Assembly (NCBI GenBank): GCA_011109175.1
Contig: RDEW01000001.1
Coordinates: 2,325,863-2,389,862 of the forward strand
From: Dicyema japonicum
Lineage: Eukaryota; Animalia; Dicyemida
Length of the DNA: 64,000 nucleotides
Direction of reading: 5' to 3'
Numbering within the stretch: position 1 is the first letter of the stretch; the number at the start of each line of letters is the position of its first letter. The translations under genes and the position numbers were made by a program. The notes beneath the pieces are model-generated. The model was not told where the DNA came from, did not search any database, and was given only the letters and a program-made list of their open reading frames with translations. Positions 1 through 64,000 of this stretch are shown piece after piece.

Positions 1-39
1 CGAATATCGCAATGGAAGATTACTCCTCCTCCAATGTAA

Positions 40-470
40 GACTATAATACAAATAACATCAATGGTATGCCGAACTACATCGCTTTCTCGTCAAACACTT
101 TGTGGATATAATTCTTTTCCAAGATACGAAACTTAACCCACGGCGACCAACTCCTAACTTTCCGGGATACTCCGTTTTCAGGCGTTACAGAGGTCATGGA
201 AAAAGAGGAGGCCTTATCACACTAATCAGAAAGCATTTAAAGGTCAGCAATATTTCGGATGACATTCCGGACCCCCTCCTTCAAGACGACACACTGGAAC
301 AACGAACTCTGAGAATTTGCCTACCTTCTCTTCAATTGACAGTTGTCAATATGTGCATACCCTCCACCGACATGCCCCAGGGGCTACTGCCCCGAACTCA
401 AGCGATTCACCCGGTTGGAAAACACACTAATTGGCGGTGACCTTCCGAGGGATATCCAGGTAATTCTGGA
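40..470 (+). mobile_element. Degenerate APE endonuclease domain of a jockey/CR1-like non-LTR retrotransposon
   Basis: ORF 102..440 reads DIILFQDTKL...FPGYSVFRRYR...GGLITLIRKHL, typical of a LINE EEP domain; frameshifted at both ends. Confidence 0.7.
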
Positions 471-1636
471 TCGTCTACAATGTGGGCAATACCCCCTCTC
501 TAACCTTTACAACCTCTACGAGTTGACAAAAGATCACCAATTTGATGAATTAGCACAACGTTCGTCTCCTATGGCTGGACTGACCGATCTACGGGATAGC
601 CCGGCACCTGCGGCGTCCTATTTAATAGCTGCTGGCCTCCTACAAGTAAGTGAGGCCGGGGTTATTTAACTAACTATAATTACATGAACAAAGGAAATAC
701 TGTCAGTACTCCTAATCTGGTGGGAGGCCTAGTTGCATACTTGGAATTGATAATTAATACCAATGTTTCAGCTAGATTAATATACCTTAAGTTGACGCAA
801 AAGAGTGGGGGAATCTAGTGGCATCAAGAAGTCATATCCTTGGTAATGGTCTTTGGTTCGCCTCGCTAGGTACTTGTTTGAAGTCTACTCTTCTTCGTTT
901 TTTTCCTTCTCTCCATCCGTTCATTAGAGTGGCGGAGTATGATCCCACTTTCTCATGCTAGAATGACCTCAGAGAGGATTATTCCAACTTCACTGCATAA
1001 TTCCTTGGGGAGCTTCTAACGACTTTAAGAACTACGTTTCCTTCTCTTTTCTATGATTCTGAATGAACTTGTGTGATTGAAAGAACTTGTCTCTGAGTTT
1101 GTGAGCATGAGGATTGGATGCACAGAACATTTGCAAGATCAATAAAAACCAATATAATTTATTAGTAGATAAACTTCGTGGTAGAATGATATTTTATGAG
1201 ACAAAGGATGACTTTTACGGTTTTCCATATACAGTGTGTACCGGACTTTTACATTTTGAGATATTTATCTTCGGACAAAGGTTGGGGAAGAAGACTGTCA
1301 CCTTAAAATTGAAATCCCCTTCAGCAAATGTCAGAAGATCCTGGGCGTGACACTGGATACGCGCTTATAATTATATTTTCTACTAATAGAAGTTACAAAA
1401 TAACTTAAATAGAGAAATAATAAGTATATCATGAGAAATAACTAAACATAGATAGAACATTATTATAATTCTCGCATGAAACTACATCCCTGATAGACAC
1501 TAATTCCCTATGCGGTTACAGATTTTTCCATCAATGTCATTAAGCTATTTGTCTTCCTTTATTTTTTTTAATTTTTTTGAAATAAAACCCAATTTTTTAT
1601 TTTTATTAAAATTTATTAACAATAAAATATTTTTTA

Positions 1637-1850
1637 TTAACTATGGGGGAGAGCGGCTGCTGACATCACGGAGTAAGCGTTTCCGCGAACAACTGCGATA
1701 CCAATTCTTTGCCTCAGCCAGACCGCTTCCCGCATGTCTTTCTTGCGGTGGGCCAATTTTCCCCCGATTTCCTTTAGGAAAGAGGCTGTAATACTTCCAG
1801 CCGCACCAGACGTCTCGATTGCTACCGGTACAAAACGGTAGCGGTCTCAA
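1637..1850 (-). mobile_element. 3' end of a CRE-like (restriction-like endonuclease) non-LTR retrotransposon, 5'-truncated
   Basis: Minus-strand frame not in the ORF track: RFVPVAIETSGAAG...FLKEIGGKLA...REAVWLRQRIGIAVVRGNAYSV*, matching the RLE C-terminus of CRE-type elements; A-rich tail follows. Confidence 0.7.
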
Positions 1851-2299
1851 ACCCAATTTATTTAATAAAAAATTTAATTTCCTTTATTTATCTCAATTTT
1901 TAAAGTCTATTTATGAACTTTATATTCTGATCCATCCTCCTGTTATACGATAACAAGATTATTAGAGAATTTGGAATACACGTCAATAACAGTGAGTAAC
2001 CAAGAAAATGAATCATTACAGCTTTTAAATCTACAAAATTAAACCATAGGAAATACCTTCTTCAGTCGATAAAATCTACTTGCAATTTTTCATTCGGGGA
2101 GTTAGAAAAAATATGACAAATCTCATCAGATTGTTTCAGAGTCAGGNAGAATAAGCAGACTTCACAATTTTTCTATCAGTGTGAAACAGGTTGTTGGGAT
2201 TGTACAGGGAAATCTCCCAAGAAGGTTCTAGGGAACTTTTGACAAAGAAATAGAAAAATTGTCAAAAAAAACCAAAGGAAACTCCAACTCTTAATCGAG

Positions 2300-4060
2300 T
2301 CTTCAAACTCTCTGACTCTCTTAAAAGAGAACGCAACAGAATCAAATACAAAATAAAGAAAAGAGTGAGGAGACTAGCCCGGCATACACTGGATAACTTG
2401 GCAAAAGAAGCCGAACGGTACAAAAATGGTGCAAGAATGCTTGCTGCGGTTAGGCAATTATCCCGCAATACCAGACCGGAAAGAATCACGGTTCTTGATG
2501 ATACAGGAAAATTAATAATCAACGGCCAGGAATCAGCAAATAAAATTGCCGCTTTCTACAAAAAACGACTAAATCTCAATGAACACTTGGAACCGTTCGA
2601 AAGAATTCCCAGAGACTTGAATCAAAACATCAGGCATTACGAAGTCGTCTCATCCTTGGGTAAGCTTGAAAATGGCAGAGCCTATTGACCGGACAACGTG
2701 AATGCAGAATTATTGAAATACGCGCCAGACAGGGTGGCTGAGTTAATCTGCACAGTCCTGAACAGAACGTTCAAATGTCACAGTCCATTTGATGCGAGGA
2801 ATGGCACCTTGATCCCAATTCAGAAACCTGGAAAGGAAAGAGGAAATCTAAACAGTCTACGCCCGATTACACTAATGAATACGATAATGAAAATACTCTC
2901 CCTTGAGCTGGATCGTATTTCAGGCCTTGTATATGAGTTCCTGAACCAAAATTAAAGTAGATTCAGACCTGGAAGGTCGACGGCAGACTTTATATGGCGC
3001 CAAATATGGCTGTGGGCCAGCAACACAAAGAAGAAATCTCAATCCTTGGAATTGACCTATTTTGTATTTTCATCACCATCAATCGCAAAAAGCTAATGCA
3101 CGACTGGAGAGTATTCTAGACGAGGATGCATCACGTATGATCAGATTTTTACTCTCCAACACATCCCTATCAGTGCTCGTGGGAAATTACAACTCAATAA
3201 GATTTAAAACCGACACCGACGCACCACAGGGAGACTCGTTATTCCCAGTCCTATTCATAATATACCTGGAGGCATCTCTATTACCTTTCCGGAAAAAGAA
3301 CTGTTTCTCTAACGTGATGGAAGTAATCTACGTCGATGATGGATAGGGATACCGTGGAAACTATACTAAAAGTGATCCCTCAAGGCTTGGAAAACGGGTC
3401 TCTGATAGTAAACCCAGAAAAAACGGAAAAAACTAGCGTATCCCGTTGCACGACGAAAAACGAGAAAAAATGGAGAACATACAAGAAAGTTGGATCTCTC
3501 CTCGGAAACTCGGAGGACGTTATTCACAGGATAGTTCTGGCGGTTGCTTCTTTCGAAAAATTGTGGGCGATCTGGATGCTGCGAAAGTACATAGGCACTC
3601 GCCTTCGAATTCGGTTGTACAACTCCTTTATCGAACCAATTCTACTTTATAACGCGGGATTTGAGGTCTAACCACCAAAGAACTAGAAAACCTCAACTCT
3701 TTCCACAGAAAACAACTACGACTTCTCTTGGGCATCTACTGGCCAAAACGGATAACCAGCGACGAGCTATATAGAATTACTCAAACAACAAAGATTGGGA
3801 ATAAAGTTACTTCTGCGAAATAGCAGCTCTTTGGACATATCCTAAAAGCTTCGGAAATGGCACCGGTCAATCAGGCCATGGAATCATACTTTTCTGTATT
3901 AAACAAAACAACGCATCGAGGTCGACAAAGAACTCACATGCATAAAAAGAAAAATGAAAACAGCAAAGGATCTGAATGATCTTAGGTCGGATGCGAGAAA
4001 CAGGGGAAAATGGAAACGACTCACATCGCGTATTTGGTGAAGCATGGCAATAGTGGATTC
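2300..4060 (+). mobile_element. Decayed RTE-like LINE, reverse transcriptase region
   Basis: Broken ORFs with IPIQKPGK..LRPITLMNT, FRPGRSTAD, PQGDSLFPVLFIIYLE, YVDD, LRIRLYNSFIEPILLYNAG; multiple frameshifts and stops. Confidence 0.85.
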
Positions 4061-6489
4061 TCAAATTAGTTAATTTTTCTGGTTTCGCGGAGATTGCTAA
4101 TAATAATACATTGGCTTTAAGGTTGGAAGTTATAATAGTCCACTGAACTCGGCAATAAAGAACTAAGAGAAATCTACTTATGGAAATACGAACATGAGAA
4201 AGAGATTGAAAAAAATTTCACCCAAAAGTGAATATTTGAATTATTATTTATTTGAGAATCAGCTATGGTTGTCCACTAGCTTTATCGCGTGATACCATGA
4301 CGCTCTTGATTCAAAATTTCTGTTTGTTTCTTCGTTCCTCCTTTTCCTTTTCTACTAAAGTGACGTCGTGTGATTCACCTATCTTAAATGGCCCCCAGTG
4401 TAAGATGACACACAAAAAGATCATTCTTTCTTTCCAATACATTGGAGGGATTCTCACATTTNGGATCATTTTTTTTCCCCAATACATTGGAGGGATTCTC
4501 ACATTTGTAAGAAATGGACATCTACTTTTATGCTAGTTCGGAGACTCTTTGACAGTGGGAATAGAATACACTTAATTAGTTTTTAACTTTTTTCTCGGTG
4601 GCTACCTTCAGCCTTTAGCGATACCTTGACAATGAGTCACGTGCTGTCTTGCGATCTCTGGTACGACTTAAACTCGTTATAATTTATTTTCATTTATTAC
4701 TCGTAGTTGGGGTTAACTCTCTGAGTTTACATTTTTAGGTTACATCTCAATCCATTTGAACACTTGAATTTAACCTACAATAAGCGAAAATGAAGAGAAA
4801 AGGTTAAAATTTGAAATGTAGAACTTTAAAAAATAGAATTATAGCATAGCATTTAAAAATTTTTAATTTTTGTTAAAAGAAAAAAAGTAAGGATTTTAAG
4901 TTAAAAGGCCAGGATTGCGAAGACGTTCCAATTGATCACCGCCATTTTGTGGCTTCTCGCCCCTAGAATCTCTTCGAAGTAATTCTTTGTCCGATAGTGG
5001 AGAGAAATGCGTCCTTTTCTCTCCCATTATTAAAACAAAAAATGTCAACTATTTGTTATATCACGTAATCATATAGTTTTTTATATTAGTGTCTTTGAAA
5101 TTTCTGTTTTTCCCATTAAAATTTTCAACTTTTTATTGCCCTCTAAACACAACATGTCGTTACAGAGATCCGTTTAAATCTTAATAGTTACTTCATACTA
5201 CATTTTGAATTTCCTGTTCATTTATGTAATTTCATTATTTTTTGTCTTCACTTCCGTTGGATCTTCCACAAAATCAAAATATTCCATCTTTTATTATGCA
5301 ATGTAAATTTTTTTTGTTATTTATTTATTTATTAATACTCTGAGCAACTGATCTAATCCAGAATAGCTCAAAACTATTGTTCTTAATGAGTCGAGATTAT
5401 TATTAAAAACCAAAAATCACCGACAAATTAAATAACTACATAGCCGTCAGGTGATTCCGGCCGCCTCGAGTAGCCATCTCATTCTTGCTCGGTGTTTTTC
5501 GGGTTCCAACTCATTTCCGGATTGGGCGGGGGTTTCTAACTTTATTAAAGGATAGTAAGGCTCCGGTTTTCCTCACTAATTCCTCAAAAGGTGTAGGGTT
5601 TAGAGGTGTCCAAGAAAACCTTTGCAAAATCTTACTGGTCATTTTTGGAAGGTATTGATTTTCTCTATATTCATGTTTGAGAGGTTGGTTCCCCATGCAA
5701 CACACCCGTAAGTTAGAGACAGTTGAATATACTGCACGTAGAGCGAAGATGAGTCGCGATGTTGTACTTGCTTTTTTAGAATCTCCGAACATTCAAAAAA
5801 ATAATAAATTCACAAAACTAATTATATCACATATGGAGTCGTAATTTTCGAAATAGTATTTTACTGCAGCAAACCTTATGACTAGAGGACATCATATATT
5901 TCTAAGAAGATATTGATTTATTATTTGTTGTAGCACTTTTATATTTCTTTGATGAATCGTATGCATCTTAGATTTGTTATTTATTGATTTAGTTTCCTTG
6001 GCTGACAATAAATCAAACGCGTTTATGTTAATTAATTTATTAAATTAAGAAAAAAAGTGAGCAATTAATGATATATCAGCAGCCCTGAGTTTTGGCTATT
6101 CCTTATCAGGATGGCGAGTGAGATTCGCTCAAATAACCAGCAGTATTCACGGGGATCTTTTTTAGCATTATTTTTGTATTTCTTAGTATCATAGTGAGTT
6201 ACTTATTAATTGCCCAAAAAGTCTGCTTGTGGATCGCCTAATGATTTACGTCAGCATTATTTTTGTATTTCTTAGCATCATAGTGAGTTACTTATTCATT
6301 TCCCAAAAAGTCTGCTTGTGGATCGCCTAATGATTTACGTCCATCACATGTATGCCCAAATTGTATAAATTGACTACAAAATGTGTCAAATCAAAACTAA
6401 CCGATTATTTGTAAGTGTTCGATATTATTTTTATGTCAAGGGGCGAAGGAGCAAACTTTAATAAACCAGTTCATAAACAGTCATAGGTT

Positions 6490-7790
6490 AACAAATTTTT
6501 AGTCTATTGGATTGATGTAAATAAGGCGTACGACTCTGTGGACCATGACTTTCTCTGACGTGTTTTGGACTGTTCTGGCCTCCCAATATGTATTGGAAGG
6601 TTTGTGAAGATTAGCCAATGGAAAGTTATTTTAAATTTCAACAGCGAGAGGATTGGAATTGTTAAATTAATTTGCTGTATATTGCAAGGAGATTCGTAGT
6701 TTTTCAGCTTTTTGTGTTAGTCGTGGATCTTTAAACAAAATTGTAAAATTCCAAAATCGTCCATATCCCAAAGTAATTCATCATTGATGACGTATACAAC
6801 CAATCACTTACTTTTTATTGATAATCTAAAAATATTTGCGGAGAAGGAAGATACAATGTTAAGGATGATGAATGAGATTTATGAGAATTTCATTGTGGTT
6901 GGACTTAGGAGTAGTTTTGAGAAGTCTCCCATGATTTTGAATTTATGAAGGATTTAAAATCTCTAGATGGATATGAAAGGCTGGTACCTCTGAGTTTGCC
7001 AGCATGTCATGAAAAAGGGTGTTTTGAGAGCAATCACCAAGCATGCCTTGTCCGTCTATAATTACTACATTGGCTTAATTGTCATTGAACCGAGGTAGTC
7101 GAGGTACATTAAAGCCTGCTAGCAAATATTGTATATTAATCGTGCTCAACTTGGGAGAGGACCAATTCCTGGCTGATTCGGAAAGAAAGTCTAGCATTTG
7201 TCTTAGATATGATGGCATCCTGCGGTCCTTAAAGCTAAGAAAATACATATGACCACAATCGCAGGATTCCTTGTTTCAAGTACAAGATGGACCCCATCCA
7301 AGTAAGGCTTAGCGCTATCACGGACTATCAACAGAAATCCCTGATGGATAGTATCAGTAGAAAGTCGCTCCACTATATACTTTATGATTGTTGCAAGGAT
7401 AAAAATATTGATGTTGGATTCGCTGAGTGGTTAATCAGTGGCAACAATAGTCCGATGTCTGAGGCTTTGTACTGTCTTCTTCAAGACAAGAATCTGTTTT
7501 TGTGGATAAAGATTAACTATATAATCAAAGTCAAAATGTCGGTGGATCATATGGCTACAGGCTGCAATTGGTTGCCTAACAGCAACTACATTAGAAGACA
7601 TGATGAAGTGGTTATATGCATACATTTGCACTTATGCAAAATGTAGGACATAAGAAGTCAAAGAGACTGAAGACGCATTCTTTCAATTCCATAATCAATC
7701 CGGGTGGACAAATCAATAAAAATACTCAGGTCAGGTTTAATAAACCTGATATTTTTGTCCAAGTAAGAAAAGAAGGGCCTAGAAGCGATT
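6490..7790 (+). mobile_element. Decayed R4/Dong-like (RLE-type) non-LTR retrotransposon
   Basis: Fragments YWIDVNKAYDSVDHDFL (~6505), FIDNLKIFA (~6815), YIRRHDEVVICIH (~7590) and NKPDIFV (~7740). Confidence 0.7.
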
Positions 7791-8099
7791 AGTAATTTTG
7801 ATTTAATTGTGTTCTCAGTAAAATAAAACTTGGTTTTTTAATTAAATTTTATAAATTAATTTATTGAATTTATTATTTTTATATATTTTATAAGTCAGAA
7901 AAAATTAATAAATTTCGAAATATCCTGATTAAAGTATGATCAAAAAATTATAGCATTATAGCATTTAAATGCCTATACTAATGAGGTCCTGAAACCTTCA
8001 AAACTACTTCACCGTTTGAACATCAAACATTCGGAATTAGAACACAAGTCATTGAAATATTTTGAAATAAGAAAACTGGGACATTAAGAAAAAAAGAAA

Positions 8100-8360
8100 A
8101 TTTTGAGGGGCACACATCAATAAATGTGAATGCACTGAGAGCGTTATATTTGGCAGCTAACCGCATTGCTAAGGCTAAAAAGCCATTTACTATGAGTGAA
8201 GAATTAATCTTGGTCTCCTCTAAAGATATAGTAAAATGCTAGGAGGATGATGTAAAAGAGATAGAGCACTAGTGCCTTTATTGGCTAGACTATGACTAGA
8301 CGTTTTGAGGATAACTGAAAACATTCAGGCACAATTTTTGGAAAGGATCAATACATCGAT
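8100..8360 (+). mobile_element. hAT (Buster/Charlie, ZBED5/SCAND3-like) transposase fragment
   Basis: NVNALRALYLAANRIAKAKKPFTMSEELIL...KDI followed by stops and frameshifts, then ENIQAQFLERIN. Confidence 0.8.
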
Positions 8361-10099
8361 GGTAGATTTAAGTTGGAAGTAAATAGTCTACCCCTGGGCG
8401 GAGGTTAAATCATCTAACGCTTACCTGTCCGTGGCAACAAAAAAGTCGGGGATCACTGTACTGGGAGACATTGAGTAAAGTCAATTTTAATTACATATTC
8501 AATTAACCATGTTCTCAGTACTGTGAAACACTAGCTCCATGCCATGTTTCCTGCAAATATGAATATGAAGGAGTCGATGATGAAACTGCGGCTCCTCGGA
8601 ATCTTCAACGAAAGAAATCCTAATTAATGGTACAACTAAATGTCATAAATACAATTTAATTCAAAATAAACAGTATTTAAGTTAATAAAACTTAAAATTT
8701 GATTTAATTGTAAAATTATTTTGAAAACCAGCTCATGGAGGTTCCAGTGTAAGGCAAGGGTGTAGAGGACCATTGAAGACACGTGAATTCAAAATAAACA
8801 GTATTTAAGTTAATAAAACTTAAAATTTGATTTAATTGTAAAATTATTTTGAAAACCAGCTCATGGAGGTTCCAGTGTAAGGCAAGGGTGTAGAGGACCA
8901 TTGAAGACACGTGGCTGTGTTTTGTGTTTTTGAAGATTGCTTGGGAGTACAATGATTTCTTCCATAAGACTGGACAGTTTGTGGTCTTTTAAAGTTTGAC
9001 AAAGTACGAGTTTTTTTGTTATTTTCAAAAACAGAGAATACATTTTCTCTGATACTCTTAAATCAAATAGTTAATAAAACCTTTATTCTCTGTTCGAAAA
9101 CCCTCGGTGGCCTTGGTTTGGCCGACATTCTAAAGGCAGAGCTGTAGTCCTGTCTATTAGCGCTTCTTTCGTATCCATAGAATCCCGTAGGAAACTTGTG
9201 GTTTATAAGTCACTCAACCCAAAGTCCAGTATGTTCTCTTTTATTGTAAGCAATAAACTCTCTGGGTGGAATGATGTGGCTGTTAATGTCCATACTAACA
9301 ATAATCGCTGTTCAACTATTAAACAATAATCATAACGTTAATAAAATCGATACCCACAAAAGCACATTTCTAATTAACTTTTTCCTTCGATTTACAGAGA
9401 TAGTCAAATATTACTTATAATCATAACGTTAATAAAATCGATACCCACAAAAGCACATTTCTAATTAACTTTTTCCTTCGATTTACAGAGATAGTCAAAT
9501 ATTACTTGGATTCTCTACTAATTGTTTTTCCATAATTTTTCGACAAGGTTCGTCCTCCTAATTTAGGGGACTGTTGCGTAACCCTTGCTAAAGTAAGTCA
9601 TAATTTAAGGGACTGTTGCGTAATCCTTGCCAAAGTATCCCTGTAAATATTGATTTCCGTAAATTTCACTGCATTTTGATTAGCACTCTGTCCGTGGTTT
9701 GAAAGTTTGTCAATTTTTTGTCAATAAAGTCAATAAAATATTTTTTCTATTAATAATTAGCTAAGGGGTTGTCGGAATTTTGAGCTGGTGACGTAACTCC
9801 GATGCACTATGACATGGTTATAGTGCACTTAATGTCTTCATATGTTCGTACCCTTTCGTTATGGACTATGAAAAGATTGGGTATTCGAACTGTCGGAATG
9901 CTTCAATGAATGGGTTTAAATCCCATCTCCTCCAAATCGAAGGATTTTGAACTATTACGCCTTGATGAGGAACAAGGGAATTATTTTGCCAGTAATATAT
10001 GCTTGTTTAAGGAATACAAATAAGACATAGTGCAATAGAGGTGCCGTCACCACCTCAACCAGAAATCCTTACCGACTTTGTATTCCTTATTGACTTCTC

Positions 10100-10400
10100 C
10101 GTTCACTCTGGGATCTTTCAATTGCAGAGGACTTATACAACCTTACAAGAAAAACCAACTGGTATGAGATCTAACTAAATATGACGTCTCTGTCTGTTGT
10201 CTACAAGAGACAAAAACGACCGTACAATGTAAAGAACTGTTTGGAAAATTCCGACCGTACAATGTACAGAACTGTTTGGCCTGCCTACATTATGGTCTCG
10301 GATTTGCAGTCCATCAGGACCTGATTCACTACGTTACAAGAGTGTGGACATCGTCTGATATTATAATAGAAATAGCGGACGTCCTGGACTACCTAAAAGA
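10100..10400 (+). mobile_element. RTE-like LINE APE endonuclease fragment
   Basis: LGSFNCRGL...VCCLQETK...YGLGFAVH motifs, interrupted. Confidence 0.6.
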
Positions 10401-11729
10401 ACTAGTGGGCAACAAAGAGCATGGTCGAAGCTGACGGAGAGGATGATTCGGAATGCGACACAAGGGAACCTTAACTAATTTTATGTTTTCTCGGGAGTGC
10501 TTTTTAATAATAATATGCTAGATTATACTACTTCATAATGAACTTTGGTTAATTAAGGTACCATTTTGTCGCACTGACTACTCTCCACTCTTATCCAAGG
10601 CCCCCTATAGTTTGATTACGAAAGCCGGTGTTGTCTTCGGCCATCCTTAAAGTGATCTCCCCCTTTTATTAAAACAAGTCTCCATTATTTGATTTAATGA
10701 TAAGATCAAATTTATTAGTAAGATGAGCCCAATTATTTTCCATTGTCGGATTTATTGTGACCACAGCTACGTTATTGAAACCCTAAAACTACTAAAAAAA
10801 GTTTAAACTAACTAATTAGGTGGTCCCAACCTCAAGTAGTTTCAAGACTCTCCTTGAATGTTCCACCAACGACCCAACTGGTTTCAAGAATAATCAAGAA
10901 ATTAACGTGATGTCATGCGGTTAACCTGTTTTGCATGGAAAAAAACTGTTCGACATGCCCCAGCCCTTTACAATCTTCATAATAGTGGCCTATCAATTTC
11001 TTCGTTTTTTGTCAATTCTGGCTGGCGATATAGTGCTACATAATTTGTATTGATTTGCTGTTGTTATAAAGTCTTTTTTAATTGGAATTAAATATTCTCA
11101 GAGTAAACAAATAATTTTGATGTCATGCTGGCACAGAACGCCTCCTGAAGAGGTGATCGCATGACACTACGATAAACGAACAAAGAACCCTAAGAAAACG
11201 GAAAAGGACACACTTCACTGTTGTTTTAAAAATAAACGGTCGATTAACACTTATCAAATAATTGAAATTCTATGTTGTTGGTTGATTAAAAATAATTCAA
11301 ATAATTGATTAATTAAATCGTTCAAATAATTGATTTCTACTCCAACACACGCTCTGAATGAAGGTGACAATCTCATTGNATTTGTATTGATTTGCTGTTG
11401 TTATAAAGTCTATTTTAATTGGAATTAAATATTCTCAGAGTAAACAAATAATTTTGATGTCTTCCTGGCACAGAACGCCTCCTGAAGAGGTGATCGCATG
11501 ACGCTACGATAAACGAACAAAGAACCCTAAGAAAACGGAAAAGGACACACTTCACTGTTGTTTTAAAAATAAACGGTCGATTAACACTGATCAAATAATT
11601 GAAATTCTATGTTGTTGGTTGATTAAAAATAATTCAAATAATTGATTAATTAAATCGTTAAAATAATTGATTTCTACTTCAACACACGCTCTGAATGAAG
11701 GTGACAATCACATTGAGCTTACTTGATGA

Positions 11730-12000
11730 AACCATTTAAAGCACCTGGGAATGCAGGGACTTAAAGCGATCACAAATATCATTTCTGTCACCATCAACAA
11801 CTGCCGGATTCCTGCATTATGGAAAAATCAAAAATAATCCCAATCCTGAAACCCAAAAAGATCTTTCTGATCCAGGATCTTTCAGACCGATTCTACTACT
11901 ATCTGTAGTGTCGAAGATTGTTGAATGTGTTGTATTGAAACTAATATCGGAGTTTTTTCCCTTCCCAGATTATCAACACAACAACATTTTTAATAGTTTT
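11730..12000 (+). mobile_element. Jockey-like LINE RT fragment
   Basis: IPALWK..KIIPILKP..D..DPGSFRPILLLSVVSKIVE, with frameshifts. Confidence 0.65.
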
Positions 12001-12299
12001 CTGGAAGGTACTACATCTGAGTCTTTCCTTAAGGCTTGGACTCAATACCTGTCTCCTTTCTCTATTTTTAATTTTCTCAAATGTTTCTCCCAGTTTTATG
12101 TATGTGTCCTGGATCTTTGATCACCTCCTGAAACCGTTGATTCGATCCTCCACAATTTTGCTAATTGGTTCTAACAGTTTGTCTTCATTTTCGCTTAGAT
12201 AGTCTCTCAGTTTTTTGTTTAAGGGAGCTAAATTGCAGCTCTCCTTGTTTTCTCTTGGAGGGATAAGATCTTCTCCCTCTTCGGAGAGAAGAACCATTT

Positions 12300-14080
12300 C
12301 TTGCACCCATAAAGTAGGCTAGGAAGAATAACTCCCTTGAAGATGAACAGGTAGGTGTCATTNCTAGCGTTTAACTTTCGTGTGACTAAAAAGCTCTCTT
12401 CCTCCTCTCCCTTATATCGTCCATGTAATCTCTTGCGTGTCCATAAATGACCGCAAAATAACTTAAACTGTGTGCATTGTTCATTCCGATTGTGTATTCC
12501 TGTTTCAGGTGTTTTTTCCCACGGCCTATTCGGACTGCACATGATTTTTTAGTAGAGACCTTTAACGCTCACATGCGACCCATTGTTCTATATGGTTCAC
12601 ATACTCCTGGATTCTTCTTTCAGATATAGCAGATGTAGCGATGTGTACATCACATTTACGCCATCTGCATAAATATACTATTATTAATATTCTTCGCACG
12701 TGGAAAACTCGCCATGAATATATTAAACAAAATAGAGATCAATGCTGACTCCTTTCTAAAATGATGTTGCATCAGATAAATTTCCGCACACCCTCACAAA
12801 AGATTGCCTCTCCTGAAGATAATTTCTTAGCCAAACAAATACACATATTGGAACAAATAATGATACAAGCCGTTTCAACAACGCTCCATACCATACACCA
12901 GTGTTTCTNNNNNNNNNNNNNNNNNNNNNNNNNNNNNNNNNNNNNNNNNNNNNNNNNNNNNNNNNNNNNNNNNNNNNNNNNNNNNNNNNNNNNNNNNNNN
13001 NNNNNNNNNNNNNNNNNNNNNNNNNNNNNNNNNNNNNNNNNNNNNNNNNNNNNNNNNNNNNNNNNNNNNNNNNNNNNNNNNNNNNNNNNNNNNNNNNNNN
13101 NNNNNNNNNNNNNNNNNNNNNNNNNNNNNNNNNNNNNNNNNNNNNNNNNNNNNNNNNNNNNNNNNNNNNNNNNNNNNNNNNNNNNNNNNNNNNNNNNNNN
13201 NNNNNNNNNNNNNNNNNNNNNNNNNNNNNNNNNNNNNNNNNNNNNNNNNNNNNNNNNNNNNNNNNNNNNNNNNNNNNNNNNNNNNNNNNNNNNNNNNNNN
13301 NNNNNNNNNNNNNNNNNNNNNNNNNNNNNNNNNNNNNNNNNNNNNNNNNNNNNNNNNNNNNNNNNNNNNNNNNNNNNNNNNNNNNNNNNNNNNNNNNNNN
13401 NNNNNNNNNNNNNNNNNNNNNNNNNNNNNNNNNNNNNNNNNNNNNNNNNNNNNNNNNNNNNNNNNNNNNNNNNNNNNNNNNNNNNNNNNNNNNNNNNNNN
13501 NNNNNNNNNNNNNNNNNNNNNNNNNNNNNNNNNNNNNNNNNNNNNCCTTATATCGTCCATGTAATCATGCGTGTCCATAAATGACCGCCAAATAACTTAA
13601 ACTGTGCATTGTTCATTCCAAGTGTGTATCCCTGTTTCAGGTGTTTTTCCCACAGCTTATTCGGAGTGCCCATGATTTTTCAGTAGAGAGCTTTAACCCT
13701 CACATGCGACCCATTGCTCAATATGGTCCACATACTCTTGGATTCTTCTTTCAGATATAGCAGATTTTAGCGATGTGTACATCAAATTTAAGCCATATGC
13801 ATAAATAGACTAGTATTAATATTCTTCGCACGTGGAAAACTCGCCATGAATGTATTAAACAAAATAGAGCTTAATACTGACTCCTTTCTAAAATGGTATT
13901 GCATCAGATATATTTCCCACATCCTCACAAAAGATTGCCTTTCCTGAAGATAATTTCTTAGCCAAAAAAATACACATCTTGGAACAAATAATGATACAAG
14001 CTGCTTTAACGTTTCTCAACAATTCAGAAGGAATATTGAATGTTTTAAACGTTTTTTGATGCAATCATTAACTTGTGAAA
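12300..14080 (-). mobile_element. R4-like non-LTR retrotransposon C-terminal RT remnant, present twice either side of the gap
   Basis: KRLHGRY-type motif and RT-like fragments; 12410-12908 and 13547-14010 are homologous copies. Confidence 0.45.
12909..13546. other. Assembly gap (638 N)
   Basis: Run of N; the flanks are near-duplicate sequences, probably two haplotypes. The long X-filled ORFs in the track are artefacts. Confidence 0.99.
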
Positions 14081-15930
14081 GGGAATGTTAGCTTTCACAA
14101 AAGCTTCTGCGATTAGCTTTGATGTAATTGATTATTTTCGACCTTAAACATTTTAAAATATTAACGACAAATCAATTTGGGGACAAGATTAAAGAACAGA
14201 CAATTTATTTCTGCAAGATCTATATACAAGATCTTTAAGAATTAAAGTAGTCTATCTCGGATGTCCATTTTTAAGATGTAGATTTTCAATGTATATTTTC
14301 TTTTGTTCTACTCCTTCAACAACGAACGTATGCGACAAAATCTCGGATGTTTTCAAATATAGAATGTCGGATTTGGAATCAAACAGTCGAAATAACGATG
14401 TCGTCCTCATAAAATTCCGCAAATTCTGAATCATTCCGTAGGTAAAACACTATTATTGAGAAAAGCAATAATTTAGTCGAAATAACGATGTCGTCCTCAT
14501 AAAATTCCGCAAATTCTGAATCATTCCGTAGGTAAAACACTATTATTGAGAAAAGCAATAATTTCTTTATCTCTTCGAAATTACATGTTAATCCCAACAC
14601 TTATTAAATATTATGCTTCAGTCTTACACAAAGATTTCTCCAGAGATCATCAAGGTACTTGAAGAGGATTAAACTTGAAATAGGCATGATTTTAGACTGC
14701 ATCCTATGTCCAACGGAATATACCTATGATGCAGAACTCCAGAACCAGAGGACCGGATTCCACCTCAATTATGGAACTGAGGCATCTCTAGCATTGGATA
14801 TGTTATATTTAATACGTCGATAAATACGAATAGGAAATTGGAAGAGATCTCACTTGAGACCAATTCGAAAGGCTGGCAAGGACTCGCCTTCTCTCAAATA
14901 GGGTGTCCAAAAATCCTCACTGTCATCAGCACTTCAATTTGTATATACACGACATACCAAAACCCACAGACGAAAACTGTGTCCTCCTTTCATATGCGGA
15001 CGCTGCAAGGTACTACGAAGTCGTTTCTCTAATGGTCAATAGAATGCTAAATTCCCTAACCCAATAGTTAGAAGGATACTTGAATCCCTATTACGACCAC
15101 ACCAACCACCCTGGGAATGAAGTTTGACCAAGGACTTCATTCGAAAAAACATGTTGTTAATTGGGCGACTGTGTCACTTACGGGAATGAGGATCCTGAAG
15201 ATAATCTTAAAACTCCTCGGAAAAAACGCTGGGTCCCTCTGCTGTCTATCGACCTACCCAAGTGGTAAATGGGTAATACCAGGATATCTTCCGGCACCGT
15301 TAGGAGGTTAAAGGTAGAGCAGAGTGCTCTCTTCTTAGTAACCTCAAAATTGTTGGACATGGTTTCAAGAGTGTTTTGTCACTAGACACAAGCTTTTCAA
15401 TCAGTTATCGATCCGATCATTGATGCAGATTGATTGATCGATTCGGACGGCCCTGGGTATCTTTAGTGGAATCCGTCTAGCTTTCCGATTCTCTGATAGG
15501 TGTAGCAAATGGGGTTCGATGCTCCCAGAACCCTGGAAATTATTTATTTCAACAAAATGAGATCGACATTTGTAAAACACAAGCAATCACAGTATTATTA
15601 TTAACCCAAGAACCCCAATAGTTAATTTAATTACTAAATTAAGTGATCTCGAAGTCCTCAATCAGAATTTTCATTTTCTCCTCGTGCGCCTTTTGGAATC
15701 TGACAAAACTTCTCTGTGGGCGGGGTAGTTTTGGAAATAAAAATTGGAAAGGGGTGATGTATACCCTTCTCATAAGACACGTCGTACTGTGTATTGTTGA
15801 ATCACAGTATTATTATTTAAGCAGTCACATTTGCAGAGGGATCAAACCATAATATATTTTCATAATATATTTGTTAAAAATTTTATATTTTAATTTAAAT
15901 TATTACATATTGGCGCTTATTTTGTGTTTC

Positions 15931-18829
15931 ATGTCTACTCTTAATACAAAGAATATTGATGCCTTTGTGAGAATAAGGTTTCGTTTATTATAATTAATCA
16001 CACAGGCCACTTAATTCAACAGAAACCGGTAGTTGTGTAACGTCAAATATGAGCTCACTTAAAGTCTCCCACGAATCATCAGTGAAGACATACCATTTTT
16101 CTAGAGTCTTTGATGAGAATTCTAGTCAAGAAGATATCTTTACTTCAATTGCTAAACCCACCATCAATAAAATGCTATCTGGTCACTCATGTACAATATT
16201 CACGTCATAACCATTCAATATAATTTAGATATGGCCAAACAGGTTCAGGAAAGACATTTACAATGGAAGGCATACTCGATGATGCCAAACTCTCTGGCAT
16301 TATTCCACGAGCAATGTCATTATTACTGAGTAGTACGAACAGATATGTTGTCATCGAGAATTATTAGAACGTACTTTCTATTAAAGTTTCTTTCATGCAA
16401 ATTTACAATGAAGAACTATTTGACCTGTTTGCCAATAATAACAAGCTCACTCTTTTTGAGGATCACAAAGTTAATATTATTTATAATCTTAGGGAAATGT
16501 CATCACCAGGGGACTCAAAGAATTTGATGTCAAAAATGAGAGTGATTTCCGCTCTTTACTGCATCGAGGGATATCCAACAGACGTGACAATGAGGTTGTA
16601 GAGTATCACTACTTTGTAGGCTCTGTCTATATTTAATGTGACCGTAATTAGGAGGGATGATAAATTGAATAAGAAAATGGTTGGAAAACTGTATTGTGTG
16701 GATTTGGTTGGGTCTGATAATAGTACAAGAAATAAACAGAACAATGGTAATTTTTGTTATGACTGCAGAGAGGATTAATCAGACTTTACTGGCATTGGGG
16801 AAAGTCATCAATTTATTGGCAAAGGGGGATATGAATACACCTTACAGGTTAGGACTTTTAGTTATTTAAGGGATAGCAAACTGACGAGAGTATTAAAGGA
16901 TTCTTTGGATGGTTCCTCACAAACCATAATCATAGCTACAATATCCCCATCGGTCTCGTGTGTTTTACAGACTCTGTCGACTCTGTCCTATGCATGTAAA
17001 GCTGTAATGGTATCAACAAACTCAATATCAAATCAGACCGACATAATAAAAGTGAATGTAAAACTCACAGTAGGAGTACAAAGAGACTATTTACATACTA
17101 AAAGTTAATATATTGGCGACAAAGGAAAGAATTGGAATAGAATTGACTCCTCAACTGCTTAGGTTTTAGTTGTGGTTATTAAGTGAACTTGATGATAATC
17201 TTGTATCTACAAAGAAAACTATAAACGAATTGACTAGTCAACTTTTATATTTAAACAAATCCGCAATGGAACATGAATGTAAAGCTGACAAAGAACGTAT
17301 TATTTTCGAAAAAGTCCAGCATAAATTAGATCATGTTTTATCAGTTAATGAACAACTCACAAAGATTTGTGATGTGTTTGTGGGTAAATTAGAGTTGGCT
17401 GAGTCTAATATAATTAAATTTACATATTCTAACATGTCTGATGAAGACATTCTCAGAGAGTCATTAGAAAGGGTTAGTTTATAATTATTGTAGATTTACA
17501 ATGATATTCTGTTTATGTATGACACTGTTACAAATATATTTATGGATATTCAGAATAAATCATGTGCTCATGAAAAAATGATTAATAGTAATAGGACTAC
17601 ATTGTTTGTGAACAAAATACAAGAATTAATGGATAATTTTAGTAAATTGCGTGTTATATGTAAACCTGTCATAACAGGTGAGGATTGTATATATTTAGAA
17701 TTACCCCCAACGTTTAATAGTGGGGAGGTAGTCAATGTTGTCAATAAAGGCATTGATTCTTCTATTACACTCATTGAGAATCAGGCTGAGGCAATAAAGT
17801 CAACTTTCAATATGGATAATGTAGTCTTCACATATATATTTAGATTGGTGATTTTGATGATAAATCAGATATTAAGGATATATTTGTTCGTAATATGAAT
17901 GATAGGGATGAAAAGCTACGACATTATTTGGATTACAATTATAATGTAATGATTGTGAATATTGTAGAAACATTACAACAATTATATTGATAATATGCAC
18001 AGATTGAATGAGACAGATAAATGTAGGACTGAAATGATGAAATTATTCAAACAAGACTGTGATTTGTATAGGATGAAACTAAATCAAGATGAAACTATAA
18101 TAAATAATTTGGTGGAATCTTTTAATAAATTACGTAATGTATATTCATAATTAACTATTAGTATGCAACAAATACTAATGTGACGGTTAATAGTCAGGTT
18201 ATTATTGTATGTATATTATTAGTGGTTTGTGGATGCGAATATTATTAATGGAATATCTGATAAACTATTCTCTATTATGAAACAGTAATATTGTAATTAT
18301 TGTAGTTCTATTGATATATGCGAAGACTATAATAAGGAGAATATTAATAACCCCATAGAAGTTGTTAATATTATTGATAGTGTTGGCCGTCTGCTGAATG
18401 AGGTTCGATTGTGTGTTATCTTTAGCAACAAATGTATAAGACTGAGTTTTTCAAGAGAATAAACTCGAGATTGAAAGAACTAGAGAAATTTGGTGATTAT
18501 TTCAAAGAATTGACCAAAAACATGAATGATAATATTCAATCATATGTGTCTAAACGTAAAGACGCTATAGTAGAAAATGCATCTTTTCATAATACTAGTG
18601 AGTATGACTCTTTGAAGGATATATCTATTGATTATGCAAAATCTGTTGCGAATGTTAAATCACTCACTCAATTAATGGACTTTCATAAAAACTTTTTAAA
18701 CTCTGCAAGGTCATTTCTAACTGTTTTTAAAGAGAAAATAAATAATATATCTCTGGAGGATGATGGTTGACGTATTTTATTATTATAGTTTCACATGAGA
18801 GTGAAAACATTACTGATGAAATTCTTTAA
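15931..18829 (+). CDS. Divergent kinesin-5 (BimC/KIF11)-like protein, multi-exon, with long coiled-coil stalk
   Basis: Spliced reconstruction: MSTLNTKNIDAFVRIR|PLN...CTIFT|YGQTGSGKTFTMEG...VSFMQIYNEELFDL...DLVGSD...PYR|DSKLTRVLKDSLDG...TLSTLSYA; GT-AG introns such as 15978-16005 (28 nt) and 16204-16228 (25 nt). Stalk exons and the 3' end are less certain. Confidence 0.85.
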
Positions 18830-19959
18830 TAGTTTTGGTTTACTATTGTGTTTATTATAATAATTCATTGCTAAATCAAAAGTCATGTTTATTTATTGGT
18901 CATATTAATGATTTTTATAAATATAATTATTAGAGTCGAACTTCACAAATTGGCCAATCTTTAAATTGTCCACATTTTGAGAAAAATGATTATTTCCTTG
19001 TTAATTGGCCAAATTTAATTTAATTTTTAATACAAATTAAATAAATTAAAACTTTTATTAATTCATGTTTTTGAATGCTTCTCGTGGACGCTATACTCGC
19101 CTTACTTTTAATGGAAAAAGTAAAATTGTAAATTATTAACAAAAAAATGAAACTATTTCGTGCTGAAGTTTGCTGATAGATTCTTGCATTGAAAAAAGAT
19201 ATCTAGAAAAACAATAAATAATTTTTTTTGTAAAAAACATTTTTGAAAGATTTAAAAAATATCAACTGTAATTAAAGCTGCACATAAACCAAAATTTCTT
19301 ATGCTTTAAGAAAAGTTGGTAGAATGGATGGAGGTAGTAGATCTAAAGGTATTTTTGAAAAATCAATTTTGTGATTGCTTTAATATCCATCAAGGCAGCA
19401 TTTTTTTACTAAAATTGACAATTCTTTAGAAGAATCAAAAAATAGTAAACAAGAATCGGAAAAAAGGCAAAAATATATTGTAGTTAGATTAACTGCGATA
19501 GTGGGTACTCTTAGCCAAGTTGAGTTAGTTCTCTAATTTCTTTTATCGAAGAAAATACAGTTTGGAAATAAATTTTATTTTAGTAAAACTTAAATAAGTT
19601 TTTTGTTTATCTAATGCATCTAAAAATTCTTTGTTCATTTTTCTCGAAATTATTGATTTTATTTTTTTCATTTGGCCACAAAATTCAAAGAAACTAAAAA
19701 TTGCCAANATTTGGCCACAAAATTCTAAGAAACTAAAAATTGTCAATTAGGGAGGGTCGAATGTATTTAATCTATTTTATTAATTTTTAATATACATTAT
19801 TAAGTCTTATAGGTATATTTCGTTTTCTAGATCATATTTTATGTATTATTTTTTATAAAGTTATTTGTCACATGCTATTACGGTTACAATAAAATAAACG
19901 TTACAGTACTTGATCTCTTTATTTTTTAAAATTTATTAACCCAATTAAAGACAAAAATT

Positions 19960-20070
19960 AACAGTTAGCAATTACTGGCTACTCTTATAATCGAGAACGC
20001 AATGAAATACGCTCGCTCAATTAGTCAACTCAGCGGTGAACGATCCGATTCTGTTTAACAAGGTCATTGA
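19960..20070 (+). pseudogene. Possible degenerate 5.8S rRNA-like fragment
   Basis: TGGCTACTC..ATCG-AGAACGCAATGAAATACG...CAGCGGTGAACGATCCGATTCT resembles the 5.8S core in order and spacing; no flanking 18S or 28S. Confidence 0.3.
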
Positions 20071-20299
20071 ACTTAATTATCTTTATTAATAATACAAAAT
20101 AAAATAAATATTTAATTCAGTGTCCCTTATGACCTTATTTACCGTTATGACATGCGAGATTATATATATTATTTAACTGTTAAATATATATCACCAGGAA
20201 AATCTATCAGACGGATATATCTAGGAATTTCAAACTCTGGCTAATGAATTTCTATTATGGACGAAGAAAACGGGTATGTTTGGAAAACCTCGGTCGAGC

Positions 20300-20780
20300 T
20301 CCCGTTTAATTCCAAATGGAATACCCCAAGGATCTTCTCTATCCCCTACTTACTCTTCAACCTTTTCTTGAATGATATTTCAACTCCGGAGCATGAGGAT
20401 GGCCTTTTACTGGCTTATGCAGATGATATTGTTATTGCATCCAGGGACCAAGACATTCAAGTCGCCTCGGAGAGATTACAATTACTTTTAAACTGCTTAA
20501 TCTACTGGTTAAATGAAAACAATCTGTCGATCAGCTCGGAAAAATCGGTTACATCTCTCCTTACCTCTGATAGGAGAATATCCAACAGGACAGTGGATAT
20601 AGAAGCAGATGGAAGCAAGTTGCCATTCCAAAAATGGCAGAAGATTCTGGGAGTAGTATTCGACACCCATATGACATTTTCGCGGCACGTGGGAAATGTT
20701 TTAAACAAATGTGGAAAAAAAACAACCTCTCGAAGGGGATCTTCGGTTTATAGAAGATCAAAAGTCATCCAGTTCTGAAA
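20300..20780 (+). mobile_element. Jockey-like LINE RT fragment
   Basis: LFNLFLNDI...LLAYADDIVIAS...KILGVVFDTHMTFSRHV. Confidence 0.8.
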
Positions 20781-21469
20781 TCACTATATAGCTACTACGT
20801 CGAGCTCAAAAGTCATCCCGTTTTGAAATCACTATACAGCCAGTACGTCGAGCCATGCATATAATACGCATTTGCATCATGGGGCCCCTCAATTTCTTGG
20901 ACGAATGCCCAGAGAATTGCGGCAACCAAAAAAGAGCGTTTTCCGCGATAGAAAATCGGATCGAAGACGATCTAAATTCTATACCTACCCCCTTGGAAGA
21001 CCTAACAAGAAGAAAAAGAGGCCAAACTAAACAATGCCAGAGGATCACTCGTCCAATGCGTGCTTGTGTTGGATCGAGAAAAGATCACCGGGCCAAGCTG
21101 AGAGTCTTATTGAAATTCGCCAGGATCACATCATTTTTTGTTTTTGTCTTTAACTGTGGTTTTTGGAAATAAATTTCAATTTCAATCCAAGTTGTCTCAT
21201 CTTTTCAGATTTTCAGTAGGTTTGGCTCTCTCGCTGACTACGTGGTTGAACACTTTTTCATTGTTCTTTTTTTCTGGTTGTTTGCTAACGTGTTATGATG
21301 TGATCCACCAATATTAGTTTGCTTACAATTTCCTGTTGAAATAAAATATTATTTGACTTTCTCCACCACATTATTAACAAGTTATAAAAAATAAAAAAGT
21401 GTACCAAAAAATCAAATGAAAAATTATATACCTTAAATATGAATATTGTCTTAGACTTATTAAAAATCC

Positions 21470-21900
21470 TTAAAGGATCTTGGATGGTTGAGGCTGATGT
21501 CTCTTGCATAGCTCTGTAATATTTGGCCTTGTCCTTGTCCTTGACAGGAATAAACGCAGGGCTTCTTCCACATACACTAGGTTCGCGCATTTTTTATGCT
21601 TTATATTTGTTAATTCAGAAAATTTATTTTCACAGAGATAATTCGTTGAAAGCTGGACCAAAACTCTTAAATCCTTGTGTGTCAGAATAGGATATTATTT
21701 TTTTGACAGCTAAACGAATCAATATCAAGCTTTAAATATTTCATGAACATTTGAATTACCTTCCACGTCCATCTCTTCGACAGATTGAAAAGAAACATAA
21801 ATCGAAATTACTTTATTAAAATAAAATAAAAATTTTGTATTTTTTGGTGTTAATGTTTTTATCCCTGAAACGCCTCGCATTTTTGAATGGTGTTTCATTA
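21470..21900 (-). mobile_element. hAT transposase C-terminal dimerisation-domain remnant
   Basis: STNYLCENKFSELTNIKHK...LRLFLS...PNITELCKRHQPQPS. Confidence 0.65.
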
Positions 21901-22329
21901 GTTGAAGCATGATTTGTTGTGTTGTACGTAACAGTTATTTTATTTAAGAATTGTTTCCATTTCTTAGTAGCATTTTCTGTCATAATTTTATAGATTTCTT
22001 TTTGACTTTGGATGATTTGGCCTCACTAAAATATGTGTAATTTTATTCTCTAAACAAAAATTCCAATTTTCTTTAATTCTGCTTTATTATCCGTTTAAAA
22101 AATCTGCAAAATCGGACTTGATAGCAGATTTCGGAAAAGTGCATTATAAACTTCTAAATTTTTATAACTCTAACGATTTGCGCAGATTTATTTGTCATTT
22201 CTTGGCATATTTACTGTAAATATCAATTACAGTTAACATCCANAAATTTTTATAACTCTAACGATTTGCGCAGATTTATTTGTCATTTCTTGGCATATTT
22301 AAAATTTCTTGGTAAATATCAATTACAGT

Positions 22330-22870
22330 TAACATCCACGTGTAGTCTCCCTTTGAAGTACTCAAAATTATGACATCGATAGAGTCCACTTGAAATCGTC
22401 CATTTGGCCTATAAGCAATCACATGATGTTTTAAGTCAGAAATCTATTTTATTAATTTCATACTTTTAGAGGAATGGAAAACCTGCATACTGAACAATCT
22501 TTTAGCTTCCATAACATTCTTTGATTGCCACATATGAGTGTGAACACTGAATAATTTTTTGAGAAAAAAATAAAATTTAAATGACTTGTAAAATTATCAC
22601 CAATAAGGCATCATCCAAAAGTCATTTTATCCATGAGAAATTTTTTTATTAATTCCGGGATCACCAAGAAAGACAAATGTAATGTCAAGTAGTTAGGTGA
22701 TCCCAGTTCCCACAACCAAACGTGCCATCCGAAATTTGTGCGTCTCCATTGTTTCCACTGTCGAACGGAAATGCCTTCTTTGATCTTTGCAGAGAAAGCC
22801 GATTTAGGAAGGAAATTTTTTAGCCAACCGATTTTCTTTTGCGTGACACGGATATATCACAAACAACTTT
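22330..22870 (-). mobile_element. pogo/Tigger-like transposase remnant
   Basis: GWLKNFL and LLDDA-like fragments on the minus strand; heavily decayed. Confidence 0.45.
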
Positions 22871-23060
22871 TTGATTACGAATTCTGAGGCAGTACCGGTA
22901 GAAAATAAACGTTCCCGTACCAGCAACTGCTCCTCCTTCCATAAAATATCCACGGAATTGTATCCCTTTAGTATATTACTCTTTACTTTCTTTAGTTTCG
23001 TCTCATTGATCACCGAGATGTCGATTTTGGGAACTGCCACAACTAATACTAGTTCATTAT
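22870..23060 (-). mobile_element. LINE APE endonuclease fragment
   Basis: KIDISVINETKLK...ILKGYNSV. Confidence 0.5.
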
Positions 23061-24116
23061 GCCTTTTCCCTGAGAATCAGGCATTCACTACCACTATTTT
23101 TAAACCTCCTCCAAGCATTTAGGTCACCTCTTCTTCAAAGTCAAGATCACCGATTGATGTGCCAACGAGGACTTATAATCAATCGATTTTGTTAAAGAAA
23201 ACATTATAAAGTATGATTGTCGAGCATAAGCATGAAGTCAAGAATCCAATTGAGGAAATCCTTTGCGCGTAAAGCGACTGGAAGAGTGGCCAACTCATTA
23301 CACTGGTGAAGTGGTGAACTCGCAGTCCGAGGATAAAGTGTAGTCAGGTGGATGGATGGTGAAGGTCCTCATAAAAGAAGGATACGTTAGTCTACTACTC
23401 TCAAATTTTTAGTTGTAAAAATAACTTTAATTTTACTCATTAATAAACTTTTCCTTAAAAGTGGCTGATTTTGTTGAAATTCATCCATTTTGATAAGGCA
23501 AACGTAGGTGTATTAATCGCTACCATAATTACTGCTCGCTAAGTGAAACGATAAATTAGCGGGGGAATAAAGGCCTTTCCACTGGAAGTTGCGGCTGTGA
23601 GTAGAGCGAACTGCTCCGTTTGTCCTTAATAAGATTATAGCTAATCCTGCTCTACTAAACGGACTATCCAAAGTTATCTCGACATCTGAAACAATCGTGA
23701 CCCGATCCACCAAAATTGGATTTATTTTTGGGGTCTTGGAATCGACTAGTCCTAATAGCCTCCGATTTCACACGTGTTAATGAATTTAGTGACTCCTTCA
23801 TTTTAAGCGATAAAATAAATTGGTTGATTCCAAATAATATTCTCTAAGAATTTGGAAGACGTCGATTAGCTCCCCCACCTATCAATGATCAATTAGTTTA
23901 ACCTGACCTTTTTGTGTTCCTTTGATTAAATTATATTATCTGAGCATTGGGGGACGTCGATAGATCCCCACGTGACAAATTAGCTAACTCTACTTTTGTG
24001 TAAGATTAAATAATATTAGCTGCACTTTGTCGTATTGATTGTTATAATCTCATCGATTGGCGAATAAATATAAATAACAGATCGTAAAATCATTATATTA
24101 TCCCAACAGCTCTCCA

Positions 24117-24680
24117 ATGAAAAGTGAATGTAACTCTTAAATTGTAGCCGTTCTCTCTGTCTGTTTCTTTCTTATTGCAATCAGCAACTATGTTCTCCAC
24201 ATTCTAGAATTTGCCGTGGGTTTTTTGGAGTATGTTTATTTTTAAAGGTAACGTGATGTACAGTCAGTGTCCCAGACAGCCTAGGCTTACAATTTATTTG
24301 ATCGTTTCCGCTGTTTTGGGGTGGGTTTTCTGGCTTTACATACTTGCTGATGGGGGATATGAATTCGCCAAAAGACTGACTGCGAAATCAAAGAAAAATT
24401 CATTTCGGGGAATTGTCATGATCGCAATACTGATGACAATATTCATTTGGCTCATTTTTGGTATCTCTTGGCATCACCCTCAGGGAACTCTTGGATACTA
24501 TCGATAAAACACGACTACGAACTCACCACTGGACAAATAATAGACGGGGTACCCTTAAATCCACGATACTGTTCCCAAGAACTTTACAGGTTTGCTCACG
24601 ACACTATAATCGCTGAATGGGTTTACATGGCACTCACTACGGTTGTCATGGTTTCCCTGGGATTCGCTTATCTCTGTTAA
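24117..24680 (+). CDS. TMEM272-like multi-pass membrane protein (4 exons)
   Basis: Spliced: ...LEFAV|GNVMYSQCPRQPRLTIYLIVSAVLG...FIWLIF|GNSWILSI...YCSQELYRFA...LC*; CPxQP, FGNxW and YC motifs of the TMEM272 family; three short GT-AG introns. Confidence 0.75.
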
Positions 24681-25207
24681 TTACTAATATAGCCTAATCA
24701 CTAACTCTTGTGTATAAATCGATTCTTAATTGAGAGCAATTAAATCTATTGACGATAATGTCAAGTTACTAGAGAATAATCAGCTGTTTTGGGCTGGGAG
24801 ATAGATTTAGTCGTTATGTGTAGAAAACAGAACTACCCCTGATCTCTTTAAGCGAAGGAAAAAGGTGGTTAACGGGAAAGTAACTGTTCAAGGCGAAGAC
24901 TCCCAGTTGTTTTCATGTGGGTCACCCGATCGTGGAGAAACTGTATACATTTACAACCAATAGAAAGAACTGTCTCTCTTAAGAGCATAGCTACCTTTAT
25001 CTTGGTCAGATTTTCTTTCCTTGAGCCAGCAAAAGGCCGTATTGGCCTTAGAATTTGATGATCCTTGTTAGACAACCGCACTTTTTAGATCTTACAAATT
25101 AAGGATTTTGGGAGTATCATTCCTTTTCGACGTTTATCACTATTCATTGTTGACTAATCGTAACGACTATTTTCCACCTAAATTCGATTTTTCGCTTAAT
25201 CTTAATA

Positions 25208-26989
25208 CAGTCCGACCCCGCCCCCAGCCAAACCCCACCCTCGGATTTTGGGCCACCCTCGCTTTTTGGGGCACTTTGTGAATCATGCCTTTTTTAAGTA
25301 TTAATTTCCAAATTTGGAAATTTTTAAAATCCCCTACTTAAGGAAAATAATTTTTTTTGTTAATAAAAAAATACAAGATTAATAATAATACTAAATTGAA
25401 GATTGTAATGGATTTGGCTTCGAAAAGATCATCTGAGAGGCAAATAATCAATAAATACAAGTCCCGATGATTCGGTCGCAACAGGAGTAAATCGGTAGCG
25501 ATCCCCGAAACAAAAATATTTCTTGATTTTAGGTTCTACGCAGTCGAAGCAGCTGCTCCAGGTGTCTGAACCGATTTGAAAATATTCGTGCTTGAGAACG
25601 TGTCTACACAAGTTGCGTCCCAAACCAAAGATCTTCCAGACGTGAAGGAAAAAAGGGTCAAATTATGCAATTTTAGGTACTGTATCTAGAATTAAGAAAA
25701 ATATTTGTATTTTTTTCAAAATGGATTTGTTCATTCTAACGAAAACAATATTAATGATCGAAATCCTGAAATAAAAAAATATTTCAGTAGAGAAATCACA
25801 GAAACTAGATAAATTAGTGTACGAAGCGTTTATGAAATGCAGGGAGCAATATATTTCCATTTCTGGAACATTATTGAAGAATATTGCTTTATTAATTTCT
25901 CGAAGAATTATCAGACTCACAGAAACTAGATAAATTAGTGTACGAAGCGTTTATGAAATGCAGGGAGCAATATATTTCCATTTCTGGAACATTATTGAAG
26001 AATATTGCTTTATTAATTTCTCGAAGAATTATCAGACGTTTAAAGCATCAAATGGATGGTTAGATAGATTCAAAAAAGACACGAATTGATATTTAAATCT
26101 ATAAATGGAGGGAAAAATTCATCTGAAACTTCACAATTACCGTTTTTTGCTGAATATGATGATTCTGTAAAATGCTTAGGAGAAAGTAACATTTTCAATT
26201 GCGATGAAACATCATGTGTTAAAAGATACCCATCAAAACCATGGTGGGAATAAATGATAACTGTAATGGAATAAAAAATAATAGAGTCAGCATTCTTCCT
26301 TGTTGCAGTGCGCTTGGGGAGAAGTTAAAACCTTTGCTAATAGGAAAGTTTAAATCTCCTCCATTTTTTAAAAATTTCAATACTGAGGACCATGGAGTGA
26401 TGTATGCAGCATCAAAAAATTCTCGGATGACTTTAGACATTTTTAATGTGTGGCTGTGACAGCTGAAAGAAAAAATGATTTGTCAAAATAGAAAAATATT
26501 GTTAATCCTAGACAATGCAACATGTGATAAAAATTTTTCTTTTTCGAATGTTAAAATATTTTCTCTGCCAAAGAATACTACGTCACTTGCACAGCCATTA
26601 TACATGGGAATAATAAAGGCACTTAAATCAAGATATTTTAACAATTTGATATCTTTTACTCTTGTGTCCGAAGACGAAGAACTTATTCTTCCAAAACTAA
26701 ATGAAATCAATCTGAGACATGTAATAACAATCAAATTTTTAAATGAATAAATTAAAAAAAGGTATTCATAAATTTATGCCACAAACTCTAAAAGAATATT
26801 AGAGTTTTGTAATATTTTATCTGAAGATTAAAAAAACAAAGAATGTAGAAAAAAAATAACGGATTATTTTTTTAATAAAAACTTGTTTATTCATTATTAA
26901 TTTTGATATTAAGCAAATTATTTTTACTTCTGGATTTTGAGGCACCCTCAGTTTTTGGGGCACTTATGCTCCAGAGCGGGGTCATACTG
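25208..26989 (+). mobile_element. pogo/Tigger (DDE_1) DNA transposon, near full length but inactivated
   Basis: Imperfect TIRs CAGTccGACCCCGC (25208) and GCGGGGTCatACTG (ending 26989), TA on both sides; FKASNGWLDRFKKRH, NCDET, KILLILDNA and LPKNTTSLAQP motifs with stops and frameshifts. Confidence 0.85.
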
Positions 26990-27279
26990 TATATGCTTTG
27001 ATTCCAAAATGGATTAGGGTTTATTGTCGAGAACTCCGAGTAAATTGAGAATTCCCTCAATATCTCGAGACATATTTTCGAACAGTAACTTTTTATTCGG
27101 TGATCTCGATTTTGTGTAGCGATGAGCAAACTTATGTCACACGTAACCCTCAAACCTATTAACATTGAGATCCCTCCACACCGAATTGCCATTCGGTTGT
27201 CCTCAATGAAATGAAAAAAAATCCAAAGACCACGGTAATACCAAATTAACTAATCACGTGATGTTCCCGGCACGCTCCA

Positions 27280-28600
27280 AAAGAGACTTCAATTTGGCAC
27301 GATGTTCCTTCTCGAGTCCACGTAAGTAAGCATCGGTCGTATAACTGATTCCTCGTAGTCACAACGGCACGTTCCTCGGATCTTACGTATTAAGAATTCC
27401 AGAGGCATTTGACACTGGAACTTTCCAGAAGTTCATCGATCCGTAATTTTAGAATCATTTTTTGGCTAACTTCTATTTTTATGGGNAGTAAGCATCGGTC
27501 GTATAACTGATTCCTCATAGTCACAACGGCACGTTCCTCGGATCTTACGTATTAAGAATTCCAGAGGCATTTGAGACTGGGACTTTCCAGAAGTTCATCG
27601 ATCCGTAATTTTAGAATCATTTTTGGCTAACTTCTATTTTTATGGGCCCACGAAGCACACGCGCATGGTCGACTTACTTTTTGTAGATAGATTTCAAGAC
27701 TGGTTAACGTCAAGTCACACTCATAAATAGCTTGTCTTCCCGGATGATGTTTATCTAAAGAAATGACCTTAACTATTCATTAAGAGAAAGACGTGGTCAT
27801 TGGGTGACCCATCTTTAAGTAGTCTCATCATCTTTAGTGCTCTCAAGATCTCTTTCATTATTTGTATGGTCGTGTTATAGATAGATGCTACCGGAAATAA
27901 AACTATGCACTCATTTCCCTAACAAGAACCTGGTGGTTGGTACTTTCTTAGATCAGAAAACTTATATAAGTTTTAAGTTGATACGAAAAAACTATGCACT
28001 CATTTCCCTAACAAGAACCTGGTGGTTGGTACTTTCTTAGATCAGAAAACTTATATAAGTTTTAAGTTGATACGAATCGGGAGTCGTCGATCTTCTTTAG
28101 GTTTGTCTTTGTAAGGTTTGTTCCCCATAGCAGCCGTAGTTGATAGTTGGTTTGATATATTGAATGTATAGGGGACTGAATGATTTCTTGCATTGTCCAA
28201 AAAGTGCCTTCACAAAGTTCAACTTTGTTGGAAGACATTGTTTAACTTAACATGTCTCTATGGTAGAATCGAAGATGTCTCCCAATATTTTCACATTGTT
28301 TTACATGGAAGTTGGTTTACATTAAAAACCAGGGGTTGATCAGCCTTTCATTCGAAGTAAGTATTGTAATGCATGACTTCCCTCCGCTTGTTTACAATAA
28401 GCCTGTCTCTCGTCATTTTTAGGCGGTCAAACAGGTCAAGGAGATGTCCAGATGGTCTCTGGGGCATCAGGAAATCAAAAGTGAGTACTACACCATCCGT
28501 GTATGTAAAAATTAGTGTAATACGGAGGTTTGACTATCAAGCCACTCAGAAAACATCGAACGACATTCATTGACCCCGGATACACTGAGAAAGAAGTTAA
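27280..28600 (-). mobile_element. Ty3/Gypsy-like RT-RNaseH remnant
   Basis: YTDGVVL (degenerate YxDD) ...HLLDLFDRLK.. and TTDAYLRGL (RNaseH TDAS-like) on the minus strand; very decayed. Confidence 0.45.
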
Positions 28601-28965
28601 AGTTAACAACTTATTAAGTGTATCCAGTTTCCACTTCTACAAAAACAAAGTCCATCCGGAATCAACATAAAAGTAAGACGTCCATTACATGCAGTTGTGG
28701 AAACCCCTCCAGTGGAGTTGTGGAAACGACTCATGATAGTACTTTTAATCAAGGTTTACATTGGAGACATCCATCCACATGCAGTTGTGGAAACCCCTCC
28801 AGTGGAGTTGTGGAAACGACTCATGATAGTACTTTTAATCAAGGTTTACATTGGAGACATCCATCCTGAATTCAATTTTGAAAATTGCTATTATAAAATA
28901 TTAAATTATTTTAAATTAATAATAAAATTTTAAACTTAAAAGCTTCGCTCTTTGTTGTTTGATCT

Positions 28966-29389
28966 ATGAACGCTCCTCCTTCCTTCGAGTCTTTTTTACT
29001 ATTTGACGGTGAAAATAAGTATTAAATAAACTAAAATTTAAGGATCACAATGGAGAGGGAAGCTAAAGTCAGAAACGCAGCAGTCTTCAAAATTTTAAAG
29101 GAGGATCATACTTTGGGCAATCTACTGGCAGTGTATCTTTAATGCATTATTGCAGTCAATTAAGGAAGGATAAAAATGTGATATTTGCTGGTTACAAAGT
29201 CCCCCATCCTTTTGTATATGAAACAATTATACGTGTGCAGACGTCATCATCCGACTATTCCCCTTTGGATGCTCTGAAGAACGCAGTCTCTGATTTATGC
29301 TCTGAGTTTTCACTTTTGGGAGAGCGCCTTAAGGTTTCTTTGTCTTTATTTTGTAGGAGGCCATCGATTCTAGAAATTTTCTTGATTAG
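28966..29389 (+). CDS. POLR2J: RNA polymerase II subunit RPB11 (4 exons)
   Basis: [18 protein letters not shown]|ITMER...[11 protein letters not shown]|[18 protein letters not shown]...LGERLK|[10 protein letters not shown]; introns 29019-29042, 29133-29155, 29334-29356 (24/23/23 nt, GT-AG). Confidence 0.96.
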
Positions 29390-29689
29390 AATTTTTAATA
29401 TTTCAAATTGTTACTTGAACTTGTTTATTTATTTTTATGGCTGGAAAATTTGTGAGTTTCAGTGTGATCCATTATTATTAATAGTAAATTATAATCTTTC
29501 ACCTGGTTAGCAGTCCTTGTCTAGCATAGTACCACTTTGGTATGTGGCGGTATTACTAGCACACATGAAGACATTTGGGATGTAAGGGGGTTATGAAAAA
29601 ACGGTATGTGGTGTCTAACTAAGATTTACTTTGTCATATAATTTTTTAAGCCATCATTAATAAAAAGTTAACACTCTAAACTGCGCTTC

Positions 29690-29858
29690 TCGACTTTTTT
29701 TCCGGGACCCCTAAATCCAGAAAATATTTTTTGGGGACCCCTCCCTAATTTTTATATTCAAATTGATTTAATATTAAGTTTTATTTTTTTAAGATAAAGT
29801 CAATAAGACTTTTGATCTTAGGGGATACCACGGATCCCGTTGAGAAACGTTGCTCTAA
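29690..29858 (+). mobile_element. hAT-type element terminus / MITE remnant
   Basis: Ends in GGATCCCGTTGAGAAACGTTGCTCTA, resembling hAT terminal repeats; no matching left end found. Confidence 0.4.
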
Positions 29859-29859
29859 G

Positions 29860-31400
29860 ACAATGGACTCCTCGAAGAGAATGGCTAGAATAGTTTGATT
29901 CAACAGTTTATCCGTGTCACCCTTGTTCCATGCCATTTTTTGTAGGTTGTCGAGATCTTGAAGAGTTTACAATTGATCTTTATTAGGTCGGCATTAAGAA
30001 CAACCGTAAAGGTCTTGGTCTTCCTCTGAATGGGTATTCCTCTGTAAAATACATTTCCATCGAATCATTCGTAAGAGTTGTAGGGTCAAGGCGCAGTATT
30101 TGTCCTAAAAATAAATCTTCGAAGGCTGATCTTGTAATTTGAGTATATTATTTGGTAGGGGGTCTTTTTTGGACACATATATAGCTACCAACTTCATTAT
30201 TATTTAATCCCCACGTGGTTGTACTATATATTGGAATTGGGACTACGAATGCATTGTAGACTCTCAGAAGGTGTTCCAGCTCCAGTTAGTTTGTCGTTTG
30301 ACCAGATCTTTTTCAGTTTGTTTTGGGCGATTGTGGATATCTTTTTTTCAGTTTTTCAGGTCCTCATCATCCCCATCAACGAACTCGTCGTATGTGGCAT
30401 ATTTTCTTTGTATACTGGAGTTTTCGAGNTTCATTATTATTTAATCCCCACGTGGTTGTACTATATATTGGAATTGGGACTACGAATGCATTGTAGACTC
30501 TCAGAAGGTGTTCCAGCTCCAGTTAGTTTGTCGTTTGACCAGATCTTTTTCAGTTTGTTTTGGGCGATTGTGGGTATCTCTTTTTCAGTTTTTCAGGTCC
30601 TCATCATTTTCATCAACGAACTCGTCTTATGTGGCATATTTTCTTTGTATACTAGAGTTTTCGATTTTTTCGGTATCATGTTCAAAAATCGCTTTCAGTA
30701 TTGTCTTGATTTTGTATGTGTTTTCACAAATATAGTCCATATCAGGCCCCACAAAGGATTTTTATACAGTCTACGACATTGGGGAAAACCGCTTCATTAA
30801 AATAAGATCACCAGAGAAAAACAGTTGATTCTGTAAATGGTCTCAAATAGACTGACCGCGGTTATGAGCGTTCTACGTGGTCAGAAGACGCTCAACTTTT
30901 AACTTTAAGAAACTTTATTAACAAAGGTAAGTAAAGAGGGTGTCATTTTGAGGCTTCTTACCACAAGTCCTGCCATAGCTTGGACTCCCATCTGCGACCT
31001 CAGACTCCTTTTATGGTTATTCCGTCCTGCGACATAAGAGTCAGTGATAGCATCTCTTATCAGTAAGTTTGCCATCATTTTCTCTGTTACTTCTCTGACC
31101 GACGCTAATAGCACTTTTCGCCTTCATCTAAAGTCTAGTCGAGCACTGCTTTCATCAATTTTTCAATAAATAAAATAAAAGGCTCCTTGTATGCACTGTA
31201 ATACCGACCATCCAGCCCATCTCAACACATCAGACAGTAGTACGTTATTTTCGTACATCAGAGATTTCTTACTTGGTGGCCTCTGAGACTGAAAACCAAG
31301 CTTCAGAACGTTAAACAATAGAGTGACTCCTCTCTTAAATTTATACGCTTGAACTTTTAGCCCTTATATATGAACGTTCCCATAAAACGATACTGCTCTA
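29860..31400 (-). mobile_element. Decayed LINE (APE and linker region)
   Basis: Weak EEP-like fragments (DSYVAGRNN..MG) and lysine-rich linker; many stops. Confidence 0.4.
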
Positions 31401-31479
31401 CACGTACCACGTGTTATTTTCTTTGTACGCCCTATATTGTTTCTATAAAGCACTGCGAAATCTGACTCCATTTAGAATA

Positions 31480-32181
31480 TTCAGCTAAGAATAGAAAACT
31501 TGAGGAAGAAAGTCGGTTATTTCAAGAAAAATGTAGACTACAGTACTTTTGTACAGCGGATAATGCAAGGACACATTGTTTAACTTGCGACAACAGAATT
31601 GCCATACCAAAAGAGTCAACTTAAAAAGACATAATGAAACTAACCATTGATCTTGCGATAAACAAGACGACCAAATACGTGTTTCAANTTATTTCAAGAA
31701 AAATGTAGACTACAGTACTTTTGTACAGCGGATAATGCAAGGACACATTGTTTAGCTTGCGACAACAGAATTGCCACACCAAAAGAGTCAACTTAAAAAG
31801 ACATAATGAAACTAACCATCGATCTTGCGATAAACAAGACGACCAAATGCGTGTTTCAAGACTCAAAGAATTGAAAGCTAAGTTGACATAGCAACAAGAG
31901 TGTTAGAGCAAACTAATGTCGCGTCTGTTACTGCATTCTATTGCCCTCGGTGGCAAATCTTACAATGACGGAGATTTCAGACAATACAGACTAAGGAGTG
32001 AAAATGATTACTTTGAATGTTTGATTTAAAATGTTATATTTGCTGTTGTGGAGCGTTAGCCGCTGTAGTAGTATTACACTTCAATAAGATTACGGTGTTT
32101 TTCAGATTTGTTGCTGTGGCCCGCTTGTATACTCAAATTATTTTATGCGGCCCTTTTGATTTTTTTGAGTTTTACATGTCT
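31480..32181 (+). mobile_element. Internally deleted hAT (SPIN/GTF2IRD2-like) element
   Basis: KNRKLEEESRLFQEK...YF...HCLTCDNRIAIPKE/LKRHNETNH zinc-finger N-terminus; hAT-like 3' end ATGCGGCCC...GAGTTTACATGTCT. Confidence 0.7.
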
Positions 32182-32279
32182 AATATTTTCTTGTATACAG
32201 GAGTTCATAGATAATATCAGTTGAGTTTCTCTGAAAATTTTTAAGGACACTGCAGATATATCACGAGATAGTGAATCTC

Positions 32280-32830
32280 CCTGAAGATACCGCATGTCGT
32301 ATTAAAATGTTTTATGTCTGCATTCCTCAGTTTGACTGAAGAGAGAGTTGTCCAACAGAATGCTTATTGAATTTCATCTTGGTTTAGTATCTTTTCAAGA
32401 ATCTTCAGTTTGTTTCTGCTTACTGCGTCAACGGACCTCCAAAGGTTTATCCCCAAATATTTAATTGCGTTTTGTATTTTTTGCACAGTCCCCATACCAT
32501 TTGTGCGCCAAAACGGCGTCTGCAGTTGTCTGCCCAGTACAGAATCCACTTTGGCTTGGAGAAAGATATTCGTCCATTTGGTGTCTTATATATTGAGGGT
32601 AATATTAGATAATATTTTTGGTCCTTTTGGTTTTCAGGGTTTTTCTGTTGGGAGTAGTAGTCCTACAAAAAGCTATTCCATTAAGATTTTTGTTATGACT
32701 GACGCTAGTTCAATGAGTCTGTACTTGAACAGTTCTGCGTGTATTACGTGCAGTCAATGCCTCTTGATCATCGTTCATGCCAAGGGTGAAAGGAGTCTTA
32801 TTGTAGTATAGAGACTTTTTCGTTCCATAA
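32280..32830 (-). mobile_element. RTE-like LINE RT fragment, same family as 2300-4060
   Basis: KILSNITLN...MDEYLSPSQSGFCTGQTTADAVLAHKW. Confidence 0.7.
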
Positions 32831-32887
32831 GGGACGTCACCACCTCAACCGAATTTATTGTTTCAGTGTATTAACAAATTTTTTTTA

Positions 32888-33110
32888 GAGCCACGTGGCT
32901 CCATGTGGTGCTGTGTGGCTAGTTGGTCATAAATAATTTTCCTTCTTTCTGATGACGTCATTGGATCCACCTTACTGAGGAGACGCCCAATGCCTACCGT
33001 CATTAAGAGGATCCAACTATTCTTACCCGCTGGATAATGTCGTTACCTGGAGACAGTTATGGAAAGCTGGAACGAGTCAGGATCAAGGAGTTCCCGGGTT
33101 ACACGTGCTT
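32888..33110 (+). repeat. Dispersed ~200-bp GC-richer repeat, copy 1 (copy 2 at 50285-50462, minus strand)
   Basis: Shared CGTCATTGGATCCACCTTACTGAGGAG..CCCAATGCC and GCTGGAAC.AGTCAGGATC blocks. Confidence 0.85.
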
Positions 33111-33962
33111 TGTCATGGTAGGGCGAGAGTACTTGTAATAATATAAATGTCGAAGATGAGGTTAGTTAAGATTGATATCATAAATTTAATAAAATTTAAT
33201 AAATATTACTGAGTTTAACACGTGGAAATTATGTCAATCCTCCCATCATTATTATGTCACATTAAAAGTGTGGCATCACTAATTTGACTTGTCAGTTGGA
33301 TGATTGACCTATCGTTCTCATTCTTTTCTTGGAATAATGGACTCAAAAGACATTGGATAAACCAAGTTTCGGAATGTAAAAANGTTAATAAAATTCAATA
33401 AATATTACTGAGTGTTACACGTGGAAATTATGTCAATCCTCCCATCATTATTATGTCACATTAAAAGTGTGGCATCACCTATTTGACTTGTCAGTTGGAT
33501 GATTGACCTATCGTTCTCATTCTTTTCTTGGAATAATGGACTCAAAAGACATTGGATAAACCAAGTTTCGGAATGTAAAAACGTCAGATACACTCGTCTG
33601 GAGCTAAATTTGTAGAAAGGTGAACGAGTCTGCCTTGAGGAAGAACAAGGTTTGCCCAACTAATTAAGAAGTGACATGCAGTTCATTGGTTTCTGATGGC
33701 GCACAAGTCCAAATGGTACAACAAGACAACCATATTCTTCCCCATCTATCCAACTGGTAGGTATTCTTTCCGACGGAATCTCCACGGACCTTAGCTCCTC
33801 CCACGCTACTGAAATGTAAAGTAGTAAAATTATTTCAGATAAATCACGACTGCTTGAAATAGTTAAATTATTTACTTATAAATATTATTTATTTTAATTT
33901 TATTTAAAAATAAAATTAAAGCGGCCAAAAATATCAAATAACAAGCATCTTGTTTATCATTA

Positions 33963-34972
33963 ATGGAGAAAATTACTTGCCCTTCTGGATACAAAGCAAT
34001 CAACAAACTAGGCCAGGGAACCTATGGAGTGGTCTTCAAAGCCGTGGAGACGACCACTTCAAAGGCAGTGGCTATTAAAAGAGTAATAATAGACGTGTAT
34101 CAAACTACTCGGTTTTATTGTAGAATGTCAGAGGGAGTCCCAAGTAGTGCCATCAGAGAAATCTCATTAATGAAGTCATTGGACCACAGCAATATCATAA
34201 AGTACCAATTCCTTAAATTCAGACTCTTCGACATTATTGTTGAAGAAACTGACCTTTTTATGGTCCTAGAACTAATGGCCTTCAATTTGTACACTTTGAT
34301 GCACAACTACTCCCACGGTGCTCTGTCCCCTCAAATCGTGAGAAGCTACATGTGGCAGATTCTGCTAGCGTTGGAGTATTGCCATGCTAAAAGAATCGTC
34401 CACCGAGATTTAAAACCTCAGAATTTACTGCTTGATAAGTACGGGACGATCAAACTAGCGGATTTTGGTCTTGGGCGGTGTTTCAGCATACCTGTCAAAC
34501 CTTACACTAATCAAGTAGGAATATTTGACATTCTAGGTCGTCTCACTATGGTATCGCCCTCCTGAACTGCTCCTTGGGTCTCTCTACTACACGTCTGCCA
34601 TCGATTTGTGGAGTGTGGGTTGTATCCTCTCAGAGATGGTTCCTTCTATGAGTTTATCCCTTCCAGTGCACGGGAGTGGTTCTATTTAGAGGGGAGTCCG
34701 AAATCGACCAGCTGTTTAAGATTTTTGCGTTGATGGGTATTTGCCACGTGCTACTTTAGGGACGGTTGATGAAGATAATTACCCAGGAGTTAGTTCCTTG
34801 CCTCACTTTAACGCTGCGTTTCCCCGGTGGCCCCGATCTAAGGAAGTCTTCGAGATTGAATCTCTGGGTGAGGACGGTAGGGAACTCCTTCAGGTAACAT
34901 TTGGCTGAGATTGCTGGCCTTGTTAACCTATGACCCGAGTACTAGGATATCGGCTAAAGACTGTTTGAAATG
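33963..34972 (+). CDS. CDK1/2/5-family cyclin-dependent kinase, copy A (truncated at the n join)
   Basis: [34 protein letters not shown]|[10 protein letters not shown]; six short introns. Confidence 0.93.
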
Positions 34973-35663
34973 NACACGTGGAAATTATGTCAATCCTCCC
35001 ATCATTATTATGTCACATTAAAAGTGTGGCATCACCTATTTGACTTGTCAGTTGGATGATTGACCTATCGTTCTTATTCTTTTCTTGGAATAATGGACTC
35101 AAAAGACATTGGATAAACCACGTTTCGGAATGTAAAAACGTCAGATACACTCGTCTGGAGCTAAATTTGTAGAAAGGTGAACGAGTCTACTTTGAGGGAG
35201 AACAAGGTAACTATTAATAGAATTATTAATTTTCGGACATTTCTAATAGAAAATAATTACGGCATACACTACAACATTGGGACTCGATAAATTCTGGTCT
35301 CTCCCATTGACCAGTCACTTATTTAACCCAAAAAACGAAAAGAAATAAGTTGCCCGACTAATTATGAAGTGGCATGCGGTTCGATGGTTTCTGGTGGCGT
35401 ACAAGTCCAAATAAGTGCAACAAGACAACCATATTCTTACCCATCTATCCAACTGGTAAATATTTTTTTCCGACGGAATCTCCACGGAACTTAGCTTCTC
35501 CCACGCTACTGAAATGTAAAGTAGTAAAATTATTTTAGATAAATCACGACTGCTTGAAATAGTTAAATTATTTACTTATAAATATTATTTATTTTAATTT
35601 TATTTTAAAATAAAATTAAAGCGGCCAAAAATATCAAATAACAAGCATCTTGTTTATCATTAA

Positions 35664-36829
35664 ATGGAGAAAATTACTTGCCCTTCTGGATACAAAGCAA
35701 TCAACAAACTAGGCCAGGGAACCTATGGAGTGGTTTTCAAAGCCGTGGAGACGACCACTTCAAAGGCAGTGGCTATTAAAAGAGTAATAATAGACGTGTA
35801 TCAAACTACTCGGTTTTATTGTAGAATGTCAGAGGGAGTCCCAAGTAGTGCCATCAGAGAAATCTCATTAATGAAGTCATTGGACCACAGCAATATCATA
35901 AAGTACCAATTCCTTAAATTCAGACTCTTCGACATTATTGTTGAAGAAACTGACCTTTTTATGGTCCTAGAACTAATGACAGCAATATCATAAAGTACCA
36001 ATTCCTTAAATTCAGACTCTTCGACATTATTGTTGAAGAAACTGACCTTTTTATGGTCCTAGAACTAATGGCCTTCAATTTGTACACTTTGATGCACAAC
36101 TACTCCCACGGTGCTCTGTCCCCTCAAATCGTGAGAAGCTACATGTGGCAGATTCTGCTAGCGTTGGAGTATTGCCATGCTAAAAGAATCGTCCACCGAG
36201 ATTTAAAACCTCAGAATTTACTGCTTGATAAGTACGGGACGATCAAACTAGCGGATTTTGGTCTTGGGCGGTGTTTCAGCATACCTGTCAAACCTTACAC
36301 TAATCAAGTAGGAATATTTGACATTCTAGGTCGTCTCACTATGGTATCGCCCTCCTGAACTGCTCCTTGGGTCTCTCTACTACACGTCTGCCATCGATTT
36401 GTGGAGTGTGGGTTGTATCCTCTCAGAGATGGTTCCTTCTATGAGTTTATCCCTTCCAGTGCACGGGAGTGGTTCTATTTAGAGGGGAGTCCGAAATCGA
36501 CCAGCTGTTTAAGATTTTTGCGTTGATGGGTATTTGCCACGTGCTACTTTAGGGACGGTTGATGAAGATAATTACCCAGGAGTTAGTTCCCTGCCTCACT
36601 TTAACGCTGCGTTTCCCCGGTGGCCCCGTTCTAAGGAAGTCTTCGAGATTGAATCTCTGGATGAGGACGGTAGGGAACTCCTTCAGGTAACATTTGGCTG
36701 AGATTGCTGGCCTTGTTAACCTATGACCCGAGTACTAGGATATCGGCTAAAGACTGTTTGAAATGCAAATATTTTGACGGTGTGGAACAAATCGCCCCTT
36801 CTATGTTTGGCTCAGAGGTGAATCGGTGA
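35664..36829 (+). CDS. CDK1/2/5-family kinase, copy B (complete 3' end; internal ~90-nt tandem duplication causes an apparent frameshift)
   Basis: Near-identical to copy A (a few SNPs); ends ...[23 protein letters not shown]...VNR*. Confidence 0.9.
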
Positions 36830-36841
36830 TTTTTTATCTTT

Positions 36842-37800
36842 TTAATTGATTTTTTTCTTTGAATTATTTTTAAGTTTTTGAGGGATTTTCGGTAGTTCGC
36901 TTTGAAATCGACCATCATTCACGGTACTAGTGAATTATGGCAGGGATCCTATGTGATCTACCTGTGGAGCTTGTTCCTTTATGGTGTTCCAGTGGTAATC
37001 ATCTCGATTATGTTGAGATAATTTTAGTGATGTAAGAATTATGTAGGGTTTATTGATTGAACCGTATTCAATATCTTGTGTTGGAGAGGATTCTTGAAGG
37101 GATCTTTGTTTAGCACGTGTTTAGATAGTAATTAGGAAATCATTTGGAATTGGCGACTCAATTTAGTGAGAACATGAGTTTCTTCTATTCATCCATCTGT
37201 CTTAAGAGTCATGTGCCAGGACAGCAAAAAGGATCATTTTCTTTCTTCCATTTAGCTTGATCATTTCTTGTATAGATTCTCCCAAATGCGGTGGACTTGT
37301 GCGCTTTGAAGGACTTGTCTCCCTAAACTGCGACCATGGGAACTGGATACAATGTTGGCTTTTGTCTCGGTGAGATGTGGTTAATAAAAAGTATTACTTT
37401 CCACTCAAAGATTATCCGTATAGGAGGTTTGAGAATGGAGTAGCATTATTTAGCAATCATGTGATTTTCAACATTTGCGGTAATATGAAAACATTTGTGG
37501 TTACTGTTGATAACAAGTCACACCTAAAACCAGAAATAAATAGCTATGTGAACCCTAAACGTCCATCAGAAACTTCAACTTGGTGTTCAAGCCTTGAGCC
37601 ACACAATTTAGCGATAGAAGAAGAACTGCCCGACCTAACGACACCCTGCATAGGGGAATAAAGGTTTCTAGATTGTTATGCGACAATCTTTTCTCTCCGA
37701 TGATCGACTGTTCCGTCACTTTGTAACCTCTTTTCTAGATAGCCGTGATCTTCACGGCGTTTATCCATGAGATGGATGGGTCCCACGAGCAGCAGCATGT
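36842..37800 (-). CDS. Hypothetical multi-exon protein, convergent with CDK
   Basis: Open segments (SQHNRDDYHWNTIKEQAPQ; GDKSFKAHKSTAFGRIYTR) separated by intron-like GT..AG pieces; no recognised family; boundaries approximate. Confidence 0.3.
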
Positions 37801-37987
37801 ATTGAGCCTTGATCTTGCCTCTAATTAAAGAATTTTCAAAAAGTCTAATTATTATTAATTATTATTGGAGATTATAATTAGATAAATTAGATAAATTAAA
37901 AAAAGTTATATAACATCAAAATATACTCAAACTTTAATTTTCTAATAAATTTAAATTAAAAATCAATACTAATCTTCTGTCTCCTTT

Positions 37988-39844
<1,857 letters not shown>

Positions 39845-40699
39845 CAGTCTCTTCCTTTACTAATATCGATTTTGATGCTTTATTAGAACTCAGGGTCCTC
39901 TAGCTTTTTTCCACCACGGCCGGGATTCAACAAAGATGACTGAGTGGGGGCAGAATAATTTTGAATATATCAAAAATAACTGGGTTGTAATGCATTAAAG
40001 TTAGTGGGACGTTCCAAAATCATGGACTCCCCCATAATTCATGAATCCGATCATTGAAGATGCTTTTACCTGTTCATATGTGTATTCTGGGAACTCGGTC
40101 TTTATCACACTGCTGATTATGTTAGTAGGAAACCATCATTGTCCCAAATTAGTGACCTCTTCTCACAAAACAGAAAGGTAGTGATTTCATTGACTGTTTT
40201 CCTTCTCCTTTGTTCAGGCCAGTGAGGTCAACTGCGGAGGGTATTCAGCAGATTCCAGTAAGGCAAAGTCACCAAATGTATTTAACAACCACAAATTTCT
40301 AAAGTTTCTATAAAGTAACGTTTATTTCCCTAAATAATCTTTTTTCCGTTCACCGTCAAACGGAATTAGAATATAAAAGTTGTCTTCAGACACTTCTATG
40401 ANGTGATTTCATTGACTGTTTCCCGTCTCCTTTGTCCAGGCCAGTGAGAACAACTGCGGAGGGTATCCAGCAGATTTTAGTAAGGCAAGGTCACCAAATG
40501 TATTTAACAACCACAAATTTCTAAAGTTTCTATAAAGTAACGTTTATTTCCCTAAATAATCTTTTTTCCGTTCACCGTCAAACGGAATTAGAATATAAAA
40601 GTTGTCTTGACACTTCTATGATCAGGAAGTTCGACGTCTTCTAGGTTTATGGACATATCCCCTTTTATGATGGTACATTATAAATTATTCCATAACTTG

Positions 40700-43100
40700 T
40701 CTTGATTAATTGTGAAAACAGACTCAATCCTCAAGCTTAGTCACATCCATGATCCTTCTTAATTCAGTTTCCAGAGTTTAACTGATTTTCAGATTGGATA
40801 CTAAGATTTGTTGTCTAAATGATTTCTCATGGCAACTCCCATAAATATTAGGCATATTGTCGTCTAAACTTTCTGGATATAGCTGGGCCATAAATTGAGG
40901 ATATTTCTGTGTTAAAGTCCTCTTGGAAGACTGACGCTTTTGTTCCGGTTGATTACTAAGACTTTTTTATAATTGGTAGGACAATTCCACTGGGGGACTA
41001 AAGTCCTCTTGAAAGACTGACGCTTTTGTTACGGTTGATTACTAAGACTTTTTTATAATTGGTAGGACAATTCCACTGGGGGGCATTGAGTTTAGATAGT
41101 ATTTCAAATTCACAACGACTTGGAAATAGAACTTACTACAAGCCCTTTTGACTAGGAGATCTGAGTTACCCTGAACAGTTCAAGTGATCTCAATTGTCCA
41201 TTACGCTTTGTCAATGTGCTTTAATTACAGGTGATAGTCCATAGATAAGGTACCCATATAAGATATTTTACTTCATTTTGGAAATATCTTAACCCCCCGA
41301 CTTACTATAAAGATCTCCCGTTGATAAGTACATAGTAGCTACCAGCGTATAATGGAAGCATCAATTCGCTCTTGAGTCTTTTAATTAAGCTATGAACTAC
41401 AGCAATGCCAACACAAGAAGGTTCTTTTTCCCCAATTTACGTGTACCGGAGGCGTCTATCGCTGATTGGTGGGAGTGATCTAACTCTGAGCCACAGAGAG
41501 TGATGAATTCGGAACCATTATTTCGGATTCCTGCGTTTTCGAGCAATGGGAGGATAATTGAGAAGATAAATTGGTTATGCGGACCAATTTTGTTCTTAAG
41601 GAATTTATCTAGAAGTTTGAAATTGAAATTCTGTAAGCCAGGAAGCATAATCTACTGTCGGCTTCAAGAACTGGTAGTATAATTCCATCTGGATCAGACG
41701 TAATGACTTCTTTATGGATCTTGCACAAAAAGTTCGATCAATGAGGATAACTTAGCTACCAAATTACGAGACGACAGGAGTGGGTCTTCGAAAAGTCCAT
41801 GTTCCTTATAAAAGCGTAGTACTTCATCAAGTTGATAGCTTCCTTAATATTTGGTGCAGGAGAAATTCTGATTCACCGGATTTGTTTAAATTGATTCGAC
41901 GGATAGTATTCCGGTCAGATAAAGTAAAGGGTTAGTTCATCTTCAGAGCGTTTTTCGTCTTTATAAGGGAACGAGTTTAGGACTTGAAGATAGTGTTGTA
42001 GCATTTATACAATGCTCGGGGGACTAGCAAGTTTTCTGCTCGGGGATTGCACGGTTTAGATGACCCACTGCCGTGTAGATAAAATCCAATGTGTAAGGGT
42101 CAAATCCCGTTAGTTTACGGTCAATGAATAGCTTGAAATTTGGCCAATCTGCTTTCTTATAGTCCTTGAAAGATCTTTGTTCTTTGTGGGCTTTTGAATC
42201 GGCACAACTTTAGTATAATTGGATTTTGATGTAAGTCGTAGGTGAAGTTCCTTGAAATCAACGGGGAAATCCTTGAGGAAGAAATGGACGGGTGAAGTTG
42301 AATTATCATTTTTTTCTGAGTGGGGTCCTTGTGTGAATGTTCGGGTTGTTTAGAATCACCATTTTCGAAAGAGTCAACAATGGGCCGATTGATTAGTTAG
42401 TCATTGAGGGGGTGTTTGGCGTTGAGATCACATAATATAATATTTCCCANCGGGGAAATCCTTGAGGAAGAAATGGACGGGTGAAGTTGAATTATCATTT
42501 TTTTTCTGAGTGGGGTCCTTGTGTGAATGTTCGGGTTGTTTAGAATCACCATTTTCGAAAGAGTCAACAATGGGCCGATTGATTAGTTAGTCATTGAGGG
42601 GGTGTTTGGCGTTGAGATCACATAATATAATATTTCCCATTTCATGGAGTTTATATAGTTTTAGGGATATAGTATCTAGAGCAGGATCTCGACGGGGGAA
42701 TTATAAGTTGATCAATGAGGTGACCTGAACCATTAACGACATCATTCGAGATTTGTTCAGTGGTCCTGTGATGTAAAGTTATGTTGTCCACTCCTGTGAT
42801 CACATCAGAGTAGGTCAAACCGTTTTTAATGATAGTAAGTCGTCCACTTCCACGTAGGTCTTTTCTGATTACGGTGAATCCAGGAATGGGGATACATTTC
42901 TTAGATAGTTTTGACTCTTAGATTAGGCAAACATCGATCAGATGTTTTTACAAAAGACTCAGTAGCTCCGGGATCTTTGATTTTAAACCATTAGCATCAA
43001 GAGCATAATAATGAGGGGTTTTTTTCAATGTCTCCAAAAAGTAAGAGTTTCCAAAAGAGCAAGCAACGCCTCACATTCCAAGTTGAAGTATACCATCCAG
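40700..43100 (-). mobile_element. Decayed jockey/I-like LINE (2A-like motif, APE, RT)
   Basis: LLLFGDIEKNP then DANGLKSKIPELL..IDVCLI.ESKL..IPGFTVIRKD; DWPNFK linker; RT remnants near 41400-41700. Confidence 0.7.
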
Positions 43101-43714
43101 ACTTCGAGTCGACCGGATGGGGAAGAGAAAATGGTTCTTTTCGATGTCTTTCCACACTGAGCGCCACCACACAAAGTGAACCACCTGACGCAACGCAAAC
43201 GTAATCCAAAAAATGGTCTCTTATGTAAAAATGTTTATTTGCATCATATACGTGAAAGCAAACAGATGATCCCCATGCTAATTCAATTTAGTGCGGAAGG
43301 GATTCAAAAATGGGTACTCCGTACCACACCATTTGTTCAGAACACCGAGTTTCTTATGTCTCCAGAGTCAGTCACCTTTAGTGCGGAAGGGATTCAAAAA
43401 TGGGTACTCCGTACCACACCCCTTGTTCAGAACACCGAGTTTCTTATGTCTCCAGAGTCAGTCACCTCAACCATGCTTACAAAAAAGGCATGGCTTTTCA
43501 TCCAACATGAAGTTGACATTTCGTGCAATAGAAATACACCCCCACCTCGACTTCCTGAGCTACTAACCAATGTAGGTGGTAGTGATCACTTGATCCGATT
43601 TTCAAAACTTGTATATGTATCTACCCACGTTGACTAAAACTCGTGGAGTTGAAAATGGATTGGGAGACTCCCAAGGTAAACGACGGAAGAAACATTCTGA
43701 ACCTCCCTAAGATT

Positions 43715-44557
43715 TCACTTCAATAAAAAGATGATATTAAAAGTAAAAGTGAAACCATCACTGGGAGTCCACAACATCTTTCCAGAAAATATCGAAATCA
43801 TGCGGAGGTTGGTACCTTCAGTTATAAGCGAATAATACCCAAATAAGTCATCAGGAAGGGGGCTTTTTGACAAAAGTATTTGTAGAACAGGATAATACTG
43901 ACTGGCCGAGATTGGGCTCAACTGAGAATCAGAATTGGGGACCCATTTATTATCATAACTACTATAACCAGGATGAATTACCATTTGTAGTGCGCACGTG
44001 ATATCTGATGGAGTCCCTTAATTGTTAGGAAAATGAAAAACAGGATNATCAAAATCATACGGAGGTTGGTACCTTCAGTTATAAGCGAATAATACCCAAA
44101 AAAGTCATCAGGAAGAGGGCTTTTTGACAAAAGTATTTGTAGAACAGGATAATACTGACTGGCCGAGATTGGGCTCAACTGAGGATCAGAATTGGGGACC
44201 CATTTATTATCATAACTACTATAACCAGGATGAATTACCATTTGTAGTGCGCACGTGATATCTGATGAAGTCCCTTAATTGTTAGGAAAATAAAAAACAG
44301 GATAGTGATGCTTGAATACTTCTGCCGCGGAGACAACCTTATGGGTGGCTCTGTCCATTCCTTCCCACAGGATTTGATTTACTTCGGTCTAGAAGTAAAA
44401 TATGGTGCAGTACATTGAATAATTCCTCAGCCTTTTTGACTAGACTAAGGACGTCTGATGACTTTGTGACTTTCATGATGATCGCGTTCTCGTCCAGAGG
44501 AAGTGGAAGTTTATTATTTGTTGTGACTTGACATTCACACTCAGTATAATTGTCCAT
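43715..44557 (-). CDS. RPP25L: RPP25/RPP25L-like Alba-domain protein (RNase P/MRP subunit); 3' part duplicated across the n at 44047
   Basis: Spliced MDNY...IMKVTKSSDVLSLVKKA..FN|TEVNQILWEGMDRATHKVVSAAEVFKHHYP|GLHQIS...KWVP...PVLQILLSKSPL...GY, aligning with the Rpp25 family pattern. Confidence 0.78.
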
Positions 44558-44721
44558 ATCGCACAAATTATTTAAATTTAAATAATAAAAAATTAAATAT
44601 TTTTTAATATAATAAAAATTAAATATTTAAAGGCGATTTAAATCGTTATATTTATGTTAAACTTGAAATTTTTATGATTTATTTAACTTTTAAGTAAAAG
44701 TAATTATTTCATAACGCCCGT

Positions 44722-47200
44722 CTAACTCAACCTTCTCTTCTTGGGGCCAACCTTTATTGCTTGTATAGGTGTGTTCACGTCACTACACACCCCACATTCA
44801 GAGACTACCCTAGGTTGACATTCCATCCCGTCTTCCTTGTCAACAGGCATCGATACTCCATGCCTCTTTTCAGCTTGCACACTCTCCAAAGTCTTCAGTG
44901 GCTCTAGCGTTTGCACATAAGCATTGACTCTTTCTTCCACCTTGAGGGCATCAAGGCGACCCCTGTAGAATATTTATGCAGTTTCATCCCAGGTGGATAA
45001 TCTCAAATTCGTTCGCCATTAGGTCATTTACTCAGTCAAGTCGGGGATAGGGTGAGTGATGTCTACAATAAAAGACGTCGTTCGGTATTGTGGAAATTGG
45101 GATCTGCGTGATTGTGCCCCTCAACTCGCCCAGCCCGTTCGTAGAGAGAAGTCATACTTGTGGAGCTTTTCCACCTCGTTTTCTACCTCGACCTGCTTGA
45201 AGCAGTTTTGCAGTGATCCCTATAAAATATAATTAAAATTAATAGTCTGCTTGATCCAGGGTTAACTCAGTGGTTATCAGTAAATTTGACTGTTTTAAAC
45301 AACTCCAGCTCGTTAACCAATAGTTTTATTGGAAAATGCAATAATAATTAGTGTGATCCTGAAACTGATGTCGAATATCATCTCACAAACTTCCAATTTA
45401 TTGGTCAATTTAAGTGAGCTGCATCTTCTCTTAACAAGATATGAAGTTTAAAGTACAAGATTATCTGAGATCGAATTACACAATTTTGGAAGCTGTTCTA
45501 TAATCTTGCTCCATCCTCCCTTAACAAGATATGAAGTTTAGAGTACAAGATTATCTGATATCGAATTACACAAATTTGGAGGTTGTTCTATAATCTTGGA
45601 ATTATGTCAAAAATGAAGCATTCTAAAAGTCAATTTTATAAGATACATTATTTTTAGGTCTATTATTTTCTCTCTTAATTCTGAATCACAATCATCCACT
45701 GCGGAATATCAAAATTTAGCAAATCCTGAAAAAAAGTTCAGTTTTGAGTGATAGCAAGTGTGATGTATAAATTTCCAAATTCATACTCTGCAACTTTTTC
45801 GAATTAAGAAAAACGACAAATTTCATTTTTTTGAAAATCATAAAATAAGTCAATTTATCCATAAAAGATTTTACTGTTACATGATCTCCTTGTAAGATCA
45901 AAGATATCTAAAAGTAGTCTTAATTTCTCTAATCTCATTAAGTTTAGAAAAAACCCAACTCCAAATGTATTCCCATTCGTAGATTTTTTGACGGATTCAA
46001 TCATTGCTAAGTGTTTTCGTTTTTTTATAAAAATTAAAAAATCAATAATTAAAAATCCCATTCCCAAAAAGCTGGCGATATCTCCCAGGTTGAGAAAAAA
46101 CCCAACTCCAAATGTATTCCCATTCGTAGATTTTTTGACGGATTCAATCATTGCTAAGTGTTTTCGTTTTTTTATAAAAATTAAAAAATCAATAATTAAA
46201 AATCCCATCTCCAAAAAGCTGGCGATATCTCCCAGGTTGAGAACCACCGGTTAAGATTGGACTGGTGGCGTACCTCTATTGCAGTAAATGTTTTTATCTC
46301 CTCATGAAGTTTTTCTGTGTATGGACAATATGACATACTTTGNGTGATGTATAAATTTCTGCAACTTTTTCGCATTAAGAAAAACGACGAATTTCATTTT
46401 TTGGAAATCATAAAATAAGTCAATTTATTTATAAAAGATTTTACTGTTACATGATCTCCTTGTAAGATCAAATATACCTAAAAGTAGTCTTAATTTCTCT
46501 ATTCTCATTAATTCTCCCAGGTTGAGAACCACCGGGTTAACTGATCGTAAGATTGGACTGGTGGCGTACCTCTATTGCAGTAAATGTTTTTATCTCCTCA
46601 TGAAGTTGACTTGTTTTTCTGTGTATGGACAATATGACATACTTTGGGGACGTGCTGAAGTTTATAAATTAAAAGAAGGGACGAATAGCGAATATTTGAT
46701 TTTAATGGGCTTATCTTAGAAGATTTTGATTGTGGGATGAGTATTAGTAGTTCACACCAATCTATAGCTAAACAGTAGCGTGCTCAGTTGTGAAGAGTCA
46801 ACAACATTTTTTCTTACCTTAAATATTTTCTCATTTTCTATATTTTTTGTTATATTTCCTCCAAGGATATGACCGATAGGATACTCTGTGTAAAAGAATA
46901 GTTAAAATCAATTTGTCAACTGAGGAGTCAACAACATTTTGTCTTACCTTAAATATTTTCTCATTTTCTATATTTTTTGTTATATTTCCTCCAAGGATAT
47001 GACCGATAGGATACTCTGTGTAAAAGAATAGTTAAAATCAATTTGTCAACCATGCAGTACCTGTTCTTATGACGGAGAGAGCATCTTCTCCATAGCTTGT
47101 ATTAGAATACGTTTTGTAAACCAACTCCTCAACAATCTGATGATACTTTGGAAGGCTGGTGACATCGTTCATATGAGCTAATTGATTTCAATTGGCTTGT
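44722..47200 (-). CDS. Hypothetical multi-exon coiled-coil protein, possibly pseudogenising
   Basis: Exons such as SLQNCFKQVEVENEVEKLHK|GRLDALKVEERVNAY...KKRRLS* and TSPKYVILSIHRKTSQLHEEIKTFTAIE; two abnormally long introns; model incomplete. Confidence 0.35.
45023..45148 (-). pseudogene. Duplicated fragment of the V-ATPase B gene (source ~48286-48428)
   Basis: [19 protein letters not shown]-[intron remnant][10 protein letters not shown]; direct nucleotide similarity to the intact gene 3.2 kb away, with two small deletions. Confidence 0.92.
45620..46540 (-). mobile_element. Internally deleted hAT element inside an apparent intron (partly duplicated across the n at 46343)
   Basis: 5' TIR-like CGGTGGTTCTCAACCTGGG (minus strand, ~46250 and ~46530); LQGDHVTVKSFMDKL...HLLSLKTEL transposase remnant. 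Confidence 0.6.
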
Positions 47201-47825
47201 TAATTACAAACGGACAAAATTTTAAATCAATCAATCATAGAATGTTCAAAATCTCAAGAATTTGTATGACAAATCTGTTCGATCTAAATCCATCAAAAGA
47301 ATGAGCAAAACGGGAAAGTCATTTACTGTGTGAAAAGTCTATATGAGAGGTGATGTTCAAAGTACTGTTAGTGAGTCCCTTTGGTTCAACTTTTTTTTAA
47401 AAAGCTAACCAAGGAAACCTCATTTACTGCCTCCAAAACTAAATAAATTCGCAGTCCCTATTTCAAGCTTACATAACAATTTGAAAATGAAACGAGACCA
47501 ACTCACCAAATTCAACAGACGAACACTAAAACTCTCATACACAGTAACTGCTAATGAGACAGCACGAGAGGAATATCAATGACTGTATCTCGAACACTAA
47601 GTTTAACTAATCCCACCATTAATAGTGGCTATCTAATTGTCCCACACATAAGATATCCATTACACCACAATCTAATGCCTCTCACAAGNTCCCACAATTA
47701 ATAGTGGCTATCTAATTGCCCCACACATAAGATATCCATTACACCACAATCTAATGCCTCTCACAAGTGATGGACAAATATTATAATAAACACCATAATA
47801 TATTAGTAATTAGAATAGTCAGTGA

Positions 47826-49484
<1,659 letters not shown>

Positions 49485-49649
49485 TCGTCTCAATAATAAA
49501 AATAAGACAATGTGACCACAAAACAATAGTGATTAATTTAATTATAGGTTTACCGGTTTCACTTGTTTTTTAATAGTAAAAACTAAAATTAATAAAATTA
49601 ATTCTAACTTCAATAGACTATTTTAAAATTTATAATATTAAATGATTAT

Positions 49650-49930
49650 GTACGGACGCACCCGCTAACAAAGCGATGGAAGATTACTTTGACAGATGCG
49701 AAAAACTCTTCCGCGGACGACCTAGATCGACACTTCTGACAGCCCTAAACAAAGACTTAAATCGTGTGAGAAAAAATTTAAAGACGGGAGACGACCTGGA
49801 CGAATTGAGATCACTCGCATTCGACAGAGGAAGATGGAAAATACTAACTATAAATATTGTTTCTTTGAGTGTTGCACATGCGGGGCTATAATCATTATGG
49901 CTTTCGTGAAAGTGCTTTAATAATAATAAT
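49650..49930 (+). mobile_element. 3' fragment of an RTE-like LINE
   Basis: FRGRPRSTLLTALNKDL...LRSLAFDRGRW, then a TAA-rich tail. Confidence 0.6.
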
Positions 49931-50284
49931 ATGTACTTTTCATAATGTACTACTAAATAAAAACGCTCGTTAGAGAAGTGGAAGGGATCGATTGAGTCGG
50001 TCTGCTTTGAAATGCCACAATATGACTCTTAATTAATTGACTATTTTCTCGGAAATTGCCATAATTTTTTGAAAAAATGGAGAACGACTTAAGATCACAG
50101 AGAGTGATTGAACAGGTCTGATTGTTACAAGATGAATCCTAGTCATATCATCCTTCCCTCGGAAAGTGGTATAATATTACGGGGGAGCATGAAAGATGGT
50201 TATCATTAGCCTTCCATTAATGCATATTAAATTAATTACAATTATTTCCAAAGACCAATGGTAACCAAACTAACTAACTCTCCG

Positions 50285-50462
50285 ATCCTGACTTGTTCCA
50301 GCATTCCAGAACTTGTCACCAGTAAACGACGTTATCCCCGGAGAAGAATTGTTGGATCCCATTGATGCCGACCAGGCATTGGGCACCTCCTCAGTAAGGT
50401 GGATCCAATGACGCCATTTTTGACAAATTACCCACATAGCACCACATGGCGCCACGCAATAT
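50285..50462 (-). repeat. Dispersed repeat, copy 2 (see 32888-33110)
   Basis: Reverse-complement similarity to 32888-33110. Confidence 0.85.
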
Positions 50463-51665
50463 CCTATAGGAATGCTAATACTGCGCCATTAGTTATATGA
50501 TAATTTCTCAAGAATATTGTCTCTTTACAATATATAGGAATGCTAATGATAATAATAACACCATAGACCACAATCACACAAACTAACTAATCACGTGATC
50601 CCATCACACTTTAGCAGGGACCTCATCTGGCCCGATGCTCCTCCCTCGACCCCACACAACCACGTATCTGTCGAGTGACTGGAACTTCGAGTCAAGACGG
50701 CAAGTTCCATGGTTCACTCGTATCAAATCTTCAAAAGGCATTGGTGGCTGGAACTCTCCAGAAATCCAGCGTTCCTTGATTTTGGAGGCTACAGCGCCAT
50801 TAGTGATATGATAAAATTCCCCAAAGAATATTGTCACTTTACAATAAATCGATTAATTAAATTTCGATATTTAATTGGGGTTGTTGTAACGTGGCTAGGA
50901 AGAGTCTGTTAAGGTTGACGTCGAATAGCATGGCTAGGAATTTAGGAATTGATTCTCAGGAATCCTTGGCCCATAAACGGACGATCAGTTCATTGGATCG
51001 GGTCAATGATTTAAAGGGTCACCTGGATGGTTTAGAGAGCGTATCTCGATAGCTATTGTCGGAAGAAACAGCATGGATATTCAAGCTCCCTAAATTAAGT
51101 GCTCTTTTGACATTTTTTAATTAATAAAAAAAGTTTTGACATCTCAGCTAGTTTGGTGCCCAAATCTGGTAAGTTCTAGGCCAACAAATTGTGGCTTCAT
51201 TAAATTTGAATATTGGTTATTGGATTTTTGTTTAATCAATCTCCATCTACTCTAAAACTGGTATCTCCAATGTCCACCAAACCTGATGGTGGATCAAGTT
51301 AGTGATCATAGGGATATACCTCTAAAACAGGGGATGGATTTACTAGTAGGAAGATTCTCTAAGAGGATTAGAGTAATTGCTGAGAATTGAGCAAAAGACA
51401 CAGCCAAATATCGCGTCCACCGCCGGGAGATACCTGAATGATTGGCTGTGGTCTCCCTTTCCTTAAACAACTAATGAAAGCCTAATTAAAGGAATCCCTT
51501 AATAGGCTAGAATAACCTAGGAATGCCAATAATTAGCCTGCGGTTACACGGCTAACCAAGATTATCCCATAAATATGAATTCTAAATTACAACAGTCATC
51601 GTAGATATTTCCAAGAATCACAACGTCGAAAGAGTAAGGGACCAAGTAAAATAAATAATTATTGA

Positions 51666-52199
51666 TCATGAAAACATTAAAAATAATATGAATAACGCTC
51701 CTACGATGAGGAAAAAGTGGGGGAAGGCCAGGTGGACCCGATCTACATTATAAGGCGAATTACCAGCGGATGGCTGACGATCTCGGTCGTTGTTCATTGG
51801 GATAAAGAGGGACACAAAACTGAAGGGAAAGAGGCCAAAATTAATGGAAGAGACGGTGAAAGGGAAGAAGGCATCAAATAACCCATTCCCCTGCGGTTCT
51901 GGTTCTGTTCGCTGTCCTGCGGGACGTTCAGGAATGTTAGACCTCAAATGGTCATGTCAGGGTACCTTGGATCGATCTCAGGCTGTCCATTAGCATAAAT
52001 TGGAGTTAAGGAATCCTTCGATATCCCCGATCTACACAAGGGACATGTATTGCCAGTATTAGTTTGCATCCACTCGTATATGCAAGGCCAGCTGTCTTAT
52101 TAAGAGAATAAACAACCAGTGAAGATGCCCACATTGAGTGACGACCGGATCCTTAGCCATATCGAGGCAAATATTGCAATTAAAACCCTCAGAACTCAT
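51666..52199 (-). CDS. RNF185: RNF5/RNF185-like ER-membrane C3HC4 RING E3 ligase (3 exons)
   Basis: [35 protein letters not shown]...CPLCR...DPR|SNIPERPAGQRTEPE...GLFPF...FLIVGALFILFLMFS*; introns of 25 and 23 nt. Confidence 0.9.
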
Positions 52200-52272
52200 A
52201 CAAAAAGAAATATATTAATTTAAATAAATATTATTTTAAGTTATTTAATTAAGATAAAATTTGTAAATAAGG
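52200..52272. promoter_or_regulatory. 73-bp AT-rich intergenic, putative bidirectional promoter
   Basis: Separates divergent ATGs at 52199 (-) and 52273 (+); almost entirely A/T. Confidence 0.5.
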
Positions 52273-52589
52273 ATGGATAATTTCGTTGGTGGAGATACTA
52301 TTCAAATCAGTTTTACCGATCACCTCCAAAAATTGCTCTTAAAGTCAGTGTTAGTACTAATTTCAGCCAAAATGGGATCGATTCCGCATCCATCGTCGAA
52401 GATTTAAAGAACCACATCCAGTCAATAAAGTCAACGATCGAGAGTTATGGAGAACTTAAGGAGTCGACTGATCAGTTGAAGAAAATCGAGGAAGACTGCA
52501 TCAAAAAGTACAACAACAATTTAGAAACTATAAAATACGTCACTCAGCAAATAAACAACAACATTGTTGTTTCTCCCAACGACTTTTAA
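52273..52589 (+). CDS. Small coiled-coil protein, possibly BLOC1S1-like (2 exons)
   Basis: MDNFVGG...FTDHLQKLLL|NQNGID...GELKE...KIEEDC...LETIKYV...*; one 23-nt GT-AG intron; family assignment weak. Confidence 0.5.
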
Positions 52590-53484
52590 AACATTTTTCT
52601 CTATAAAAATGAGATTAAAGAAAATTATTCCTTTCTTATAGTTAGGTTTGATGCTCCTAGCTTTCATGGCTTTTATTGTGGATGGTCAAGGCTGTCCTGA
52701 TTGTGCTTATTCGTCATTGTAACCTAGACTGGTGGAAGTATACTTGGTCATTAGTTTGGTGTCCCACTCTCGCTAGCAAGTAGAAGTTTAAGATCTTCAT
52801 GTATACAGCCGCGATTACTCCCTTAAATGGAAGTGGAAGACTATCTAAGGGAAAATGCTTTTAAGAAAGTAATGAGGGAGTCTGGGGACCACTAAGGTCT
52901 TGCATGTAAGTGAAAGAAGGTAATTACAGACACCGCGGAAAGCCACATCGCCCCATATAAAAGCATGAAACTCTATATCCTAAACTATCAAGGAAAAATG
53001 CATTAATAAGGCACATAATGAGCCCTAGATATTTTAGAAATGTAAAATAGATTTTAAATTCCCCGGATATACACGAAAAAGGTTTTATCCAGCTTTCCTG
53101 TAAAAGATTGACTCGTACTTTCCTAGCACGATGCCCATCCATATACGCCATTATGGAATCCCTCAACTGGCGTAGGAACGAGAGGGATTTTTTTTGGATC
53201 TACTGAGTCAGGTGGATCCCATGACACTTTAAAAATAAAGAGAGTAAGGACTGATCAAAAGATTCACTCTTACAATTGTCAAGAAAACGAGAGGGATTTT
53301 TTTTGGATCTACTGAGTCAGGTGGATCCCATGACACTTTAAAAATAAAGAGAGTAAGGACTGATCAAAAGATTCACTCTTACAATTGTCAAGAAGGGATC
53401 AACTTGATACTTTAATCAAATTAGCTTATTCGACTAAATGTAGAAATTAAAATTCAAAAAAAAAATCATATAAAAAAAGCAATA

Positions 53485-56400
53485 TTAGACAATATCAACA
53501 AATTGGTTGTTCAGGCATTCAAATAGCCTACACATGGTATGGTAGTGTGACTGTAGGGTTGGTTTGTGTCCCACCATTATCAACTTGTGTTTGGCACGTG
53601 TGACAGCCACACTTAGTCTGCGCATATCATTAAGTATTCCCTCATTCTAAAATGACAAGTAATCCCAACTGAGTGTCCTCTGCTCTGTCTGGCTTCATTA
53701 GAATATGTAACGAAAATCTCACATTTCACGAACGATATAATAATGACGTCCTTCTCCCTTCCCTGGAATTTATCAATGGTACTGCACTCCACCGGCTTTA
53801 TTAGGTTGTTTATCATGCACGACTGGGCATTGTACGGGGTTATCACTCCGATTCTTTCGTCACCCACATTCAACTGCGATAATGCGAACAAACACCTTCT
53901 TCAGAACAGCCACTATTTTGAAGACAATATCAGCCTCCGTTCGGTTGCAGACACATGAATTGGTTTCCTTGGAGGAGTAGTTTAAAAAAAGCACGGAATC
54001 TTCCAACCTCCTGCTCAGAACCCTTTCCATCCACCGTTCACAATCAATCTCCTCCTTAAAATCATAAATAGTGAAAACATTAGGTTCATAAGAGACCGTA
54101 GCATTGGTAACATCAGGAGTCCCACATTTAAGCAGATTTTTGTACATCAAAGAATTAGCGAGTTGAGATATTTTCCTAAAATTAGGGGGATCAAGCAACT
54201 CATTCATTCGGTACTGCTCAGTAAGGGCGATTGGAGGGATACTGGGTTCCAATCGGGCAAACAAGCTCTGACAGATCCCACGTGACCTTAATAAATAATA
54301 ATTATCACTTTGCCGCTTTAGACCGAGCAATAGGCATTAGCTGAAGAGGATCGCCAATTAGGAGAGCTCGTCGGGCCAATGCGAATGGTCCCAACACATG
54401 GGGCTGCATTGTCTGACACGACTCCTCCACAATGCACCAATCATATTCCCTCGATGACAAGATAGGATTCACACAACCATGACACGTGGACACCACCACT
54501 TTCTGAGAGTAAACAAAACTAGAACCCGAGAATAAAAGTGTTCCTCCATCTCCTTCCAATCCATTCCCCCAAATTTAAGTCTCTTTTCAATGACATCTTC
54601 AAATGAGTGTTTTTTCATCTCATCCACCATCTTCGTTTTGTTCCCAAATCTCCACAGATGGACTCCCAGCTTGAAATATACAAACTCCGATAACCATCAC
54701 CAGCTTATTGGCCAGTCCGTCGACTGCAGCGTTAGTGTGGGACACAACCAGAACGTTCTGTCCTTTCTCTACAAGGATTTTGATGAGATGGGAGACCATT
54801 GTTGATTTTCCACAACCGGGATACCCAGCAACGAGGATCGCCTGGTCATTCCCACACAAAGCCTTTCTAACGACATTCAACTGCTGTTCGTTGAGTTCAT
54901 TGGTTGTCCCCTCCCACCCAACTTCCATCTTCCTGGATTGAACTCCAGAGACAACCATAGATCTCAGATCTGCCATTTTATGTGTATTCTGCATCAGCGA
55001 ACTCAGATAACTCAATGCCACGTGGTAGGACTGCTCGAACACATCCATCTGAAATTCATAAGTTACATTGTATTCAATATTCCCAGGATCACATCGGCAT
55101 GTCGTCGTTAAGAGTTTACCATTGACTTCCTCCACTATAAGCGTATGTTCTCTTCCACCAGCCATCAATTCCCAGGATCACATCGGCATGTCGTCGTTAA
55201 TAGTTTACCATTGACTTCCTCCACTATAAGCGTAAGTTCTCTTCCACCAGCCATCAAATAAACAACAGACCCGGACACAACCTCCCCTTCCACTAACTCC
55301 AGTGTGACGTAATTATCCGTTTTTTCTGATCTAATTCTTTTTCCAGCCAGAAAACACTTCGATTTGTCAGACACGTGGCTGTTCTCAGATCTCTCCAAAT
55401 CCAGTAGCATTTGCCAATGCATAAAATATTCCACATCAGTCTGTGTGAGATGACTGAGAACATGATTCAACTTTGGACTGATTGAGTCCGCGTTCTGATA
55501 GAGGAGGCAAACTACTGACAGTTCGCATTTACAGCATATATTAGCATTACATATCATATCGGGTAGATCATCCAAGGGAGATCCCATATAGTGACAGAAG
55601 ACGTTGCGGGATTGCAAAAGGGAGTTTTGCTGGGCTGAGGAGTGAGGTACATGAGTAATAACCCCTCCCTCTATTGGATAGTACAAATATCCTCCATTTT
55701 TGGTTCTTGTTACGTCAGAGTGAGCCAACAGGAGTGAATACAGTTGTATTTGGGCTGAATGACTCAAATAGTTGGAGCTGGTCTTCCTCCCACTCTTAAC
55801 CTCAACGGGTACAAATCCATTCTTAACCATTTTCGTGAGAACGTCAATTTTTCCTGAAATTCCCAAAGTCTTCAACTGAATTGGCTCCTCGACAGATTCA
55901 ACAGTCATCTGGTTACTGTTAAGTTTACTGGGAAAAGAGAAAATCCCCGATTTGTATTTTTTGATCTCCTCCATTATTTCCAAGGCATCAATCCTGTTAA
56001 GCATCAGTCCAGTCAGAATATCCAGGTTTTCCGTGAGCAACGTGTTAACGGAATCGTCAAAATTGAAATGAACCTCCAAACAGAACTTTTCAATCAGTCT
56101 ATGGACGACTATACCAGTAATCGTCTGCTTATTGATAGTAGATGAAGATGGAAGAAATCTCTGAGACAAAATAGACTTGCGAAGGCAGAAATTCGAGTTT
56201 GCCAAGGTAGTCACTGAAATAAGTCTCTGTGGATTGACAACGACCATTCCTCTGTCATCCGTGACACGTAAGCAGTCCTCACAGTTAATAAACAGCACAG
56301 AATCCCCACGTTTAATATTCGTGTAGGACCAGAATCCCTCCAAAGTGCAAGTGAATAGAACATTGGGATGATCTCGGTCGTAAAATTCCACGGTTTTGTC

Positions 56401-56695
56401 CTCATTGCTCTGCTCTTCAACTTTTGAAACAAAGTAGACAGTCTTGTCCCGAAATGAAGGTTTAATAAACTCTGGGGAAGACACTTTGACTGTTTTTGAG
56501 GGAGGGGATCGCCAGAGGGAGTCATCTGCCGGAGAAAAAATAGGGCTTAGCGGGAGTGGAGAACTCACCTAATATGTAATTTCAACAAAACTTCGTTTTT
56601 TAGAAAACTCAGTAAATTCGTCTGTCGAAATTGTTCCTTCTTTTCTTTGCCTTTAGTCTAATAAATATAATATTAAGTGGCACAGGTTGAGGCAT
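53485..56695 (-). CDS. DNA2: DNA replication nuclease-helicase DNA2
   Basis: Nuclease motifs HRLIE, SGKIDV, VEVKSG, HSAQIQLY; Fe-S cysteines (FCLR.. and CCKCELSVVC); helicase GYPGCGKST, GDPLQL, TIDKFQGREK, RRLSVAVTRAK; 89-nt tandem duplication at ~55082-55259 gives an apparent frameshift. Confidence 0.95.
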
Positions 56696-57770
56696 TGCTG
56701 AATGCCGGCAAATTTATTAATTAATATAATGAGAATTCTATCAAATAATAACTAATTAAAGTAATAAAATTAAATAACTAAAATCAATCATGCATGCAAA
56801 TTTTCTTTATTGCCAAGAGGAAATGGTTTGATTGATTCGTTTGGGCAGCGGTAGAAGCCACAGGGCGCCATAATTGCAGGAGACCCAAGACTTTTTAAAT
56901 TATCTTAAAGAGGGGAATGTGAGTACATGGAAGTGGTGGGAACTTTGGAGGAACCTTAGAGATTCCTCACTTCTGTTTGAGGAATATCGGGATCGCTTAG
57001 TTTTTAACACCTCTTTGTAGTCTTAGGGATTATTTTACATAAAGCTGAGTAAATAGGTTTATCAAGACTAGGAAATAATTGACAGTACAAATAATTAAAC
57101 CATAATTATGCTGTGGTTTCTCTCAAAAGATTTTCACGTCGAGACAGTCCCTTGATGATACTTTTCTAATTTAAGCAATCCCCTACCACCTCCTCACTCA
57201 GAATTTAATATTCATTAATCTATTTTCGTGATATCATTTTTGGGTTTAACTGCGCACATTTAAACGGGACAAATTGCCTTATCGACCAAACTGGACGAAA
57301 AGAACGGTAACGAGGTTTTCCTCGAGTAGCTGCCGTCTTATACGATTCACCCTCGTAGCCCCTTCTGTGGACTAGACAAAGTCCAGACAAGCCCTAAATC
57401 GAATTCGAATCCATAGTAAGTGAATAGTCCATTTTGTGTCCACACGTGGAGGATTGTCAATGTCGGGAATAATAACTAGACTATCAGCATTCACAGAGTG
57501 TTTGACATAATAAGGAAGAAATGGTCTCAATAAATATAGAATTAAATGTATGTTAAATTATATCGAATATGTGAGTAAGCCGGAATCACAGGCACAGTAA
57601 TTTCACAATAAACTGGGATTAATGCATCCGTGGAGATTTCGCCTTATAAACTGACTCTTAATGTGAATCACCACCAAATACAATATTTATATAAGGGTAA
57701 ATGTGATTGGGCCATAAAAAGGACTCAATCCTGTGCTGTTCTGGAATAACTCTGGGTTGCTCAGTTCGCG

Positions 57771-58571
57771 CTATCTTAACGGTAATGACATACTTGGAAT
57801 GGAAGCGTTCATCATTCCGTAAGACAGAGAACTCAAGTCGTTAAATTGACGGTTCATTTCTCGAATAATCAAACTGACTCACCAGAACTTCGATATGTCC
57901 GTAAATTTATACTTCTCTGGGACCGTTTGTTGGTTCTGATGGTCTTTTCTATGGAACAACTGAAATATTAGCATTTATCAACTTTTTTGGAAAAATGTGC
58001 TCTAAGATTATAAATTATCAGACTACTTTTTCTCTCCTTTTTCAGTTTTGAGCGCTCCCTCCTGATGTCCTTGTCAAAAAACGAAACCGCCCGTTCGATA
58101 AAGTCGTTGATATTTCTCGACGTTGAATAAGACTTGATTGCTTCCCGACAGAAAGGACAACGTTTGGCGGTCGGACAACCCTGTTTGGTCCACTCGTTTA
58201 TGCAAAAACTACAAAATGAGTGAGAACAGTTCAGGGTCATAGCCTAAAGGTTACGGTTCGGATTACGTCAATTAATAGCGACTGGCAAATACTGCATGTC
58301 AATTCCTGTTCGATGCAGTCGCTCAACGTCCCCGTTGGAGTTACATCCTCATCACTAGAATTCACAGAATCCACATAATCCATTAAAGGCCCGCTGTGGT
58401 TCTGTACCATGGTAATCAAGTCATCCTGCAATTCATGTTTCTGTTATTTATTTTGATCGATATAACCTTTCGGCGACATTTGATACCGTAACTTTTACAG
58501 ATGCTTTGTAGTTCGTTATATTTGAGTCCAAGGATATTCTCCTTGTTGAGTAATTCTTTGTTGAATGACAT
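57771..58571 (-). CDS. RNF8-like RING E3 ligase with N-terminal SAP-like motif and no FHA domain
   Basis: ELTCSICQSLLID|AMTLNCSHSFCSFCINEW...CPFCR..IKS; N-terminus LKYNELQSICKSYGIKCRRK|KHELQDDL; 3' end uncertain (57949 or 57771). Confidence 0.8.
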
Positions 58572-60406
58572 GATCTACTTATATTATCAACAGCTTACAT
58601 AATGAAAATTATAAAACCTAATTCAAACGCGAAAATATTTTATTTGTTATTTTGGTTAACCATTTATTTTAACCACGTTAAATTAATAATTTTTTATTAT
58701 TTTTTTATTACACTAATCATTCATCGAATTAAAATGTAAATAAACCTATTTTATCAGACCTATATTCTTGAATATTTGTCCTCATTTAATATTATTATAA
58801 CGCGGTTTATTTTCGTTATTAAATGTTTCACACATAAACTTAACTGATTTAATAATTATTTTAATGGCCTTGTAAATGAAAGAACTAAGGACTGGGGGAG
58901 AATTTATGATTTTTTAATGCCATCCTGAGACTGGACGTCACCGAGACAAATAGATTGCATGACGTCACTCTGGTAGGGAGCGAGGGAAGATTAGGAAGTG
59001 AGAAAAAGAAGAGACCAACTAGCAAGAGGAGATCAACCCAGAGCCATTATTAAAATATTTAAAATATCAAAAAGCACGGTGAAACCAAAATACAAAATTG
59101 TGGGATCTTGACATGTTACAGCAGCAGTGAATTTGTCTCAATGGGGTAGATTATCCACCAATGGAGTGAATGGTTCTTCTCAAGGCGTTCTCTGGATCCC
59201 GACAAAACTTTCAGAGTTGGTAAAATAAACGACGCCTCGGTAAAATTCAATCCCAATCGCTAAATTCAACTATTTAATCATTATTTTTTAATCAGATAAA
59301 ATTCTAGATTATATTATTTTATAACAATTTGTTTCCCATAATTAAAATTTACGCCAAGCACTCATAGAACTCTTCTCAGAACCCACACGGGGATCCTTGG
59401 CTTTCTGTGTTTTGTGAGCAACAAGGCAACCTTGTACACGATCAGCGACAGATCGCTCAGTAACCTCACCTTGATTTTATCAACAACGCAAAAATATACT
59501 TTTCTGAAAACGAGGGGATCTTTAAAAGAGCTGTGACAAAACATGGAGATTATGTAAACCGAGATCGCCTAGTAAGGTACTCTGTATTGTGGTTGAAAAT
59601 TTAAACAAATTAAATTTTTTTTTCTTTATTTCAAATTAAATTTTAAGAATCGAGGCAAGCCACTGACGTTACATGAAGGCTATTCAAATGTACTCTAATA
59701 TTTTTGAGCATAGAGCGACATATTCTATTGCCTATTAATCTGACAGTTTATTTTGTGGTTAATCGTCAATGAACCGATTGTTATAGAATCACACTTTAAT
59801 GGAGACAATAAAGAAATCGTACTAAAGATCACCTGAGTTTCACTGGTCGGGGATTTGAACTCGAGAGTATCTCATATTCTATAATTCTTAAGTTCTTCAC
59901 TCATACCTTGATTACCCGAAAGGCAAAACTACCAATTTGTAGTTAACTGTTAGGAATACTTTGACATATTCTTATTAGCTTCAGATAACCAAAGGCCTTA
60001 TTTCTTCTCCCAAAGGAAAACTATCAATTTGTAGTAAATTATTAGGCATGCTCACACTCGTGTTTGCCTTTAGATCAAGGCCCTTATTACTTCCCCAAGA
60101 AGTAACAGTGACAGTTTGCAGTAATTCTTTAGAATACTATAACTCATGTTCTCAACCACCTTCATATCAAAGGCCTTATTACTTCCCCAAGAGCTAGTAC
60201 CGTATTTTGCAGTAATTTGTTAGTCATACTCTACCATTCTAAGAAAATAGTACGCCAACTCTACTAACTTTACGAAAATCTGATTAATTGATTGCACCCC
60301 AAATCAATATCGATCATAATAAATGACCGCCTAGTGGGTAGTGAAGGATTCCAAAACAAACATAGCAATCAATCACTATAAACAGTTTATTACAAATATT
60401 AAAAAA

Positions 60407-62317
60407 TCATCCGTGCATGAGAGCAACAAGGGCATCGAAAAACTTTGTCTTATCGTCATCGAAGACTTCAACAACTAACAAGTAACCATGCTCATAACCA
60501 TTTGAATCAAAGTAGTCAGGAATCAGTCTTGAATCGCTCTGCATGGCCGCCTGCTCAAAGGCCTTTCCAAACAAACTAAGTTCACACAAAGAGCAGACTT
60601 GTTCGGGTCGTCAGCGGCGTCATAAGGAGGGATTCCCACAATCATAATAGTGTGATTATCCCGCCTAACTGGCACGCTCAGTACCAAAGGCAATGTCTTT
60701 GCCCGTCTGTTTCGACTCTGAACTAATAATAACTGACTCAACCACCGAGACGAACGCATGCAACAAATGGCGGGCGAAATTCTGAATGCTTATTTGACTA
60801 GAGAAGCAATAAAACGGCAGATCCTACAATTATGACTCATGTGAGAACCTCCTGAGAGCAATACAGAAAGTTCCCAGTGGACATCACGTGTCTCATATCC
60901 AGAAGGCTCTGTAGCTGGAGAAATATTGTTTTATACTGCTGCAGGACCAGATCTATTGATACTCTCAGCTTGGTGACATTAAAACTGCCCATAAGGCCTA
61001 AAACTACCATCCGACGAGATCCAGAGCCTCGGAGAAATAGGAAGAACTGAGGACGTCCACTTCCTATAAATTACATAGTCCGATTACTGTTTTGCTAAGA
61101 ATGGCAGATAGAATATGCACGTGGTCAGAGGCTGAAAAAGCGGATCCATATCCCTGCCTTATTGTAAAGGAAGAAATGAACAGAGACTCTGAGTCGAGTC
61201 TAAGATGAGCACGTGTCCTCACTTGTAACTAGACATGTGGGTCTCCAACAGTGTTTCCAGGTTGAACTTGAAGTGGACATCCATGGAGGCGTACCTTTGC
61301 CTGCACTGCTCGAGTGGGAGACTAAATGAAAAAAAACGGTACCCTAACTCAGCAAAGAACTCATAGAACCTCTTCCGTCCGTGAATCTTCCAAATCCCGA
61401 ATATAGAGGCAGGGATGAGGGTGTGCCACAAACTCTCAAACAACGACCAGTGTCTGTACAGAACAAAGTTGATTTCTCTGCGGAATGTGATCGTCAGAGG
61501 ACCACCAGCTCCATCCGTGGATGCTGACCTGTTGTTTAGTCTGTTTGTGTGTGACTGGAGACTTATGACGTCCTCCATATATTTGTCCCTCACAATCTTG
61601 CTGCTTATGTACTGTTCAGTACAGCCAACAATGGCGTACCACAGTAACAGTTTGGTGTCCTTCGACAACTTCCAGGCCAATTCAAACATCAACAGGGCAG
61701 ACTAGGTTCAAACACGAGGTGTACACTGCTAACAGACCAAGCGAATTTTGTGTACTCAAAAATTATTCTGTCGTAATTTCTCCGTCTTTGGGTAGATTCT
61801 TCATTTTCTGAATTGAGGTCATCTGACTGGTGGTCGTCGACAAACAAAGATTCGTAGGTCGGGACTTGACCAACTTCATCATCTCTTGAGCACACAACTA
61901 TCTGACTGGAGCTGTAAACGTTGAAAACGTCGATTGGCCGGTGACTATGAGGAAATACAAACAGAAACTAGTCACATATGTAGAATTTGATGTGTTCGGG
62001 AGGTTGAAGGAACTCACAGAGATCCAAACTTGCACCAAAGTTAAGGAGAACGACGACTACATTCTCTAATTAATCAACAAAAACTTCTTCCAAGTTCTGC
62101 TGGCTGTATCGCTGAGAGAATTCCTTCCACCCAGAGACAGGTATGAAGGTGTAAGTAATCTGGTCGCTCTCCAACAAGTGCTGGAGACAACCCCAGGCAC
62201 ACACTGAATCGACATCACACGCTGCAAACACAACCACTCTCTGGAAATTACCAAACCGGTCACCTTCCCGTACAATTTCACGTAAAAGTCAGTCCTCAAG
62301 TCATGTACTACAACCAT
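60407..62317 (-). CDS. CDC45: Cell division control protein 45 (about 11 exons)
   Basis: RVVVFAACDVDSVCA, LLNFGASLDL, CDYHRP, MFELAW, RHWSLFESL, FFAELG|LPLEQCRQRY, FGKAFEQAA; GT-AG introns of 21-28 nt. Confidence 0.95.
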
Positions 62318-62376
62318 ATTCCCAATATTAATATTTTATTTTTATTTTAAAAATATTTATTTAAGTTATTCTGGTC
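62318..62376. promoter_or_regulatory. 59-bp AT-rich bidirectional promoter between CDC45 and GNB1L
   Basis: Only 59 nt separate the two divergent start codons. Confidence 0.6.
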
Positions 62377-63351
62377 ATGAAAGTTCCCCCGCCACATTTT
62401 CTTCTTCGAAGTGGTAATTCTTCCTCTTCAGCACTGCTTTACGGAGGAGGACATTTAATAAGCGGAGACCGCGAGGGGTTCATTACAATCTGGGATATTT
62501 TGTCTCAAAAACAACTTCATCAATGGAGATGTCATAGAAATGTGGTAAATCTGATAATTCCAGAAAATAATATGGCTGGAGTTTGGCGAAGATGACCAAT
62601 CCTTATTCTCCTGTGCTTTGAATGAATCCATTCGTGTTTCTCGTAAGGATAACTCAGGATGGATTTCTGAAGGTTTAAACTAATTAAATTGTAGATTTTA
62701 TCGACGTTGGCTTATTCGAGTTCAGCATTTTTGCTTCTGTGAGGCTCAACTCCGACCAACTCTTTGTTTCTTGCGAAAAATCTAACAAAGTTGACTGAAA
62801 CAGCTATTTAGATGGATATTTGCCAGCTCAGCAACGGAGAGAGAGTATACGAGTACATCCACAGGGAGGCAAACGGCATAATCACCACAGTTAGATTGGC
62901 GCTTAAGGAGAGACTGTATTTCGTGGTGGCTTATGAAAATGGAGTCGTTGAAGTGCATTCCAATACACCGGATTTGACTGATGAGTGGGGGAGATCGGAA
63001 TACACGATTCATAAGGACGTCGTGACTTGCCTAGATGTGGGCTCTGATTACGTGATCTCTGGATCTGTGGATTCTAATATCAAGAAGTGGGCAATCAAAG
63101 ACGGAAACGTGACCCTGACTCGTAAAATGGAGAACGAGGGAGTCTCTTCATGTTCTATTAGGGAGGATGAACGAATCGTCGTTTTCTCTTGTTGGGACCA
63201 GAATATACGTGTGTTTTCCGTCAAGTCCCTTAAACTTTTGGCTGTGTTAGACTACCACGAAGCTAAAATCGAGTGCGTACTGTTGAGTCCCCCGAATAAT
63301 ATATTTTCGTCTTCTGCTGATAAACTGATATACTCCATACAGTTGTATTGA
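62377..63351 (+). CDS. GNB1L: GNB1L/ASA1-like WD40 protein (4 exons)
   Basis: PPPHFLLRSG...LISGDREGFITIWD N-terminus; C-terminal CWDQNIRVFSVKSLKLLAVLDYHEAKIECV...SSADKLIYSIQLY*; introns of 19-22 nt. Confidence 0.85.
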
Positions 63352-64000
63352 CGGAGTTCCCCGATGTGACTAAAAATTACTGTTTTTATTATAATTTTTT
63401 CATTTTTGGATGATTCGACTTCTTTATATGACGGGATTCAGCTCGGAGTATCCGGCGGTCCCTTAGTTCAAAGCATCGGATTTCTAATGCTCCGAAGGAA
63501 GATTGGTTTACTTGGAGAAGCGATTTCATGAGTTACAATTACTGAAGACTGGGAGTCCTTTATTCTCTTTAGTTGCGTTTTAGCTATCTCCTCTATTCTC
63601 TCAAGCTACTGGGCTCTCTAAATTCAAAATTCGAGACCATGCTAATTTTCCTATGACTTACTATGCAAAAATCAACCACCTTATCACCCCCAAAAGGCTT
63701 CCACTGTAAGAGATCGCATGATCAGAAGTCAGCAGACCTTTCCATTATTCCACAATCCCTAATTACTCGTGGTCGACCCTATAATGCAAAAGATCCAGAC
63801 GCTTTAGTCATACATCACCTGTAAAGTCTCGGTCCGAACGGGCTTTCTTGCTTTAACCAATTTAATCGAACGCTCAGTCAGAGACCAGTATCTATGCTCT
63901 GGTAGAAATCCTCCATCATGTTTAATTTGAAGACTAAGCGTGACCCTTCTGATCCTTCATTACATCGTCTTATTTCCCCCTTGTCTCGAAGATTGCTCCT

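What the first reader, a model, noticed from the sequence alone, without database searches (positions are those of the whole stretch)
16560..16720. Kinesin-5-like motor with intact P-loop but deleted switch I and altered switch II
Seen: the P-loop GQTGSGKT and helix motif PYRDSKLTR are intact. An in-frame TAG forces splicing to end at 16619 (intron 16595-16619, or a 22-nt variant), giving NRRDNE(V)|ALSIFNVTV. The near-invariant switch I NxxSSRSH is therefore absent (about 10 residues lost), and switch II reads DLVGSD instead of DLAGSE. Established: the switch I arginine and switch II glutamate form the salt bridge needed for ATP hydrolysis, and non-catalytic kinesin relatives exist (Vik1/Cik1, Smy1). 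Inference: a nucleotide-binding but hydrolysis-deficient pseudo-kinesin-5 with a long stalk, perhaps a static microtubule cross-linker or heterodimer partner.
Basis: partly seen in the sequence, partly recalled or inferred. Interest (0 to 1): 0.7.

Follow-up and report, generated by a model that had tools for sequence, protein, structure and literature searches.

The report
Kinesin-5-like gene lacking switch I
An intact, selectively constrained gene in a tiny-intron animal parasite encodes a kinesin motor protein that keeps its ATP-binding loop and microtubule-binding face but has lost the nine-residue "switch I" loop needed to hydrolyse ATP, so it is most likely a non-motile microtubule-binding relative of the spindle motor kinesin-5.

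Summary
A + strand gene (15931-18829) can be read as 19 exons joined by 18 GT-AG introns of 21-28 nt, giving an uninterrupted 828-codon frame. Its motor domain matches Pfam Kinesin exon by exon. The P-loop GQTGSGKT and PYRDSKLTR are intact. Switch II reads DLVGSD. Exon 6 cannot start before 16620 because an in-frame TAG lies just upstream. Its third residue maps to the residue immediately after SSRSH in human Eg5 and kinesin-1. Alignment to 12 panel kinesins shows a clean 9-residue loss (LNxxSSRSH), and loops L5, L8, L10 and L11 are also trimmed. A second form about 6% divergent in public DNA reads has the same structure. It gives dN/dS of about 0.16 (p = 4e-5), and its only indel lies inside an intron, so this is not a decaying pseudogene. 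One contig from a different sample lacks intron 9, a hint of transcription. No RNA covers the critical junction. The kinesin-5 assignment is only moderately supported: best hits and a clade-specific neck motif agree, but the motor-domain tree cannot exclude kinesin-8 or kinesin-12, and no BimC tail was found. ATPase loss is inferred, not shown. The scan's unchecked notes list other "dead" kinesins in this genome.

The parts
15931..18829 (+). Whole gene: 19 exons, 18 GT-AG introns of 21-28 nt, 828 codons, ATG at 15931, TAA at 18827-18829
   Evidence: Model built. All frame breaks and stops are bridged by tiny GT-AG introns. Pfam Kinesin hits run in order along the exons.
16233..16256 (+). P-loop GQTGSGKT (exon 3, 16229-16346), intact
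   Evidence: Pfam Kinesin positions 81-115, E = 4.6e-10.
16493..16594 (+). Exon 5, ending ...HRGISNRRDNE; corresponds to the strand and helix just before switch I
   Evidence: Weak HMMER mapping to Cut7 179-208 and KIF7 171-200.
16595..16619 (+). Intron 5 (25 nt, gttgta...tttgtag); a 22-nt variant starts at 16598
   Evidence: The frame changes across it. TAG at 16617-16619 is in the frame of exon 6. No difference from the divergent form is listed here. No RNA covers it.
16620..16746 (+). Exon 6, starting ALSIFNVTV. The switch I deletion lies after its second residue: 9 residues LNxxSSRSH are missing.
   Evidence: MAFFT alignment. Residue 3 equals Eg5 S237 and KIF5B S206. Pfam positions 204-243.
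16701..16718 (+). Switch II DLVGSD (canonical DLAGSE), followed by a loop L11 that is 6 residues shorter
16769..17051 (+). Exons 7-8 (intron 7 at 16848-16870): alpha4, L12, alpha5 (PYRDSKLTR) and alpha6. This microtubule-binding face is well conserved.
   Evidence: Pfam 255-279 and 281-324, E = 1.4e-13. PDB best hit is a kinesin-5, 8.7e-11. Near-invariant columns are mostly kept.
17074..17162 (+). Exon 9: neck and start of the coiled coil, carrying the kinesin-5-type motif (…IKEY…ATKERIGIEL…)
   Evidence: Alignment. The pattern occurs only in the 12 kinesin-5-type proteins among 67 panel proteins.
17163..17183 (+). Intron 9 (21 nt), missing from one contig of run X2
   Evidence: tables 4 and 8: record 10 covers 17149-17362 with a 21-nt gap and is otherwise identical. 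The upstream anchor is only about 13 nt.
17184..18829 (+). Stalk and tail (exons 10-19, about 480 residues): poor in Pro and Gly, heptad-periodic, no known domain
   Evidence: No Pfam hit. Heptad score is 0.41 against 0.28 +/- 0.02 for shuffles.
17821..17843 (+). Intron 12, carrying the only indel (2 nt at 17830) that all three DNA-type runs show against the divergent form within the gene
   Evidence: table 4. No such indel lies in an exon; one low-depth contig of X4 alone lacks 1 nt at 16309.

Best explanation
This is a functional gene for a very diverged kinesin, most likely derived from kinesin-5. Its motor domain has become a non-hydrolysing microtubule-binding module. Shown: the gene is intact and is under purifying selection. 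It keeps the P-loop, the RxRP adenine motif (VRIRP), the switch II Asp and Gly, and the alpha4-L12-alpha5-alpha6 microtubule face. It has lost the whole switch I loop (9 residues), 6 residues of L11, and parts of L5, L8 and L10. Inferred from established kinesin enzymology: the switch I serines coordinate Mg2+ and the gamma-phosphate, and its arginine bridges to the switch II acid to close the site. Without them the protein may still bind nucleotide and microtubules, but it cannot run a normal microtubule-activated ATPase cycle. It would then act as a static or slowly exchanging microtubule binder. The roughly 480-residue heptad-periodic stalk could let it oligomerise with itself or with another kinesin, making it a cross-linker, a brake or a partner subunit.
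For: - An 828-codon frame runs across 18 tiny GT-AG introns.
- Pfam Kinesin hits fall in order along the exons.
- A 9-residue gap sits exactly over LNxxSSRSH, confirmed by HMMER mapping to Eg5 S237 and KIF5B S206.
- Of 152 near-invariant columns in the kinesin-5 panel, 98 are kept and 14 deleted. The deleted ones lie almost entirely in switch I and L11.
- The divergent form has the same structure, and the only indel that all three DNA-type runs show against it lies inside intron 12.
- There are 14 synonymous changes over 103 sites against 9 nonsynonymous over 383 sites. This gives dN/dS of about 0.16, or 0.23 in the worst case, with p = 4e-5.
- An intron 9-less contig occurs in a run from another sample.
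- The stalk shows heptad periodicity.
- Non-motile kinesins are an established category, for example KIF7 and KIF26A/B (PMC12919046).
Against: - No RNA covers the exon 5/exon 6 junction.
- Expression rests on one contig with a roughly 13-nt anchor.
- dN/dS comes from 23 substitutions in the motor domain only, against a comparator whose status (allele, strain or sister species) is unknown.
- No structure prediction or enzymology was done.
- One low-depth read contig carries a 1-nt deletion in exon 3.
- Proteins of this lineage evolve very fast: the model's terminal branch is 1.69 against a median of 0.37. Loop trimming may therefore be general compaction, not specific to this gene.
Confidence: 0.55

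Rival explanations
1. The protein is still an active, if slow or unusual, motor. Other residues, such as the RR of NRRDNE or the Asp of DLVGSD, would take over the role of switch I.
For: The P-loop, the switch II Asp/Gly and acid, the neck and the microtubule face are all conserved and under selection. KIF7 shows that low ATPase activity can still matter in a non-motile kinesin.
Against: From general knowledge, no kinesin is known to hydrolyse ATP without the switch I serines and arginine. The 9-residue loss removes the whole loop, and L11, which couples microtubule binding to catalysis, is also cut by 6 residues.
Confidence: 0.12
2. The motor is dead as described, but the gene is not of kinesin-5 origin. 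It would be an orphan, or a kinesin-8- or kinesin-12-related gene, whose similarity to kinesin-5 is superficial.
For: AU tests do not reject grouping with kinesin-12 (p = 0.33). The kinesin-8 constraint gives a slightly better likelihood. Exon 2 scores best with kinesin-8 and exon 6 with kinesin-1 in the PDB. Loop 5 is short, and no BimC tail was found.
Against: The six best BLAST hits of the whole model all fall in the clade of P0092, which the PDB search labels kinesin-5. The free tree places the model next to kinesin-5 with SH-aLRT 91. The post-motor motif A.[RK][ED][KR].G[IV].[ILVM], at the right spacing, occurs only in kinesin-5-type necks of the panel: 12 of 67 proteins, and none of the kinesin-8 or kinesin-12 members.
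Confidence: 0.2
3. It is a recently inactivated pseudogene or an untranscribed relic.
For: A catalytic motif is lost. No RNA run is on record for the junction. A low-depth contig carries a frameshift at 16309.
Against: The 828-codon frame is intact across 18 introns. dN/dS is about 0.16. The only indel that all three DNA-type runs show against the divergent form lies in an intron. A spliced contig is seen in X2.
Confidence: 0.08
4. It is an artefact: a mis-modelled splice or an assembly error hides a normal switch I.
For: The junction has no RNA support. Two alternative 5' splice sites lie 3 nt apart.
Against: Only 25 nt separate exons 5 and 6, and no frame there encodes SSRSH. In-frame TAGs block any extension of exon 6. 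Independent contigs of a second form are colinear.
Confidence: 0.03

Closest known systems
Kinesin-5 (Eg5/KIF11, Klp61F, Cut7, plant KIN-5)
   Same: The motor is N-terminal and starts KNIDAFVRIRP. The best full-length hits are kinesin-5 (37% identity, 225 bits). A kinesin-5-type motif marks the start of the neck and coiled coil. A long helical stalk follows.
   Different: Switch I is absent. Switch II reads DLVGSD. L11 is 6 residues shorter and the neck linker 4 residues shorter. The hallmark long loop 5 is cut by about 7 residues. No BimC box or tail domain was detected. The protein is 828 residues, against about 1000-1100. The motor-domain phylogeny is unresolved.
KIF26A/B (kinesin-11) and KIF7/Costal2: non-motile animal kinesins
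   Same: They keep the kinesin fold and microtubule binding while motility is lost or greatly reduced, and they are reused as scaffolds (PMC12919046; Zhou et al. 2009 as cited there).
   Different: They belong to different families (kinesin-11 and kinesin-4). KIF7 keeps a switch I region and a measurable ATPase. Here the whole switch I loop is deleted.
Vik1/Cik1 (yeast partners of the kinesin-14 Kar3)
   Same: A kinesin-derived domain that binds microtubules without catalysis and sits on a coiled coil. (From general knowledge.)
   Different: Vik1 and Cik1 have a C-terminal motor-homology domain with no P-loop at all and no detectable motif conservation. Here the domain is N-terminal, and the P-loop, RxRP and switch II are kept. 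No partner has been identified.

Membership tests
Kinesin superfamily (Pfam PF00225) | Kinesin motor-domain fold and sequence across the full domain | tested here: met
   Six of the seven motor-domain pieces searched hit PF00225 in colinear order, covering positions 27-324 of 327. Three of them exceed the gathering score alone. Exon 5 is too diverged to hit.
Kinesin superfamily (catalytically competent motor) | All nucleotide motifs present: N1 P-loop GxxxxGK[ST], N2 switch I NxxSSRSH, N3 switch II DxxGxE, N4 RxRP | tested here: not met
   N1 (GQTGSGKT) and N4 (VRIRP) are present. N3 is altered to DLVGSD. N2 is deleted entirely.
Kinesin-5 | Motor domain groups with kinesin-5 in a phylogeny | tested here: inconclusive
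   The free tree makes it sister to the kinesin-5 clade with SH-aLRT 91. AU tests do not reject kinesin-12 (p = 0.33) or kinesin-8 (the constrained tree is 1.4 lnL better). The panel was labelled through the PDB and does not cover all families.
Kinesin-5 | Kinesin-5-type neck linker and start of coiled coil (NKPEVNQK ... IK(D/E)Y..EI..LK......REKNG.Y.P) | tested here: met
   The model reads ...SNQTDIIKEYKETIYILKVNILATKERIGIELTP. The motif A.[RK][ED][KR].G[IV].[ILVM] occurs in 12 of 67 panel proteins, all of them with NKPEVNQK-type necks. The neck linker itself is degenerate and 4 residues shorter.
Kinesin-5 | Long loop 5 (the site of Eg5 inhibitors) | tested here: not met
   Loop 5 is about 7 residues shorter than in the panel kinesin-5s.
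Kinesin-5 | C-terminal tail with BimC box (Pfam PF13931, Cdk1 site TP.[KR]) | tested here: not met
   No Pfam hit appears in any stalk or tail exon at E <= 10, and no TP.[KR] motif is seen in the tail. Caveats: the exons were searched singly, and the ten panel kinesins scanned, nine of them in the kinesin-5 clade of the tree, also lacked PF13931 at E <= 0.001.
Kinesin-5 | Bipolar homotetramer through the central BASS region of the stalk | not testable with these tools
   Only heptad periodicity of the stalk could be shown.
Non-catalytic 'pseudo-kinesin' (functional class, not a clade) | Kinesin fold kept under selection while a catalytic element is missing | tested here: met
   Switch I is deleted. 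dN/dS is about 0.16, p = 4e-5. The ORF is intact. Loss of ATPase itself was not measured.

The most novel reading that the evidence does not exclude
This lineage of tiny-intron parasites (probably dicyemids) may have no catalytically competent kinesin-5 at all. In that case its kinesin-5-derived genes (this one and the two other 'dead' kinesin-5-like loci noted elsewhere in the genome) would work only as passive microtubule cross-linkers, and spindle bipolarity in an animal would be built without kinesin-5 motor activity.
Probability: 0.1. Interest if true: 0.75.

Novelty: new variant of a known kind. Interest (0 to 1): 0.45.

Why it matters
Kinesin-5 is the near-universal motor that pushes spindle poles apart. 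Its ATPase site is among the most conserved in the superfamily and is a drug target. A kinesin-5-derived protein that stays under selection after a clean excision of switch I would be a natural "rigor-like" variant. It would show which parts of the motor (P-loop, microtubule face, neck) are worth keeping when catalysis is gone, and it would add a kinesin-5-lineage case to the short list of non-motile kinesins (KIF7, KIF26, Vik1/Cik1). With the scan's other unchecked notes of eroded kinesins in the same genome, it also raises the question of how an animal of about 30 cells with a reduced genome runs mitosis. The value is limited for now. Everything beyond the sequence is inference, and the lineage evolves so fast that motif loss is less surprising than it would be elsewhere.

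Tried and rejected
- **RNA evidence.** The look-up of sequencing runs (kind rna) returned four runs of one study, none on record as RNA. When laid, X1, X3 and X4 are DNA-like because introns are retained. X2 has no depth on 16526-16767, so the junction stayed untested.
- **Search for the organism's own annotated protein or close orthologues.** The HMMER representative search used exon 8. It found no hit above 64% identity over about 47 residues, so there is no self protein and no near orthologue to compare for the deletion.
- **Motor-domain phylogeny as a family test.** It was inconclusive.
- **Pfam on stalk and tail exons.** Nothing was found.
- **The search of earlier findings by sequence.** The result was blank.
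- **Literature on dicyemid kinesins.** None was found.
- **Read-through of intron 5 in the frame of exon 5.** Rejected: it gives unrelated residues and a TAA.
- **A hidden exon carrying SSRSH.** Rejected: only 25 nt are available, and no frame encodes it.
- The joined spliced protein has no reference, so I did not send it to any search, family-scan or structure tool. As a result there was no AlphaFold model and no fold search.
- **Costly word-index search.** I did not use the search for homologous proteins. Its length window (0.55-1.75x) makes single exons useless for finding full-length kin.

Full report
**1. What is in the sequence**

The region around the finding is a + strand eukaryotic gene cut by very short introns. 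Starting from the ATG at 15931, every stop codon and frame change up to the TAA at 18827-18829 can be bridged by a GT...AG intron of 21-28 nt. This gives 18 introns, 19 exons and an uninterrupted frame of 828 codons.

Six of the seven motor-domain pieces searched match Pfam Kinesin (PF00225) in colinear order, covering profile positions 27-324 of 327. Exons 2, 3 and 8 each pass the gathering score on their own. Only the 34-residue exon 5 gives no hit. No other kinesin gene lies in the 64-kb window (tblastn).

**2. The observation**

- GQTGSGKT lies at 16233-16256.
- Exon 5 ends ...GISNRRDNE at 16594.
- The next 25 nt (16595-16619, gttgta...tttgtag) look like the other 17 introns.
- Exon 6 begins ALSIFNVTV at 16620.

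In the frame of exon 6 there are TAG codons at 16599-16601 and 16617-16619, so that exon cannot reach further upstream. In the frame of exon 5, read-through gives unrelated residues and a TAA. A 5' splice site 3 nt downstream (22-nt intron) also keeps the frame and only adds one Val. DLVGSD lies at 16701-16718. PYRDSKLTR is split by intron 7.

Three independent mappings locate the missing piece:
- HMMER aligns residue 3 of exon 6 (the S of ALSIF) to S237 of human Eg5 and S206 of human kinesin-1. That is the residue directly after the His of SSRSH.
- Exon 5 residues 1-30 align, weakly, to Cut7 179-208 and KIF7 171-200.
- A MAFFT alignment of the locally joined model with 12 panel kinesins (11 from the kinesin-5 clade and one kinesin-8) shows NRRDNEAL opposite KRRTAETL, followed by a 9-column gap over LNKQSSRSH.

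The same alignment shows further losses: 6 residues in L11 (RAREAG), about 7 in loop 5, 4-7 in L10 and about 11 in the L8 region. Of 152 columns that are nearly invariant in the kinesin-5 panel, the model keeps 98 and deletes 14. The deleted ones lie almost entirely in switch I and L11.

**3. Is it an artefact or a pseudogene?**

Public runs from one 2019 study hold the locus. Contigs of three runs from one sample (X1, X3, X4) cover the gene with introns retained, so they are DNA. They represent a form about 4-6% different from the window. Contigs identical to the window occur in the same runs at lower depth.

The divergent form runs through 16281-16882 without any gap, and no difference is listed between 16559 and 16643. 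Two independent sequences therefore share the structure without switch I.

Across the gene, the only indel that all three DNA-type runs show is 2 nt at 17830, inside predicted intron 12. None lies in an exon.

Of the listed substitutions within 16281-16882, 14 are synonymous (103 sites), 9 are nonsynonymous (383 sites) and 6 are intronic. This gives dN/dS of about 0.16. If the three unlisted differences were all nonsynonymous it would be 0.23. The binomial p is 4e-5. The motor domain is therefore under purifying selection despite lacking switch I.

Caveats: the substitution count is small, only the motor domain is covered, and the comparator could be an allele, a strain or a sister species from pooled animals.

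**4. Expression**

No holder is on record as RNA. Run X2, from a different sample, has a 193-nt contig identical to the window over 17149-17362, except that 21 nt are missing exactly where intron 9 was predicted (17163-17183). This looks like a spliced transcript, but the upstream anchor is only about 13 nt. X2 has no depth on 16526-16767, so the critical junction is unconfirmed.

**5. Which kinesin?**

A HMMER search of 1.84 billion representative proteins with exon 8 found about 5000 kinesins. None was above 64% identity over about 47 residues, so neither this protein nor a close orthologue is in that library.

Evidence for kinesin-5:
- In a local BLAST of the joined model against the 150 returned proteins, the top hits were P0092, P0116, P0101, P0012, P0126 and P0062, at 213-225 bits and 35-39% identity.
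- P0092 is a clear kinesin-5: 434 bits to KIF11, against 291 to the next family.
- Other clades of the panel were labelled kinesin-12 (P0083, P0094) and kinesin-8 (P0129).
- A maximum-likelihood tree puts the model as sister to the kinesin-5 clade (SH-aLRT 91), on a very long branch of 1.69 against a median of 0.37.
- Beyond the motor, the model reads ...IKEYKETIYILKVNILATKERIGIELTP, opposite the kinesin-5 ...IKDLYGEIERLKAEVNAARDKNGIYLP. The pattern A.[RK][ED][KR].G[IV].[ILVM] at that position occurs in 12 of 67 panel proteins, all with NKPEVNQK-type necks. It occurs in no kinesin-8 or kinesin-12 member.

Evidence against, or inconclusive:
- AU tests do not reject placing the model with kinesin-12 (p = 0.33). 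The kinesin-8 constraint even gives a slightly better likelihood. The motor-domain phylogeny alone is therefore inconclusive.
- Loop 5 is short, the neck linker is degenerate, and no BimC box or PF13931 is found in the tail.

I take "kinesin-5-derived" as the best reading, at roughly 70-75%.

**6. The rest of the protein**

Residues 346-828 give no Pfam hit. They contain only 5 Pro and 7 Gly. Their hydrophobic heptad periodicity is well above that of shuffled sequence: 0.41 against 0.28 +/- 0.02. This is consistent with a long helical, coiled-coil-like stalk. The measure is crude and does not reveal the oligomeric state.

**7. Mechanism**

Shown: the gene is constrained; it keeps the P-loop, RxRP, the switch II Asp/Gly and acid, and the alpha4-L12-alpha5-alpha6 microtubule face; it has lost switch I and much of L11.

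Inferred from established kinesin enzymology (my knowledge): the switch I serines bind Mg2+ and the gamma-phosphate, and the switch I arginine forms a salt bridge with the switch II glutamate to close the site for hydrolysis. Removing the loop should abolish normal turnover while leaving P-loop nucleotide binding and microtubule binding possible.

The most likely role is a non-motile microtubule binder that oligomerises through its stalk, acting as a cross-linker, a brake or a partner of another kinesin. Non-motile kinesins used as scaffolds are known, namely KIF7 and KIF26A/B (PMC12919046).

**8. Context**

Tiny introns (mode 21-23 nt here), about 36% GC, LINE fragments and scaffold gaps fit the published dicyemid genome (PMC6736024). 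They are also compatible with myxobolid myxozoans (PMC13644364). I did not establish the organism.

The scan's earlier, mostly unchecked notes list several other kinesins with eroded motifs in the same genome, including two more kinesin-5-like loci. Motif erosion in kinesins thus seems common in this genome. That lowers the surprise of this single case. It also raises the wider question of whether any competent kinesin-5 remains. One of those loci might simply be the allelic copy of this gene; I could not check.

**10. Verdict**

This is a new variant of a known kind, a non-catalytic kinesin probably of kinesin-5 origin, and of moderate interest.

Noticed in passing
window 20257-20778 (+): A 173-aa ORF carries a reverse-transcriptase-like motif (…LLAYADDIVIAS…). 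It is probably a fragment of a non-LTR (LINE) retrotransposon just downstream of the kinesin gene.
   Followed up: no
window 14379-14600 (-): An ORF contains the same roughly 29-residue stretch twice (…LLLFSIIVFYLRNDSEFAEFYEDDIVIST…), which indicates a local tandem duplication of about 90 nt.
   Followed up: no
window 16595-16600 and 16347-16352: Introns 5 and 3 both begin GTTGT(A/C). Each therefore offers two GT donors 3 nt apart (25/22 nt and 21/18 nt) that keep the frame and differ by one Val. This is a possible tandem-donor wobble.
   Followed up: partly
window 17678-17698: Predicted intron 11 is 21 nt and has no stop codon in frame. Splicing and retention both keep the frame, giving ...ITELPP... 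against ...ITGEDCIYLELPP....
   Followed up: no
window 16309: One X4 contig (16241-16385, depth 14.8 of about 140) lacks 1 nt in exon 3. It could be a frameshifted copy or allele, or a read error (tables 4 and 8).
   Followed up: no
window 16348-16490: Two X2 contigs match the gene at about 94% identity, then leave it at 16455 and at 16490 with unrelated letters. They could come from a paralogue, a chimera or another species (table 7).
   Followed up: no
window 16163-16283: Summed contig depth is 2-3 times higher over the P-loop exon than over the rest of the gene. This probably reflects contigs of other kinesin genes matching at 90% likeness or more (table 2).
   Followed up: no
window 18930-19400: The AT-rich stretch downstream of the stop shows many contigs with small insertions, 36-160-nt skips and loose ends, so it is probably repeat-like or highly polymorphic. 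N-containing stretches lie nearby, for example around 19709.
   Followed up: no
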